Source: Nitrospirota bacterium
GTDB lineage: Bacteria > Nitrospirota > UBA9217
DNA length: 64,000 bases
Direction: 5' to 3'
NCBI GenBank assembly: GCA_963790205.1
Contig: CAWBNQ010000011.1
Coordinates: 134,066 to 198,065, forward strand
Positions 1-64,000 of this stretch are shown here, piece after piece. Below the pieces are notes generated by a model that did no database searches, was not told where the DNA came from, and worked only from the letters and a program-made list of their open reading frames with translations. The first letter of the stretch is position 1. Each line of letters starts with the position of its first letter. A program made the position numbers and the translations under genes.

Positions 1-152
1 TCGGTCAAAGCGCGGGCGGCTTCGGGTGTGATGATCATATTCGGCGGCGTTTTTCTGCGGTAGAGGCGCTCGAGCATGCGAAGCTCGGCGGGTTTGAGGC
101 CGGTGGTATTGCCGTATACAGTAGGGATGAGAGGCTCCTTGAGTAAAATCAC
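1..152 (-). CDS. hflX: GTPase HflX, 5' end (runs off the window); start is GTG at 152 or ATC at 128
   Basis: Minus-strand translation IPTVYGNTTGLKPAELRMLERLYRRKTPPNMIITPEAARALT matches the N-terminal extension of long-form HflX (xxxYGNxxGLKxxxxxxLxxLYxR). Not in the ORF track because it is partial. Confidence 0.7.
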   Translation of the reverse strand, partial: MILLKEPLIPTVYGNTTGLKPAELRMLERLYRRKTPPNMIITPEAARALT

Positions 153-264
153 TCCGCACCTCTTGGAGAGATGCCGGGTGAGGGAATTTTGGATACGAGC
201 AAACACAGCGCAGGCATGAGTACCTGCCCTGTGTAGATTATAGCATAATCGTGTGCGATACCCG

Positions 265-801
265 TTACTTCACCAGGTACACGATGTCATGCTCCCGCGC
301 GTGGTCCGTCACCTTGAGGCCCACGCTTTGGCCCGCGCCGGCCTGATCAACATGCTGGTGCTCGTACTCCATGGATTCGACCTCCTGGGTAAAATCGGTG
401 CTATGGCCTTTGACGCGGATCATATCGCCCGTTTTAAGCGTTCCCTTGTTGAGTTGTACCACGACCACGCCGAGATGGCTGTAGTAATGGGTCACGGTGC
501 CGAGCGCCTCTTCGTTCGCAGCCGGCTCTTCCACGGGCGGGTTGCCGCTTGGCGGCGGACCCGGTTCTACCATGGCCGATTTTGGCGGGAGCGGGGGCTT
601 GGCCTTAGGTGCGGCCTTCTTTGCGGATTTTTCCCGGGCTGCTTTCTTTTTTAAGACTGTCTTTTTGGCGGCTTTTTTCTTGGCTTTTTTCTTTTTTGTG
701 ATTTTCTTCTTCGGAGTTTTCTTTTTCGAGGCTTTCTTCCGAACGGGTTTGCGGGAAGCCGATTTTTTTGCTTTGCTTTTACCTTTTGTTTTTTTAGGCA
801 T
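265..801 (-). CDS. Lys/Ala-rich histone-like N-terminus fused to a translation-factor-like beta-barrel
   Basis: ATG at 801 follows SD GAGGAGGT. About 65 aa of K/A-rich sequence, a Pro-rich linker, then GTVTHYYSHLGV...GDMIRVKG...DFTQEVESME...GQSVGLKV...AREHDIVY (EF-Tu domain II / U32 C-terminal-like barrel). Confidence 0.8.
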   Translation of the reverse strand: MPKKTKGKSKAKKSASRKPVRKKASKKKTPKKKITKKKKAKKKAAKKTVLKKKAAREKSAKKAAPKAKPPLPPKSAMVEPGPPPSGNPPVEEPAANEEALGTVTHYYSHLGVVVVQLNKGTLKTGDMIRVKGHSTDFTQEVESMEYEHQHVDQAGAGQSVGLKVTDHAREHDIVYLVK

Positions 802-835
802 GAAGACCTCCTCTAAAAATGGGTTGAATATCTTT

Positions 836-1008
836 ACCACAAAGACACCAAGACACGAAGAAGATCTTTAAACACGCAAGTAAACAAATCCCAAAGGCAT
901 TCAGGTATTACTTCGTGCCTTCGCCTGCACCCAGCGGTTACGAGTGGTAACGTAGCCTGCTCTTGCGAAGACGCGGCCATAAACGAGTGCAGGGTATGAC
1001 TTCGTGGT
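836..1008. repeat. Imperfect inverted-repeat element whose right arm is interrupted by a 73-bp palindromic insert
   Basis: Left arm ACCACAAAGACACCAAGACACGAAG (836-860). Right arm CTTCGTGCCTTCG (911-923) + TGACTTCGTGGT (997-1008), split by CCTGCAC...GTGCAGGGTA (924-996). Confidence 0.55.
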
Positions 1009-1406
1009 GGATTTTATTCTGACTTGTCCAGGTTAGGAAAATTGTAGCAAAGATTAAGGAAAATGCAAGAAATTTATGTTTTTTTGCATCTTTTGGCCAT
1101 TCAGGCGCTTGAATCGTCCGGATTTGTGCCTGCGGTAATTGCTGTTGCCCGTAATGATGGCTGGTTTTCAGTATAATATGTCATTCATTATTATTTTCAC
1201 TTATGCTATAGTAGTCCAACGAAGGTCACTAGATGAGGATGCGGGAAAATCCCCTGTGTTACCGCGAGGCGTCTGTCCTCGGAATTTTACCGGAAAGCTC
1301 GATTAACTATGGCTTGTAATTGCACGCTCTATCGGGTAAAATTCGTCTCATCTCAGCGCCGCGTTGCTCAGGTGCCTCCGGATTGAACGCCCTCACGGAA
1401 CGAACC

Positions 1407-2432
1407 ATGAAAATCCTTGTTATCAAACTTTCCGCCATCGGCGACGTGGTACAGACGCTGCCCGCGCTCGAGGCGATCAAGAAGCTCTACCCGGCCGGTG
1501 AAGTAACCTGGATCGTCGAGGAAGCGGCGGCAGGTATCCTCGAAGGCCATCCGCTTATCGACAGGGTATTGGTCTCGCGAAGAAAAGCGCTGACCGGGAT
1601 GCTGAAAAATCCCCGTACGTTCATGAAAGGGCTGGGCGGTATTATCGGTTTTTTTCGGGAACTGCGGTCTACCCGGTATGACATTGCCGTCGATTTTCAA
1701 GGACTCTTGAAGAGCGGCATCCTCATGGGCCTGGCCCGTGCAAAGCGCAAGATCGGCTTTGACCGCACTCGCGAGCTTTCCTACCTGTTCCTGAATGAAC
1801 GCCTGCCTGCTTACGATATCGAGAAGCATGCGCTGGAACGGTATCTCGATATTGCGCGCTATCTCGGTGCACACGACCCGGCGCCGGTCTGCACGCTGCC
1901 GATCGAACGGGAAATTGCGAGGATGCGCCAGAGGACGGCGGTCATGAAAGGAGCGGGAAAGCCGCTTGTTGTCATAAATCCGGTGGCGCGCTGGAAGACC
2001 AAGCTTTGGAGGGAAAGTAACTTTGCGGAGTTGGCGGACAGGCTCGTGCTGGAGAAGAAGGCCGTGGTGATCTTTACCGGCAGCGCCGCAGATCGGGACG
2101 TGAACCAAAGGATCATATCCAGAATGAAGCAGCCCGCGGAGAACTGGGCGGGAGAGACCTCTCTCAAGGAACTGGCGGCACTTGCCGCGCTTTCAGACCT
2201 GTTCATCACCACGGACACGGGTCCCATGCATCTGGCCGCGGCGGCAGGCGCGAAGGTCCTGGCGCTGTTCGGTCCCACGGCGCCCTGGCGGACCGGGCCT
2301 TACGGGAAGTCACCGGTCACTGTGCGAGCGGGAATTGAATGCTCTCCCTGTTTTAAGCGAACCTGTGAAGACAACATCAGCTGTATGGAAGGGATATCGG
2401 TCGAGGACGTGATGAGTAAGATCGCATGGTGA
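1407..2432 (+). CDS. Glycosyltransferase family 9, LPS heptosyltransferase (WaaC/WaaF-like)
   Basis: MKILVIKLSAIGDV, DFQGLLKS, TDTGPMHLAAA and ALFGPT motifs. Confidence 0.92.
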   Translation: MKILVIKLSAIGDVVQTLPALEAIKKLYPAGEVTWIVEEAAAGILEGHPLIDRVLVSRRKALTGMLKNPRTFMKGLGGIIGFFRELRSTRYDIAVDFQGLLKSGILMGLARAKRKIGFDRTRELSYLFLNERLPAYDIEKHALERYLDIARYLGAHDPAPVCTLPIEREIARMRQRTAVMKGAGKPLVVINPVARWKTKLWRESNFAELADRLVLEKKAVVIFTGSAADRDVNQRIISRMKQPAENWAGETSLKELAALAALSDLFITTDTGPMHLAAAAGAKVLALFGPTAPWRTGPYGKSPVTVRAGIECSPCFKRTCEDNISCMEGISVEDVMSKIAW

Positions 2433-2520
2433 ACTGAAAACCGTTCAACCCGAGCACTACCGGCTTGATCACCTTAGTATCATGCGCCTATCGTCTCAGC
2501 TCATGCCTGCACGGAAGTAT

Positions 2521-2970
2521 TTATCGGCAGGGCATCGCCATCGTCTTCTCGATATAGTTCACGATCTGTTCCAACGCCAGCCTTCGGTCGTCAAGTCCCC
2601 AGAAGAAAAAATCGTCAACGGACTTGAACGGCCCATAGGCCTCACGATGGTCAGCGATAATGGACGTGGCAAGCTTGTCGTTACCTTCACCTCCGGCCGA
2701 AATGATTTCGTCCATGAGTTTTGGAAAGCTTGCATACCAGGCAGAATAATGCTTTCCCAGGCCGGACCTCACCTTGTCCTTGACCAGATCAAGGACTTTC
2801 CGGTAGTAGTGGGCTTGGTCATATATCATATGCTGGGGATCGGTCAGAATGGAATACATGCCGATGGCCTGGGTGAGCTCGACGTAACGGCCTCTTTTGA
2901 AATAGTCCTCGATCGAGGCCATAAGGCCCTGATCATTTTCGATGGTTGAAACCCTTACAACTTCGGGCAT
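2521..2970 (-). CDS. Hypothetical protein with a possible degenerate helix-hairpin-helix (ComEA-like) C-terminal segment
   Basis: SD AGGAGG upstream of ATG; 149 aa; segment IIADHREAYGPFKSVDDF. Confidence 0.6.
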   Translation of the reverse strand: MPEVVRVSTIENDQGLMASIEDYFKRGRYVELTQAIGMYSILTDPQHMIYDQAHYYRKVLDLVKDKVRSGLGKHYSAWYASFPKLMDEIISAGGEGNDKLATSIIADHREAYGPFKSVDDFFFWGLDDRRLALEQIVNYIEKTMAMPCR

Positions 2971-3135
2971 GAACGATTTCCTCCTTTGGTAATGAGCAGC
3001 TTAAACTCCACGGAAAAATAGTATAACAATTCCGGGAAGGAAGCAAGATATTTATTTAAGTCCGTCCTGCCTGCAAGAATCAAGGTTGGACGAAAACTGC
3101 GCCGATCTCATGAGTTCGGAGGAAGGGGGAACAAT

Positions 3136-3621
3136 ATGATCAAGCGATGCGTGAAAGCCGACGTAGTCTTCCTTACAGCGCTCATGGCATTTTTGATGAG
3201 TGGTTGTCATGCCGGTACGGAGCAGGATAAGGTTACAAAGGTCGTTCATAGGGTTCAACGAGCAGCAGAGGGCAAGGATATCAAACAGGTTCTTGCTCAC
3301 GTATCTAAAATCTATAAGGACCCTCAGGGGAACGATTATAACGACATTAAGGATCTGCTGATCTACTACTTTATCAGGCACGCGAAAGTGTCGGTCTTCA
3401 TAACTAATCTTGAAGTCCACGTCGATGGCTCCTTGGCTACAGCGAGGTTCCAGTCGGTGCTGTCAGGCAGAAATAAGATGGATTCAGCCGACGACGTCCT
3501 TCCTGAAGCAACCGGCGCATATAACTTCGACGTGACTCTGGCTCTGGAGTCGGGTGAGTGGCGGATCGTTTCAGCGAAATGGGACCGGACAGGAAAAGGG
3601 TCGTTCGATAAAATGCCGTAA
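3136..3621 (+). CDS. Putative lipoprotein, NTF2/SnoaL-like fold
   Basis: Hydrophobic signal ending LMSGC; C-terminal GEWRIVSAKW typical of NTF2-like folds. Confidence 0.65.
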   Translation: MIKRCVKADVVFLTALMAFLMSGCHAGTEQDKVTKVVHRVQRAAEGKDIKQVLAHVSKIYKDPQGNDYNDIKDLLIYYFIRHAKVSVFITNLEVHVDGSLATARFQSVLSGRNKMDSADDVLPEATGAYNFDVTLALESGEWRIVSAKWDRTGKGSFDKMP

Positions 3622-3704
3622 AACAAAATGCCCTGCGCGTTGTCCGGTCTCCTTCAACAATGCCTTGATATCCTCGTATCTTTATGAGATAATCATGTCT
3701 TGTT

Positions 3705-4859
3705 ATGGTCTTTTTCCCGGCAGCGATCAAGAGATTTACACATGCGCTCACCATACCTCTGTGGGCGGGTCTGCTCGCGCTGCCCTTTGCCGGCCTCGGG
3801 AGCGCTTTCCGCGTTGTTGCGACAACTGGCGTCCTCATTGTTTTGTGGAAACTGATAACGCTTGACTCCATAACGGCGCTCCGAATATCGCTAAAGGGGA
3901 AAGTCTCCCGTCTGCGTGCCGTATCGTCATTTATCAGCTTCCATGCCGACTCTCCGGTAATCCTTTCGTGTCTTGTCCTCTTCCTTATCGTCTTCCCTCT
4001 TTTTACCAACGATTATTATCGGGATGTTATGACGATCACGGGCATGTACATCGTCCTTGCCCTGGGCCTGAATCTCGTCGTGGGCCAGGCAGGCTTGCTG
4101 AACCTGGGCTACGTGGCCTTTTACGCGATCGGGGCCTACACCTATGCTATTCTCTCCACGCTCTACGGGCTCTCATTCTGGCCCGGCATGGCGCTCGGCC
4201 CTCTTGTTGCCGCCTGCTTTGCGGTGCTCCTCGGATCGCCGATACTGAAATTGCGGGGCGATTACTTCGCGATCGTGACCCTGGGCCTGGGGGAAATCAC
4301 CCGTATAGTCCTGAACAACTGGGACGCGATGACCGGTGGACCGAACGGGCTCGCGAAGATCAACAGGCCGGTGATCGCGGGATATACGCTTCATACGACC
4401 CTCGATTATTATTATCTTATTCTGGTGATTGTCATTATAACCATATTTGCCATGCACAGGCTCATCTCATCGCGCATAGGCAGGGCGTGGATCGCGATCC
4501 GCGAGGACGAGGTCGCGGCCGAGGCAATGGGAATCAATACGTTCAGGCTGAAATTGCTTGCTTTCGTGCTCGGCTCGGCATGGGCGGGGTTGGCCGGCGT
4601 GTTCTTTGCCGCCAAAATGGCCTTTGTATCGCCCGAGAGCTTCACCTTTTTTGAATCGGTCCTGATCCTCTGCATGGTAGTGCTCGGCGGCATGGGCAGC
4701 ATCCCCGGTATTATACTGGGGGCGGTGCTTCTGATCGGACTTCCGGAAGTGTTTCGCGATTTTCAGGACTACCGGATGCTGGCTTTCGGCGCGGCGCTGG
4801 TCCTTATGATGATATTCAGGCCGCAGGGGCTGTTGGGGTCGGTGAAAAAATCAGTTTGA
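3705..4859 (+). CDS. livM: Branched-chain amino acid ABC transporter permease
   Basis: GLNLVVGQAGLLNLGYVAFYAIGAY, LRGDYFAIVTLG, GRAWIAIREDE and MVVLGGMGS motifs. Confidence 0.92.
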   Translation: MVFFPAAIKRFTHALTIPLWAGLLALPFAGLGSAFRVVATTGVLIVLWKLITLDSITALRISLKGKVSRLRAVSSFISFHADSPVILSCLVLFLIVFPLFTNDYYRDVMTITGMYIVLALGLNLVVGQAGLLNLGYVAFYAIGAYTYAILSTLYGLSFWPGMALGPLVAACFAVLLGSPILKLRGDYFAIVTLGLGEITRIVLNNWDAMTGGPNGLAKINRPVIAGYTLHTTLDYYYLILVIVIITIFAMHRLISSRIGRAWIAIREDEVAAEAMGINTFRLKLLAFVLGSAWAGLAGVFFAAKMAFVSPESFTFFESVLILCMVVLGGMGSIPGIILGAVLLIGLPEVFRDFQDYRMLAFGAALVLMMIFRPQGLLGSVKKSV

Positions 4860-4892
4860 ACCGTTCAAACGGTTTAAACGGCTTGAACGAAT

Positions 4893-5663
4893 ATGCTGTT
4901 ATTAGAGACCAAAAACCTGACCAAACACTTCGGCGGACTCAAGGCGCTCGAGGGCATCGATATGCGTGTCGAACGAGAGAGGATCGTAAGCGTCATCGGC
5001 CCGAACGGGGCAGGGAAAACCACGTTCTTTAATTGCATTACGGGCATTTATCAGCCGACAGCCGGAAACGCGATATTCCACGACCGGGACGTCACGAACA
5101 TGCCGCCGCACGCTATTACGGGAATGGGCATCGCGAGGACATTCCAGAACATCCGCCTCTTCGGCGGCATGACCTGCGTCGAGAACGTCATGGTGGCGGC
5201 GCACTGCCGCACCCAGGCAGGTGTGTTCGGCGCAATCTTCCGACCGCGCAGGGTGATTAAGGAAGAGCGGGACATGGGCTTCCGGGCCATGGACATCCTG
5301 AAATTCGTCGGCCTTGAAAGCAGACACGGCGTTCTCGCGGCGAACCTCTCCTACGGCGACCAGCGACGGCTTGAGATCGCGCGGGCGCTTGGGACTGAAC
5401 CGCATCTCTTGCTTCTTGATGAGCCTGCTGCGGGCATGAATCCCCTGGAAACGCAGGAGTTGATGGCGTTGATCCGTAAAATACGCGATAACGGCGTGGC
5501 GATCCTTCTGATAGAACATGATATGAAAGTGGTCATGGGCATATCGGACAGGGTGCTCGTGCTGGACCACGGCGTGAAGATTGCCGAAGGTTTACCGAAA
5601 GACATACAGGCCAACCCCCAGGTGGTAGAAGCCTATCTCGGCAAGGAGAACGCCCATGCTTGA
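4893..5663 (+). CDS. livG: Branched-chain amino acid ABC transporter ATP-binding protein
   Basis: Walker A GPNGAGKTT, ARTFQNIRLF, LSYGDQRRLEIARAL, DEPAAG, EAYLG. Confidence 0.93.
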   Translation: MLLLETKNLTKHFGGLKALEGIDMRVERERIVSVIGPNGAGKTTFFNCITGIYQPTAGNAIFHDRDVTNMPPHAITGMGIARTFQNIRLFGGMTCVENVMVAAHCRTQAGVFGAIFRPRRVIKEERDMGFRAMDILKFVGLESRHGVLAANLSYGDQRRLEIARALGTEPHLLLLDEPAAGMNPLETQELMALIRKIRDNGVAILLIEHDMKVVMGISDRVLVLDHGVKIAEGLPKDIQANPQVVEAYLGKENAHA

Positions 5664-6357
5664 ACTCAGGGATGTGACCGTCTCCTATGGCATGATCGAT
5701 GCGCTCAAGGGCATCAGCCTGAACGTGAAGCAGGGAGAGATTGTCGCCTTGATCGGTGCGAACGGGGCCGGCAAGTCGACGACTCTGATGTCTGTCTCGG
5801 GCGTTGCTCCCCTGCGTTCCGGCAAGATTATTTATGAAGGCAGAGAGACATCCACCCTCCCGGCCCACGAGATCGTCCGGCTGGGAATATCGCAGGTCCC
5901 GGAAGGCAGACGCATATTCCCCCGGATGACCGTGCGGGAAAATCTGGAAATGGGGGCATTCCGCGAAAAGAAGCATGAGTTCGTCCGGCATATCGCTCAG
6001 GTATACGATATGTTTCCTGCGCTCGCGGAGCGGGATAAACAGCTCGGCGGTACACTCTCGGGAGGTGAGCAGCAGATGCTCGCCATCGGCAGGGCTCTCA
6101 TGTCAAAGCCGCGGCTTTTGCTCCTGGACGAGCCTTCTCTCGGCCTTGCCCCAATTATCGTGGGCCGGATCTTCAAGATCATCAAAGAGATCAATGACCA
6201 GGGGACGACCGTCCTTCTGGTGGAGCAGAACGCAAAAGCCGCCCTCCGTCTGGCTCACCGAGCCTATGTGATGGAGACCGGAAAGATCGTGATGCAGGGC
6301 GATGCCGCGGTGCTCGAAAAGGACCCGGGGATCAAAAAAGCGTATCTGGGAGAATGA
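5656..6357 (+). CDS. livF: Branched-chain amino acid ABC transporter ATP-binding protein
   Basis: GANGAGKST, VPEGRRIF, LSGGEQQML, DEPSLGLAP, VEQNA. Confidence 0.93.
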   Translation: MLELRDVTVSYGMIDALKGISLNVKQGEIVALIGANGAGKSTTLMSVSGVAPLRSGKIIYEGRETSTLPAHEIVRLGISQVPEGRRIFPRMTVRENLEMGAFREKKHEFVRHIAQVYDMFPALAERDKQLGGTLSGGEQQMLAIGRALMSKPRLLLLDEPSLGLAPIIVGRIFKIIKEINDQGTTVLLVEQNAKAALRLAHRAYVMETGKIVMQGDAAVLEKDPGIKKAYLGE

Positions 6358-6380
6358 TCAGAATGCTGACGAAGGAATCG

Positions 6381-6471
6381 CCCCTCACCCCGGCCCTCTT
6401 CCCGACAGGAGGAGGGAGAATAGGAGCAAAACCTCCTCTCCCCGTGGGGGAGGGGATTGAAGTGAGAGGGG
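6381..6471. repeat. REP-like intergenic palindrome of the CCCTCACCCCGGCCCTCTCCC...GGGAGAGGG type
   Basis: CCCCTCACCCCGGCCCTCTTCCCG...GGAGGGAG, then CCTCTCCCGTGGGGGAGGGGATTGAAGTGAGAGGGG: two head-to-head degenerate units. Confidence 0.6.
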
Positions 6472-6472
6472 C

Positions 6473-7216
6473 ATGAGAAACATAAAAATCATCCTCGAAT
6501 ACGACGGCACAAACTATCACGGCTGGCAGTCGCAGGCCGGGACCGAAAATCCGACAATACAGGACGCGCTTGAACATGCCCTCAAAACACTCACGAAGGC
6601 AGATTGCCAAACCTCTTCTTCGGGACGTACGGATGCGGGTGTGCATGCTTTCGGACACGTGGCCAACTTCAAGACCGGGAGCAGCATCCCGGCTGAGGCC
6701 TGGGCGCCTGCGCTCAATCATCTGCTGCCCGGCGATATCAGGGTGTTGGTATCCGGAGAGGCGCCTGAAGACTTCCATGCGCGCTACAGTGCACTGAGCA
6801 AGGTCTACAAATACCGTATATTGAACAGGCGCGCACCGACCGCGTTGTATCGTAACTATGCCTGGCACATCAATGCGCCCCTGAATCTTAAGAAGATGAG
6901 GCAGGCTGCCTCTTGTCTTCCGGGCAAGCACGATTTTTCAACCTTTCGCAGTTCGGGGTGCGGGGCCAAAACACCGGTGAGGACGCTTAAAAGAGTAGAG
7001 ATAGACAAAAGAGGAGACTTCATCGAGATATGGTTTGAAGCCGATTCTTTTCTTCAGTACATGGTGAGAAATATAACGGGAACGCTTGTCGAAGTAGGCC
7101 TCGGCAGATTTAGCCCTGATGACGTGGAGCGGATGCTCAAGTCTTGCGACCGGACCTTGGCAGGCCGCACAGCCCCGCCGCAGGGTCTCTACCTGGTGAA
7201 AGTGTATTACCCATGA
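6473..7216 (+). CDS. truA: tRNA pseudouridine(38-40) synthase
   Basis: EYDGTNYHGWQ, GRTDAGVHA, FHARYSA, FLQYMVRNI, TAPPQGLYL. Confidence 0.96.
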   Translation: MRNIKIILEYDGTNYHGWQSQAGTENPTIQDALEHALKTLTKADCQTSSSGRTDAGVHAFGHVANFKTGSSIPAEAWAPALNHLLPGDIRVLVSGEAPEDFHARYSALSKVYKYRILNRRAPTALYRNYAWHINAPLNLKKMRQAASCLPGKHDFSTFRSSGCGAKTPVRTLKRVEIDKRGDFIEIWFEADSFLQYMVRNITGTLVEVGLGRFSPDDVERMLKSCDRTLAGRTAPPQGLYLVKVYYP

Positions 7217-7324
7217 AGGCGAATATCAACCAGGTGTTTGCAAATGTGTAAGCTCCAAAAGGGCAATTCTCATTTTTGCAAAAATCCGGTGTTAGTTTAT
7301 TTCATAAAATCAAAAGGTTCTGGT

Positions 7325-7340
7325 TGGCATAGGAACTGCA
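7325..7340 (+). promoter_or_regulatory. Putative sigma54 (-24/-12) promoter upstream of the cytochrome c/b pair
   Basis: TGGCATAGGAACTGCA: GG-N10-GC spacing in an AT-rich intergenic region. Confidence 0.6.
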
Positions 7341-7914
7341 TATCTTAAATACTTAAGTTATAATAATTATTCTTGTTCCAGACGAGGCTCTCTTTATGTA
7401 TTATAATAGGGCTTAGGCCATGACGTATATCGGCGCCGAAGTCGGCCTCGTCATTTTCGCTTTTTTTTGGTTGCTGCCGAGCAGTTTCCTCCGGAGCAAT
7501 TGGGCTCAACCTCGCAGGAAAAATGTCCGGCAGTCCTCTTGCACCCTTGCTCTTTCCCAAGATTATAGGAGCGTGTGGTGGGTTCTGATACCCCGCCTGC
7601 TGAAACTGCTCATCTTAATTCAAGGAAATAGTTTGACGGAACGTGGAAAATCGATGAGAATATGCCGGTGATGATAGGTGCTCGGGCCACAGCGTTTGCT
7701 CTGTCCCCGGGTGGTCGAAGCGTAACCGGCATAAGTTTGATGTTCAGAAATAAAGATTTTCGAAATACCGCATAAATACTATTGATCGAAAGGAGAAGGC
7801 CGACGGTAACACGTGTAATCAGGCGTCACTGGTATTATCGTACTATGCAGCAAGGAACATCTTAAATCAGCTCCTGATTTCAAATTTTTAGAATTGAAAG
7901 GAGAACGTAAAAGT

Positions 7915-8820
7915 ATGAGGAATCGGTGGAACGCGCTATCATTGCTGCTGTTGCTCGCCTTCGTGCTAGTCCCTGCTGCCGGTGCGGCACCCGACGCGGC
8001 GGCATGCCTCGGTTGTCACGGTTCAATGGAAGGGGCGGTGAATGTCAACCAGGAAAAATTTTCAAAGTCCGTCCATGGATCGTTTGATTGCGTCACGTGC
8101 CATATGACCCTGAAAGGAGCACAGCACGCCGGGCTCTCCGGCAAAGCCGACGCGGCGACCAGGGCACTGGCCTCCCAGATCTCCCCGAAGAGCAAAATCG
8201 ATCCTATTGCGCAGGCGGCGTGCGCCCAATGCCATGGTGATATTTACCAGGCCTATAAGGGGAGCGTTCATGGGAAGAATGTCATCGATAAAAAATCGAC
8301 CGACGGTCCTGTCTGTACGAGCTGTCACGGTTCCCCGCACTATATTCAGCCGAAGGAGAGCAAGGAGTCGGCGGTAAACCACTTCAATGTCGTGCAGACC
8401 TGCGGCAAGTGCCATGAAGAAAAATTCATGTCCGAAAAATACGGCTTCAGCGAACAAGTCATGGAACGGTACAAGGAAAGTTTCCACGGCAGAAAGCTGA
8501 AGCTCGGTCACCCCAACGCGCCTTCTTGCGTTGATTGTCACGGTTCCCATGATATCATAAGCGATAAGGACCCCGCTTCGCCGGTGGTAGGAGCGAATAA
8601 GATAAAGACCTGCAGCAAGTGCCACGCGGGAGCGAATGCGAAGTTTGTGGCAGCCATTACCCATCAGCCCCCTCGCCCGATAGCGCATTTCACGGAAATC
8701 GCCCTGATCATCCTCACGGTGAGTGTGTTTCTGTTCATCTGCATCCATGTGCTTTTGGATATCTACGCGGACGTCCGCGACCGTTTGTTCAGGAAAGGAA
8801 AAGGAGGCAGCCATGAATAA
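7915..8820 (+). CDS. Multihaem (7 CxxCH) cytochrome c with signal peptide and C-terminal TM helix
   Basis: CLGCH, CVTCH, CAQCH, CTSCH, CGKCH, CVDCH, CSKCH; N-terminal signal; C-terminal hydrophobic helix containing His. Confidence 0.92.
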   Translation: MRNRWNALSLLLLLAFVLVPAAGAAPDAAACLGCHGSMEGAVNVNQEKFSKSVHGSFDCVTCHMTLKGAQHAGLSGKADAATRALASQISPKSKIDPIAQAACAQCHGDIYQAYKGSVHGKNVIDKKSTDGPVCTSCHGSPHYIQPKESKESAVNHFNVVQTCGKCHEEKFMSEKYGFSEQVMERYKESFHGRKLKLGHPNAPSCVDCHGSHDIISDKDPASPVVGANKIKTCSKCHAGANAKFVAAITHQPPRPIAHFTEIALIILTVSVFLFICIHVLLDIYADVRDRLFRKGKGGSHE

Positions 8821-9520
8821 TAAAAATATTCCCACGGAGATAGAGAGGTTCGACCTTTCTGCGAGGATCCAGCACGTCATCATGTTCACGACGTTTTTGC
8901 TCCTGTCCTTCACCGGATGGGGACTCAAGTATGCGTATCAGGATCCGGCGAGCGCCTGGATACGGTTCTGGGGCGGCGCGAAGACGGCGGGGATCATACA
9001 CCGGGCGGCGGGAATCACGATGCTCCTGGATTTCATCTACCATCAGTTCTACCTCATCAACCAGGCACGCAAGGGAGGATTTAGGCTGAGCCTTGTTCCC
9101 ATGCCCAAGGACGTCGTCGATGCGTTCCACAATTTCATGTACTTCTTCGGCTTCAGGAAGGAAAAACCGTACTTCGGAAAGTTCAACTACATGCAGAAGT
9201 TCGACTACTGGGCGGTATATTGGGGCATGTTCATCATCGGAGCTTCCGGGTTCTTCCTGGCTTTTCCGGTGACGGTTTCATCGCTTTTTCCCATGTGGTC
9301 TATCCAATGGATCTGGGACGTCATCTTTGTCATGCACAGCGATGAGGCGCTTCTTGCCATCGTATTCATTCTCATTTTCCATTTCTACAACGAACACCTG
9401 CGGTCAGAGGTGTTCCCGATGAACTGGATGTGGCTGACCGGGAAGATGTCTATTGAACAGCTCAAACATCATCATCCTGCCGAATACGATTATCTTTACG
9501 GAGACAAAAAGAAGAAGTAG
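8813..9520 (+). CDS. Membrane cytochrome b (FdnI/HydC-like)
   Basis: RFDLSARIQH, IIHRAAG, KFNYMQKFDYWAVYWG, MHSDEALLA, FHFY. Overlaps the upstream stop; SD AGGAGG. Confidence 0.9.
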   Translation: MNNKNIPTEIERFDLSARIQHVIMFTTFLLLSFTGWGLKYAYQDPASAWIRFWGGAKTAGIIHRAAGITMLLDFIYHQFYLINQARKGGFRLSLVPMPKDVVDAFHNFMYFFGFRKEKPYFGKFNYMQKFDYWAVYWGMFIIGASGFFLAFPVTVSSLFPMWSIQWIWDVIFVMHSDEALLAIVFILIFHFYNEHLRSEVFPMNWMWLTGKMSIEQLKHHHPAEYDYLYGDKKKK

Positions 9521-9532
9521 CGTGACGATGAG

Positions 9533-9566
9533 AAAAAAACGGCGGCCGGTGAGGCCGCCGTTTTTT
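9533..9566. terminator. Bidirectional intrinsic terminator
   Basis: AAAAAAACGGCGGCC-GGTGA-GGCCGCCGTTTTTT between convergent genes. Confidence 0.85.
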
Positions 9567-9586
9567 ATTGAGGGAGAGGGGAACCG

Positions 9587-10249
9587 TCACGCCAGTTTCT
9601 CGAGGGTTCCTTGTTTCATCCTGAACCGCGTAACGGCCCGAAGGGCAATCTCGGAGCTGTGGGTCACCATGATCATCGTGACCTTCTTCTCGCGGTTGAT
9701 CTTCTCGAAGAAGGCCATGATCTCGGCCTCCGTTTCCTCATCGAGGTCACCGGTGGGCTCGTCAGCCAGGATGATCTCGGGTTCGTGAATGAACGCACGG
9801 GCAATCGCCACCCGCTGCTGCTCGCCGCCGGAGAGCTCGGAAGGGTACCGGTCAGCCTTATCTCCGAGTCCGACGAGACGAAGCAGCCGGACCGCGTCGT
9901 CCCTCTTTTTTTTGCCGCCGAACACGGTCGGCAGGAGGACGTTCTCGGTCGCGGTGAGGGTAGGGATGAGGCTGGCGAACTGATATATAAAACCGATCTT
10001 CTCGTTCCTCAGTTTCGAGAGTCCTCTGTCGTCATAGCTCCGGATGTCGGTCCCATCAAGGATGACCGTGCCCGTATCAGGCCTGGCGATGCCTCCGACA
10101 AGGCTCAAAAACGTGCTCTTGCCGGACCCCGAGTGCCCGACGATCGAGACGAACTTCCCCTGCTCGATGGAGAGATCGACAGGCTGAAGCGCCTGTATGG
10201 TTTTTCCGGAGACGGTGTAGCTCTTCGATAATCCTTTCAGCTCAATCAT
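9587..10249 (-). CDS. ABC transporter ATP-binding protein (LolD/MacB-like)
   Basis: MIELKGLSKSY start coupled (ATGA) to the upstream stop; GHSGSGKST, LSGGEQQRVAIARA, LADEPTG. Confidence 0.92.
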   Translation of the reverse strand: MIELKGLSKSYTVSGKTIQALQPVDLSIEQGKFVSIVGHSGSGKSTFLSLVGGIARPDTGTVILDGTDIRSYDDRGLSKLRNEKIGFIYQFASLIPTLTATENVLLPTVFGGKKKRDDAVRLLRLVGLGDKADRYPSELSGGEQQRVAIARAFIHEPEIILADEPTGDLDEETEAEIMAFFEKINREKKVTMIMVTHSSEIALRAVTRFRMKQGTLEKLA

Positions 10250-10650
10250 GAATTTCCCTTCTTTCTGGTTGATATCACGGTCCCGACAGCGGCTCCGCAC
10301 ATAATGACCGCAGAAACAACGGCGACGAACCGGATGCCCGGCACCATGCCGTAATTGCACGGCATCCGGCTGCTGCGGCAGTAGCCGAACTTGTCCGGGA
10401 GCAGGAACGCGACGATATATAAAACAATCGACACCGCCGCGCAGATGATATCGACCGGCCTCCATTTTAAAAAAGCCGTCGCGCTCCCGAGCACGATAAG
10501 CAGCGCGCCGACCACGTACTCCGCACGCGCCGTGTCCGAGCAGTGCATCGCGGGGAATCCCAGGTAGCCGCAGGCGGGAAGAATGAATCGCGGCACCAGA
10601 ATGAAGAGGAGGCCGCTTACGACGGCGGTTATGAAGATCAGTTTTTTCAT
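10246..10650 (-). CDS. DUF4418-like Cys-rich membrane protein
   Basis: Four hydrophobic segments with PAC...MHC and GYC....MPC motifs. Confidence 0.7.
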   Translation of the reverse strand: MKKLIFITAVVSGLLFILVPRFILPACGYLGFPAMHCSDTARAEYVVGALLIVLGSATAFLKWRPVDIICAAVSIVLYIVAFLLPDKFGYCRSSRMPCNYGMVPGIRFVAVVSAVIMCGAAVGTVISTRKKGNS

Positions 10651-11051
10651 TTGAGCGCTGTTGCAGTTCCGTCGAAATCCATTGCCGCGCCGTACTCCAA
10701 AGCCTTGCCTTTATCCGCAAAGGGTGCAATACCCCACCCCATGGGAGTTTTGAATTTTTTTTCGGAATGCACGTAGTATGCTTTATGGGCGTCGATCCAT
10801 TCGCCGGTGTTGTAGTCTTTGACTTCTACGCGAGTCGCGGACGGCTTTTTTCTTTTCAGATAGGAAAAGAGGTCCCCGATATCGCAGAAATAGAGCGTCT
10901 GATCGCCCTGGATGATCCGAGACGTGAATTTTGCGGCAACATCGCAGGTCATGCCGCATTCAGAGCAATTGACCGTCTCCGCAAACGCTGGTGACGCAAT
11001 TACGGAAAACCATATCAGGACAACCAGGGCTTTTTTCGTTACTATGGGCAT
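10647..11051 (-). CDS. NosL-family copper chaperone-like protein
   Basis: Signal peptide, CSECGM, FCDIGDL, WIDAHKAYYV, TPMGWGI: NosL signature. Confidence 0.85.
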   Translation of the reverse strand: MPIVTKKALVVLIWFSVIASPAFAETVNCSECGMTCDVAAKFTSRIIQGDQTLYFCDIGDLFSYLKRKKPSATRVEVKDYNTGEWIDAHKAYYVHSEKKFKTPMGWGIAPFADKGKALEYGAAMDFDGTATALK

Positions 11052-11083
11052 AGTGCGCTTCCCTTGCAAATTACAAAAAATAT

Positions 11084-11683
11084 TTACTTCCCCTTTGCAT
11101 CGATTTCCTTCTTGAGGGCCTGAGCGGTCCCTTCATCGAATTTTTTGATTTCGTTGTACTGCTTCAGGGCTTCCGCGCGCCGCCCCTTGTTGAGCAATAC
11201 GACGCCGAGGTTATAGCGGGCTGTTGCGTAATGCGGACGCAGGGAGATGGCTTTTTCGAGCGCGGCGATCTGTTCATTTGTTTTTCCCACCATGCCGTAT
11301 GACGCCGCGAGGTTATTGTAAATCACCGGGTTCTTTGGGGAATATTTCCCCGCCTTCAGGAAAGGCTTTATCGCTTCCCGGTACTTGCCGAGCCTGTTAT
11401 AGGCCGTGCCAAGTTGCTCATAGGCGTAGCCGATTTCTTTCGGTTTGAGGGCGATGACTTTCTTGAGGGCGTCGACCTCCTCCGGGTACATACCGGCCCG
11501 GTCGTAGAGATCCGCAAGGTGAAACCATGCGTCCGTGTCGCGGGGATTGCTTGCGACCCGTTCCCTGAGCACCTGGATATCGGATTTTTGCGGGGCGATC
11601 TGGACGGAAGGTCTTTCGTTATCCTTGGAGCAAGCGGTGAGCATCGTCAGGATTATCAACAGTATGGAAATCCTCCATCGCAT
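11084..11683 (-). CDS. TPR-repeat lipoprotein
   Basis: Lipobox LTAC; repeated AWFHLA / AYEQLG / IYNNLA / ARYNLG TPR helices. Confidence 0.85.
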   Translation of the reverse strand: MRWRISILLIILTMLTACSKDNERPSVQIAPQKSDIQVLRERVASNPRDTDAWFHLADLYDRAGMYPEEVDALKKVIALKPKEIGYAYEQLGTAYNRLGKYREAIKPFLKAGKYSPKNPVIYNNLAASYGMVGKTNEQIAALEKAISLRPHYATARYNLGVVLLNKGRRAEALKQYNEIKKFDEGTAQALKKEIDAKGK

Positions 11684-12879
11684 TATTCTTCTCTCCTTAT
11701 GGCTTCATACGGTTCCATCTTTAAAATGGCAAGGGACGGCAGGAGGGCGGAAAGCAGACCGGTGGCAAGGGAAAAAATTACCGCGCCGACGATCAGAACG
11801 GTCAGATCCGCGGGCGAAGGGAACAGATACGGGAGTTTTAAATAGTGCAACATAAGGTCTTTAAAGCTCATGAGCAATCCGAAACCGAGAACGACACCGG
11901 TTGCGCCGCCGCCTGCCGACAACAGCGATGCCTCAGACAGAAGGATTGCGGAAATATGGTTTTTATTCGCGCCCATCGCCCGGAGGAGGCCGATTTCACG
12001 ACGCCGTTCGTTTACGATCATATAAAACGCGAAAGCCATGATTAAAAGAACGATAAACCAGAGGACGATGCTGATGATGATTATCGCGCGAATAAGACCG
12101 GAGAGCTGATTTCTCACCGTGCTGATGACCCTGTCGGACACCAGGGCCTTTACGCCGCTGATGGCATATTCGATCCTGACGGCTACCCGGTCCGGCGTAA
12201 TATCGTCGTCCACCTGCACCAGGACCGTTGAGATTTTGTCCCTTCCGATCTCAATGGGTTGAAGAGCTTTCGTCTTCGATTCCTCGGCCATCTTATAGGC
12301 CGCATCGAGGCTCATGAAAACCGCACGATCGAAAAAGTCCATGCCGGTCGGTTCCATGGTCCCCGCGACCCTGAAATTGGTACCGAAAAAGGGGATCATG
12401 TCCCCGACGATGACGGGGACCGACCGGCCGGTGATGATCTCGTTGATCCCCAGTTTTCGATTAAGGTTTTTTTCGAGCCAGGGCTTAACCGTAAAGTCGG
12501 TTTCCGGGTCGAAGGCCACCAGGAATACGTCTACATTGAAGCAGCAGGAAAAACTCGTCGGTTTAATAAAGAGCTGGGGCGTGGCGGCCTTTACCCCCTC
12601 AACATGTCTAACACGATCGAGGACCGATCTGTCCATCAGAAACTGGGTTGGCTCTCCCGAGAGGAGCGCAGACTTCGCCTTGGCTTCAGCGCTCGCGGGG
12701 ACCACGAGAATATCGGCGCCGAGACGATAGGTCCCGATTTTAAGCGCATTATTTATGCTTTTCAGGAAGAGGGTCGCCGTAAACAATGTACACGACACGA
12801 CGGCGACGATGGCAAATAAAAGCCATGTCCTTGTCAGCTTTCTCTTCAGGTTCTTAATTGCAACATAGGGAATGTTCAT
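11683..12879 (-). CDS. ABC transporter permease (MacB/FtsX family)
   Basis: RLGADILVVP, ERRREIGLLRAMGA, EPYEAIR; a CC pair in the periplasmic domain. Confidence 0.9.
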   Translation of the reverse strand: MNIPYVAIKNLKRKLTRTWLLFAIVAVVSCTLFTATLFLKSINNALKIGTYRLGADILVVPASAEAKAKSALLSGEPTQFLMDRSVLDRVRHVEGVKAATPQLFIKPTSFSCCFNVDVFLVAFDPETDFTVKPWLEKNLNRKLGINEIITGRSVPVIVGDMIPFFGTNFRVAGTMEPTGMDFFDRAVFMSLDAAYKMAEESKTKALQPIEIGRDKISTVLVQVDDDITPDRVAVRIEYAISGVKALVSDRVISTVRNQLSGLIRAIIIISIVLWFIVLLIMAFAFYMIVNERRREIGLLRAMGANKNHISAILLSEASLLSAGGGATGVVLGFGLLMSFKDLMLHYLKLPYLFPSPADLTVLIVGAVIFSLATGLLSALLPSLAILKMEPYEAIRREE

Positions 12880-12968
12880 AATGGCAGTGATTTTTCCTTC
12901 GGAGCGGTAAAATTAGGAACGTAGGAACGAAATTATTATACCACAAAGCAGGCGGGCAAGTAAAGAGT

Positions 12969-12994
12969 CCGGAGGGCGGGCTGCCGCCCTCCGG
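12969..12994 (-). terminator. Hairpin (terminator or stabiliser) after the beta-propeller gene
   Basis: CCGGAGGGCGG-GCTG-CCGCCCTCCGG, followed on the minus strand by ACTCTTTA. Confidence 0.6.
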
Positions 12995-13011
12995 CGTAAC
13001 TGAAGAAACGG

Positions 13012-14145
13012 TTATTTCTTCCAATCTACGGTAATGCCGCAGAGCAGAGGGGATCCTGAATCGATCGCAACCTTTATTCCGTTAGCATTATGGCATGATG
13101 CGCACAGGGATACTTCTTCGACGATGGTGTCATCTTTCATATTCATGACCGCCAGCAAGCTGTCGTCGCTGCCGTACGATCTGGATGCGAGAAGCGCATA
13201 CCCGTTCTTGGTGAAGGCGAAGTCATGAGGACTGAGGTTGTTCGGGAGCACAATGCGCTTCACAATGGAGTCCGTCTTTGTGCTGATGATGATCACCTGG
13301 TGCGCCTTGGTGCCGCCTTTCAGCACACTCGCGGTACCGGCCGTACCGGTCGGATTCAGCTCGAATTCATTCGGAGCGCTCACCCAGAGATATTTGCCGT
13401 CCGGCGTCATGCGATCCTGATGGATGAAGGTCATCTCGGGGCTCGTGATCTCCTTAATTTTCTTCTTCGTCTTCCAGTCATACACGTATACCTTGCCTGC
13501 CGGCATGTCGGTGATGTATGCTTTTTTGTCGTTCTTGGTCCACTGAATGCCGCAGACCGCCATACCAACCGGCATTTTGTCCACGAGCTTGAGCTTTTCC
13601 GGGTTCCACACATAGACGTTTCCGTCGGTCATGTCTTCGAAATAGACGTTGCCGTCCGGACCGGTGATGGCTCCGCAGAACTTCTCGCCGACCTTAAAGG
13701 GACCTTCCTTTTTAGCGGCCCTGCCGTTCGCATCGAGCTCGACCTTGTACACGTTTCCGGCCAGCGTGCCGGCGATCAGGACTTTCTTCCCATGTTCCAT
13801 CATGAGGGTCTGTCCGTGAGAACCGCCGGACTTTTTGGCTTGTTCAAAGCTGATGCCCGCGACCTTGCCTTCCATCTCGGAGCCGGCCTCGGTAAGGACG
13901 ATTCTGTCTTTTTCAACATCGGTCGGCGACTTCATGGTCCTCAGATCGAGGATCGCCAGGTGCCCGCCGTGGCCGGCAATGTATGCTATCCCGTCAAAAG
14001 TCACGGGTTTGGCCTCTTTCACCACTTTTGCATCGACGACGGTCTCAGATGCGGCATTGACTGACGAGCGCAGGGACATGACCATGAAAAGAGCCAAGAC
14101 GCACACTCCAACGAGACTGATGACTACACTTTTTTTGAAACTCAT
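13012..14145 (-). CDS. Secreted YncE-like beta-propeller with a C-terminal CxxCH and Cys/His motifs
   Basis: Signal peptide; blade-like repeats (TPDGKYLWVS, FTKNGYAL); HGGH, SHG, FCG, VCG, FIHQ, PHD, CASCH, LCG. Confidence 0.8.
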   Translation of the reverse strand: MSFKKSVVISLVGVCVLALFMVMSLRSSVNAASETVVDAKVVKEAKPVTFDGIAYIAGHGGHLAILDLRTMKSPTDVEKDRIVLTEAGSEMEGKVAGISFEQAKKSGGSHGQTLMMEHGKKVLIAGTLAGNVYKVELDANGRAAKKEGPFKVGEKFCGAITGPDGNVYFEDMTDGNVYVWNPEKLKLVDKMPVGMAVCGIQWTKNDKKAYITDMPAGKVYVYDWKTKKKIKEITSPEMTFIHQDRMTPDGKYLWVSAPNEFELNPTGTAGTASVLKGGTKAHQVIIISTKTDSIVKRIVLPNNLSPHDFAFTKNGYALLASRSYGSDDSLLAVMNMKDDTIVEEVSLCASCHNANGIKVAIDSGSPLLCGITVDWKK

Positions 14146-14589
14146 AGTTCCTCCCCTTTAATGAAAGTTGAGCACGATGCGTGCTCAGATTACTCTCTGG
14201 ATCTCATGCTGACATGTATTCAAATAAGAATCTACTTCGTTCTTTATCTGGCCACCTCCTTCTCCGCTTCACACGGAAAAAATGAGTACCCATGGCTTCA
14301 TTTTTCGAGGCTTCACATTTAAAGAATCAATGGCATAATCAATATAGTATAAGTGCACGCAGGGTGTCAACTTCAAATTGTAATTTTACACGTTGCGCTT
14401 GTTGCAACTTGCTGTAACAATCAAAAATAATTATGCATTAATTATGCCGTGGTGAATAGGTGTCAGCGCAAGGATTAAGAAGTGGATCAGGATAGGTTAG
14501 CTCAGGCCATACCGTGTAAGCCTCCTTGTGCAACTGTCGGAGATGCGCGCCTGTATATGCCTGGGGAAGGGGAGAATATGTTGAGAAAA

Positions 14590-14626
14590 AAAAGGCATCC
14601 CCCCTGAAAGTTGAGAGGATGCCTTT
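14590..14626 (-). terminator. Intrinsic terminator of rpmB
   Basis: AAAAGGCATCC...GGATGCCTTTT, giving a long poly-T tail on the minus strand. Confidence 0.75.
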
Positions 14627-14634
14627 TAACTGTT

Positions 14635-14829
14635 TTAGCTGACTTTCTTTACTTTGCCCGAGCGTATACAGCGCGTGCATGCCTTTATCCGGACATGGGA
14701 CCCGTGAGGTCCTACAGCCTTTACACTCTGGATGTTCGGCTTCGATACTTTCTTTGTTTTGTTATTGGCATGGCTCACCTGGTTACCGCTGAGCTTGCCC
14801 TTGCCGCAAATTTCACATGTTCCCGCCAC
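14635..14829 (-). CDS. rpmB: 50S ribosomal protein L28 (Zn-binding CxxC form)
   Basis: [20 protein letters not shown]...PNIQ...[13 protein letters not shown] start after GGAGG. Confidence 0.96.
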
Positions 14830-14940
14830 AGTACCGTCCTCCGCTTAGTTAAAATTAGGATTAACATTTAAAAGCAGGCGTACGATATCATAAGAACAGG
14901 CGGTTTGCAAGGGGAAAATGTGGACAGCCTATTTAAATAC

Positions 14941-14984
14941 TTGACATCCTTTATCGATTGATATAATGTAAGTACATACTTACA
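14941..14984 (+). promoter_or_regulatory. sigma70 promoter with a perfect palindromic operator (likely TetR site)
   Basis: TTGACA (14941) and TATAAT (14962; 15-nt spacer, short). TGTAAGTA-CA-TACTTACA at 14967-14984, immediately upstream of tetR. Confidence 0.7.
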
Positions 14985-15000
14985 AGGATTTCAACAAAGG

Positions 15001-15624
15001 ATGAAAACGTCAAATACAAGAGAGCAGCTCCTGAAAGCAACCCTGAAGCTCATTTCGGAGAAGGGGTATCTCGGCGCCACGACAAGGGAGATCGCCCATG
15101 AGGCGGGCGTGACCGAGCTGACCCTGTTTAGGCACTTCGGGTCGAAGGAGCATCTTTTCGAGGAACTGCTGAAGGGCTATACGTTCCTTCCGATGTTGAA
15201 AGAGCTCCTGCCCGAGTTGGAGGGGCTTTCCTGCAAAGAGGCCCTTACGCTGATCGCTACGCGGTTTCTCCTGTCGCTCAAAGAGCGGAAATCCATTGTC
15301 AAGATCATGTATTCCGAGGTTACCAGTTATCCCGAAAAGATCAGGGAAGTCTATAATAAAGTCATAGATGAGATGAGAATAACGCTTGCACGTTACTTCG
15401 AGTCCCAGCAGAATCGCGGCGACTTCAGAAAAAACATATCGCCTGAAATGGCTGCCCGTGTGTTCCTGTGGATACTTTTTTCCTATTTCAGATCTGAAGA
15501 AATCATGCGTTCCGCAGGAATGAAGAAAAAAGTCATGGAAAAAGATGTGCGGGAGATCATTGATATTTTCATGCATGGAACATTGACGGATAACAGTAAC
15601 CTGTTCAAGGGAGAAATGCCATGA
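15001..15624 (+). CDS. TetR/AcrR family transcriptional regulator
   Basis: ATTREIAHEAGVTELTLFRHFGSKE HTH. Confidence 0.93.
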   Translation: MKTSNTREQLLKATLKLISEKGYLGATTREIAHEAGVTELTLFRHFGSKEHLFEELLKGYTFLPMLKELLPELEGLSCKEALTLIATRFLLSLKERKSIVKIMYSEVTSYPEKIREVYNKVIDEMRITLARYFESQQNRGDFRKNISPEMAARVFLWILFSYFRSEEIMRSAGMKKKVMEKDVREIIDIFMHGTLTDNSNLFKGEMP

Positions 15625-17186
15625 GGGGGAAGATCAAACTGAAAATACGACGTATAGCGTTTGCAACTGTCTTCATCCTGGCCCTTACGATCGCTCGGTT
15701 TCATCTTGTATATGCGGAAGTGCCGGCGCAGGCGGATCAAAATACGACGGTCCCTGAGCAAAAGGCTGAAGAGCCGGCGCTGACGGACCGGAATGCAGCG
15801 GTTCCAGCGCAGAAGGCTGAGGCGCCGGCGCAGACGAACCAGAAAACTCCGGCCCCGGAACAGAAGGCGGAAGGACCGGCACAGTCAATTCAAAATACGG
15901 CAGTCCCTGAGCAGTCGGAAAAGAGTGATCGTTCGGGTGAAGGCATGATCGCCAAGGATGAGATGCTGACGTTGAGCCGCTGTATCGAGATCGCACTCAA
16001 GAAAAACCCGACTATCGTTGCCGCGGTGAATACGGTGGGCGTCAATCGGAGCAGGGTGGGCGAAGCGCGTTCGGCCTATTACCCGCAGATCAGCGCCACG
16101 GGGGCTTACAGCAGGTCTAAATCCGTTACCGTACCGCAGGTCAATCCGTTCGCGGCAACTGCACCGGTCAATGAATCTTCCGGCACGGTTACACTTAACC
16201 AGAACATATATGATTTCGGCAGGACGTCGTCGTCGGTCGGCATCTCGAAGTATAATCTGGAGTCCTCCCGGTCAGACCTTTCTACAACGGAGGATGTCGC
16301 GATCCTGAGCGTAAAACAGGCGTATTACGGAGTGCTCCAAGCCAGGAGGAACCGGGACGTGGCAGCAGACGTCATAAAACAGTTTCAATTGCACCTGGAC
16401 CAGGCGCAGGGTTTTTACGCCGTCGGCACGAATGCGAAAATCGATGTGATCAAGGCTGAAGTGGACCTGAGCAACGCGAAGCTCAGTCTCATCAATGCCG
16501 AGAATGCGCTTAAAATAGCATGGGTGACCCTGAACAATGTCATGGGGGTCCCTGACGCGCCTGAGTACTCCATTGAGGATAACCTCTCATTCCAGAAGTA
16601 TCCGATAACCCTGGAGGAAGCGACGGCGAAGGCGTTTGAGAACAGGCCGGACCTCAAGTCGATCGTCGCCAAAAGGCAGGCCGCAGAAGCGAATATCAGT
16701 TTGCAAAGATCAGGTTATTATCCCTTTTTATCGGGGAACGCAAATTACACCAAGTCCGAATCAACGGTGGATATAGAACCCAGGACATCGAGCAATACCA
16801 ATTCCTGGGATGTGGGTGTGGCACTTACCTTTCCCTTGTTCAATGGATTTTTAACCAGTCATCAGGTGGCCGAGGCAAAGTCCTCCTTCTACGTTCTTAA
16901 AGCGACTGAAGAAACGGTACGGCAGCAGATACTGCTCGATGTCCGCCAGGCGTACTTGAACCTGCAGGCGGCGGAGGCCAGCATAGCGACCTCCGAACTT
17001 GCATCCAAGCAGGCCAAAGAGAACCTGGATCTTGCAAACGGCAGATACTCGGCCGGAGTGGGAAGCCCTATCGAGGTTTCCGATGCGTTCGCCACGTATG
17101 TCACCGCCCAGGCGAACTATACGAGCGCGCTGGCTAATTACAAAATCGCCCAGGCGAGTATTGAAAAGGCGATGGGTGCACGGTAG
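15621..17186 (+). CDS. TolC-family outer membrane efflux protein with N-terminal 17-aa repeats
   Basis: LTLSRCIEIALKKNP, SAYYPQIS, SGYYPFLS, GRYSAG OEP motifs. Confidence 0.92.
   Translation: MRGKIKLKIRRIAFATVFILALTIARFHLVYAEVPAQADQNTTVPEQKAEEPALTDRNAAVPAQKAEAPAQTNQKTPAPEQKAEGPAQSIQNTAVPEQSEKSDRSGEGMIAKDEMLTLSRCIEIALKKNPTIVAAVNTVGVNRSRVGEARSAYYPQISATGAYSRSKSVTVPQVNPFAATAPVNESSGTVTLNQNIYDFGRTSSSVGISKYNLESSRSDLSTTEDVAILSVKQAYYGVLQARRNRDVAADVIKQFQLHLDQAQGFYAVGTNAKIDVIKAEVDLSNAKLSLINAENALKIAWVTLNNVMGVPDAPEYSIEDNLSFQKYPITLEEATAKAFENRPDLKSIVAKRQAAEANISLQRSGYYPFLSGNANYTKSESTVDIEPRTSSNTNSWDVGVALTFPLFNGFLTSHQVAEAKSSFYVLKATEETVRQQILLDVRQAYLNLQAAEASIATSELASKQAKENLDLANGRYSAGVGSPIEVSDAFATYVTAQANYTSALANYKIAQASIEKAMGAR
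15720..15923 (+). repeat. Four degenerate 51-bp tandem repeats within tolC
   Basis: VPAQADQNTTVPEQKAE / EPALTDRNAAVPAQKAE / APAQTNQKTPAPEQKAE / GPAQSIQNTAVPEQSEK. Confidence 0.8.
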
Positions 17187-17294
17187 TATAAAAATAAATT
17201 TGTCGGCAAAAGTGTTATAATATTTTTGCTTAAAAAGCATATGAGCTTGAGAAAACATGATTTAAAAATGAACAACGAAAGGCTTACAAGAGAC

Positions 17295-18455
17295 ATGAAG
17301 TTCAGACCATTAAGCGGCATAGGCATATATGTAATCGTTGTTTTACTGCTCTCCCTTTTCATCAGCGCCTGCAATGACAGCAAGGCTAAACAGACGGGAC
17401 AACGAGTTGTGCCGGTGAAAATAGGGGATGTGACGCAACAAAACATACCCTTGCAGATCAATGCCATCGGCAATGTAGAAGCCTATAATACCGTTTCAGT
17501 GAAAGCCATGGTCGGCGGAGAAGTGACTGGAGTGCATTTTAAAGAAGGCCAGGACGTCAAGCAGGGAAGCCTGCTCTTCCAGATAGATCCTCGTCCCTAC
17601 GATGCCGCGCTCAAGCAGGCCGAAGCACAGCTGGCACGGGACGTGGCGCAGGCAAAAAATGCCGAAGATCAGGCCAAGCGGTACGAAATCCTGGTCCAAA
17701 AAGACTACGTCTCCAGGGACCAATACGACCAGCTTCGCGCCAACGCCGATGCTTTGGCGGCCGCTGTCCAGGCGGACAAGGCCAATGTCGAGAACAGCCG
17801 TCTTCAACTGGCCTATTGCACCATCAGGTCGCCTATCGACGGCCGCGTCGGAAGCGTTCTTATCAACAAGGGCAACGTAATTAAGGCAAACGATCTGGTG
17901 ATGGTAACCATCAACAAGATAACGCCTATCTATGTGACCTTTTCCATACCGGAACAGAACCTTTCAGATATAAAAAAGTATATGGCAGCAGGGTCACTGA
18001 AGGTGGAGGCCGTCGTTCCTGGAGACGAGAAACGACCGGCGCAAGGAGTGCTTACGTTTGTCAATAATGCGGTGGACACAACTACGGGGACCATCCAGCT
18101 CAAGGGCACGTTCGAGAACAGGGACAAGAGGCTCTGGCCCGGACAGTTCGTTAATGTGATAGTAACGCTCACGATCCAAAGGAACGCCGTGGTCATGCCG
18201 TCCGCGGCCTTGCAGACAGGACAACAAGGACAGTATGTCTTTGTTGTCAAACCAGACTTTACGGTCGAGTCCCGGCCCGTGACGGTCGCGCGGACGTTCG
18301 GCGACCTCTCCGTCGTCGCACAAGGGGTGAAGTCAGGAGAAAAAGTGGTGACCGACGGCCAGCTGCAGCTGATTCCCGGAACGCGAGTAGAACTTAAGGG
18401 AGACCAGATGCAACAAGAGGGAAATGACAAATTCCAAACGCCCGATCACAAATAA
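17295..18455 (+). CDS. RND efflux periplasmic adaptor (MdtA-like)
   Basis: Lipobox ISAC; FKEGQDVKQGSLLFQIDPRPY, IRSPIDGRVG, LWPGQFV. Start is uncertain. Confidence 0.9.
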   Translation: MKFRPLSGIGIYVIVVLLLSLFISACNDSKAKQTGQRVVPVKIGDVTQQNIPLQINAIGNVEAYNTVSVKAMVGGEVTGVHFKEGQDVKQGSLLFQIDPRPYDAALKQAEAQLARDVAQAKNAEDQAKRYEILVQKDYVSRDQYDQLRANADALAAAVQADKANVENSRLQLAYCTIRSPIDGRVGSVLINKGNVIKANDLVMVTINKITPIYVTFSIPEQNLSDIKKYMAAGSLKVEAVVPGDEKRPAQGVLTFVNNAVDTTTGTIQLKGTFENRDKRLWPGQFVNVIVTLTIQRNAVVMPSAALQTGQQGQYVFVVKPDFTVESRPVTVARTFGDLSVVAQGVKSGEKVVTDGQLQLIPGTRVELKGDQMQQEGNDKFQTPDHK

Positions 18456-18554
18456 ATGCGTAATGTCGATGAATCAATGATTAAATATTCGATCAGCGGC
18501 GTACTGCATTTATTTGATTTTTGATGCGTAAGAATTGGAGCTTGAACTAAGACT

Positions 18555-21500
18555 ATGAACTTAGCGGAACCCTTCATACGCAGGCCGGTCATGACGACGC
18601 TGGTCATGTCTGCGATTCTGCTGTTCGGTATCATGGCATACCGGCTGCTTCCGGTGAGCGATCTGCCGAACGTCGATTTCCCGACCATCCTGGTGAACGC
18701 AAGTCTTCCCGGAGGGAGCCCGGAGACCATGGCCTCGGCAGTGGCGACGCCGCTGGAGCAGCAGTTCTCGACCATAGCAGGCCTCGACAACATGACGTCC
18801 ACGAGCGCGCTCGGGTCGACTCAGATAACGCTCCAGTTCAACCTGAGCCGGAACATCGACGGCGCGGCCCAGGATGTCCAAGCCATGATCGCAAAGGCCG
18901 CGCCTCTTCTTCCCCCGGACATGCCGACTCCGCCGACCTATCAAAAGGTCAACCCAGCGGATCAGCCGATTCTCTATCTCGCGATTAATTCTCCGACGCT
19001 CCAGCTTTCGGCCGTGGACGAATACGCCGAGACGACGATGTCCCAGCGGATATCGATGATAAGCGGCGTGGCCCAGGTGCAGGTGTTCGGTTCCCAGAAG
19101 TACGCCGTGCGCGCCCAGCTCGACCCGCGCGCTCTTGCTTCACGCGGCATAGGGATCGATGATGTATCGAAAGCGGTCGCGAGCGGGAACGTGAATCTGC
19201 CCACGGGGACCCTGCAGGGTTCCTCGAAGTCATTTACCATATTAGCGAGCGGACAGCTCATGGATGCGGCGGCCTACCGTCCTCTCATCGTGGCGTACCG
19301 CAACGGCAATCCCGTCAGGCTCCAGGAACTCGGCAGGGTAATTGACAGCGTGGAGAACGACAAGATCGCGAGTTGGTTCAACACGAGCACCAGGAGCACA
19401 AGGGCCGTGATTCTGGCGATCCAGCGTCAGCCCGGCACCAATACCGTTGAAGTGGTCGACTCCATCAAGAAACTTCTGCCGACGTTCCGGTCAGAGATGC
19501 CGGCATCGGTGAATCTCGACGTCCTCTACGACCGGTCGCTGTCCATCAGGGATTCGGTGAATGACGTGAAGTTCACGCTGGGACTGGCAATCGTCCTCGT
19601 CGTGCTCGTCATCTTCCTGTTTTTGCGCAATCTCTCGGCAACGATCATCCCGAGCCTGGCGCTCCCCATGTCGATTATCGGCACATTCACGGTGATGTTC
19701 CTGCTCGGTTACAGCGTGGACAACCTTTCTCTCATGGCCATGATTCTCGCTGTCGGATTCGTGGTCGACGACGCCATTGTGATGCTCGAAAACATCGTGC
19801 GCCATATGGAGCAGGGAGAACCGGTGCTTCAGGCATCTCTCAACGGATCGAAAGAGATCGGTTTTACCATCCTTTCCATGACGTTCTCGCTGGTCGCGGT
19901 CTTTATCCCCGTGCTCTTCATGGGCGGAATTCTCGGCCGGCTGCTGCATGAATTCGCCGTGGTGATCAGCGTGGCCATCCTCGTGTCGGGAGTCGTGTCG
20001 CTTACGCTTACACCCATGCTCAGCAGCCGGTTTCTCCGGCCTCATGGCAAGGAACGACACGGCAGGCTTTATATGGCCCTGGAACATTTTTTCGACAATA
20101 TGCTGAACAGCTACGAAACCAGCCTGCAGTGGGTGCTCGGACACCGCAGGATGATGCTTATCATCACCGCCGCGCTTTTCTTCGTGACGATTATCCTTTT
20201 TTACCTCATCCCAAAAGGATTTCTTCCTACCGAGGACACGGGCCAGATCTTCGCCTTTACCGAGGCGCAGCAGGGAATTTCCTTTGACGACATGGCGAAA
20301 CACCAGAAGGAGCTCATGGCAATCGTGGCCAAGGACCCGAACATTGACGAGTTCATGTCGAGCATCGGAGCCGGGGGGCCGAATGCAGCCGCCAACACCG
20401 GACGCATGTTCATCAGACTGAAGCCCCGTTCGGAACGCAAGCTCTCCGCCGACGAGATCATCCAGGAACTGCGGAAAAAAACGGCCGGCGTCATAGGCAT
20501 CGGGATGTTCATGCAGAACCTGCCTCCCATCCGCATCGGCGGCACGCTCACCAAGAGCCAGTATCAGTACACGCTTCAGAGCCCGGATACGAACGAGCTG
20601 TATAAGGCCGCTCCCGCACTGGAAGCGAAGCTGCGCGCCATCCCGCAACTCCAGGATGTGACCAGCGATCTGCAGATCAAGAACCCGCAGGTGAGCCTTG
20701 ACATAGACCGCGACAAGGCGGCTGCCCTGGGCGTCACGGCCCAGCAGATCGAAAACGCGCTCAGCACTGCTTATAGCACGCTCCAGGTATCGAACATCCT
20801 TGCGCCCACGAACCAGTACAAGGTCATCATGGAACTGTTACCCCAGTATCAGACGGATCCGTCCGCGCTCGCCATGCTGTATATCCGTTCGTCTTCGGGG
20901 GCTCTCGTGCCGCTTACGGTGGTTACCAAACCTTCCGTGGGCACGGGCCCGCTCCTCATCAACCACCTCGGCCAGCTCCCTGCCGTGACCCTTTCCTTTA
21001 ACCTGAGGCCGGGCGTTTCGCTCAGCGAGGCCGTTGCCGCTGTTGACAAAGCCTCCAAGGCGACGCTGCCGGCTTCGATCACAACCAGTTTCCAGGGGAC
21101 GGCGCAGGCATTCCAGTCGTCCACGCAGGGACTGTTCCTCCTCCTGATTTTGGCCGTCCTGGTCATCTACATCGTGCTCGGCATCCTGTATGAGAGCTTC
21201 ATCCATCCGCTTACGATACTCTCCGGATTGCCTGCCGCAGGCGTGGGGGCGCTTGTGACGCTCCTCCTTTTCGGAAAGGAACTCAATATTTACGGTTATG
21301 TGGGGGTCATCATGCTCATAGGGATCGTGAAAAAGAACGCCATCATGATGATCGACTTCGCGCTCGAGGCCGAACGCAAACACGGTAAAAGTCCCCAGGA
21401 CGCAATCTACGAAGGGGCGGTCGTCCGTTTTCGCCCCATTATGATGACCACCATGTCGGCCTTGATGGGGACACTCCCGATCGCGATCGGGTTCGGCGCC

Positions 21501-21698
21501 GGCGCCGAAGCGCGTCGGCCGCTGGGTCTTGCAGTGGTCGGGGGCCTGGTCTTTTCTCAATTGCTGACCCTCTATATTACGCCGGTTATCTATATATACC
21601 TGGATACGTTCCAGCAGAGATTCGGCAAACTTGCTCTTTTCCGCACCAGAGAGGAACAGGGGCCTAAGTCTCAGGAAAGAACACGTCCAGCACTATAG
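18555..21698 (+). CDS. RND efflux permease (MdtB/C-like)
   Basis: FIRRPVMTTL, GFVVDDAIVMLENI, GIVKKNAIMMIDFA, RFRPIMMTT; 1047 aa. Confidence 0.95.
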   Translation: MNLAEPFIRRPVMTTLVMSAILLFGIMAYRLLPVSDLPNVDFPTILVNASLPGGSPETMASAVATPLEQQFSTIAGLDNMTSTSALGSTQITLQFNLSRNIDGAAQDVQAMIAKAAPLLPPDMPTPPTYQKVNPADQPILYLAINSPTLQLSAVDEYAETTMSQRISMISGVAQVQVFGSQKYAVRAQLDPRALASRGIGIDDVSKAVASGNVNLPTGTLQGSSKSFTILASGQLMDAAAYRPLIVAYRNGNPVRLQELGRVIDSVENDKIASWFNTSTRSTRAVILAIQRQPGTNTVEVVDSIKKLLPTFRSEMPASVNLDVLYDRSLSIRDSVNDVKFTLGLAIVLVVLVIFLFLRNLSATIIPSLALPMSIIGTFTVMFLLGYSVDNLSLMAMILAVGFVVDDAIVMLENIVRHMEQGEPVLQASLNGSKEIGFTILSMTFSLVAVFIPVLFMGGILGRLLHEFAVVISVAILVSGVVSLTLTPMLSSRFLRPHGKERHGRLYMALEHFFDNMLNSYETSLQWVLGHRRMMLIITAALFFVTIILFYLIPKGFLPTEDTGQIFAFTEAQQGISFDDMAKHQKELMAIVAKDPNIDEFMSSIGAGGPNAAANTGRMFIRLKPRSERKLSADEIIQELRKKTAGVIGIGMFMQNLPPIRIGGTLTKSQYQYTLQSPDTNELYKAAPALEAKLRAIPQLQDVTSDLQIKNPQVSLDIDRDKAAALGVTAQQIENALSTAYSTLQVSNILAPTNQYKVIMELLPQYQTDPSALAMLYIRSSSGALVPLTVVTKPSVGTGPLLINHLGQLPAVTLSFNLRPGVSLSEAVAAVDKASKATLPASITTSFQGTAQAFQSSTQGLFLLLILAVLVIYIVLGILYESFIHPLTILSGLPAAGVGALVTLLLFGKELNIYGYVGVIMLIGIVKKNAIMMIDFALEAERKHGKSPQDAIYEGAVVRFRPIMMTTMSALMGTLPIAIGFGAGAEARRPLGLAVVGGLVFSQLLTLYITPVIYIYLDTFQQRFGKLALFRTREEQGPKSQERTRPAL

Positions 21699-21719
21699 TA
21701 ATATCATAAAGGAACTCAT

Positions 21720-22891
21720 ATGACAGGTCAGATAGCGAACGTTCATCGCAGTGTTTTCATTGTTACTATTTTCACGGCGCTGCTCATGTTCGGCTGTAAA
21801 GGTGATAGCCCTTCCTATAGGACCGACCCGGTCACGCGCGGCGATATCCAGCAGACGGTGACGGCGACGGGCACGGTCAACGCGGTGACGACGGTCCAGG
21901 TCGGCACTCAGGTCTCGGGGACGATAAAAACTCTCTATGTGGATTTTAATTCCCGCGTGAAAAAGGGGAAGCTCATCGCCCAGATCGACCCCTCGACCTT
22001 CGAGTCCCAGGTGCAGCAGGCGCAGGCGAATCTGCTCTCGGCCCAGGCAAACCTTGAAAAGGCGCAGACTGCGCTCGCGAATGATAAAAAGACCTTTGAC
22101 CGGAACAAGGAACTGTTGTCAAAAAATCTCATTGCCCAGAGCGACCTGGACACGGCGGAGACGAACTACCAGTCCGACAAGGCCCAGGTGGCCTCGGCCA
22201 AGGCGCTGATCGAGCAGGCAAAGGCTTCGCTCGATTACGCCAGGCAGAACCTTGCCTACACGAGGATCGTCTCTCCGGTCGACGGTGTCGTGATCTCCCG
22301 GAATGTTGACGTGGGCCAGACCGTGGCCGCGAGCTTCCAGACGCCGACGCTCTTTACGATCGCCCAGGACCTTACCAAGATGCAGATCGACACGAACGTG
22401 GCCGAGTCGGACATCGGCGTGGTGAAGCTCGGGCAGGAGGTGGACTTCACCGTTGACGCCTATCCCGATACCACGTTCAAGGGAAAAGTCTGGCAGATCA
22501 GGCAGGCCCCCATAACCGTGCAGAACGTCGTCACCTACGACGTCGTGATCCAGGTAAACAATCGGGATTTAAAGCTCATGCCGGGCATGACCGCCAATGT
22601 CTCCATCGTCATACAGACGAGACATGACGTGCTCAGGATCACGAATGCGGCGCTCCGGTTCCGCTTCTCCGACAAGCCAGCCGGCGCGGGCGGCTGCGGG
22701 CGAGAAGAAGGGGCCGTCCGTCTGGGTCCTCGAAAACAACAAGCCGAAACGCGTCGGCATCACGCCGGGAATCAGCGACGGAAACGTATACTGAGGTCGT
22801 ATCAGGTGATCTGAAAGAAGGACAGCAGGTGATCGTAGAAGCTCTGCAAAAAGGCAAAGGACGCAGCGACCTCGGTCCGAGGATGTTCTAA
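21720..22891 (+). CDS. MacA-like efflux adaptor; 3' end frameshifted (~22690 and ~22788)
   Basis: VQVGTQVSG, VGQTVAASFQTPTLF. The C-terminus continues in other frames (GPSVWVLENNKPKRVGITPGISDG, then TEVVSGDLKEGQQVIV...GPRMF*). Confidence 0.8.
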
Positions 22892-22892
22892 C

Positions 22893-23614
22893 ATGGCGCT
22901 TATCGAGGCACGGGACATCACCAAGGTCTATCAGTCTCGGCGATATCGACCTGCGAAGCGTTGATCGGCATATCCACGACCATCGAGAAAGGCGAATTCG
23001 TCGCCATCATGGGGCCGTCGGGCTCGGGCAAGTCCACGTTCATGAATATTCTGGGCTGTCTCGACACCGCCGACCGGAGGCGTACTATCTTCTTGACGGA
23101 GTTGATATCGGGCAGGCTTTCCCGCGACGAACTTGCCGAGATCGGAATAAAAAGCTCGGCTTCGTGTTCCAGGGGTTCAATCTTCTTTCACGGACTTCGG
23201 CCATTGAGAACGTCGAACTTCCCATGCTGTATGACGGCCATCCGGCGCAGGGAACGTCGCGAACGGGCGCTGGCGGCGCTCAAGAGCGTCGGGCTCGAGG
23301 GCAGGGAAGACCATCATCCGAACCAGCTTTCCGGAGGGCAGCAGCAGCGGGTCGCCATCGCCCGGGCGCTCGTGAACGAGGCCCCCATCATCCTGGCGGA
23401 CGAGCCCACGGGCAACCTCGACACGAAAACGAGTGTCGAGATCATGGAGCTCTTTGTGAAACTGAACCGTGAATCGGGCATTACGGTCATCCTCGTGACC
23501 CATGAGCCGGATATCGCGACGTACAGCAAGCGGATCATAAAATTCCTCGACGGCCGTATCGTGAGCGATGAGTCCGGAGAAGACAAAAATATCGATCGAT
23601 TCATAAAAAGTTGA
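22893..23614 (+). CDS. ABC ATP-binding protein (MacB ATPase-like) with several frameshifts
   Basis: ATG 22893 MALIEARDITKVY; GPSGSGKST; FVFQGFNLLSRTSAIENVELP in a second frame; LSGGQQQRVAIARAL. Confidence 0.8.
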
Positions 23615-23627
23615 AAAATTAACCGGC

Positions 23628-24857
23628 ATGATCAACATACCTTCCACCATAAAAATATCGTTCCGGGCGCTCTGGGTGAATAAGATGCGTTCCTCCCTCA
23701 CCATGCTCGGCATCATCATCGGCGTGGGCGCCGTGATCGCCATGGTCGCCGTGGGCACCGGCGCTAGCCAGAAGATTGCCGCGCAGATCTCGAGCATGGG
23801 GAGTAACCTTCTTATTATTCTGCCCGGATCGACGACGTCTGGCGGCGTCAGGATGGGCGCAGGCTCGCAACCCACGCTGTCCCTGTTCGATGCTGAAGCC
23901 ATTGTCAAGGAATGTCCTTCCGTGGCGGATGACGCCCCCATGCTGGGCGGCGTGGCGCAGATCGTGGCCGGTCACATGAACTGGTCCACCGGCGTGAACG
24001 GCACGACGCCGGGTTATCTGAACGTGAGGGACTGGGACCTCTCTTCCGGCAGGTCATTCACGCAGCAGGACGTAAAAAGCGCGACCAAGGTGGCCTTGCT
24101 CGGCCAGACCGTTGTGGATAATCTTTTCGGGGACCAGAACCCCGTGGGGCAGACCATCAGGATCAAGAATGTTCCCTTTACCGTGATCGGGGTGCTGGCT
24201 CCCAAGGGCCAGTCCGCGCAGGGCACGGACCAGGACGATACGGTCCTCATTCCGGTCACAACGTCCCAGAAGAAACTTTTCGGGACCCAGTTCCCCGGCA
24301 TGGTCCGGATCATTTTGGTCAAGGCAAAAAGCGCCCAGGATCTTGCTCCTGCCGAGCAGCAGATAGACGAGCTTTTAAGGCAACGGCACCACGTGGGCCA
24401 GAAACAGGATAACGACTTTACAGTCAGAAATCTCACCCAGATCATGCAGGCCGCGGAACAGTCCTCGAAAGTGATGACCCTGCTCCTGGGGGCCATCGCT
24501 TCCGTATCGCTCCTGGTCGGCGGGATCGGGATCATGAACATCATGCTGGTGAGTGTAACCGAGCGCACCCGCGAGATAGGCATCCGCATGGCCATTGGCG
24601 CAAAAACCTGGGACATCCGGCTCCAGTTCATCATCGAGGCGCTCACGCTCTCTCTGATCGGCGGGGTCATGGGTATCATCATCGGCGTGTCCACGGCTGT
24701 GATCCTCTCGTCCGTCTCGGGCTGGCCCACTGTCGTATCGATCCTCTCCATTCTATTGGCATTCAGTTTTTCGGGATTCATCGGCATATTCTTCGGATTT
24801 TATCCTGCCTACAAGGCCTCGCTTTTGAACCCCATCGATGCCCTGCGATACGAATAG
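23628..24857 (+). CDS. MacB-family ABC permease
   Basis: RSSLTMLGIIIGV, GGIGIMNIMLVSVTERTREIGIR, LNPIDALRYE. Confidence 0.94.
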   Translation: MINIPSTIKISFRALWVNKMRSSLTMLGIIIGVGAVIAMVAVGTGASQKIAAQISSMGSNLLIILPGSTTSGGVRMGAGSQPTLSLFDAEAIVKECPSVADDAPMLGGVAQIVAGHMNWSTGVNGTTPGYLNVRDWDLSSGRSFTQQDVKSATKVALLGQTVVDNLFGDQNPVGQTIRIKNVPFTVIGVLAPKGQSAQGTDQDDTVLIPVTTSQKKLFGTQFPGMVRIILVKAKSAQDLAPAEQQIDELLRQRHHVGQKQDNDFTVRNLTQIMQAAEQSSKVMTLLLGAIASVSLLVGGIGIMNIMLVSVTERTREIGIRMAIGAKTWDIRLQFIIEALTLSLIGGVMGIIIGVSTAVILSSVSGWPTVVSILSILLAFSFSGFIGIFFGFYPAYKASLLNPIDALRYE

Positions 24858-24927
24858 ACCATGCATTAATCGAGAAACGTCATTGTCTCTAAAAACGAAT
24901 AATATTATCGAAGGAGAAGTACAAGGT

Positions 24928-26052
24928 ATGGAAGCGCGCAATAGTTCAGAACAGGATTCAAGATTTAACCGTCGCGGTCCGGCTGCAACCTGGGGCATCA
25001 GGGCGGTCATTGCCGTCCTGGTCCTCGCGGGTGGCGTCTATACGGCGCACAAGGTGTCTTATTCGCTGTCTCACGAAAGCACGGACGATGCTTTCGTAGA
25101 CGGCGTTGTTGTGCCGATCAGCTCCGAGGTCAAGGGCAGGGTGATGAAGGTCCTGGTGACGGACAACCAGATCGTCAAAGCAGGCGATACGCTTCTCGAG
25201 ATAGCGCCTGATGATTATACTAATATGGTGCAGGCGCGTCAAGACGCCACAGCGCGCCTGACCGCGGAACAGCAGGAGACCCATGCTTTGATCAAGGTAA
25301 AAACCATGTCTCTTGCCCGCGCCCGCGCCGAGCTCGAAGCAGCGCAAACGGACGCCGCCCTGGCGGAAAAGGAACTGAAACGGAGCACCGAACTGCGGAA
25401 CAAGGAGGTCATTTCCCAGAGCCAGTACGACCAGGCGGAATCCCGGTGCAGGGCCATGGCCGCACGCAGGAACTCGGCGACCGCGTCCGTGGCAGAGATC
25501 GAAGCGGCAATCGAGGCGTTGAAGGCCCAGCTCACGACCCAGAACTATAGGATCAAGGAGTCGGGGACAGCCCTGGACCTCGCCCGGATCGACCTCAAGC
25601 GGACGGTAATCACCGCGCCGGTGGACGGAAGAGTCGCCAAAAAGAACGTGGAGGAAGGCAAGTACGTTCAGCCGGGCCTCCCGCTCCTTTCGATCGTTGA
25701 TGACCGCGCCTTGTGGGTCGTGGCAAATTTTAAGGAAACACAGATCGCCCATATGAGGCCCGGCCAGGACGTTGAAATCACGGTCGACGCCTATCCCGGG
25801 GCAACGTTTGCCGGCCACGTGGACAGTTTCCAACCCGGCACGGGCGCGGTATTCAGCCTCCTGCCGCCCCAGAACGCAACGGGTAATTTCGTAAAAGTTG
25901 TTCAGCGCGTTCCTGTCAAGATCCTCATCGACTCGAAGCCCGATCCTGCCCATCCTTTCTGGCCCGGGCTCTCGGTCGATCCGTCGGTTGCGATACAAGG
26001 AGAGGCGAAACAACAGCGCGTGGCGGGTGATGCACATGGCGAAGTCAGATAA
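24928..26052 (+). CDS. HlyD/EmrA-family adaptor
   Basis: ESTDDAFV, VVANFKETQ, FSLLPPQNATGNFVKVVQRVPVKI. Confidence 0.92.
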   Translation: MEARNSSEQDSRFNRRGPAATWGIRAVIAVLVLAGGVYTAHKVSYSLSHESTDDAFVDGVVVPISSEVKGRVMKVLVTDNQIVKAGDTLLEIAPDDYTNMVQARQDATARLTAEQQETHALIKVKTMSLARARAELEAAQTDAALAEKELKRSTELRNKEVISQSQYDQAESRCRAMAARRNSATASVAEIEAAIEALKAQLTTQNYRIKESGTALDLARIDLKRTVITAPVDGRVAKKNVEEGKYVQPGLPLLSIVDDRALWVVANFKETQIAHMRPGQDVEITVDAYPGATFAGHVDSFQPGTGAVFSLLPPQNATGNFVKVVQRVPVKILIDSKPDPAHPFWPGLSVDPSVAIQGEAKQQRVAGDAHGEVR

Positions 26053-27576
26053 GTGGATCGTCACCCTCACGGTGATGACCGGCACGATCATGGCCGCCCT
26101 CGATTCGAGCATCGTGAACGTGGCTTTGCCGTACATGCGCGGCAGTTTGAGCGCCACCATCGAGGAGATCACCTGGGTCGCCACGGGATACATCCTCTCG
26201 AACGTGATCATCATGCCGATCGTGGGCATGCTCTCGGCGCGCTGAAGAAATTCTACCTCCTCAGCATCGTAGGCTTCACGATCAGCTCCATGCTCTGCGG
26301 CATGGCCTGGGACCTCACGTCCATGGTCGTTTTCCGCGTGATCCAGGGCATGGGCGGGGGCGCGCTCATCCCCGTGTCCCAGGCGATCCTGCGCGAGACC
26401 TTCCCGCCTGAAGAGCAGGGAATGGCCATGGGTCTGTACGGTTTCGGCGTCGTGCTCGGGCCCGCGTTCGGCCCGACTGTCGGCGGGTGGCTTACGGACC
26501 ATTATTCCTGGCCCTGGATCTTCTACATCAACGTCCCGATCGGGATCCTGAACGTGCTCATGGTCATGCGCTTCATCAAAGACCCGCCCTACCTGGTGCG
26601 CGAAAAAGGAAAGATCGATTTTCTTGGCCTGGGATTCATGACCGTGGGCCTCGGCGCGCTCCAGGTCCTTCTCGAAAAAGGGGAGCAGGAGGCATGGTTC
26701 GAGTCCCACCTGATACGGTACCTCCTGATCGCTTCGCTGGCGGGAATCATCCTGTTCCTCTGGCGCGAGCTCACCTGCGACCGGCCGGCCGTTGATCTCA
26801 GGATACTGAAGGACGTGAACTTTGCCTCGGGATCGCTCATCGGCGGGTTTCTCGGCATGGGACTCATGGGAAGCCTCTTCCTCTTACCCATGTTCCTGCA
26901 GCAGCTTCTCGGGTACCCGGCTTTAGACTCCGGGTTTATCCAGATGCCCAGAAGTCTTGCCATGGCAATTGCGATGCCGCTGGGCGGCAGATTATATAAT
27001 CGGTTGGGACCGCGGATCCTGATCGGGAGCGGGCTTATCGTAACGGCCGTGTCTTTTTATCAGCTGTCGCGTTTATCCCTCAGCATGGGATACTTCGATG
27101 TCTTTTTCCCCCAGCTTCTGCAAGGGGCGGGGTTCGGCCTGATCTTTGTCGCCTTGAGCACCGCGGCCCTCTCGACCGTAGAAAGACCGCGTCTTACGGC
27201 CGCCGCCGGACTCTACAACGTGGTGCGCCAGGTCTTCGGCAGCATAGGCATCGCCGTGGCCGCGTCGCAGCTCACGAAATCCATGACAACGTACCATGCT
27301 CTCCTGGCGGAAAAGGTGACTGATTACAGCTCCGTCGCTTCAGGCTGGATCCAGAGCGTGGCAGGAGGTCTGCAAAGTCAGGGCGTCGATGCGGCTACGG
27401 GCAGACAAATGGCCTTATCTCTCCTGGACAACGAGCTCTCACGCCAGGCAGGCATGATGGCGTACAATCACCTGTTTTTTCTTGTCACGACGCTTTTTAT
27501 CATTTCAATGCCCTTCATCTTTCTGCTGAAATCGAACAAAAAGCAGGAGGGGACAGAAGAGGTCATCGCGGAGTAG
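26036..27576 (+). CDS. DHA2/EmrB-family MFS efflux permease; frameshift or short deletion near 26240
   Basis: Frame 1 MAKSDKWIV...LDSSIVNVALP...WVATGY...LSAR*; frame 2 continues KKFYLL...FRVIQG...WPWIFYINVPIG. Confidence 0.85.
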
Positions 27577-27723
27577 AAATTTTAAAGAACGTAAGAAGTG
27601 TTTCTCGCAGAGGCGCAGAGGTCGCAGAGAGATCAAGGATGTTCTGTTTGCCAAGACTGTACGCCTTGGCGTTATCGTATAAAAGGCTTTTCATCCAGGT
27701 CTGTTTTTCATCAGGAGGTCTGC

Positions 27724-28371
27724 ATGACGGAAAAAAGAACGATGGCCATAACCATTTCGCGGCAAATGGCGAGCGGCGGAGCTTATATCGGCCATCTCCT
27801 TGCCAGAAAGCTCGGCTACAAGTACGTTGAACGGGAAATTCTGCACATCGCGGCCAAGGAACTCGGTGTCGATATTTCCGAGCTTTCCAAGCTCGATGAG
27901 CGACATGCGAGTTTTGTTGAAAATCTCATGCAAAGCTTTGTTTTCGGCACGCCCGAAGCGGCCTACGTTCCTCCCTCGCGGCGGCCAGTCTATGATCAGG
28001 AGCTCTTCGAAACAGAATCCAAGATTATCACCGCAATTGCGAACCGGCATAATGCGGTCATTGTGGGCCGCGGCGGATATTTTGTGCTGCGCGGCGGGCC
28101 AGGCGTGGTGAATGTGTTCATCCATGCGCCCATGGATTTTCGCGTCAAACGGCTTCAACAATTTCACGAAATTTCAGCGGAGCAGGCGCGGGAAGAGGTC
28201 GAGAGCTCCGACCGCATGCGAGAAAAGTTCCTCAGGACCATGACGGACACGGAACGGTATGATGCGCGAAACTACCACCTTTGCATCGACGCTGAGGCCG
28301 CCGGCTTTGAGGCGGCGGTGCGGATGATCGTCGAACTCGCGGAAAAGAAGAAACGCGACCTCGGGATCTGA
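27724..28371 (+). CDS. Cytidylate kinase-like family protein
   Basis: ITISRQMASGG..IG..LA..LG, VIVGRG, VFIHAP, YHLCID; SD AGGAGG. Confidence 0.85.
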   Translation: MTEKRTMAITISRQMASGGAYIGHLLARKLGYKYVEREILHIAAKELGVDISELSKLDERHASFVENLMQSFVFGTPEAAYVPPSRRPVYDQELFETESKIITAIANRHNAVIVGRGGYFVLRGGPGVVNVFIHAPMDFRVKRLQQFHEISAEQAREEVESSDRMREKFLRTMTDTERYDARNYHLCIDAEAAGFEAAVRMIVELAEKKKRDLGI

Positions 28372-28445
28372 TCGTCTCCCGCACGTCCTTTACTTTTCCT
28401 CGACAAACCTTTCAAAATAATCTACTATTATTCATAGCATTGCCT

Positions 28446-30906
28446 ATGGACGACCTCAAGACCATTCTCGACCGCATCAGGAAACCCCTTGCCTTCGCCA
28501 GCAGGGACGACTTCGCCCATCTCAAGAGCCTGGCCGATCCGGGACTCTTTATCAAAAAACAGATCGATGACCTGAAGCATGTCACGAAAGATAAAAATAT
28601 TGATAGTCTCCGTGAATTTGAAAATCTTTTTTCGGATTTTGACAGGCTTGCCCCGGAACTGAAAAAAGAACGGATCAGAAAAGCTTCGCAGATGCTGGAT
28701 GCGTTCGAGAACGCGCATTGGCAATCCACGCATCCAAGCGCATCACCTCCCCCGGAGCCTGCGCTAATACGATCGTCTCCTGAAAGTCCGCACCTTGCTT
28801 CCCTGAAACCCGACACCCCTATTCAGTATTGCAAGGGCATCGGCCCCAAGCGGGCGGGGCTGCTGAATAAAATCGGCATTGTTACGGTAGAAGACGCGCT
28901 CTTTTATCTCCCGTGGCGCTACGAGGACCGCGGTAATCTCATGAAGATCGGCAGGCTTAGCTATGGTTCTTATGAGACGGTGTCGGGTAAGGTGGTCTCT
29001 GCCGAGGTGGCGTCAGACCAAGAGGCAGCGGGTAAAGATCTTTGAACTTGTCATCGCCGACGGGAGCGGCATGCTTGTGGGCTCCTGGTTCAACCAGCCC
29101 TTCATGAAAAAAGCGTTCAAGCCGGGGCAGAAGGTCATCCTTTCAGGCATCGTGAAATCCAATCCGTACCGGGGCGGCCTCCCGCAGATCGACAATCCCG
29201 ATTATGAAATCATAGACGAAGACGATGCGGACAACCTGATCCATACGGGGAGGACCGTGCCGATCTACCGTACAACCGCCGGATTGTCGGTGCGCTATCT
29301 TCGGAGCATGATGAAGGCGATCCTCGATTCCTGCGGCGCTTCGGTACCCGAAGCCCTGCCGGACTATCTGAGAAAAAAATACGCCTTCCCCCGGGCAGCT
29401 GAGTCCCTTGCAGAGGTCCACTTTCCGGCAGAGGAGCAGGACATCGCCGTTCTCAACCGGGGCATGAGCCCGGCGCACCGAAGGCTGAGCTTCGAGGAGC
29501 TTTTTACGCTTGAACTTGGCCTTTCACTCAAAAAGCGCGGCGTAATGCTCGAGAAAAAAGGCATCTCCTTCAAGGACGTCGGCGTTCTCGAAGCCGAACT
29601 CAGGAAAAATCTTCCGTTTAAGTTGACCAATGCGCAGGAGCGGGTCATCTCGGAGATCAAGAATGACATGACCGCGGACCGGCCGATGAACCGTCTGGTG
29701 CAGGGGGACGTAGGATGCGGCAAGACCATTGTTGCCATGATCGCATCGCTCATGGCTGTGGAGAACGGGTACCAGGCTTGCATCATGGCGCCCACGGAGA
29801 TCCTCGCCGAGCAACATTATAAGAACATTTCAACTATGGCCCGCTCGCTCGGCGTCACCGTGAGGCCGCTGACGGGACGCATCAGGAAAAAAGAAAAGGA
29901 GGTATTGCTCTCCGAGATCGCTTCCGGGTCGGCGCAGATCGTGGTCGGCACACACGCGCTCATCGAAGGGACCGTGAAGTTCCATCGCCTGGGTCTCGCC
30001 GTCATCGACGAGCAGCACCGGTTCGGCGTGATGCAGCGCTCGACGCTTACTTCCAAGGGATACGAACCCGACGTGCTCGTCATGACCGCGACCCCGATCC
30101 CGCGCACCCTGGCGCTCACGGTCTACGGCGACCTCGACGTTTCCGTGATCGACGAGATGCCGCCCGGCAGGAGCCCGGTCGTCACCAAACTCTATTTCGA
30201 GTCCCGTCGCGGGGAAGCATACCGGTTTATCGAAAGCGAGCTCAGGAAAGACCGGCAGGTGTACGTGGTCTATCCCCTGGTGGAAGAAACGGAGAAAAGC
30301 GACCTCAAGGCCGCGACCGAGATGGCGGCCCATCTGCAGAAAGATGTCTTCCCGAACTGGAAGATCGGGTTGCTGCACGGCAGGATGAAAGGGGACGAGA
30401 AAAAAGCAGTCATGATCTCCTTTAAGGCCGGAGAAATACATATTCTGGTATCGACCACGGTCGTCGAGGTCGGGGTGGACGTGCCGAACGCTGCGGTCAT
30501 GGTGATCGAACATCCTGAGCGGTTCGGCCTTGCCCAGCTTCATCAGCTCCGCGGAAGGGTCGGCAGGGGGAAGCACCAGTCGTACTGCATTCTCATGGGG
30601 CCGCGTATGTTCGCCGAAGAGGCGAGAGAGCGGCTCAATGCCTTCGCGCGCACGAACGACGGCTTCAGGATCGCCGAGGAAGACCTGAGGCTTCGCGGCC
30701 CGGGAGAGTTCTTCGGCACGCGTCAGTCGGGCCTGCCGGATCTGCGCGCGGCAAACATTATCCGTGACGCGGACCTGCTCGAACAAGCGCGTACGGAGGC
30801 CTTTAAACTTGTCCAGGAAGATCCCGCGCTTGCACAGTATCCGCGGCTTCGTGAGGCCCTCCGGAGAAAGTGGCAGGGGAAGCTTGGGCTCATCAACGTA
30901 GGTTGA
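28446..30906 (+). CDS. recG: ATP-dependent DNA helicase RecG; one frameshift near 29010
   Basis: KGIGPKRA...YLPWRYEDR in the first ORF; QGDVGCGKT, DEQHRFGV, MTATPIPRTL, QLHQLRGRVGRG, RGPGEFFGTRQSG in the second. Confidence 0.93.
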
Positions 30907-31050
30907 TATTTTTATGGTATTCTGATACAGTAAAACAAGTCCAAAGAAAGACGGAAGGCGTCAATCGTGTAGCGGAAGGGGTTCAACTCTGTTATCCCTC
31001 CCCTTACGACCGACCCCTTACCTCTCTTGGGTTTATCAGGGGTTAACGGA

Positions 31051-31416
31051 ATGACTATCTGGGAAAAAGCGGTCCTCAATATGCAAAGAGGAGCACAAAG
31101 ACTTTCCGCCGCCGCAGTAATTATTTCAGAGAGGCTGAAGGCCGAGATAACGATCGCGCGCCTGCGGATCAGGCTTGACGAGGTCAAGTCCCAAATCGAT
31201 GAACGATACCGGATCATCGGCCGCAGGGTCGTTAACCTTGCGAATGGGGATGCGTTACCAAAGACTTCAGAGCAGCTTGTTAAAGACGAGGAGATCGCAG
31301 CAGCAATAACCGAGATCGAGGCCCGTAAAAAAGAGAGGGAAGACCTGCACGACGAAATAGCGAACGAACAGGCGGCGTTTAAACCTTCGACAAAACATGA
31401 GGGGTCACCGCTATGA
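31051..31416 (+). CDS. Hypothetical coiled-coil protein
   Basis: 121-aa helical ORF coupled (ATGA) to pilD. Confidence 0.7.
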   Translation: MTIWEKAVLNMQRGAQRLSAAAVIISERLKAEITIARLRIRLDEVKSQIDERYRIIGRRVVNLANGDALPKTSEQLVKDEEIAAAITEIEARKKEREDLHDEIANEQAAFKPSTKHEGSPL

Positions 31417-32240
31417 TCTACGCCATCGCCCTCGTTTTCGGCCTCCTCGTCGGCAGTTTTCTCAATGTCTGCATCGTACGGCTGCCGAAGGGCCGCTCGA
31501 TCATCAGCCCTCCCTCGCACTGTCCCCGGTGCAAAGAGAGTATCAAATTCTACGATAATATTCCCGTCATCAGCTTTCTGCTGCTTCGCGGCAAGTGCCG
31601 GAAATGCGGCGAACCTATCTCCTGGCGCTATCCGCTCGTGGAGCTCATGAACGGTCTTTTCTATGTCTGGATCGTCCGGGACTTCTGGCTCGGCGGAGAG
31701 TCGTTCCTGCTGATGGCCTTCTGCTCATCGCTCATCGTCATCACCTTTATCGATTTCGATTTTATGATCATCCCCGATACCATCACCCTGCCGGGGATAC
31801 TTCTTGGTGTGACGATCGGCCCCTTCTACATGTCGGCCTTGAATGAGCCGCTCCCGTTCCAGCTCGGCCGCTTCATGCCCCACGCATGGCCCTACCTCAT
31901 CAGCTTTCTGAATTCCGTCATCGGCATGTTCTGCGGGGCTTTGCCGCTCCTCGCGATCGGATGGATATGGGAGAAACTTAGGCACGAAGAAGGCATGGGT
32001 GGCGGAGATGTGAAGCTCATGGGCATGATTGGGGCGTTTCTCGGATGGAAAGGGGCGTTTTTGACGATCTTTCTCGGCGCCATCGTCGGCTCGGTTGTCG
32101 GAATTACGCTCAGAATGCTGAAACTCGTCAAAAGGGGTCAACTGATCCCCTTCGGTCCTTTTCTTGCCTTGGGCGCGGTAGTGATGGCGTTTTATGGCCC
32201 CGATATCATCGCATGGTATCTGGGCCTGATGCGCATATGA
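31413..32240 (+). CDS. pilD: Prepilin peptidase (A24)
   Basis: GSFLNVCIVRLP, SHCPRC, GKCRKC, MGGGDVKL, IPFGPFL. Confidence 0.93.
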   Translation: MIYAIALVFGLLVGSFLNVCIVRLPKGRSIISPPSHCPRCKESIKFYDNIPVISFLLLRGKCRKCGEPISWRYPLVELMNGLFYVWIVRDFWLGGESFLLMAFCSSLIVITFIDFDFMIIPDTITLPGILLGVTIGPFYMSALNEPLPFQLGRFMPHAWPYLISFLNSVIGMFCGALPLLAIGWIWEKLRHEEGMGGGDVKLMGMIGAFLGWKGAFLTIFLGAIVGSVVGITLRMLKLVKRGQLIPFGPFLALGAVVMAFYGPDIIAWYLGLMRI

Positions 32241-33499
32241 CCATGCATCCTTTTTCCATACTGGTCCTCGGTTTCCTTATCATTTTGTTCGGGTCTGCCC
32301 TGCTTTGGGGCATGGCGCGGCGCTACCGACGCGAGCTCGGCATCCACAAGGAAGAGCGGGAAAAGACCCCGGACACGGCCTTCATCATCAATGCTTTTCA
32401 TGATGTAACGAAACAACTTAAGGAAAAAGAAAAAGAGCTCCAGAGGCTCAAATCACTCGCGGAGCAGCGCGCGGAGAACTTCGAGAGCTATAACGAAAAC
32501 ATCCTTCAGTGCGTCACGAGCGGGGTGATGACCTTTGACAGGAACTGTTCACTGACAACGATCAACCGCGCTGCCGAAGAGATACTCGCCCTGCACCGTG
32601 AGCAGGCTGTCGGCAAGGGCTGCCGCGAGCTGTTCGACGACGGCGACATAACCCGGGCATTACAGGAAACCATGGAAAGAAAGGCGCCGTCAGCAAGGAT
32701 GGAGGCGATGCTCGACCGTCCGGCAGGAAAGATCTGGCTCGGGTTCAACACCGCGGTACTGACCGATCGGCAGGGAGAGGCGCTCGGCGTCATCCTCTCC
32801 TTTTCCGACCTGACCGAGGTCAAACGCCTGCAGGAACAGATCGAACTGCGGGAGCGACTGATCGCGCTCGGCGAGATGTCGGCGGGCATCGCCCATGAAC
32901 TCCGAAACCCCATGGCCGTGATCAGCGGTTATCTCAGTCTGCTGGCAAAGAAGATCGATACTGCCGGTCAGATAATCATCCACGACATCACGGGCGAGAT
33001 CAACGGCATGAACCGGATCATCGGCGATCTTTTGACCTTCGCGCGGCCCGCATCGCTGAACCGTGTCAAGGTCAATATCAGGGAAATGATCGAGACCTGC
33101 GTCGCGAACGTGCTTCAGGCCACAGCCTCCGATTCACGCGTCAAGGCCGTCATGCATGTCGATGATATCACGATCTCCGTCGACGAGGTGCTCATGCGGC
33201 AGGCCTTCACCAACCTGTTCCAGAATGCTGTCGAGGCCATGCCCGAAGCCGGCACCCTTACCATCGAGGCCCTCAGGGACCGGGACTTGAAGATCGTGAT
33301 CCGCGACACCGGCATGGGCATTCCTTCCGCACAGCTCAAGAAGATATTCCTTCCCTTTTTCACGACCAAGGACCGGGGAGTGGGTCTCGGCCTTGCGCTC
33401 GTGCATAAGATCATCCTGTCCCATGGCGGAGGGGTTGAAGCGGAAAGCAGGAAGGGTGAAGGAACCACGTTTACGGTAACGCTCCCGGCGAGGTACTGA
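32237..33499 (+). CDS. PAS-domain sensor histidine kinase
   Basis: N-terminal TM helix, PAS, AHELRNP, NLFQNA, DTGMG, FFTTK, GLGL. Confidence 0.9.
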   Translation: MTMHPFSILVLGFLIILFGSALLWGMARRYRRELGIHKEEREKTPDTAFIINAFHDVTKQLKEKEKELQRLKSLAEQRAENFESYNENILQCVTSGVMTFDRNCSLTTINRAAEEILALHREQAVGKGCRELFDDGDITRALQETMERKAPSARMEAMLDRPAGKIWLGFNTAVLTDRQGEALGVILSFSDLTEVKRLQEQIELRERLIALGEMSAGIAHELRNPMAVISGYLSLLAKKIDTAGQIIIHDITGEINGMNRIIGDLLTFARPASLNRVKVNIREMIETCVANVLQATASDSRVKAVMHVDDITISVDEVLMRQAFTNLFQNAVEAMPEAGTLTIEALRDRDLKIVIRDTGMGIPSAQLKKIFLPFFTTKDRGVGLGLALVHKIILSHGGGVEAESRKGEGTTFTVTLPARY

Positions 33500-33503
33500 A
33501 TGC

Positions 33504-34886
33504 ATGGCTGATATCATACTCGTTATCGAAGACAAGGAAAGCATGCTCGACATGCTCAAACAGACCCTCGAGGCTGAAGGCTACCGGGTGCTCCCCGCCA
33601 GGGACGGGTCCGAAGGGATCAGAAAGCTCGCTGACGAGCGGATCGGGTTGGTGCTCACGGACCTCAAGCTCCCGAAGAAAGACGGTTTCGAGGTGCTCAA
33701 GGCCGTGAAAGAGGACAGCCCGCTCCTGCCGGTCATCGTCATGACCGCTTTCGGCACGATCGAGACCGCGGTCAAGGCCGTAAAACAGGGGGCTTACGAT
33801 TTTCTCACCAAGCCCTTCGACACGGACCACCTGCTCGTGCTTATCAAGCGGGCGCTGGATGCCACGCGCATTGCCGCGGAAAATATTCTGTTGAAGGAAG
33901 AATTCGCGGACAGGCTCGGCCTGCCGAAGATCATCGGCAAGAGCATCCCGCTGCAGGAGATCACCGCAAAGACGCAGAAGGTCGCCCCCACGAACGCCAC
34001 GGTCATGATCCACGGCGAAAGCGGCACGGGCAAGGAGCTCTTCGCGCGCGCCATCCATTATCTGAGTCAGCGCAAGGACGGGCCTTTTGTGGCGATCAAC
34101 TCCGCCGCCATCCCGCGGGAACTGCTCGAGAGCGAGCTCTTCGGATACGAGCGCGGCGCCTTTACCGGCGCGGACGCGCGGAAGCTCGGGAAGCTTGAAC
34201 TGGCGGACAAAGGCACGGTGTTCCTGGACGAGATCGGCGACATGGACCTGGCGCTCCAGGCCAAACTGCTCCGCGTGCTCCAAGAGCAGGTGATCGAGCG
34301 CGTGGGCGGCGGCAAACCCATCAAGATCGATGTCCGCGTCGTGGCAGCGACGAACAAGGACATCGAAAAGGCCGTGGCCGCCAAACTGTTCCGCGAGGAC
34401 CTGTTCTACCGGTTGAATGTGTTCCCCATCACCATACCGCCGCTCCGGGAACGGCGCGACGATATCCCGCCGCTGGCGCAGCATTTTCTGAACAAGTATT
34501 CCGCCGAAGTGCGGAAAGGGCCGCTCACCATCTCGGATGAAGCCATGGACATTCTTATGAAATCGCCCTGGAAAGGCAATATCCGGGAACTCGAGAACGT
34601 GGTCGAGCGGGCGGTGATCTACGCCGAAGGCAGCGTGATCCGCGCCCAGGACCTCGGTATCAGCGAATCGAGCATCCTCGACGCCCTTGCCGAGCACGTG
34701 CCCATGGATGGACCGCTCCAGGAAATCGCCGCCGCCGCAACGCGTATCGCCGAATCCCGCAGGATCAAACAAGTCCTGAAGCAGACCGGCAATAACAAGA
34801 CACGGGCCGCGGATATCCTCCAGGTAAGCTACAAGACGCTCCTCACGAAGATCAAGGATTATCAGCTGGAGGAGAAGGGGGAGTGA
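33504..34886 (+). CDS. sigma54-dependent response regulator (NtrC/PilR-like)
   Basis: Receiver domain, GESGTGKE, GAFTGA, C-terminal Fis-type HTH. Confidence 0.93.
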   Translation: MADIILVIEDKESMLDMLKQTLEAEGYRVLPARDGSEGIRKLADERIGLVLTDLKLPKKDGFEVLKAVKEDSPLLPVIVMTAFGTIETAVKAVKQGAYDFLTKPFDTDHLLVLIKRALDATRIAAENILLKEEFADRLGLPKIIGKSIPLQEITAKTQKVAPTNATVMIHGESGTGKELFARAIHYLSQRKDGPFVAINSAAIPRELLESELFGYERGAFTGADARKLGKLELADKGTVFLDEIGDMDLALQAKLLRVLQEQVIERVGGGKPIKIDVRVVAATNKDIEKAVAAKLFREDLFYRLNVFPITIPPLRERRDDIPPLAQHFLNKYSAEVRKGPLTISDEAMDILMKSPWKGNIRELENVVERAVIYAEGSVIRAQDLGISESSILDALAEHVPMDGPLQEIAAAATRIAESRRIKQVLKQTGNNKTRAADILQVSYKTLLTKIKDYQLEEKGE

Positions 34887-35041
34887 TTGAAATTTTGCAC
34901 CTGGTATGAACGGTGCGAACCTTGTAATGTGCGGATTATCAAGCTGTGAGAAATATTTTACAAGCAGTTTGGCCTCTGATATACTCGTGAAAATTTTATA
35001 ATAATTAATATATTGACCTGAGTTCATGAGAATGTAAAATT

Positions 35042-35246
35042 ATGGCGGTTCCTGATTTCCAGTCATTCTTCAAGCTTCCTGGACGTTGCAGCGGACGCCA
35101 GAGAGCACTCCATGAAAGAGGCGAGGGAAATCATTGCCAGGCGCATGAATATTGCCGAGGCTGATCTTCGCGAGTTGCTTCCGAGCCGGACGCAGACGAA
35201 ATACGACAACCGAATTGCTGGGCGAAGAGTTATTTGGTCCAAGCGG
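35042..35246 (+). pseudogene. mrr: Mrr restriction protein, N-terminal fragment (frameshifted)
   Basis: Across frames: MAVPDFQSFFK..LDVAADAREHSMKEAREIIARRMNIAEADLRELLPSRTQTKYDNRI.WAKSYLVQA, the Mrr_N pattern. Confidence 0.8.
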
Positions 35247-35321
35247 ATGTTTTTGATTTGGGAAACAAAGAGAGTATAATTACGCAAGATTGAAAGTTGT
35301 CATTCCTGAAAGGAAAACCGT

Positions 35322-35555
35322 ATGAGAAAAGTTGCCCTTCCATTGGCACGACTATCATTCTCTCAAAAGCTGGATTTAATGGAGACCCTCTGGGCGGACC
35401 TGTCAAAGGACGAGAAAAAACTGGAGTCCCCGGCCTGGCATGGCGCCGTTCTCAAGGAGCGAGGAACCGCCTATGCGGCCGGCAAGCTCGCAGCGTCGGA
35501 CTGGGAACAAGCTAAGAAACGAATTAAATGGCATAACCAAGCAATGGCTGATTGA
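35322..35555 (+). CDS. Putative addiction module component (antitoxin-like)
   Basis: LSFSQKLDLMETLWADL...SPAWH..VLKER...DWEQAKKRI. Confidence 0.8.
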   Translation: MRKVALPLARLSFSQKLDLMETLWADLSKDEKKLESPAWHGAVLKERGTAYAAGKLAASDWEQAKKRIKWHNQAMAD

Positions 35556-35573
35556 TATGCCGGAGAAGATACG

Positions 35574-35891
35574 ATGATAGACCAGACACTTATTGCGAAA
35601 GCCACGAAACTTCTTCTCGATGCCGCACATCCGAACAAAATCATCCTGTTCGGGTCATACGGTCGGGGTGATGCAGTCGCGGAAAGTGATGTCGATCTCC
35701 TGGTGGTGGAAACCGATGTGCAGGACCGCGTCGCGGAAATGACGCGATTGAATCGAGTGCTCAGTCCGCTGCGCATGTCGATCGACTTGCTGGTCGTGAG
35801 CCAGGAGACGTTCGACTACTGGGCAAGCACTCCGGGAAACGTCTATTTTCAGGCAATCCAGGAAGGGAAGGTCCTGTATGAGGCAGCATGA
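35574..35891 (+). CDS. Minimal nucleotidyltransferase (MNT) antitoxin
   Basis: LFGSYGRGDAVAESDVDLLVV (GS-x10-DxD). Confidence 0.9.
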   Translation: MIDQTLIAKATKLLLDAAHPNKIILFGSYGRGDAVAESDVDLLVVETDVQDRVAEMTRLNRVLSPLRMSIDLLVVSQETFDYWASTPGNVYFQAIQEGKVLYEAA

Positions 35892-36267
35892 ACAAGCCCT
35901 CCTCTTGTTGAAAAAAGCCGAAGAAGATATCACGCTCCTCTCGGAGGTTATCGCCTCGGAAAGGATCAGCAATGAAATATTCGGGTTTCATGCTCAACAA
36001 GCAGCGGAAAAATGTCTCAAGGCAATACTCTCGGAGTTGGACGTTCGCTTCGCGCGGACGCACAACCTGCGGCTGCTGATGGACCTTCTTGCCGATGCCG
36101 GCCATCCTCTTCCGTCCTCTCTCACCGATCTCGATCTTCTGACTCCCTACGGAACGTTGTTCCGGTACGAAGACATCCCCGCTCAAGTCGACCTTGACCG
36201 CAAAGAGATCTTTGAAATGATATCGGTTTTGCGATCACTTGTTGAAAAGAAACTTAGCGCTCGTTGA
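35878..36267 (+). CDS. HEPN domain protein (MNT-HEPN pair)
   Basis: GFHAQQAAEKCLKA, RTHNL, LTPY..FRY; overlaps the MNT stop. Confidence 0.88.
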   Translation: MRQHEQALLLLKKAEEDITLLSEVIASERISNEIFGFHAQQAAEKCLKAILSELDVRFARTHNLRLLMDLLADAGHPLPSSLTDLDLLTPYGTLFRYEDIPAQVDLDRKEIFEMISVLRSLVEKKLSAR

Positions 36268-36523
36268 AAGCACTGTGGGCCGCCCAGAAATTCAGAAATT
36301 TGTTGGGGCGCTTCATGGGAAAAGAGCAAAGAAGGGCGTCTTCATCACAACAGGAAGGTTTTCCGAGGATGCCGTGAAGTACGTCGAGAGCATCGATCCC
36401 AAGGTGATCCTGATCGATGGACAAGCGCTTGCGGAACTGATGATCGATTATGGATTGGGGACGACTTCCACGGCGATGTATGAGATAAGAAGGGTGGATT
36501 CGGATTACTTTGCGGAAGAATGA
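36266..36523 (+). pseudogene. mrr: Mrr restriction protein, C-terminal fragment
   Basis: STVGRPEIQKFVGALHGKRAKKGVFITTGRFS...LIDGQALAELMIDYGLG...DSDYF; the preceding catalytic QAK motif is missing. Confidence 0.85.
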
Positions 36524-36643
36524 TTTGCACGCCCACGAGTAGAGTCAAATGAGAATATCGTAATGTAGTGGCTTTTGGGGAAAGCACAAAAAATTGGCAG
36601 AGCCCCGAAGTTCTTACTGGACTTAATAAATAGGAGGCGACGC

Positions 36644-38977
36644 ATGAACCTCTCTGTAATAGAACGAATGATACGCGATGGTGATATGAGTTCAGATGCA
36701 ATGCGTTACCTTCTAAGTTGCCGTGCCGAATGTGAATGGTTGGATTATAAAGAGATTATTCATCTCGAATTAGACGCCGAGCTTTGTAATTTTGCAAGGG
36801 ATGTACTAGCAATTAAAAACGTTGGTGGTGGCTACATAGTGATAGGCGTTAAGGATAAAACATGGGAGCAAGCGGGGTTAAGCGAAAAACTTCCATATGA
36901 CTCGAAAATGCTCCGAGATAAAATTCGTCGCGCAACCGGCTTGGACTTGGATGTAGACATCGTTCATCACAATATTCAAACACCTGCATCAACTGGTCTC
37001 TTTGCCCTGATCTTCATCCGTTCAACGCGCAAGAGAAAAAAAAGAAGAGTCCCTACACTTTCGTCCAAAGATTTTTGTAGTGGTAAGGATTATGGCATTC
37101 GTCGAGGTGAAATTTATGTGCGACGAGGTGATTCGACGGTCAAAGTTCAATCTGAGCATGAACTTGAGGAGCTACTTGATAGTCTAGAAACTCAGACCGA
37201 TGATGATGCAGTAATGCTATCTGGCCGCTCATCCTATTTCGCAGTTGACGATGCAACTTATCGTCTTTTGGAGAAAGGTTATGAACAGTTCGTTGGTCGC
37301 ACAAAGCTCAGACAAGAATTGCTAAATTCAGTAACTCGTGATCCAAGGATTTGGATTATAAATGTCCACGGAGCTGGAGGTGTTGGAAAATCTGCACTTG
37401 TAAACTGGGTGGTCTACGAGTTTTATAAACAAAGAACTTTTGAGGCTATCTTGCAGCTGACTGCAAAAGAGACAGTGCTTACGTCTAAAGGCATTGAAAA
37501 ATTTGGACGTTCCCTTTATTCATTAGAGAATTTACTGGATCACATTTTGCTTTTATTTCAGGAGACTCCGCCAGCTGATCTAGAAGAAAAAAAGAAACTT
37601 GCCATGGAATATCTTTCGGCTTGGAAAATGCTTCTTGTTTTAGATAATATGGAAACTGTGCAGGATGGACGAATACTAAATTTTGTTCAGCAGTTGCCGC
37701 CAGATACAAAAGCGAAAGTCCTGATCACAAGTAGACAAAAAACAGGCTCATGGGAATTGCCTTTCCCAATTCAGGAACTGAATTCATTTGAAGTACGGGA
37801 ATTTTTGAAAATACGCTCAGAGGAAATGAACTTAAACTTTCCTTTAGACGATATGACGACTGAAAAAGTATTGAAAGCAACGGGAGGATTGCCTCTTGCA
37901 ATTCAGTGGGTGCTGGGTCAATACAGAATTAAGAATAATGTCGAAGGAATTATGCAAAATGTACTTGGAAGAGATTCTCCAGTTCTCGAATTTAGTTTTC
38001 GTAACATTTGGAGGGTCTTATCTTCAGATGCTAAAGCGATACTTTCGGTACTTTCAATATTTGATGACCCGCCGACGTCTCAGCAGATTGCGGTATCGAC
38101 AGAATTTGCCGTTGAGAGAATAGAAAAAGCTTTGACTGAGCTGTCCGATGTTACGTTAGTAACGAGAAGTACCCAGATATCAGATGGCCGAATCATCTAC
38201 ATAGCATTGCCTATAACTCTATCTTTTGCGCGACATCAACTTAGTGATATGGGAGATTTTGAACTTAATTGTCGACGCCGTTTTCAAAAGTTCTCAGAAC
38301 AAATGGAATTACAGGAGTCGGAGATATTTAGATATCGAAGTCGGTTTGAGCAGTTCGGCATTGAAACTGATAATGAAAAACGGGCTGCAATTTTGTGCCA
38401 AAGGGGTGAATCAGAAATGTTTGTTGGCAATGTTGATACCGCAGAGACACTTTTTAAACAAGCTCGCGATCTTGCACCTCAAAGTGCATATGTGTATTCG
38501 ATGAGCGCTAGCTATGAACTTGCGCGTAATAGAGTAGGCAATGCTTTAAACTTTGCCGAGGAAGGCTGCAAACGTGCAACTAAAAAAACGGGTGCACTCT
38601 GTTATACAATCAAGGCTAGAATTCTTGACGTTCAACGAAATCACAATGGGAGAGTGGCGGCTCTAGAAAAAGCAATTGAATATGACCCCAACGATTTCGT
38701 AATTCGTCATCAGTATGGTGTTGCTTTGAGTCGTGCTGGACGGACGGAGGATGCGATTAAACAATTTTCAATAATAATAGAAAAAAATAAACAACTAGCT
38801 ACTCCATCAATTCAATTGCTGATGGCACTTAAAACAAGGATGATAAATACTAAGCGCCTTGGGAATCAAGATGAATTTAATAAAGATTTAGCATGGGCTA
38901 AAGAGCTGTTTATTAAATATCCACATTTATCCTCTGAGGCGCAGCATTTTACTAATTTCTTTGAGGAAGAAGCTTAA
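36644..38977 (+). CDS. Schlafen/AlbA_2 - NB-ARC (STAND) NTPase - TPR protein (NLR/Avs-like)
   Basis: SD AGGAGG. ECEWLDYKE and AIKNVGGGYIVIGVKD (AlbA_2). GAGGVGKS, LLVLDNME, LITSR, GGLPLAI (NB-ARC). C-terminal TPR-like helices. AT-rich relative to flanks. Confidence 0.85.
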   Translation: MNLSVIERMIRDGDMSSDAMRYLLSCRAECEWLDYKEIIHLELDAELCNFARDVLAIKNVGGGYIVIGVKDKTWEQAGLSEKLPYDSKMLRDKIRRATGLDLDVDIVHHNIQTPASTGLFALIFIRSTRKRKKRRVPTLSSKDFCSGKDYGIRRGEIYVRRGDSTVKVQSEHELEELLDSLETQTDDDAVMLSGRSSYFAVDDATYRLLEKGYEQFVGRTKLRQELLNSVTRDPRIWIINVHGAGGVGKSALVNWVVYEFYKQRTFEAILQLTAKETVLTSKGIEKFGRSLYSLENLLDHILLLFQETPPADLEEKKKLAMEYLSAWKMLLVLDNMETVQDGRILNFVQQLPPDTKAKVLITSRQKTGSWELPFPIQELNSFEVREFLKIRSEEMNLNFPLDDMTTEKVLKATGGLPLAIQWVLGQYRIKNNVEGIMQNVLGRDSPVLEFSFRNIWRVLSSDAKAILSVLSIFDDPPTSQQIAVSTEFAVERIEKALTELSDVTLVTRSTQISDGRIIYIALPITLSFARHQLSDMGDFELNCRRRFQKFSEQMELQESEIFRYRSRFEQFGIETDNEKRAAILCQRGESEMFVGNVDTAETLFKQARDLAPQSAYVYSMSASYELARNRVGNALNFAEEGCKRATKKTGALCYTIKARILDVQRNHNGRVAALEKAIEYDPNDFVIRHQYGVALSRAGRTEDAIKQFSIIIEKNKQLATPSIQLLMALKTRMINTKRLGNQDEFNKDLAWAKELFIKYPHLSSEAQHFTNFFEEEA

Positions 38978-39056
38978 CAAGTGATCAGTCCATCATTTAC
39001 GGAAGGAACCCTTGGGGTTGCGTTCTAGATGCGCGTTACTATTCAAAAAAAGCGAT

Positions 39057-40586
39057 ATGACAGTTGAACTCTCAAATACTCTTGACGTTGTCCGCAAATC
39101 ATTGAACGGCACTACCTCACGTCGCGAACGATCGAAGATCGGTCAGTTCTTTACGCCTGCTCTGATCGCGCGGTATATGGCATCGCTGTTCCAGAATGCG
39201 GGGCCGGAGGTACGCATACTCGATCCCGGAGCAGGGGCGGGGGTTCTGTTTGCGTCGATGATCGAAACGTTTGTTGCTAAGAGACAACATCCTCATTCTA
39301 TCACTGTTGTTGCCTATGAAAATGACAAAAACGTTCTTCCCCATCTGAAGGATACCATGAAGCAATGCGAAGCACTCTGCAAAAGTGCCGGCATTTCATT
39401 CCGAGGGGAAATACGGCCAGATGATTTTGTCGCGTCTGCCATTACTCAAACCGCCGAGGGTTTATTCACGCAGGGTGGCAAACGCTTCACGCATGCGATC
39501 CTGAATCCGCCGTACAAGAAAATCAATAGTGATTCGACAATGCGGCGTTCATTAAACACAGCGGGGCTTGAGGTTACAAACCTCTATGCAGCGTTTGTGT
39601 GGCTTTCGGCGCGGATGTTGACGCCCGGCGGCGAGATGGTTGCTATTACTCCGCGCAGCTTCTGCAATGGACCGTACTTCCGCCGATTTCGAATTGGCCT
39701 TCTTAGCATGATGAGCCTGCGGCATATTCATGTGTTCGAGTCGCGTAAGAAAGCCTTCGGTGATGATGAGGTGCTTCAGGAAAACGTGATTTATCATGCA
39801 GTCAAGGATGCGGAGAAGCCTCAGCATATTCTGCTCTCGATCTCCGATGGCCTAGATTTTGATCATACGGAAACGAGGACGGTTCCTTATGACCGGATTA
39901 TCTTGCCGGGAGATCGTGACGCGTTCATCCATCTCGTTCTCTCCGACGTTGACAACCGCGCAACGGAACAGATGCGTAAGTTTATAACGACGCTGAATGA
40001 GCTTGGCATGGAGGTTTCCACCGGGCCGGTCGTGGAGTTCCGGGCGAGTAAGTATCTCCACAAGCTCCCGGTTAAAGGGACCGTGCCCCTCATATATCCT
40101 GCCCATTTCAGGGATGGCTTTATTCACTGGCCGGCGGAATCCCCAAGAAAGCCGAATGCAATCGATGCCGTACCGCATACTGAAGACATGCTGCTTGACG
40201 CTGGATATTATGTTCTTACCAAACGGTTTTCATCGAAAGAGGAACGGCGGCGGGTTGTGGCGGCGGTATACGATCCTCATGTGGTAAAGGCGTCGCATGT
40301 GGGGTTTGAAAATCATATAAACTACTTCCATGCCAAGGGCAAGGGACTTGCGCCAAACCTCGCCAAGGGATTGGCCCTCTATCTTAATTCCACACTGTTC
40401 GATCAGTATTTTCGCATATTCAGCGGGCATACCCAGGTCAATGCCACAGACCTGCGAAAAATGCATTATCCCACTCGTGAGCAACTGCTTCGGCTGGGCG
40501 CTCATGTGAAGCAGCACCTGCCAGATCAGGAAACGATGGACGCAATCCTAAAAAAGGAATGTGAAACGGATGGCCAAAAAGACTGA
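39057..40586 (+). CDS. Type II N6-adenine DNA methyltransferase (gamma class, M.BsuBI/M.PstI-like)
   Basis: GQFFTP, ILDPGAGAG (motif I) before NPPY (motif IV); FSGHTQVNATDLR. Confidence 0.9.
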   Translation: MTVELSNTLDVVRKSLNGTTSRRERSKIGQFFTPALIARYMASLFQNAGPEVRILDPGAGAGVLFASMIETFVAKRQHPHSITVVAYENDKNVLPHLKDTMKQCEALCKSAGISFRGEIRPDDFVASAITQTAEGLFTQGGKRFTHAILNPPYKKINSDSTMRRSLNTAGLEVTNLYAAFVWLSARMLTPGGEMVAITPRSFCNGPYFRRFRIGLLSMMSLRHIHVFESRKKAFGDDEVLQENVIYHAVKDAEKPQHILLSISDGLDFDHTETRTVPYDRIILPGDRDAFIHLVLSDVDNRATEQMRKFITTLNELGMEVSTGPVVEFRASKYLHKLPVKGTVPLIYPAHFRDGFIHWPAESPRKPNAIDAVPHTEDMLLDAGYYVLTKRFSSKEERRRVVAAVYDPHVVKASHVGFENHINYFHAKGKGLAPNLAKGLALYLNSTLFDQYFRIFSGHTQVNATDLRKMHYPTREQLLRLGAHVKQHLPDQETMDAILKKECETDGQKD

Positions 40587-41538
40587 TGCAAAGAAAGCAG
40601 CGCGGAAACTGGAAGAAGCATTGGCGGTATTGGATGCTCTCGGATTGCCCCGGCAGCAGCAAAACGAGCGGTCCGCTCTCACGCTTCTTTCGCTTTTAGG
40701 ACTGAAACCCGGCGACTCGTGGGACAAAGCAAGTGATCCGTTGATGGGCATTACTCCCATGATGGAATTTTTCTCCGAGCACTACGCCAAGAAGTATGCG
40801 CCGAACACGCGTGAGACAGTGCGCCGCCAGACCGTACATCAGTTCGTACAGGCTGCCCTGATCGTGCTGAATCCCGACAGGCCTTCCCGACCGACCAATA
40901 GTCCGAAAGCGGTGTACCAGATCGAGCCCTCCGCATTGAACCTGCTCCGCGAGTTTGGCAAGCCGGCCTGGAAAACGCATTTGAACGTGTATTTGCTTAC
41001 GACCAAAACATTGAAAGGTCGTTATGCGCGCGAACGGGATAAACGCCGTATTCCCGTGACGCTGGCGAAGGGCCAGAAGATCAAACTTTCACCAGGCGGG
41101 CAGAATGTTCTAGTGAAGAAGATCATCGACGACTTCTGTCAGTTGTTTACGCCGGGCGGTCGTATAATCTATGTCGGCGACACGGAGACGAAATGGGCTT
41201 ATTTCGATGCTGCTGCTCTGAAGGAAATGGGAGTTGACATAGAGGAGCACGGGAAGATGCCGGATGTGGTGGTTCATCATGTCGAGAAAGATTGGCTCGT
41301 TCTGATAGAAGCCGTAACGAGCCACGGTCCGGTGAACCCGAAGCGCAGACAGGAGCTCAAGGAACTTTTTGCCGACTCAACGATCGGGCTGGTGTTTGTG
41401 ACCGCATTTTTAGACCGGCGCGCAATGGTGAAATATCTCGACGATATCTCCTGGGAAACGGAAGTCTGGGTGGCTGAAGCGCCGACTCATCTCATTCATT
41501 TCAACGGTGAGCGCTTCTTGGGGCCGTATGATGATTAA
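40570..41538 (+). CDS. BsuBI/PstI-family type II restriction endonuclease
   Basis: YAPNTRETVRRQT.HQF, PTNSPK, LSPGG, HGKMPDVV, LIEAVTSHGPV, ISWETEVW. Confidence 0.9.
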   Translation: MAKKTDAKKAARKLEEALAVLDALGLPRQQQNERSALTLLSLLGLKPGDSWDKASDPLMGITPMMEFFSEHYAKKYAPNTRETVRRQTVHQFVQAALIVLNPDRPSRPTNSPKAVYQIEPSALNLLREFGKPAWKTHLNVYLLTTKTLKGRYARERDKRRIPVTLAKGQKIKLSPGGQNVLVKKIIDDFCQLFTPGGRIIYVGDTETKWAYFDAAALKEMGVDIEEHGKMPDVVVHHVEKDWLVLIEAVTSHGPVNPKRRQELKELFADSTIGLVFVTAFLDRRAMVKYLDDISWETEVWVAEAPTHLIHFNGERFLGPYDD

Positions 41539-41573
41539 CTGCAAATTGATTGGCTGTGCTTTGAGGAGATGCT

Positions 41574-42263
41574 ATGTCAATTGATCTTGCCGACTATAAG
41601 GCAAAAACGCGGGCCGCAGTAAAGCGGCTCTGGACTGGCGGGAAAGTCGGATCAAGAAAGAAGATTTCCGGCACGATGGGCGGTTTCGCGGACCTCGTTG
41701 TTGATATTGTGTGCGCAAATGGTTTGACGAAGGCGCATGTTCTGCCGCACGATCGACCCGTCTCGCTTCCAGGGCATTTCTCCGCGACCCAATCATGGGA
41801 TATCGTAGTGGTGAACGAGGGCCGTTTGATAGCGGCTATAAAAGCCGATTTCGTGCTCGGCCCTTCACTTTCCGCAGGTGCGGGTTGCGACTACGATAAA
41901 GTCCTCGGGAGGGCGATGGAGTTGAAGGCTGTATACCGGAAAGGAGTTTTTGGGGAAACCAGAAAACCCTTTGTCGGCTATCTGATACTTCTCGAAGATG
42001 CTCCGGGTTCCCGCAAGCCGGTAACGGATGTGTCCCCGAACTTTCCTTTATTTCCGGAGTTCAAAGGCGCATCATATGCGGAGCGGTATAACATCCTGTG
42101 CAAGAAACTGATGGCTGAAGAGCTGTATACCGCCGCCGCTGTTATTCTATCACCACGAAGCGCTTCCAAATCCGGCGCGTATTCCGAGATGAGCGATATG
42201 ACCGGGCTTAAATCGTTTGTTAAAACGCTTGCGGCACATATTTCAGCTGAGGCGACACCATAA
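41574..42263 (+). CDS. PaeR7I/XhoI-family endonuclease homologue, active site apparently degenerate
   Basis: IDLADY...GFADLV..IV.ANGL, LPGHF..T..WD, LEDAP.SR.PV...SPNFP.FPEFKGASY..RY.ILCKKL..E.LY; the expected ELKS/NNFNNR segment is replaced. Confidence 0.8.
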   Translation: MSIDLADYKAKTRAAVKRLWTGGKVGSRKKISGTMGGFADLVVDIVCANGLTKAHVLPHDRPVSLPGHFSATQSWDIVVVNEGRLIAAIKADFVLGPSLSAGAGCDYDKVLGRAMELKAVYRKGVFGETRKPFVGYLILLEDAPGSRKPVTDVSPNFPLFPEFKGASYAERYNILCKKLMAEELYTAAAVILSPRSASKSGAYSEMSDMTGLKSFVKTLAAHISAEATP

Positions 42264-42328
42264 GTGAACGCAGGCGTCGTTGACCCATCATAGTCGTGCT
42301 AACTGATTCCTGCGTTTATTTTAATTGA

Positions 42329-44362
<2,034 letters not shown>

Positions 44363-45205
44363 GTGCGGCTGGGTTTTCATGTGTCGATCTCCGGCGGCTT
44401 TTCCCTGTCGGTCCAGCGCGCCTTCGAGCTCGGCTGTACCTGCATGCAGATCTTCAGCAGGAACCCGCGCGGCTGGACCGTGAAGCCGCTCGATAAGAAC
44501 GATATCGCGGAGTTCAAGAAGCTTCGCGAAAAATGGGATATCGGGCCGGTTTTTGTCCATACGAACTACCTTATCAATCTTGCCTCGACCCGCCCGGACC
44601 TTTACGAACGTTCCATAGAACAATTCGTGATCGACCTCGAGCGCGCCGAAGCGCTGGGTGCGGAATACCTGGTAACGCACCTCGGCTCGGCAAGCGGGCA
44701 GGAGACGCGATGGATGATCGACCGGGTATCGAGCGCTGTCAATATGGCCATGAAGCTTCATCCCCTGAAGACAACAACGGTTCTTTTGGAAAATACTGCC
44801 GGCGAAAAAGGAGATATCGGGTATGAGCTTGAACAGGTTCAGGAAGTGATATTGAGGCTTGATAATTCGTCGCACATCGGTGTATGCTACGATACCTGCC
44901 ATGGTTTTGCCGCCGGATATGATATCCGGACGAAAGAAGATGTGAATGCCTTAGCAAAGAAGATCGACGCTGCCGTCGGTCTGAATCGATTGAAAGGAAT
45001 GCATCTGAACGATTGTCTGCGGGATTTCAATTCCCATATTGACCGTCACTGGCACATTGGCGAAGGCAAGGTCGGTCTTGAAGGGTTCAGGGCATTGCTG
45101 AACCATCCGGCGTTCAAGGACGTGCCGAAGATCATGGAAACGCCGAAGGAGACGGAAGAGGACGATCCACGGAACATGAAGACGGTGAAGTCGCTGATGA
45201 AATGA
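44363..45205 (+). CDS. nfo: Endonuclease IV
   Basis: GFHVSISGG, YLINLAS, LENTAG, DTCH, HLND, DRH, METP. Confidence 0.95.
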   Translation: MRLGFHVSISGGFSLSVQRAFELGCTCMQIFSRNPRGWTVKPLDKNDIAEFKKLREKWDIGPVFVHTNYLINLASTRPDLYERSIEQFVIDLERAEALGAEYLVTHLGSASGQETRWMIDRVSSAVNMAMKLHPLKTTTVLLENTAGEKGDIGYELEQVQEVILRLDNSSHIGVCYDTCHGFAAGYDIRTKEDVNALAKKIDAAVGLNRLKGMHLNDCLRDFNSHIDRHWHIGEGKVGLEGFRALLNHPAFKDVPKIMETPKETEEDDPRNMKTVKSLMK

Positions 45206-45212
45206 GGAGTTT

Positions 45213-45686
45213 ATGAAAAACAGTGTTATGATGTTCGCTTGCATGGTATTGTTGACATCCGCTGCCGTTTACGCACAGAGCGGCGACGGCATCCTCGGCG
45301 TCTGGAACAACCAGGAGAAGGACGCGAAGATCGAGATCTATAAATGCGGCAAAAAATACTGCGGCAGGATCATCTGGCTCAAGGAGCCAAACTATCCTGC
45401 GGGCTCCACGGACGGCATGCCGGGCACACAGAAGCTCGATCACAACAACCCGGACCTTACCCTGAGGAAGGCGCCGGTCATCGGACTTCAGATCGTTCAT
45501 GATTTCGCTTTTACCGGCGATAACCTGTGGAAGGACGGCAAAGTATACGATCCAAAGAACGGCAGGACCTACAGCGGGAAAATGACATTGGTCTCTCCGA
45601 ATCAGCTGAACCTGCGGGGATACATCGGCATCTCGTTGCTCGGAAGGACCGCGGTCTGGACGAGGTGGCAACCGAATGCGGAATAA
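45213..45686 (+). CDS. DUF2147 family exported protein
   Basis: Signal peptide; GKVYDPKNGRTY, LRGYIGISLLGRT..WTR. Confidence 0.85.
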   Translation: MKNSVMMFACMVLLTSAAVYAQSGDGILGVWNNQEKDAKIEIYKCGKKYCGRIIWLKEPNYPAGSTDGMPGTQKLDHNNPDLTLRKAPVIGLQIVHDFAFTGDNLWKDGKVYDPKNGRTYSGKMTLVSPNQLNLRGYIGISLLGRTAVWTRWQPNAE

Positions 45687-46071
45687 GGAATCGACCAGGG
45701 AAAATGTACGATTAAGGCTGGCGCAGGCGAGCGGCTCGCTCGAAGAGGCCGGGGCGCTCCTCAAGGAAGGCGCGGACCTGAATTTTGTGATGAACAGCCT
45801 GTACTATGCGTTCCTCTATCCCGCGCTCGGGTTGCTCCAGGCGATAAATGTCCCGACGCCGACGCAGGGCACGGCGATCGCCCTCTTTGAACGCGAATTC
45901 GTGAAAAGCGGTCAATTCGACGGTCGGTTCCTGGACGCCATGCGTCGCGCATTCGAACTGCGGCCGGCCTGCGCCTGCGATAAGCCCAAAAAAATCGTCA
46001 GAGAAGATATAGAACAATTGCTGCCCGTGGCCCGTGAGTTCCTGGATCGTGCACGACATGCCGTGGAATGA
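45676..46071 (+). CDS. HEPN-like protein (UPF0332-type), orphan
   Basis: NSLYYAF, QGTAIALFEREFVKSG, AFELR. Confidence 0.7.
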   Translation: MRNKESTRENVRLRLAQASGSLEEAGALLKEGADLNFVMNSLYYAFLYPALGLLQAINVPTPTQGTAIALFEREFVKSGQFDGRFLDAMRRAFELRPACACDKPKKIVREDIEQLLPVAREFLDRARHAVE

Positions 46072-46183
46072 AGCGAAGAGGCCACTGCCCGGAAAGAATA
46101 GTATTGACGGTCTCTCCGAGCACGGGTATACTTGGCCTGTTTAACCAGATTTAAATCTTCCACAACGTAAAAGGAGACGGTAC

Positions 46184-46519
46184 ATGGCTGAGAAAAAAAC
46201 GGAATTGATAAAAACTATCATGATTAACCTCGGGATTCTGCTCATCCTGGTGAGTGCCACGGCGTCCAGGGACATCAGCCTGACTTACTTTTTTCTCGGG
46301 TTGCTGCTTCTTGCGATCCAGACCATGGATCTCAAGGGGATCGAGCCGAAGAGGCTCGCGATTGCGGAGATCATTATGGCGTCAGCCCTTTCCGTGTCGG
46401 CCGTCATCCAGTTGACCCTGTCGAAAAGCTTCGGAGCGCCCCAGATTTTCCTGATCATCCTTCTCCTCGGGGGCCTGCTGGTCACGGTCGAGGCGGTGCG
46501 GAAATTCGCGGATTTATAG
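46184..46519 (+). CDS. Hypothetical four-TM membrane protein
   Basis: SD AAGGAG; four hydrophobic segments. Confidence 0.7.
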   Translation: MAEKKTELIKTIMINLGILLILVSATASRDISLTYFFLGLLLLAIQTMDLKGIEPKRLAIAEIIMASALSVSAVIQLTLSKSFGAPQIFLIILLLGGLLVTVEAVRKFADL

Positions 46520-46655
46520 CCCCGGGGACCCGCCGGTCTGTTCAGGACCGCTTTGGGTCCTGACCCCAAAATCCTTTCTGGATTTTTTCCTTTTCCTTTG
46601 GTATAGTACCCTGACAACGTTATCATTTTTCGATCGAAGAGGAACGCACCTGTTC

Positions 46656-47619
46656 ATGAAAACCTCGGAAATACCGGTCAAGCAGGCCGCGCGGCGCTAC
46701 AGCGCCTTCGGACAGTACATGAAGGATCTGTACGGCGAGCCTGTGTACAAGGTGAACGTCGACGCAGGGTTCACCTGCCCCAACCGGGACGGCAGCGTGG
46801 CCACGGGCGGCTGCATTTACTGCAACAACGACAGCTTCAGGCCCACGGCCTGCACGAGCTCGGCTTCCCTGCGTGCGCAGATCGAAAAAGGCATTCCCTA
46901 TCTCCGCTCCCGCTACGGCGCGGAGAAGTTCATCGTTTACTTTCAGCCCTACACCAACACCTACGCACCGGTCGAGGTCCTCGAGCGTCTCTACCGCGAT
47001 GCGCTCGACAACCCCGGCGTGGTGGGCATTGCCGTCGGTACCCGGCCCGATTGCGTGGACGAGGAAAAGATCGCGCTCCTTGAAACGCTGGCAAGGGAAT
47101 GCTTCGTTCTCGTGGAGTACGGGCTCCAGTCGGTGTACGACAAAACGCTTGAATATCATCAACCGGGGCCATGACTATGCGCGCTTTCAGACCGCCGTGG
47201 CCCTCACCGCGGGGAGAGGCATCCATATCGGAGCGCATATCATCCTCGGCTTTCCCACGGAGACCCGGGAGCAGATGCTCGGCATGGCGGACGAACTTTC
47301 GAATTTTCCGGTCGAGTTCCTCAAGATACACCAGCTCCAGGTAGTGAAGGACACGGCGCTGGCGGATCTTTATGCTGAGAAGCCTTTCGCTGTTTTCGGA
47401 TACCACGAATATATCGAAATGCTCGCCGATTTCCTGGAGCGGCTGTCGCCGCATATCGTGCTCCAGCGACTGTTCGCGGCCGCTCCCGATGAGATACTCA
47501 TCGCTCCGGTCTGGAACAAGACGAGGAGCGAACTGCTTCGCGATCTTGATGCTCTCCTGGAACAACGGGGGAGCTATCAGGGGAAAGCGTGCGCTAACCG
47601 CGCGCGGATTGTAAAATGA
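46656..47619 (+). CDS. TIGR01212/YhcC-like radical SAM protein; frameshift near 47155
   Basis: DAGFTCPNRDG...GGCIYC, YFQPYTNTY, GTRPDC, EYGLQS; second frame INRGHD...HIILG...LKIHQL. Confidence 0.88.
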
Positions 47620-47695
47620 AAATTGGAAACCGAAGGTTTCATGTTGAAATTTAAAATTTTCATTCTTAGATTTCCAATTCACCGAAGGTGACGCC

Positions 47696-48358
47696 ATGAT
47701 CGATCTTCATACACACTCATTGTTCAGCGACGGCGTGCTCGTGCCGTCGGAGCTCGTTCGGCGCGCGGTGATGAAAGGCTACGAGGTGATCGCGATCACG
47801 GACCACGCCGACGCCTCGAACCTGGATTTCATTATCCCGCGGGTGGCGTCCGTTTGCAGGGAACTGTGCCTCCGCTGGAAGATCACGGCGCTGCCGGGCA
47901 TCGAGCTTACCCATATCCCGCCGGAGACCTTTGGGGAGCTCACGGAGCGGGCGCGCTCCCTCGGCGCCGCCATCGTGGTGGCGCACGGAGAGACGCTCGT
48001 GGAGCCCGTGCACCCGGGAACGAACCGGGCCGCCATCGAGGCGCGGGTGGACATCCTCGCGCACCCCGGACTCCTCACGAAGGAAGAGGCCGGACTCGCT
48101 GCGAAAAACGGCGTGTACCTCGAGATCACCTCCCGCAAGGGGCACAGCCTGTCGAACGGTCACGTGGCGATGCTCGCGGGAGAAACGGGCGCAAAACTCG
48201 TGATCGACACCGACAGCCATGAGCCTGGAGACCTGATTACCGACGAATTCGCCCGGAGCATCCTGCTGGGAGCGGGATTGAGCAAAGAGAGAATCGCCGG
48301 GGTCCTGAAAAATTCTCGGGAACTGGCCGACAAGGCAACGCAGGCTTTGAAGAGCTAG
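47696..48358 (+). CDS. PHP-domain phosphoesterase (histidinol-phosphatase-like)
   Basis: DLHTHS..SDG, ITDH, HGET, ILAHPG, DTDSH. Confidence 0.88.
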   Translation: MIDLHTHSLFSDGVLVPSELVRRAVMKGYEVIAITDHADASNLDFIIPRVASVCRELCLRWKITALPGIELTHIPPETFGELTERARSLGAAIVVAHGETLVEPVHPGTNRAAIEARVDILAHPGLLTKEEAGLAAKNGVYLEITSRKGHSLSNGHVAMLAGETGAKLVIDTDSHEPGDLITDEFARSILLGAGLSKERIAGVLKNSRELADKATQALKS

Positions 48359-48422
48359 CAAATTCCGGCTCTCGTTCTGTCCGTAGTCCTTAATGAGAAA
48401 ATTCAACAGGGGGTTAGTTAAG

Positions 48423-49139
48423 ATGCCGACGATCAAGAAAAGGGTTAATGGCGCAAAGAAGCGACAGCCTGAGCAGGAAATTCAGACCCTTGCGCACAAC
48501 GCGTCCGAATTCATGGCCGCACACAGAAAGAAATTTACCGTCATCGCAGCGGCTTTTGCCGCAGTGTTAATCATCGTCGGGGGGCTCCGGTTTACCCGGT
48601 CCGTGCAGGAACAAAAGGCGGCGCCGCTGGTGGCCTCCGCATACAGTTATTACAGTCCCCCCCAGGGAACTGACGCGGACTTCACCAAGGCGCTTGATCT
48701 TTTCCGCATCGTTCAGAAGCAGTATCCATCGACCAGAAGCGGTGCGATCGCCCAGTATTACATAGGAAATTGTCTCGCGAACCTCGGCCGGAATGACGAG
48801 GCTCTTACGGAATATCAGTCCTTTGCCGCAAAATACACAGGCAATCAATTCCTGCTCGGTCTCGTTTATGAGCGTATGGGGTACGTCTACCTCGCACTTG
48901 GTAAACAGGCCGAGGCTGTCAAGGCCTTCGAGCGGTCAGAGACCCTCATCGGCCCCGGCGCCTCCACCTTGGAACTTGCCAGGCTGTACGAAGCAGCGGG
49001 CAACATTACCGCGTCTCAACAGAAATACAAACTGATCGCCGACAAGCTGGCCGGCACAGCGTGGGCCATGGAGGCTATGGGCAAAGTACAGAAGATTGCG
49101 CCGTTGCAGATGCCTGCTCCGCCGGCCGGGGGTAAGTAA
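48423..49139 (+). CDS. Membrane-anchored TPR protein (YfgM-like)
   Basis: One N-terminal TM helix followed by TPR helices. Confidence 0.75.
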   Translation: MPTIKKRVNGAKKRQPEQEIQTLAHNASEFMAAHRKKFTVIAAAFAAVLIIVGGLRFTRSVQEQKAAPLVASAYSYYSPPQGTDADFTKALDLFRIVQKQYPSTRSGAIAQYYIGNCLANLGRNDEALTEYQSFAAKYTGNQFLLGLVYERMGYVYLALGKQAEAVKAFERSETLIGPGASTLELARLYEAAGNITASQQKYKLIADKLAGTAWAMEAMGKVQKIAPLQMPAPPAGGK

Positions 49140-49303
49140 TTAAAACGGGGAGCAGCCGGTTCATGCCCGGGGACAGCGGGGGGAAATCGTCTTGGTATGT
49201 TGTCCCTGCTTGTGCACATTGCCGTCTCGGCGTTGCATTCCTGTTTTTGATTTATTAAGAGCATGCAACACGAGTCTTCAGCGCGGGTCCATCCTGGTGT
49301 TTT

Positions 49304-51892
49304 ATGAAGGTGAAAGCTGAACATAAAATCATCGCATTGTCCATTGCGGTCGGACTACTGTTCTGGATCCTGGATGCCTTCATTGACACGCTCATATTCA
49401 ACCAGAAATTCTTCCTAAAATCCCTTTTCTACATGACTAATCAGGAAATCTATTTCCGTTGCTTCATGTTGCTCAGCCTTTTCTTCTTCGGCGTCGTGAT
49501 CTCGCGCATTCTTGCCAGGCAGCGGGAGGTGGAGGCGCGCTACAAAAATCTCGTAGAACTTTCATCGGATATCATCTATACCTCTGATAAGCAAGGGAAC
49601 CAGACATTCATGAACGACGCGGCCTTTCGTATACTCGAGCGTTCGCCGGAAGAAGTGATCGGACACCCGATGATATCGTTGATCCATCCCGAAGACCGGG
49701 AGAGGACATTGGAAAAGCTCAAAGAGCTGGCCGACTTGAACAAGGACGTGCTTAATTTTGAGAACCGGTACATAACCAAAAGCGGGAAAGCGTTGACTGT
49801 TCTGCATAATGTACGGAAACTCAGAGACAAGCACGAAAAGTTCGCCGGGACACAGGGTATTGCGAGAGACATTACGGTACGCAAACAGGCGGAAGAAGAG
49901 TTAAAGAAGGCCATGACGAGGATCGAGGAAGAGAAGGCCCGCTCGGAATCGATCCTTGCGGCCATCGGTGACGGCATCAGTATCGTGGACCGGGACTACC
50001 GGATCATCTATCAGAACCATGTCCACAAAAAAATGGTAGAGGGAGACAAAACCGGCCAATATTGCTATAAAGCGTACTCCGATAGCGATTCCCTTTGTAC
50101 CGGCTGCCCGGTTGCCGCATCGTTCCAGGACGGCGGGATTCACACGCTGGAAAAGATCGTTGCGCGGAACGGAGAAGCCCGGACCCTGGAAATCAAAGCA
50201 TCGCCGCTCATCGATTTCAGCGGCAAGACCGTTGCGGGAATAGAAACGGCCCGTGACATCACTGAACGGAAAAAAGCCGGCGAAACGCTGAAATTGTTCT
50301 CCGAGGCCATCGAGGAAGCCATGGACGGCATCCAAATCGTGGACCTGAACGGCACCATCGTCTATTCCAACAAGGCGGTGAGGGACATCTACGGGTTCTC
50401 GCCGGACGAACTGTTCGGGAAAAACGTCAACGAAATGAACGCAGACAGGGAATTCGCCGGACAGTTCATCTTCCCGGCTATTCGAGACAACGGCAGATGG
50501 AACGGCGAGCTCATGGTGGTCCATAAGGACGGCAGAATATTCCCCATCTGGCTTTCAGCCGCATTGGTGAAGGATGATAATGCGGTCCCCATAGCCATGG
50601 TGGGGATCATCCGGGACATAACCGAACGCAAACGAGCCGAAGAAATCATGAAACGCCACCGCGAGCAGCTCGTCAAACTGGTAGAGGAGCGCACAACGGA
50701 GCTTACCAGAACGAACGAGAAATTGCGCAAAGAGATCGCTGACCGCGAAATGATGGAGGAAGAGCTCCTCAAAGCCCAGAAACTGGAGTCCGTCAGCATT
50801 CTTGCCGGCGGCATTGCCCACGATTTCAACAACCTCCTGGCGTCCATCCTCGGCAACATCGGGCTGGCCATGCTCGACATCGACCCCGAGCATCAGGCGT
50901 TCAAACAGCTTGTCGGCGCTGAGAAGGCCTCGCTCAGGGCACAGGACCTGACCCGCCAGCTGCTGACCTTCTCCAAGGGCGGCGCGCCGGTCAAGAAACT
51001 GGCGGACATCGGCGAACTGGTCAAGGAGTCTGCAAGCTTCGCCCTGCGGGGCTCACGGGTGAATTACGAGTTTTCAATTGCCGAGGGCCTGAAGCTTGTC
51101 GAGGTTGATGAGGGCCAGATAAGCCAGGTCATTCATAATCTGGTCATCAATGCCGATCATGCCATGCCGGAAGGCGGGACCATCGCGATACGCTGCTGTA
51201 ATATTACGGACCGGGCCCATGGCGTCCTTCCGGTGAGAGAAGAAGGCTATGTCTGTATCTCCGTTGAAGACCGGGGCGTCGGCGTCCCGAAAGAACATCT
51301 GGCGAAGATCTTCGACCCTTACTTCACGACCAAGCAGAAGGGCAGCGGACTCGGTCTTGCCACCACCTATTCCATTGTAAAAAAGCACGGCGGACACATA
51401 ACGGTAGAATCCGCACTGGGCGAGGGGACGACCTTTCACGTGTTTCTGCCCGCGTCGCGGCAAACGAAGCTGCTGGCTAAGGTCGAGGAAGGAGCGGTTC
51501 GCCGGGGGACCGGCACCATTCTGGTGATGGATGACGAAGCAGAGGTCAGAGAGACGACAGGAAATGTTCTCAAAAGGCTTGGATACAGCGTCGTATACGC
51601 CTCAGACGGCGGCGAGGCTGTCGAGCGATATCGTCAGGCCAGGGATGAGGGCCGCCTTTTTGACCTGGTGATCATGGACCTGACCGTGCCCGGGGGCTTG
51701 GGCGGAAAAGAGGCATTAAGGAAGCTTCGCGACCTGGATCCCGGCGTCAAGGCGATCGTCTCGAGCGGCTATTCCAATGACCCGGTCATGGCCGATTTCA
51801 GAAAACACGGGTTTGACGGCGTCGTGACGAAGCCCTATAGGATCAAAGAGCTGAGTGATGAAGTGCACCGGGTCATCACCGGACTGGCGTAG
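49304..51892 (+). CDS. Hybrid multi-PAS sensor histidine kinase / receiver
   Basis: Two TM helices, three PAS-PAC units, AHDFNN, NLVINA, FTTK, GLGL, C-terminal receiver. Confidence 0.93.
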   Translation: MKVKAEHKIIALSIAVGLLFWILDAFIDTLIFNQKFFLKSLFYMTNQEIYFRCFMLLSLFFFGVVISRILARQREVEARYKNLVELSSDIIYTSDKQGNQTFMNDAAFRILERSPEEVIGHPMISLIHPEDRERTLEKLKELADLNKDVLNFENRYITKSGKALTVLHNVRKLRDKHEKFAGTQGIARDITVRKQAEEELKKAMTRIEEEKARSESILAAIGDGISIVDRDYRIIYQNHVHKKMVEGDKTGQYCYKAYSDSDSLCTGCPVAASFQDGGIHTLEKIVARNGEARTLEIKASPLIDFSGKTVAGIETARDITERKKAGETLKLFSEAIEEAMDGIQIVDLNGTIVYSNKAVRDIYGFSPDELFGKNVNEMNADREFAGQFIFPAIRDNGRWNGELMVVHKDGRIFPIWLSAALVKDDNAVPIAMVGIIRDITERKRAEEIMKRHREQLVKLVEERTTELTRTNEKLRKEIADREMMEEELLKAQKLESVSILAGGIAHDFNNLLASILGNIGLAMLDIDPEHQAFKQLVGAEKASLRAQDLTRQLLTFSKGGAPVKKLADIGELVKESASFALRGSRVNYEFSIAEGLKLVEVDEGQISQVIHNLVINADHAMPEGGTIAIRCCNITDRAHGVLPVREEGYVCISVEDRGVGVPKEHLAKIFDPYFTTKQKGSGLGLATTYSIVKKHGGHITVESALGEGTTFHVFLPASRQTKLLAKVEEGAVRRGTGTILVMDDEAEVRETTGNVLKRLGYSVVYASDGGEAVERYRQARDEGRLFDLVIMDLTVPGGLGGKEALRKLRDLDPGVKAIVSSGYSNDPVMADFRKHGFDGVVTKPYRIKELSDEVHRVITGLA

Positions 51893-51939
51893 CAGGACGG
51901 TGGTCGTTTCTTCTGCGACAGATACCTCAGAACAGCAAT

Positions 51940-51971
51940 AAAAAAGGCCGGGAAGCTTTTCCCGGCCTTTT
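51940..51971. terminator. Bidirectional intrinsic terminator
   Basis: AAAAAAGGCCGGGAA-GCTT-TTCCCGGCCTTTT between convergent genes. Confidence 0.85.
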
Positions 51972-51997
51972 CTGCTGTTTGGGCATCGCGCGTCCGG

Positions 51998-53341
51998 TTA
52001 TATCTGATCGACATCCACCACGAGCTTGATCTTCTGGCCGGCGCGGACCGAACTGCCGATCCCCTTGTTCCACTCCCTAATGTCGGCAATGGTCACGTTG
52101 TGCCTTCTCGCGATCCTCGAAAGCGTTTCTCCCCGGCGTACCCGGTAGAGGATCTGCTGTTGTTTGCTTCCCTGTTCCGGAGTAAGGTAGCTCATGTCCT
52201 GGGTCTTGCCGTTGGTGTCGACGGGAATAAGGACGTGTTTGCCGGGCAGGATCCTGTTTTTTCTGAGCCCGTTGATATCGCGGATCGCTTCGGGGGTCGT
52301 GTTATACTGTTTGGCAAGCCCGGCCAGCGTTTCGCCTTTCCTGACCTCATGCCGTTCCCAGGTGATCTTCTGTTCCGGCGGGACGGCGGCGTAGTTCGCC
52401 TGGAACAATTCTTTTTTGCCGGCCGGGATCTTCACGGTATACTTGCTGAACTGAGGCGGCGTCACCCAACGCCGGATTTCGGGGTTCAACTCCTTGATCT
52501 CCTCGTAGGAGCAGCCGGCGCAACGGGCGATCAAGCGGAGGTCGGTGCTCTGCTCGACCACGACTTCGTCGAATTTGTACGGTTCGTATTTGGATACGAT
52601 AAATCCGTATGCGCCTGGGTTCTTTGCGATGATGGTCGCGGCCATAAACTTGGGCACGTAGTTCTTGGTTTCCTTCCGGATGTAACGGGAAGCCTTCAGG
52701 TCCCAAAAGTCATCGGAGCGCGTCCTGAGCACGGCGCGCTGCACCTTGCCGGCGCCTGCGTTGTACGAAGCGAGGGCAAGCGACCAGGAGCCGAAGAGAT
52801 TGTGGAGGTCTTTCAGGTGTTCGGCCGCGGCGTAGGTGGACTTGATGGGGTCCTTGCGTTCGTCTATCCACCAGTCTATTTTGAGACCATAGAGCTTGCC
52901 GGTGGCGGGCATGAACTGCCAGGGGCCCACTGCCCGCGCCCACGACACTGCGTAGGGATTGAAGCCGCTCTCGATCATGGCTACATAGACGAGATCTTCG
53001 GGGAGGTTCTTCTCCTTGAAGATGTCCTTCATAACGGGAATATACCGCGCGGAACGGTCGAGCCAGAGCTGAAATACGTCCCGCCCGCGCGTCTTGAAAT
53101 ATTCAAGATGGTTCTCGACGCTGTCGTTCAGGATCATGGGGATGTCGTAGGGTTTTACGTCAGCCGCATCATCGATTGTTTCATCAAGTTGGGCCACGTC
53201 TTCTGACGGAGGTTTCAGCTGGGAGGGGATCCCTGCCGGACCCTGCTGCGGGGGTGCCTGGTCCTGCGCCTGAAGCTGTTGAAAAGGCAGGATGATGACC
53301 ACACTAACCGCGAGTAAAATAAGGGTAATTCTATGAAGCAT
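51998..53341 (-). CDS. mltD: Lytic transglycosylase with two LysM domains (MltD-like)
   Basis: AMIESGF, GPWQFMP, ASYNAG, ETKNYVPK; two LysM repeats. Confidence 0.9.
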   Translation of the reverse strand: MLHRITLILLAVSVVIILPFQQLQAQDQAPPQQGPAGIPSQLKPPSEDVAQLDETIDDAADVKPYDIPMILNDSVENHLEYFKTRGRDVFQLWLDRSARYIPVMKDIFKEKNLPEDLVYVAMIESGFNPYAVSWARAVGPWQFMPATGKLYGLKIDWWIDERKDPIKSTYAAAEHLKDLHNLFGSWSLALASYNAGAGKVQRAVLRTRSDDFWDLKASRYIRKETKNYVPKFMAATIIAKNPGAYGFIVSKYEPYKFDEVVVEQSTDLRLIARCAGCSYEEIKELNPEIRRWVTPPQFSKYTVKIPAGKKELFQANYAAVPPEQKITWERHEVRKGETLAGLAKQYNTTPEAIRDINGLRKNRILPGKHVLIPVDTNGKTQDMSYLTPEQGSKQQQILYRVRRGETLSRIARRHNVTIADIREWNKGIGSSVRAGQKIKLVVDVDQI

Positions 53342-53544
53342 GACTCCTCCTACTTAATTATTAAATTACCTGATTCGAGCTTGTTTGTCAAGATGTAACG
53401 ATGCCCTCTCGAGTGGGTTCCTCCTGGATTCATGCATGCATTTTTTTATGGTCCGCTGTCCGGGCCTGAAGGGTCGGGGTATTTTCGGGGTAGTACTCCG
53501 ATAATTTCTTGTAATTCATAGGGTCTTTCGGTATTATTCGGCAT

Positions 53545-54297
53545 ATGGAACATGCATTTGTCGAAGAAATTTTTTCATCAATTCAAGGTGAAGGCCCCTG
53601 GATCGGCCAACGGCACATTTTTGTCCGGTTCATCGGCTGCGATATGCGATGCCGGTACTGCGATACCGCCGCCGCCCGGGGACTGAACGGCCGGGCTGAC
53701 AACGGCTTTTGCCGCGCGCAGAAGTCACCCCTTTCTTTCGACCATGATCGTGTGCCTGATCCGCTTTCGCCGAGTCAACTGACGGAGTTTTGCTCGCGTT
53801 TGGTAATCCCCGGGCCATCCCGTCCTGTCATCAGCCTTACGGGGGGAGAGCCTTTGCTGCACCCTGATTTTTTGGCCGAATGGCTCCCCGCAATTCGAAG
53901 CAGGTTCCTTATCTATCTCGAAACCAACGGTCTCCGGTATCAAGCCATGGAGGGGCTTCGGGAAATGATCGACGTGGTGAGCATGGATTTTAAACTTCCC
54001 TCAGCCACGGGCCAGCGTCCGTTCTGGGATGAACACAGACGATTTCTTGCTGCCGCAGGCGGGAAAAGGCTTTTTGTAAAGGCTGTCGTGACCACCGATA
54101 CCGTGCTGCACGATATCCTGACCTCGGCGAAGCTCATTGCCGGGCACGATGCCTCTCTGGCGTTCATTCTTCAGCCTGCTGCCGGTCCTCTCGCGCCTGA
54201 CCCGGCAATGCTCATGGAATTTCAAAATGCCGCGCTCGGCATCATCGGCGACGTGCGCGTCATTCCCCAGGCGCACAAAATTCTGCAGGTGCCGTAA
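53545..54297 (+). CDS. queE: 7-carboxy-7-deazaguanine synthase
   Basis: EIFSSIQGEG, CDMRCRYCDT, TGGEP, ETNG, IPQAHK. Confidence 0.9.
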   Translation: MEHAFVEEIFSSIQGEGPWIGQRHIFVRFIGCDMRCRYCDTAAARGLNGRADNGFCRAQKSPLSFDHDRVPDPLSPSQLTEFCSRLVIPGPSRPVISLTGGEPLLHPDFLAEWLPAIRSRFLIYLETNGLRYQAMEGLREMIDVVSMDFKLPSATGQRPFWDEHRRFLAAAGGKRLFVKAVVTTDTVLHDILTSAKLIAGHDASLAFILQPAAGPLAPDPAMLMEFQNAALGIIGDVRVIPQAHKILQVP

Positions 54298-54363
54298 CTG
54301 CGAGCCCCGGGACTGCGGGCCGTAGTCCAGACCATGTCGATACACGGTGCGGAATAACGTTCC

Positions 54364-55812
54364 ATGAACTTTCAAATACTTTCTTCTGTCATTGATGAAC
54401 TCTCGCACCTCATCACCGGCGCGCGCGTGGAACGCGTTTACGAGGGGACCGGAAGAGCGCTGTATGTATTGCTCAGGCGGGACCGGACGCATTACTATCT
54501 CCTGCTCTCGCCGGACCGCTCCATGCCCCGCCTGCATCTGGTGACGAAAAAGCCCGCTGCCGCTGCATCTCCCTGCGGATTCGGCCTGTATCTCAGGAGC
54601 CATGCGGCGGGGGCCGTGATAACCAGGGTTTCCCTGCTGAATCAGGACCGCGTGGCGGAAATCCGTTTTTCAAGACAGGGAACGGGATACCGTCTCCTGT
54701 TCGAGCTCACCGGTCCGGCGGCCAATATCCTGATTACCGATGAATCCCTGAAGATCCTCGCCGTCTATTATCCGATACCGCTTGGGGACTCTGTGAAGCG
54801 CCCGATGGTGCCGGGAATCCAGTATGTCCCGCTGGAAAAAAAAACGTCACAAGCGCATGGTACGATTTCTTCCGCAAAAACACGCGGCGGTCAGGAGCCT
54901 GGCCGGGAGCAAAACGGGCCCCTCAGCGCAAACCGTGAAGTGGAATTTTTCTTTGACCAGCTTATTCAAAACAGGGATTTTGATTCGTTTCGTACCCGGC
55001 TCCGCTCGCGTGTGAAAAAGATACTGGCGAAGGAGGAACGGAGGATCGAGGCCTTATCCGTTGATTTGAAAGCGACAGGACAGTCCGAGGAATACAAACG
55101 GGCCGGCGAGCTCATTCTGGCGAACCTGCAACGCCTGGAACGGGGCAGGGAACAGGCCGAGGTGAGGGGCCATGACGGACAAACAGTGCTTCTTCGATTG
55201 GACCCTAAACGATCGCCGGCAGGCAACGCGGAACTCTATTTTAAAAAGTACAAAAAAGCAAAAAAAGGAAAAGAGATCATTGCAGCGCGGTTGAAGCTCG
55301 CCGGGGATGAAGCTTCACACCTGAGGTCTTTTTTGTCAGACCTGGAAAAGGCGGGCACGAGTGAGTCACTCGACCGAATCCATTCCGATCTTGTTGCGAA
55401 CGGCTATCTATCAGGAGAAGCGCAGGAAAAAAGCAAAAAGCAGACCGGTCCTGCGCCGGCCCCCTTCAGGAAGATAGCGTACCAGGGCTGGGACATCCTC
55501 GTAGGCAAGAGCGCTGCTGGCAACGACTACCTTACTACAAAAATTGCACGGCCCAAAGACCTTTGGCTTCACGCCGAGGGCCTGCCCGGCTCTCACGTGC
55601 TGATCAAAAATCCTGAGGGCAAGGACATTCCTCCGGACGTTTTCGCCAAGGCCGCCTCATTGGCAGCCTTCCACAGCAAAGGAAAAGCTGCGGGCAAGGT
55701 CGCGGTGACATACACGCTCGCGGGACAGGTAAAAAAGCCGAAGGGAGCGAAACCGGGGCTGGTGACGCTTAGCGAACGAAAAACGATCATGGCCGTCCCT
55801 CAAGAAAGCTAA
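54364..55812 (+). CDS. NFACT/RqcH (FbpA-like) protein
   Basis: DRV..I.F, ELTGPAANI, NAELYFKKYKK, VGKSAAGND, DLWLHA..PGSHV, KKPKGAKPG. Confidence 0.88.
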   Translation: MNFQILSSVIDELSHLITGARVERVYEGTGRALYVLLRRDRTHYYLLLSPDRSMPRLHLVTKKPAAAASPCGFGLYLRSHAAGAVITRVSLLNQDRVAEIRFSRQGTGYRLLFELTGPAANILITDESLKILAVYYPIPLGDSVKRPMVPGIQYVPLEKKTSQAHGTISSAKTRGGQEPGREQNGPLSANREVEFFFDQLIQNRDFDSFRTRLRSRVKKILAKEERRIEALSVDLKATGQSEEYKRAGELILANLQRLERGREQAEVRGHDGQTVLLRLDPKRSPAGNAELYFKKYKKAKKGKEIIAARLKLAGDEASHLRSFLSDLEKAGTSESLDRIHSDLVANGYLSGEAQEKSKKQTGPAPAPFRKIAYQGWDILVGKSAAGNDYLTTKIARPKDLWLHAEGLPGSHVLIKNPEGKDIPPDVFAKAASLAAFHSKGKAAGKVAVTYTLAGQVKKPKGAKPGLVTLSERKTIMAVPQES

Positions 55813-55894
55813 ATTTTCATTTCTCTTTATCTTTCACCGTGCCCGCGCATCGCTGGGGGCTTATATCCGGGCTGCGGGCTGCGAGCACATATTC

Positions 55895-55923
55895 TTGACA
55901 AATAAAATGTGTCAGCCTATAAT
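55895..55923 (+). promoter_or_regulatory. Consensus sigma70 promoter with an overlapping inverted repeat
   Basis: TTGACA-17nt-TATAAT; TGACA-N9-TGTCA at 55896-55914. Confidence 0.75.
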
Positions 55924-55992
55924 AATTCTCAGCTGTGTTATTGCACTGTGCGGGGCGGAATGTCTGCAGCGGGACGGTTCACGAAAGAGAAC

Positions 55993-56452
55993 ATGGACAA
56001 TAATAATTTAGATGTGTTGCAGAAGACGATGCTTTTTAAAGGCAGCAGCGCTGGAAGAACTTCAGCTTGCTTCAGGGCTGTTTCAGGAACGCCTGATAAA
56101 GTCGAACATGACCATCTTCACGGAAAAAATGCCCGCCGAGGCGCTCTATATCATCAAAAGCGGAAACGTCAGGATCAGCGTGATGGCCGGCGAAGGAGAA
56201 GAGAAGGATCTGCTTCTGCTGGGCCCCGGTGAGTTTTTCGGAGAGCTTGCCCTGCTCCAGGAAGGGAGCAGGATGGTGACCGCCCGGTCCGAGACGGCAG
56301 TTGAACTTCTCCTGATCACGAGAAAGGATTTTCAGGCGCTTATGGACCTGGACCCCCGGACCGCATCCAGGCTGCTGCTGACAATTACGACACTGCTCGC
56401 CATGCGCGTAAAGGCTTACAGCGCCCAGCTCAAGGACATGCTGCTTGCATGA
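55993..56452 (+). CDS. Cyclic nucleotide-binding domain protein; frameshift near 56045
   Basis: MDNNNLDVLQKTMLFKG, then in another frame LYIIKSGNVRI...GEFFGELAL...R..TARS. Confidence 0.8.
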
Positions 56453-57411
56453 TCCTCGCGGGGATCGATATCGGAACGAATACCCTCCGCCTCCTCATCG
56501 CTGAGCTCGGCCCCGCATCATACCGTGAAATCGGCTCCGACAGACGAATTACCCGATTGGGACAGGACCTCGACCGCACCGGCGTGCTTTCCCGCGACGC
56601 CCGGGAACGGTCGATAAAGGCCCTCGCCGATTTCAGCGAGCGTATCCATCAGTATGCCGCCCGTCAAGTCGACGCCGTGGGGACCAGCGCTCTTCGAAAA
56701 GCATCAAATTCCCGGGAATTTATTACTGAGGTGAAGCAGCGAACCGGCCTCGACATCCGTGTCATCCCGGGGGAAGCTGAGGCCCGGCTTACGCTCCTGG
56801 GCGTCTCGCGGGCGCTGCGAAGCACGAGTTCGGGAGAAAAAGGTCCTCTTTCCTCCGCGCTTGTTATAGACATCGGGGGCGGCAGCACCGAGATCATCAT
56901 TACCCATCCCGGCGGGGAGCCCAGCGCAATGAGCCTTCCGCTCGGCGCTGTTTATCTCACCGAACGGTTCATACGTCACGATCCGCCGTCAGAAGAGGAG
57001 TTGGAACGGCTCCGACGATCGGTCAGAAAAGCACTGGAACGGCAGGGCGTCCTGCTTCGCCCAGGTCCTGCATGCGTTTTCGTGGGGACCGCAGGAACGA
57101 TAACGACGCTCGCCGCCATGGACATGAACCTTGCCGTGTACGATCCCGACCGGATCAACCGGTCGATACTGACCCGGAGTGCCGTTGACGGCATGGTACG
57201 AACGCTCGGCAAAAGCACGCTCAAAGAACGAAGAGACCTTCCCGGCCTCGAGCGCGGCCGCGAAGACATTATCCTGGCCGGCGCTATCGTGACCCAGGAA
57301 ATCATGGAGCGCTTTGGATTTAGTACGATATTGGTAAGCGATTGGGGCCTGCGGGAAGGCATCGTGTTCAATTTGTATGATAAAATCATAAAGCATTCTG
57401 CCAGACGCTAA
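56449..57411 (+). CDS. Ppx/GppA phosphatase family protein
   Basis: IDIGTNTLRL, GTSALR, EARL, DIGGGSTE, GLREG. Confidence 0.92.
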   Translation: MILAGIDIGTNTLRLLIAELGPASYREIGSDRRITRLGQDLDRTGVLSRDARERSIKALADFSERIHQYAARQVDAVGTSALRKASNSREFITEVKQRTGLDIRVIPGEAEARLTLLGVSRALRSTSSGEKGPLSSALVIDIGGGSTEIIITHPGGEPSAMSLPLGAVYLTERFIRHDPPSEEELERLRRSVRKALERQGVLLRPGPACVFVGTAGTITTLAAMDMNLAVYDPDRINRSILTRSAVDGMVRTLGKSTLKERRDLPGLERGREDIILAGAIVTQEIMERFGFSTILVSDWGLREGIVFNLYDKIIKHSARR

Positions 57412-57548
57412 GGCGCTAAGAAATATACGATAGAATAAATATCTGCATCTTCGCCGGTATCCGGCGGTTACCAGTGGTAACGCCGGTGCGGAGTGTGGAC
57501 TTCGTGGTTAATTTGGTTCCGGCTTGTCCGGTTAGGTGATGTAAACGT

Positions 57549-58919
57549 ATGAACGAAGCGCGCATATTGATCATGGACGATGAGGCCGGGGAGCGCAGGA
57601 GGATCGAGGATTACCTCGTCCAAAAAGGCTATGATGTCCTTGCAGTGGCACGGGTGGACGATGCCGTCGAGGCTATCCGGCGAGACCGGTACGACGTGTT
57701 TCTGACGGACTGCAACATCCCCGGCGTGGACGCGCTTCGGACCTCGGATGAAGCGCGCAAGATCAATCCCGATCTGGCGGTGATCATCATGACGGCCTTC
57801 GGCACCATCGAGACCGCGGTCAAGGCCATCAAGGCAGGCGCTTACGATTATCTCCCCAAACCAATCGACCTTGACCAGCTCGTGGTGCTGATCGACAGAA
57901 TTTCCGAACGTCAGAACCTGATCCGTGAAAATATCGAGCTGAAAGAGCAGCTGAGAGAGCGGTATAAGTTCGACGAGATCGTGAGCGTCAGCAGCGCCAT
58001 GGAAGAGGTATTGAACCTCGCCGGTCGCGTGGCCTCGAGCAATGCCACGGTCCTGCTTCGGGGCGAGAGCGGCACGGGAAAGGAACTGGTGGCAAAAGCG
58101 ATCCACTACCACAGCCCGCGCGCCGGCTTCCCGCTCATCAAGGTGAATTGCGCGGCCCTGCCCGAGACGCTGCTCGAAAGCGAGCTCTTCGGCCACGAGA
58201 AAGGCGCTTTTACCGGCGCGGCCGCGAAACGGATCGGCCGGTTCGAGGCTGCGGACAAAGGGACGCTCTTCCTCGATGAGATCGGGGAACTCACGCCGGG
58301 CATGCAGGTGAAGCTCCTCCGGGTCCTCCAGGAGCGGGAGTTCGAGCGGCTCGGCGGGAACCAGACCATCAAGACCGATGTGCGCGTCATTACCGCAACG
58401 AACCGGGACATCGAGAAGGCGATCAGGGAAGGCACATTCAGGGAAGACCTGTATTACCGGCTGAACGTGGTCTCCCTCGTGATCCCGCCGCTCCGGGAAA
58501 GAAAAGAAGATGTCCCCGTCCTGTTGGGCCATTTTATCGCGAAGTACGGCAAGGAAAACAAAAAAAAGATCTCCGGTATTTCCGCCGAGGCCCGGGACCT
58601 GCTTATGCGCTACTCGTATCCGGGGAACGTACGGGAACTCGAAAATATCATCGAACGCGCTGTTGTTCTTTCGAGGAAGGAAATCATCACCGGCGCAGAC
58701 CTCCCGATCCATGTTCAAGCGGCAATGACGGAGGATGCGTTGCCGGGACGGGAGTTAAAAGGCTCTCTGAACGAGACGCTTGACACCGTGGAACGCGGCC
58801 TGATCCTCGAAGCGCTCAAAGAGTCCGGCGGGACCCAGACGCGCGCCGCGGAAAAGCTCGGCATCAGCGAGCGGGTGCTCAGGTATAAGTTGAAGAAATA
58901 TCGGATCAAGGAGCAGTAA
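57549..58919 (+). CDS. sigma54-dependent response regulator
   Basis: Receiver domain, GESGTGKE, GAFTGA, HTH. Confidence 0.93.
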   Translation: MNEARILIMDDEAGERRRIEDYLVQKGYDVLAVARVDDAVEAIRRDRYDVFLTDCNIPGVDALRTSDEARKINPDLAVIIMTAFGTIETAVKAIKAGAYDYLPKPIDLDQLVVLIDRISERQNLIRENIELKEQLRERYKFDEIVSVSSAMEEVLNLAGRVASSNATVLLRGESGTGKELVAKAIHYHSPRAGFPLIKVNCAALPETLLESELFGHEKGAFTGAAAKRIGRFEAADKGTLFLDEIGELTPGMQVKLLRVLQEREFERLGGNQTIKTDVRVITATNRDIEKAIREGTFREDLYYRLNVVSLVIPPLRERKEDVPVLLGHFIAKYGKENKKKISGISAEARDLLMRYSYPGNVRELENIIERAVVLSRKEIITGADLPIHVQAAMTEDALPGRELKGSLNETLDTVERGLILEALKESGGTQTRAAEKLGISERVLRYKLKKYRIKEQ

Positions 58920-59044
58920 ATAGCGGGGGCGTTTTATCTTTCATTCGACGCAGCACTATTTCCCGTATCTGTTGAAGTCGCTATTCCTTGAAACAAAACA
59001 ACAAAAATACTGATTGTCACTATTCCCATCTCGATGAATAGCGG

Positions 59045-59270
59045 GGAAGCATCTTTTGGCCACTCTGAAAGGGAAGCATCCGTTTGCCAATAGTGCAATT
59101 CGGGATTCACAAAGCTGTAAAATCAGCGACTTGTAAAAAAATGTAGTCTATATTTGCAGCGAGGGGAAGCATCTTTTGGCCAATAGTCTTAGCAATGCTT
59201 TTAGCGCTTTTTGTTCAAAAGAACCCATTCTTTGGCCAATCGTGTAAAAAGGAACCAACAGCTTGCCAAT
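59045..59270 (+). repeat. Five degenerate 20-bp direct repeats at an island boundary
   Basis: GGAAGCATCTTTTGGCCACT (59045), GGAAGCATCCGTTTGCCAAT (59072), GGAAGCATCTTTTGGCCAAT (59165), GAACCCATTCTTTGGCCAAT (59221), GGAACCAACAGCTTGCCAAT (59251). Confidence 0.75.
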
Positions 59271-59342
59271 CATACACTACTTCGTTAATACAAGTTCATC
59301 GCAAAAAAAGAATTCTTGCGTCTGTTCACGCGCAGGCATTTT

Positions 59343-60170
59343 TTATGCGCACGCAAGCTTTCTCTCAATTTTCATATTGGGCAGATCAATCTCAACATAC
59401 ACTAAGTCGTTATAGGACTGCCCTGGCTGAACACATATAGTATTCCCTATATGTGCTTGCCATAGGCCGGATACCTCGGGAGATTCATGGATGTGTCCAT
59501 GCAGTGCAAGCTTAGGTTGCCGCTCGGCTAAGAATGTATATATAGCCTCGGATCCGACCTTTTTGCCATTATAGCATACATCTAAACCGATCCTTGAAGG
59601 CGGCATATGAATAATATAAACAGATTTACATGCATCAGCAGGGATGGGCAGGCGCTTGACCTTTTCGTCAACCGTAGGGAGAGTCTTTATATAGCTTGAC
59701 CAGTCTGATATTTTTTGCCACCCGTTTGCATTAGAAATAAGCGCGGTTCCGTATTGCTGGCCTATGACGTAACCTGAAGTATCTCGAAGGCACCGATCTT
59801 TCAGTCGGAAGGGATAATCGACAACGTAATTCATTCCAATAAATTCAAATTCTCCGATCTCATACTTCTTCTGGGCAAGATTGATTATGTGAGGAAACTG
59901 CCGACAGGTATTGTCAAATAGCTCATCAAATATTTTAAGATCGTCATTGCCCAAATAACAGAGAAAAAAGATGCCCTCCCGGCCCAATCGATCAAAATAC
60001 TTTGAAAGATAATCAGTTATAAAATTTCCTTGTTTGAATAGATCGCCGCTTTTAGGCAGCATATCTCCGCCATTAATAACCACGTCAGCCCTAGTGCGCT
60101 TTGCGAGGTCAAAAAGGCGGTCATATTTCCATACAACTCCATGTAGGTCAGTTACATATAATAGTTTCAT
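59343..60170 (-). CDS. Calcineurin-like metallophosphoesterase
   Basis: TDLHG, GGD, GNDD, HMPP, HGHIHE; AT-rich. Confidence 0.88.
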   Translation of the reverse strand: MKLLYVTDLHGVVWKYDRLFDLAKRTRADVVINGGDMLPKSGDLFKQGNFITDYLSKYFDRLGREGIFFLCYLGNDDLKIFDELFDNTCRQFPHIINLAQKKYEIGEFEFIGMNYVVDYPFRLKDRCLRDTSGYVIGQQYGTALISNANGWQKISDWSSYIKTLPTVDEKVKRLPIPADACKSVYIIHMPPSRIGLDVCYNGKKVGSEAIYTFLAERQPKLALHGHIHESPEVSGLWQAHIGNTICVQPGQSYNDLVYVEIDLPNMKIERKLACA

Positions 60171-60314
60171 TGGGTTCGTCACGGGCAAGTTACTGATCAC
60201 TCCCAAGCCTGCCAAAAGTGCAGAATACAGTAGAGGCCTTCTAATGGTCCAACTCTATTAGAACGCAAAGCTGATGAGTGTGCGGCCTTACGCTGTGGCC
60301 CTCTTGAGAGGTAG

Positions 60315-60892
60315 CTAGACCTTTTGCACGCGGTTAAAATTCCGCTTTATTAAATCCAATAAAAATTTTTTAAAATGTTCGTATAGCCTTATAAATAGTC
60401 TACGCGAACTTATTTCCGCTTTTCTTCTTTGCTCGGCTGCCAGATGCCGACCTGTGACTATCCATCCTGCTTTATCTCCCAGAGCAGCAATTGGTGGATA
60501 TAGGCACCCGGTATTGCATTTCCCTCCACGAGCAACATCCATAGTTCCGGTTACAAAATGATAATTTTGTTCTCCTGAGTTCGATATGCCTAAAGGATTT
60601 ATAACCATTGATAGCATCTGTAAAACTTGCAATGAAGCGAGATTTTGACTGAAAGGGAAGACATTCTCATTTCTCTTCAAAATATGATCATCTGAAAGGC
60701 CTTTTATATATGATGGATCATCGAGGTGCCCTTCGCGTTCCATCTGTACAAGGCCCGGGTCATATTGTTCAAGACATTCAAGGCATTTTCTTGTTGGATA
60801 AGCTACGTGTGCTTTCCAGTCAGCACTCTGCAAATCACCATTTTTTTTCTTTTGTATCAAAATACCGCCATCGATTACGGGTATGAGATGGG
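60315..60892 (-). pseudogene. ThiF/E1-like adenylyltransferase, C-terminal part, interrupted by a mobile element
   Basis: The frame reads HLIPVIDGGILI...CLECLEQYDP...DDPSYI...NENVFPFS right up to the element end at 60893. Confidence 0.65.
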
Positions 60893-60975
60893 TGTCCTAG
60901 CGACCAGTTTATGATAACAAGGATTTGAGGAAATAGGGTGACACTCCAAAGTTAGGTTTTGAAAGGAGTGTCATC

Positions 60976-62523
60976 ATGAAACCAGAAAAGAGTATACAGC
61001 AAGTAGGCAGGAAAAGGAAGTTCCCGAAACGAAGCAAGCGGTATGGACCGGATTTCAAGCTTCAAGTCGTCAAAAAGTTTGTTGAAGAAAGCGTCCCTGC
61101 TTCGGTGATTCGGCAGGAATGCGGATTGAGCAGTGGGACGGTCGGGCGCTGGGTGCGCGACTATCGTCGTCATGGCGAAGCGGGGCTCGCAACGCATTAC
61201 AGAGGTAAGGGGCGCAGTCTTCCTTCTCCGGTAAGGCAGAAGATCGTCGAGGTAAAAGAAGCCAACCCGCTCTTCGGCATCAAGCGCATTTCACAGGTTT
61301 TAAAGAGGGCGTTTTTTCTTTCCGCCAGCCCTGAAACAGTCCGCAAGACCCTTCACGATTCATCCCTCATCAAGTCCCCGCCTAAGAAGCGTCAGCGTAA
61401 TATCACCCGTCCCCGTTTTTTCGAACGATCAACGCCGAACCAGCTGTGGCAAACGGACATCTTCACGTTCCGTCTTGGCGGCCACTATGCGTACCTGATC
61501 GGCTACATCGATGATTACTCCCGCTACATCACGGGGCTCGAGCTTTTCCGCACTCAGACGGGCCAGAACGTTATCGAGGTATACCGCCGGGCGTCCTCCG
61601 AGTACAACCCGCCGAAAGAGATGCTCACGGATAACGGGCGGCAGTATACGAGCTGGCGCGGGCACAGCCGTTTTGAGCTGGAGCTCAAGAAAGACAAGAT
61701 CCACCACATCAAATCCCAACCACACCACCCTATGACCCTGGGCAAAATCGAACGGTTCTGGAAGACGATCTACCTGGAGTTTCTTGTCAGAGCGCAGTTC
61801 GATAGCTTCGAGGACGCCGCCGAGCGGATACGGCAGTGGGTGAAGTATTACAACCACAAACGACCGCACCAGGGGATCGGCGGCCTGTGTCCCGCGGACC
61901 GGTATTTTGAGATCCAGAGCGAGCTCAGGAAGACGATCGAGCATGGCATCCAGGAGAATCTCCTCGAGATGGCGCTCCGCGGGAAGCCCAAGCTGCCGTT
62001 CTACATGGTGGGCCGCATGGAGGGGCAGTCGGTAGTGCTGCGGGCGGAAAAGGGCAAGCTGCGTCTATCGGTTGACGATGAAGAGGATGACACCACGCAG
62101 GAAGTAGTCTACAATCTAAACGAAGAAGGGGCCGGCCATGGAAAAAACGGAGAAGATAAAAAGCGAGAAGAAGCGGCAGATGACAAACCACGGGGCGATG
62201 GAGAAATGCCGGGCGGTTCTCTCAATATGGACGGAGCGGCGGAGGCCGGCGGAAGTATGCCGGGAGATGGGGATACCGTGGATGGTGCTCTCCCAGTGGC
62301 AGAAACGGGCGATGGAGGGAATGCTCCAGGCTCTGGAACCCCGGGTGATCCTGGACAAGGGGCCGGCGCTCAGCCCGCGGCTGCAGACGATGCTGGAGAA
62401 AAAGCGCCTGATGCTCCCGGTACAGAACAGGCTGGAAAAGACGCTGTCGAAGGCGCAGGAAGCAAGGAAACCGGAGAAGCTAAAGGACCTGAAGCCCGAA
62501 AGCTCCCCCCTGCGCAAGGCTGA
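60976..62523 (+). CDS. IS481-like DDE transposase with a low-complexity C-terminal tail
   Basis: N-terminal HTH; WQTD, IDDYSR, TDNG, GKIERF, YNHKRPHQG. Confidence 0.9.
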   Translation: MKPEKSIQQVGRKRKFPKRSKRYGPDFKLQVVKKFVEESVPASVIRQECGLSSGTVGRWVRDYRRHGEAGLATHYRGKGRSLPSPVRQKIVEVKEANPLFGIKRISQVLKRAFFLSASPETVRKTLHDSSLIKSPPKKRQRNITRPRFFERSTPNQLWQTDIFTFRLGGHYAYLIGYIDDYSRYITGLELFRTQTGQNVIEVYRRASSEYNPPKEMLTDNGRQYTSWRGHSRFELELKKDKIHHIKSQPHHPMTLGKIERFWKTIYLEFLVRAQFDSFEDAAERIRQWVKYYNHKRPHQGIGGLCPADRYFEIQSELRKTIEHGIQENLLEMALRGKPKLPFYMVGRMEGQSVVLRAEKGKLRLSVDDEEDDTTQEVVYNLNEEGAGHGKNGEDKKREEAADDKPRGDGEMPGGSLNMDGAAEAGGSMPGDGDTVDGALPVAETGDGGNAPGSGTPGDPGQGAGAQPAAADDAGEKAPDAPGTEQAGKDAVEGAGSKETGEAKGPEARKLPPAQG

Positions 62524-62533
62524 GACCCCATAA
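62138..62533 (+). CDS. Small HTH protein overprinted on the transposase 3' end
   Basis: KCRAVLSIWTERRRPAEVCREMGIPWMVLSQWQKRAMEGMLQAL; purine-rich upstream; resembles the next ORF. Confidence 0.7.
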   Translation: MEKTEKIKSEKKRQMTNHGAMEKCRAVLSIWTERRRPAEVCREMGIPWMVLSQWQKRAMEGMLQALEPRVILDKGPALSPRLQTMLEKKRLMLPVQNRLEKTLSKAQEARKPEKLKDLKPESSPLRKAETP

Positions 62534-62550
62534 CGGAAAGGTCGGTGTGC

Positions 62551-62931
62551 ATGAGCGACTCAGAAGACAAGGAGCTTGCCCGAAAGCGGACTGCGGTGGT
62601 GTTTGCAGTGCGCAGCGGCCAGATCACGGCCGAGGAAGGCGCACGGAGGCTCGGCGTGTCGCGGAAGACCTACTACGAGTGGGAGCGCCGGGCATTACAG
62701 GCGATGACCGAGGCCATGGAGGATAAATCCCCTGGAAGGCCGAGTATACCGCAGGACGAGGAGAAACAGCGTTTACAGGAGCAAATCGCTGAGCTCCAGA
62801 ACAAGCTCTTTGTCGCTAAGAAAACGGTAGAAGTGCGGGACATGCTGCACGCGTATGAACTCCACAATGCCCGTGTGAAAAAAAGAGCTGACGAGTCGGA
62901 GGAAAAAAAACGAAAGCGAAGGAAGAAATGA
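62551..62931 (+). CDS. HTH / coiled-coil protein (IS OrfA-like)
   Basis: TAEEGARRLGVSRKTYYEWERRAL...PGRP, then a coiled coil. Confidence 0.85.
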   Translation: MSDSEDKELARKRTAVVFAVRSGQITAEEGARRLGVSRKTYYEWERRALQAMTEAMEDKSPGRPSIPQDEEKQRLQEQIAELQNKLFVAKKTVEVRDMLHAYELHNARVKKRADESEEKKRKRRKK

Positions 62932-63971
62932 TAACCAGTATGCTTGCCGTTGTTGACCGGATGAGAGAGAAAACCGGTATGCACTACCAGGAGATCTGCA
63001 GTGCCGTGAGGCTCCCCTACCCGAGCTTTATCCGTTGGCGTCTGCGACAGAAGAACGCCACGCCCCTCGTGCGGCAACCGGGTCCTCCCAAGGTCAAGCC
63101 TCCGGATCTTGAGGGGATTACAGGGGATATCGCAAAGCTGTCTCACGGGCAGAGCCGCACGCAGGGCACGGGCGCATTATACGGGAGCCACGCGTCCTCT
63201 GTGTCACGGCGAGACCTGCAGAGCATGGTCGCTATGGCGAGGCATGACCTCAATACACTCCATCGTCAGAATCTGCGGCGGATCAGCTGGAACGTGCCAA
63301 ACGTCGCGTGGTCAATGGACCCCTGTGAATACAAACATCGTGACACAGACGGTGGCAAGGTGTACCTGAACCATATGCAGGACCTCGCGTCTCGCTACAA
63401 GTTCACTCCTATGACGGGAGATGTGCCCTGCGGCGAAGAGATATCCGGCTATCTCGCAGCGACCTTCGATCGCTTCGGTGCGCCTCTGTTCCTCAAGCGC
63501 GACAATGGCGCGAACCTGAATCATGCAGCGGTCAATGCTGTGCTCGCCGACTACTTCGTCCTGCCGTTGAACAGTCCAGTCCATTATCCGCCCTACAACG
63601 GCGCGATCGAAGAGGCACAAACCGAGCTGAAGAACGGGCTTGCTGCAAAACTCTTGTATAAGTCCAGTTGTCCGCGCGAGCACATGGAGGCATATGCATC
63701 GACGGTTGAACATGACCTTAACCACCAACCCCGTCCGTGCCTGCATGGCGGCAACGCCTGCCAAGTGTACTTCACGAACAAAAAAACGTTTACCAAATGG
63801 GAAAGGAGCGCTGCCTATGACTGGATGACAAACTTGCAAGGTGATATACTATGCAGTGATGGTAGTGTTCAGTCGCAAGCAGCCTGGCGGATCGCCGTCG
63901 AGGCCTGGCTGAGGATGAAAGGGTTTATTACCGTTACGATCAACGGAAAAGTGTCACCCAATTTTCTCTAG
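62928..63971 (+). CDS. Second integrase-core (DDE) protein
   Basis: WSMD, QDLASRY, KRDNG, PPYNGAIEE, LNHQPRPCL; ATGA-coupled to the HTH ORF. Confidence 0.85.
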   Translation: MITSMLAVVDRMREKTGMHYQEICSAVRLPYPSFIRWRLRQKNATPLVRQPGPPKVKPPDLEGITGDIAKLSHGQSRTQGTGALYGSHASSVSRRDLQSMVAMARHDLNTLHRQNLRRISWNVPNVAWSMDPCEYKHRDTDGGKVYLNHMQDLASRYKFTPMTGDVPCGEEISGYLAATFDRFGAPLFLKRDNGANLNHAAVNAVLADYFVLPLNSPVHYPPYNGAIEEAQTELKNGLAAKLLYKSSCPREHMEAYASTVEHDLNHQPRPCLHGGNACQVYFTNKKTFTKWERSAAYDWMTNLQGDILCSDGSVQSQAAWRIAVEAWLRMKGFITVTINGKVSPNFL

Positions 63972-64000
63972 GATTTTTATCATAAACTGCTAGCGTGCAC

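Follow-up and report, generated by a model that had tools for sequence, protein, structure and literature searches.

In the 64,000-nucleotide stretch of Nitrospirota DNA analysed here (the window), one gene joins a Schlafen/AlbA_2 domain to a nucleotide-binding switch and a repeat domain, which raises the question of whether it is a complete defence system in itself and, if so, how its parts would work together. A sequence-only reading had proposed a 777-aa effector-NTPase-sensor layout, and this layout was borne out by the open reading frame, by Pfam and by AlphaFold2 (Table 1). The Pfam regions followed the order SLFN_AlbA_2 (residues 29-168), NB-ARC (225-434) and TPR (581-728), with at least one model over its curated cut-off in each, and the motifs quoted in that reading (ECEWLDYKE, GAGGVGKS, LLVLDN, LITSR and GLPLAI) were all found in the protein. 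An upstream TTG start, which would give 800 aa, is unlikely because the homologues share the same start methionine (M1 was invariant in 30/30 homologue rows of the alignment).

The AlphaFold2 model, built on 30 homologues, had a mean pLDDT of 79.8 and showed in order the Schlafen domain, a linker, the nucleotide-binding domain (NBD), a helical domain, a winged helix with a beta-hairpin, a long arm helix and roughly five pairs of TPR-like helices. The suggested check of domain boundaries by AlphaFold thus recovered the NBD, helical domain, winged helix and TPR-like pairs; the winged helix and TPRs had been called likely, and the TPRs were also detected by Pfam. The pTM of 0.37 leaves the packing of the domains undefined. 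All residues could be assigned to the Schlafen, linker, NB-ARC, wHTH, arm or TPR parts, and Pfam and the model together place an effector, a STAND NTPase and a repeat sensor in one gene. Described beforehand as AT-rich, the gene has a GC content of 0.40 (GC3 0.32) compared with 0.55 for the genome, lower than every neighbour measured. No second full-length copy was found in the same genome.

Table 1 Features of the locus and of the encoded protein, with positions in the window
Feature	Position	Strand	Basis or remark
Sigma-54-type regulator ORF	ends 34886		label by reading of translation
Frameshifted N-terminal mrr relic	35042..35219	+	Mrr_N at 35073-35219, 41.3 bits
Putative addiction-module component	35322..35555	+	PF09720, 48.3 bits
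MNT nucleotidyltransferase and HEPN gene pair	35574..36267	+	Pfam
C-terminal mrr relic	36239..36523	+	Mrr_cat profile 58-115 only; PADLOC mREase_IV 234-316/317
Shine-Dalgarno-like AGGAGG	36632..36637	+	6 nt 5' of ATG (sequence)
Schlafen-NB-ARC-wHTH-TPR gene	36644..38977	+	open reading frame, 777 aa, no internal stop
Single-lobe Schlafen/AlbA_2 predicted RNase domain, aa 1-181 (Pfam 29-168)	36644..37186	+	Pfam; profile matches SLFN14, SLFN11, CbCash
Catalytic E29-x4-D34-x-K36 motif	36728..36751	+	kept in 126/126 members
Conserved basic residues within aa 126-135, possible RNA-binding patch	37019..37048	+	residue conservation
NB-ARC-type nucleotide-binding domain	37280..37768	+	Walker A G243-S250, Walker B D334-N-M-E337, sensor R364
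Helical domain (GLPL) followed by winged helix; L522-P523 where MHD is expected	37769..38251	+	AlphaFold2 model, alignments
Presumed sensor, a short array of TPRs (aa 576-777)	38369..38974	+	Pfam, AlphaFold2 model
BsuBI/PstI-type methyltransferase and endonuclease	39012..41538	+	Pfam, PADLOC
XhoI-like endonuclease	41574..42263	+	Pfam
DNA-ligase-like ORF, beyond island end	starts 42335		label by reading of translation

The gene lies in a 7.4-kb island between the sigma-54-type regulator ORF and the DNA-ligase-like ORF. Its reported position between mrr/HEPN genes and a restriction-modification (R-M) system held for the HEPN pair and for the BsuBI/PstI-type R-M system. However, mrr is a two-piece relic, and the addiction-module gene and the MNT-HEPN pair sit between its pieces.

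A word-indexed search gave 327 matches, the best 120 of which were 58-100% identical to the query, nearly all about 775 aa long and aligned over the full length. These 120 and six more distant full-length members formed a 126-member alignment, in which E29, D34, K36, D53, N59, D163, K249, D334, N335, E337, R364, L522, P523, T525 and H689 were invariant. Members that were 51-70% identical came from Actinomadura, Kiritimatiellia, Nitrospirae and others, and further members from Eisenbacteria and Kryptoniota, so that the family spans several phyla. Its distribution is patchy, with none in the 63 other genomes of the host's family and three in 401 genomes of the phylum (one a partial match), and no member was found in the viral contigs or phage records searched. 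The GC content of the gene was below that of its flanks in 14/14 genome loci (not counting two distant Oscillatoria loci) and in 31/33 metagenome loci. The family is probably horizontally spread and has a mobile, low-GC character. Several Schlafen-NB-ARC clusters in the Atlas carry generic names only; Pseudomonadota relatives of about 840 aa are among the Atlas clusters.

The N-terminal head matched SLFN_AlbA_2 (PF04326) with 39.3 bits against a cut-off of 25.3, and the acidic E-x4-D-x-K pattern noted in ECEWLDYKE was confirmed as the invariant E29, D34 and K36. Residues 25-71 of the head profile aligned with residues 13-59 of CbCash, and by this offset, a register taken from match coordinates and not from a printed residue alignment, the triad falls on CbCash E17, D22 and K24. 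CbCash is a demonstrated tRNase, and it reportedly needs these three residues to cleave tRNA (PMC13462974). Furthermore, the basic stretch at residues 126-135 (R126 conserved in 123/126 members, K130 in 119, R131 in 117, R134 in 117 and R135 in 119), which is less basic in more distant members, may form an RNA-binding patch.

The NB-ARC motifs, previously described as complete, proved to be so, with the P-loop K249 and the Walker B residues D334, N335 and E337, together with R364, present in all aligned members. The domain scored 41 bits against the Pfam NB-ARC cut-off of 23.5, while NACHT reached 16.1 bits and stayed below its own cut-off of 26.7. The best PDB matches of an NBD-winged-helix profile were Roq1, PH0952, NRC4 and NRC1, with AfsR also matched, and the best Foldseek matches of the model were PH0952, Apaf-1, CED-4 and plant NRC proteins. 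The features of NB-ARC/AP-ATPase proteins found were Walker A and B, the sensor arginine, the GxP motif and the winged helix.

In plant NLRs and AfsR, the histidine of the MHD motif is reported to bind ADP and hold the switch off (10.64898/2026.09.02.748808). The strand-to-helix junction that closes the winged helix reads Y-x-A-L-P-I-T in this family. At the latch position, which was assigned from model secondary structure and an extrapolated AfsR match (stopping 14 profile positions short of L522 and 11 residues short of H603) and not from a residue-level superposition, no histidine was found in column 522 in any of the 126 family members or of the 110 proteins of a wider set (see below), and none was conserved in columns 512-530. 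An MHD-type histidine is typical of the NB-ARC/AP-ATPase clade, but it is not universal. Since the expected latch histidine is absent, the off state is probably maintained by contacts of the TPR or arm with the NBD, or by occlusion of the nuclease.

The wider set came from an unfiltered HMMER search, which gave 99 further proteins of at least 690 aa among the best 150 matches, combined with 11 close members. The N-terminal heads of these 110 proteins were Schlafen in 56 (with the motif in 55), Swt1-like HEPN in 37 and small helical groups in 8 and 2; seven heads were singletons, several of them truncated. R-x4-6-H, given as a HEPN motif in a table of PMC3710099, occurred in 46/47 non-Schlafen heads compared with 4/47 in a control stretch, and the HEPN label of the ten proteins in the two small groups was assigned by this motif alone. 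Individual relatives showed a Swt1-like HEPN domain (P0185, P0224 and P0260) or a CSD (P0253 and P0257). A quick, midpoint-rooted tree of the NBD-winged-helix part, with SH-aLRT support only, placed the family of the 777-aa protein on its own branch (support 100) and contained five changes among the four head types, of which well-supported branches force at least two for Schlafen and at least two for HEPN. Heads have therefore been swapped or lost at least twice, in a direction that the tree does not show. As classed by sequence, one NB-ARC core bears Schlafen (56/110) or HEPN-type (47/110) heads among the closest relatives. It should be noted that the set is biased to query-like proteins and therefore cannot show an RNase-only clade.

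The conserved triad and the swapped heads bear on whether the protein is a MalT/AfsR-like STAND regulator whose AlbA_2 domain merely binds DNA or RNA. Such a role would agree with the names given in databases, for example 'putative DNA binding domain', and with PH0952 and AfsR among the best NB-ARC matches. However, the catalytic triad is invariant, relatives swap the head for HEPN-type domains that keep R-x4-6-H, and no conserved regulated neighbour was seen, and we consider a regulator very improbable.

The presumed sensor is short, with about 340-400 aa lying C-terminal of the NTPase. TPR1-4 had mean identities of 0.59-0.65 in the 126-member alignment and are as conserved as the rest of the protein, unlike the pattern of a fast arms race, which counts against an anti-phage role. 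Conserved TPR and arm residues include many basic ones (R544, R546, K579, R608, R659, R670, R732 and R738).

Gene neighbours were compared in 32 loci, namely the 37 of 74 metagenome loci with longer contigs minus four duplicates and L038, which was removed as having the same layout as L002 and L003 (judged without alignment). PADLOC models were scanned against 143 of 175 ORFs, leaving out five of L038, 21 of at most 112 aa and six at outer edges, and the control comprised 148 ORFs from 18 of 20 random 9-kb regions of genome G000 (two overlapped others). Any PADLOC match at E<=1e-15 was present in 18/32 loci and 6/18 control regions (p=0.15), while a strict filter defined post hoc (E<=1e-30 and profile coverage of at least 70%) was passed in 14/32 loci and 1/18 control regions (p=0.005). 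These counts support a defence context but do not prove it, because the flanks were often one-sided, the control came from a single genome and the loci are non-independent. Fourteen of the 32 loci had no PADLOC match whatsoever, which counts against a defence role. The strict filter was also passed by five of the 11 genome loci with longer flanks (L001, L002, L003, L009 and L012; selected ORFs only), the genes of L002 and L003 being 98% identical. An Abi_alpha gene lies directly upstream in L014, and the L011 gene sits among metabolic genes, which again speaks against defence. No conserved partner gene was found across the homologue loci compared; since the neighbours vary among loci, there is no fixed partner, and the gene is self-contained without an obligatory partner.

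The gene was inserted in an Hma operon (HmaA-gene-HmaB, L001), a BREX operon (PglX-gene-PglZ, L081) and two type I R-M operons (hsdS-gene-hsdR in L083, and one further gene ahead of hsdR in L090), and it adjoins DNA-modification defence systems in L003, L056, L058 and the window. Insertion in these four operons favours an anti-phage role. Four loci inside such operons and four beside them could reflect a guard of the neighbouring defences, in which the TPR would sense anti-restriction proteins or an inhibited R-M, BREX or Hma component and the Schlafen domain would serve as a back-up tRNase. PARIS/AriB and PrrC are tRNases, and the triggers of PrrC and PARIS offer a model for such a guard; the conserved basic residues of the TPR and arm could also suit an acidic DNA mimic. 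However, the host systems are mutually unrelated, many members have no such neighbour, and accessory genes in general tend to land at operon positions of this kind. We therefore regard a guard function as unlikely.

Other loci point to mobile elements: L013 lies among conjugation genes in a conjugative-element-like region, and integrases or IS genes adjoin L001, L008 and L010. These contexts would be compatible with a stress- or plasmid-responsive dormancy or cell-death switch, or with a selfish toxin, using the same chemistry under a host or mobile-element trigger. A sensor strongly conserved across phyla fits a conserved host ligand, and 30.4% of pSlfn genes are reported to have no defence neighbours (PMC13056530). 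The patchy distribution and the defence-island context speak against this explanation, as does the response of tested STAND-TPR effectors of like layout to phage proteins, and we judge it distinctly unlikely.

The gene is real and intact, and very probably defensive. By analogy with related systems, it probably encodes a single-gene Avs-like defence in which sensing would lead to oligomerisation and to Schlafen-mediated tRNA cleavage, with both activity and trigger inferred. The monomer at rest would be closed, and the TPR array would bind an infection signal. Given defence, this signal is somewhat more probably a conserved phage protein than anything else, and Avs STANDs of the effector-STAND-TPR layout are reported to respond to phage proteins (10.64898/2026.01.04.697583). 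Nucleotide exchange and STAND oligomerisation would then gather several single-lobe Schlafen domains, so that the catalytic pocket of one subunit faces the basic patch of the next, for which the stretch at 126-135 could serve. A similar arrangement has been described for RzAgo, in which dimerisation of single lobes rebuilds a two-lobed Schlafen site with the basic patch coming from the partner (10.64898/2026.05.29.728809). Again given defence, tRNA is most likely what is cut, and its cleavage would halt translation and lower phage yield. For this family, phage-protein sensing, tRNA as the substrate and abortive infection, as proposed in the sequence-only reading, are putative. Against a defence role, only two of seven tested Schlafen genes protected E. 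coli (PMC13056530). The STAND-triggered tRNase put forward in the sequence-only reading remains the best reading of the layout, the intact motifs and the defence-island context; its effector/sensor pairing is less new than was claimed.

A broader proposal is that the swapped Schlafen and HEPN heads and the lack of an MHD latch mark a translation-shutdown NB-ARC clade with this family as one branch, whose short, basic and conserved TPR would sense a kind of signal not yet listed for Avs proteins, for example anti-restriction or DNA-mimic proteins or nucleic acid. We put this forward tentatively, as possible but rather unlikely; if true, the clade would parallel PrrC/PARIS on an NLR framework and could serve as a minimal model for the activation of SAMD9-type proteins. 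Under the preferred reading of an Avs-like tRNase, the family would connect research on NLR-like pattern recognition with that on Schlafen tRNases through a compact protein of 777 aa, which is less complex than SAMD9 or Avs9 and has hundreds of natural variants. It would allow a direct test of how STAND oligomerisation builds a Schlafen active site and of what keeps an NB-ARC switch off when the latch histidine is missing, and its trigger may extend the phage patterns known for Avs proteins by a new one.

Among known systems, Avs9/SAMD9 proteins share an N-terminal AlbA_2 domain with acidic catalytic residues, a STAND-like NTPase and TPRs (PMC12680541, PMC5445408), and SAMD9 structures were among the Foldseek matches. 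Avs9 of P. fluorescens, with the architecture AlbA_2-STAND-TPR-OB, is reported to show AlbA-dependent toxicity without demonstrated anti-phage activity (PMC12680541), which counts against a defence role. However, the similarity of Avs9 to SAMD9 extends across about 1,400 residues, and Avs9 also has a SIR2-like and an OB-fold domain (PMC12680541), whereas the present protein is about half as long, with a 30-aa linker and no space for either; its 777 aa and lack of these domains rule out an Avs9/SAMD9-like identity. Consistently, but as weak evidence, no relatives of 1361-3885 aa were found at E<=1e-10. bNACHT34/SLFN-NACHT likewise carries an N-terminal Schlafen RNase on an NLR-related STAND NTPase (10.1101/2022.07.19.500537; PMC13462974; 10.64898/2026.05.29.728809), but it belongs to the NACHT clade and the present protein to NB-ARC/AP-ATPase; the sub-threshold NACHT score and the NB-ARC proteins among the best PDB matches led us to reject this identity.

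Bacterial Schlafens are demonstrated anti-phage tRNases, and pSlfn5, pSlfn7, Cash and SLFN-pAgo have the same E-x4-(D/E)-x-K motif (PMC13056530, PMC13462974, 10.64898/2026.05.29.728809). Cash and RzAgo are described as tRNases fused to a sensor, and both need higher-order assembly for activity (PMC13462974, 10.64898/2026.05.29.728809). The sensors described for these prokaryotic Schlafens are Ig-like, DUF262, Csx15 or Argonaute, in contrast to the TPR found here. None of the 55 architectures in the pSlfn catalogue names Schlafen, NTPase and TPR together (PMC13056530); in its supplement, one of 5,930 proteins (in group pSlfn15) is AlbA_2.NB-ARC, about 580 aa long, with no TPR annotated and outside the four tested architectures.

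A like layout is described for Avs1-24, phage-protein-activated effector-STAND-TPR single genes near defence systems (10.64898/2026.01.04.697583 / PMC13581612). The main text of the preprint and seven supplements of the journal version, mostly source data, make no mention of AlbA or Schlafen, and the sensor clustering of the survey kept C-terminal regions of at least 400 aa. The present protein is borderline for this clustering because of the length that follows its NTPase, and it may well lie unlabelled within one of the 198 defence clades of the survey. In the proposed PADLOC check of novelty, no model covered the full length, the best match having E 1.8e-4 and spanning residues 18-171; no NCBIfam model came near its cut-off, and no Avs model was among the PADLOC 2023 or NCBIfam 2026 matches, libraries not known to include Avs6-24 models. 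The HEPN-STAND-(TPR)-cold-shock proteins predicted by Anantharaman et al. in 2013 have by description the layout of the HEPN-headed relatives, with HEPN in place of Schlafen, and are a prediction only (PMC3710099).

The claim of a new effector/sensor pairing was therefore overstated, since Schlafen-STAND fusions are in print as Avs9, bNACHT34 and a protein of group pSlfn15. Our literature search, with most subscription papers outside its scope, gave no description or tested member of the family. Schlafen-STAND pairings and Schlafen tRNases are already published; what is apparently new, with no report in the literature searched, is the NB-ARC family, its HEPN-headed relatives and the missing latch histidine.

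The island around the studied gene, which encodes the Schlafen-NB-ARC-TPR protein, appears to have expanded through insertions into defence genes of greater age. Its mrr is split into two relics, separated by an addiction-module gene and an MNT-HEPN pair. No separate methyltransferase for the XhoI-like endonuclease was found among the ORFs from 39012 to 42335 of the window.

Features of the window and of loci carrying homologues of the studied gene
Feature	Location	Description
mrr	window 35042-36523	frameshifted N-terminal relic and C-terminal relic, nothing else left
XhoI-like endonuclease	window 41574-42263	directly after the BsuBI/PstI-type R-M pair
Second low-GC patch	window 59001-61000	GC 0.42
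Decayed homologue	L014:10001-12197	7 stops, three frames
Decayed homologue	L101:965-3190	13 stops, three frames
Two ORFs after the homologue	L002:3030-4733, L003:12356-14186	~184-224 and 372 aa

Across 88 loci, the homologue was intact in 57, partial in 17, and carried a frame change or stop in 14, some of which are probably assembly or alignment artefacts. The copies at L002 and L003, in genomes labelled Akkermansia and Kiritimatiellia, were 98% identical, possibly reflecting recent cassette transfer or bin contamination. Neither of the two ORFs following them had Pfam or PADLOC matches, and these may be undescribed defence genes.

Among related proteins with other N-terminal heads, one cluster (c1, including P0176, P0185, P0253, and P0257) comprised 37 proteins, mostly of ~930 aa, with a Swt1-like HEPN-NB-ARC-TPR architecture and, in some, C-terminal cold-shock domains. 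The R-x4-6-H motif was present in 36 of them, and the cluster is a candidate for a separate system in its own right. The same motif occurred in all ten proteins with helical N-terminal domains (eight P0153-type, plus P0219 and P0232). No Pfam HEPN match was found in five proteins of these groups scanned full length (for P0181, among 25 of the 30 matches, those listed), and their heads are probably HEPN families without an existing model.

Judged by sequence, the family's Schlafen domain also travels without the STAND chassis. P0157 (420 aa) and P0158 (383 aa) carry this domain at 51-52% identity, joined to unrelated C-terminal regions that gave no Pfam matches; a hydrophobic, membrane-like segment is apparent in P0157.

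In the alignment of 126 family members, D53 and D163 were invariant and could be additional active-site residues of the Schlafen head. Lysine K58 of the Schlafen box (window 36815-36817) was conserved in 123 members, and the box itself reads LA(I/M/L)KN in this family, whereas other Schlafens have SAFAN.
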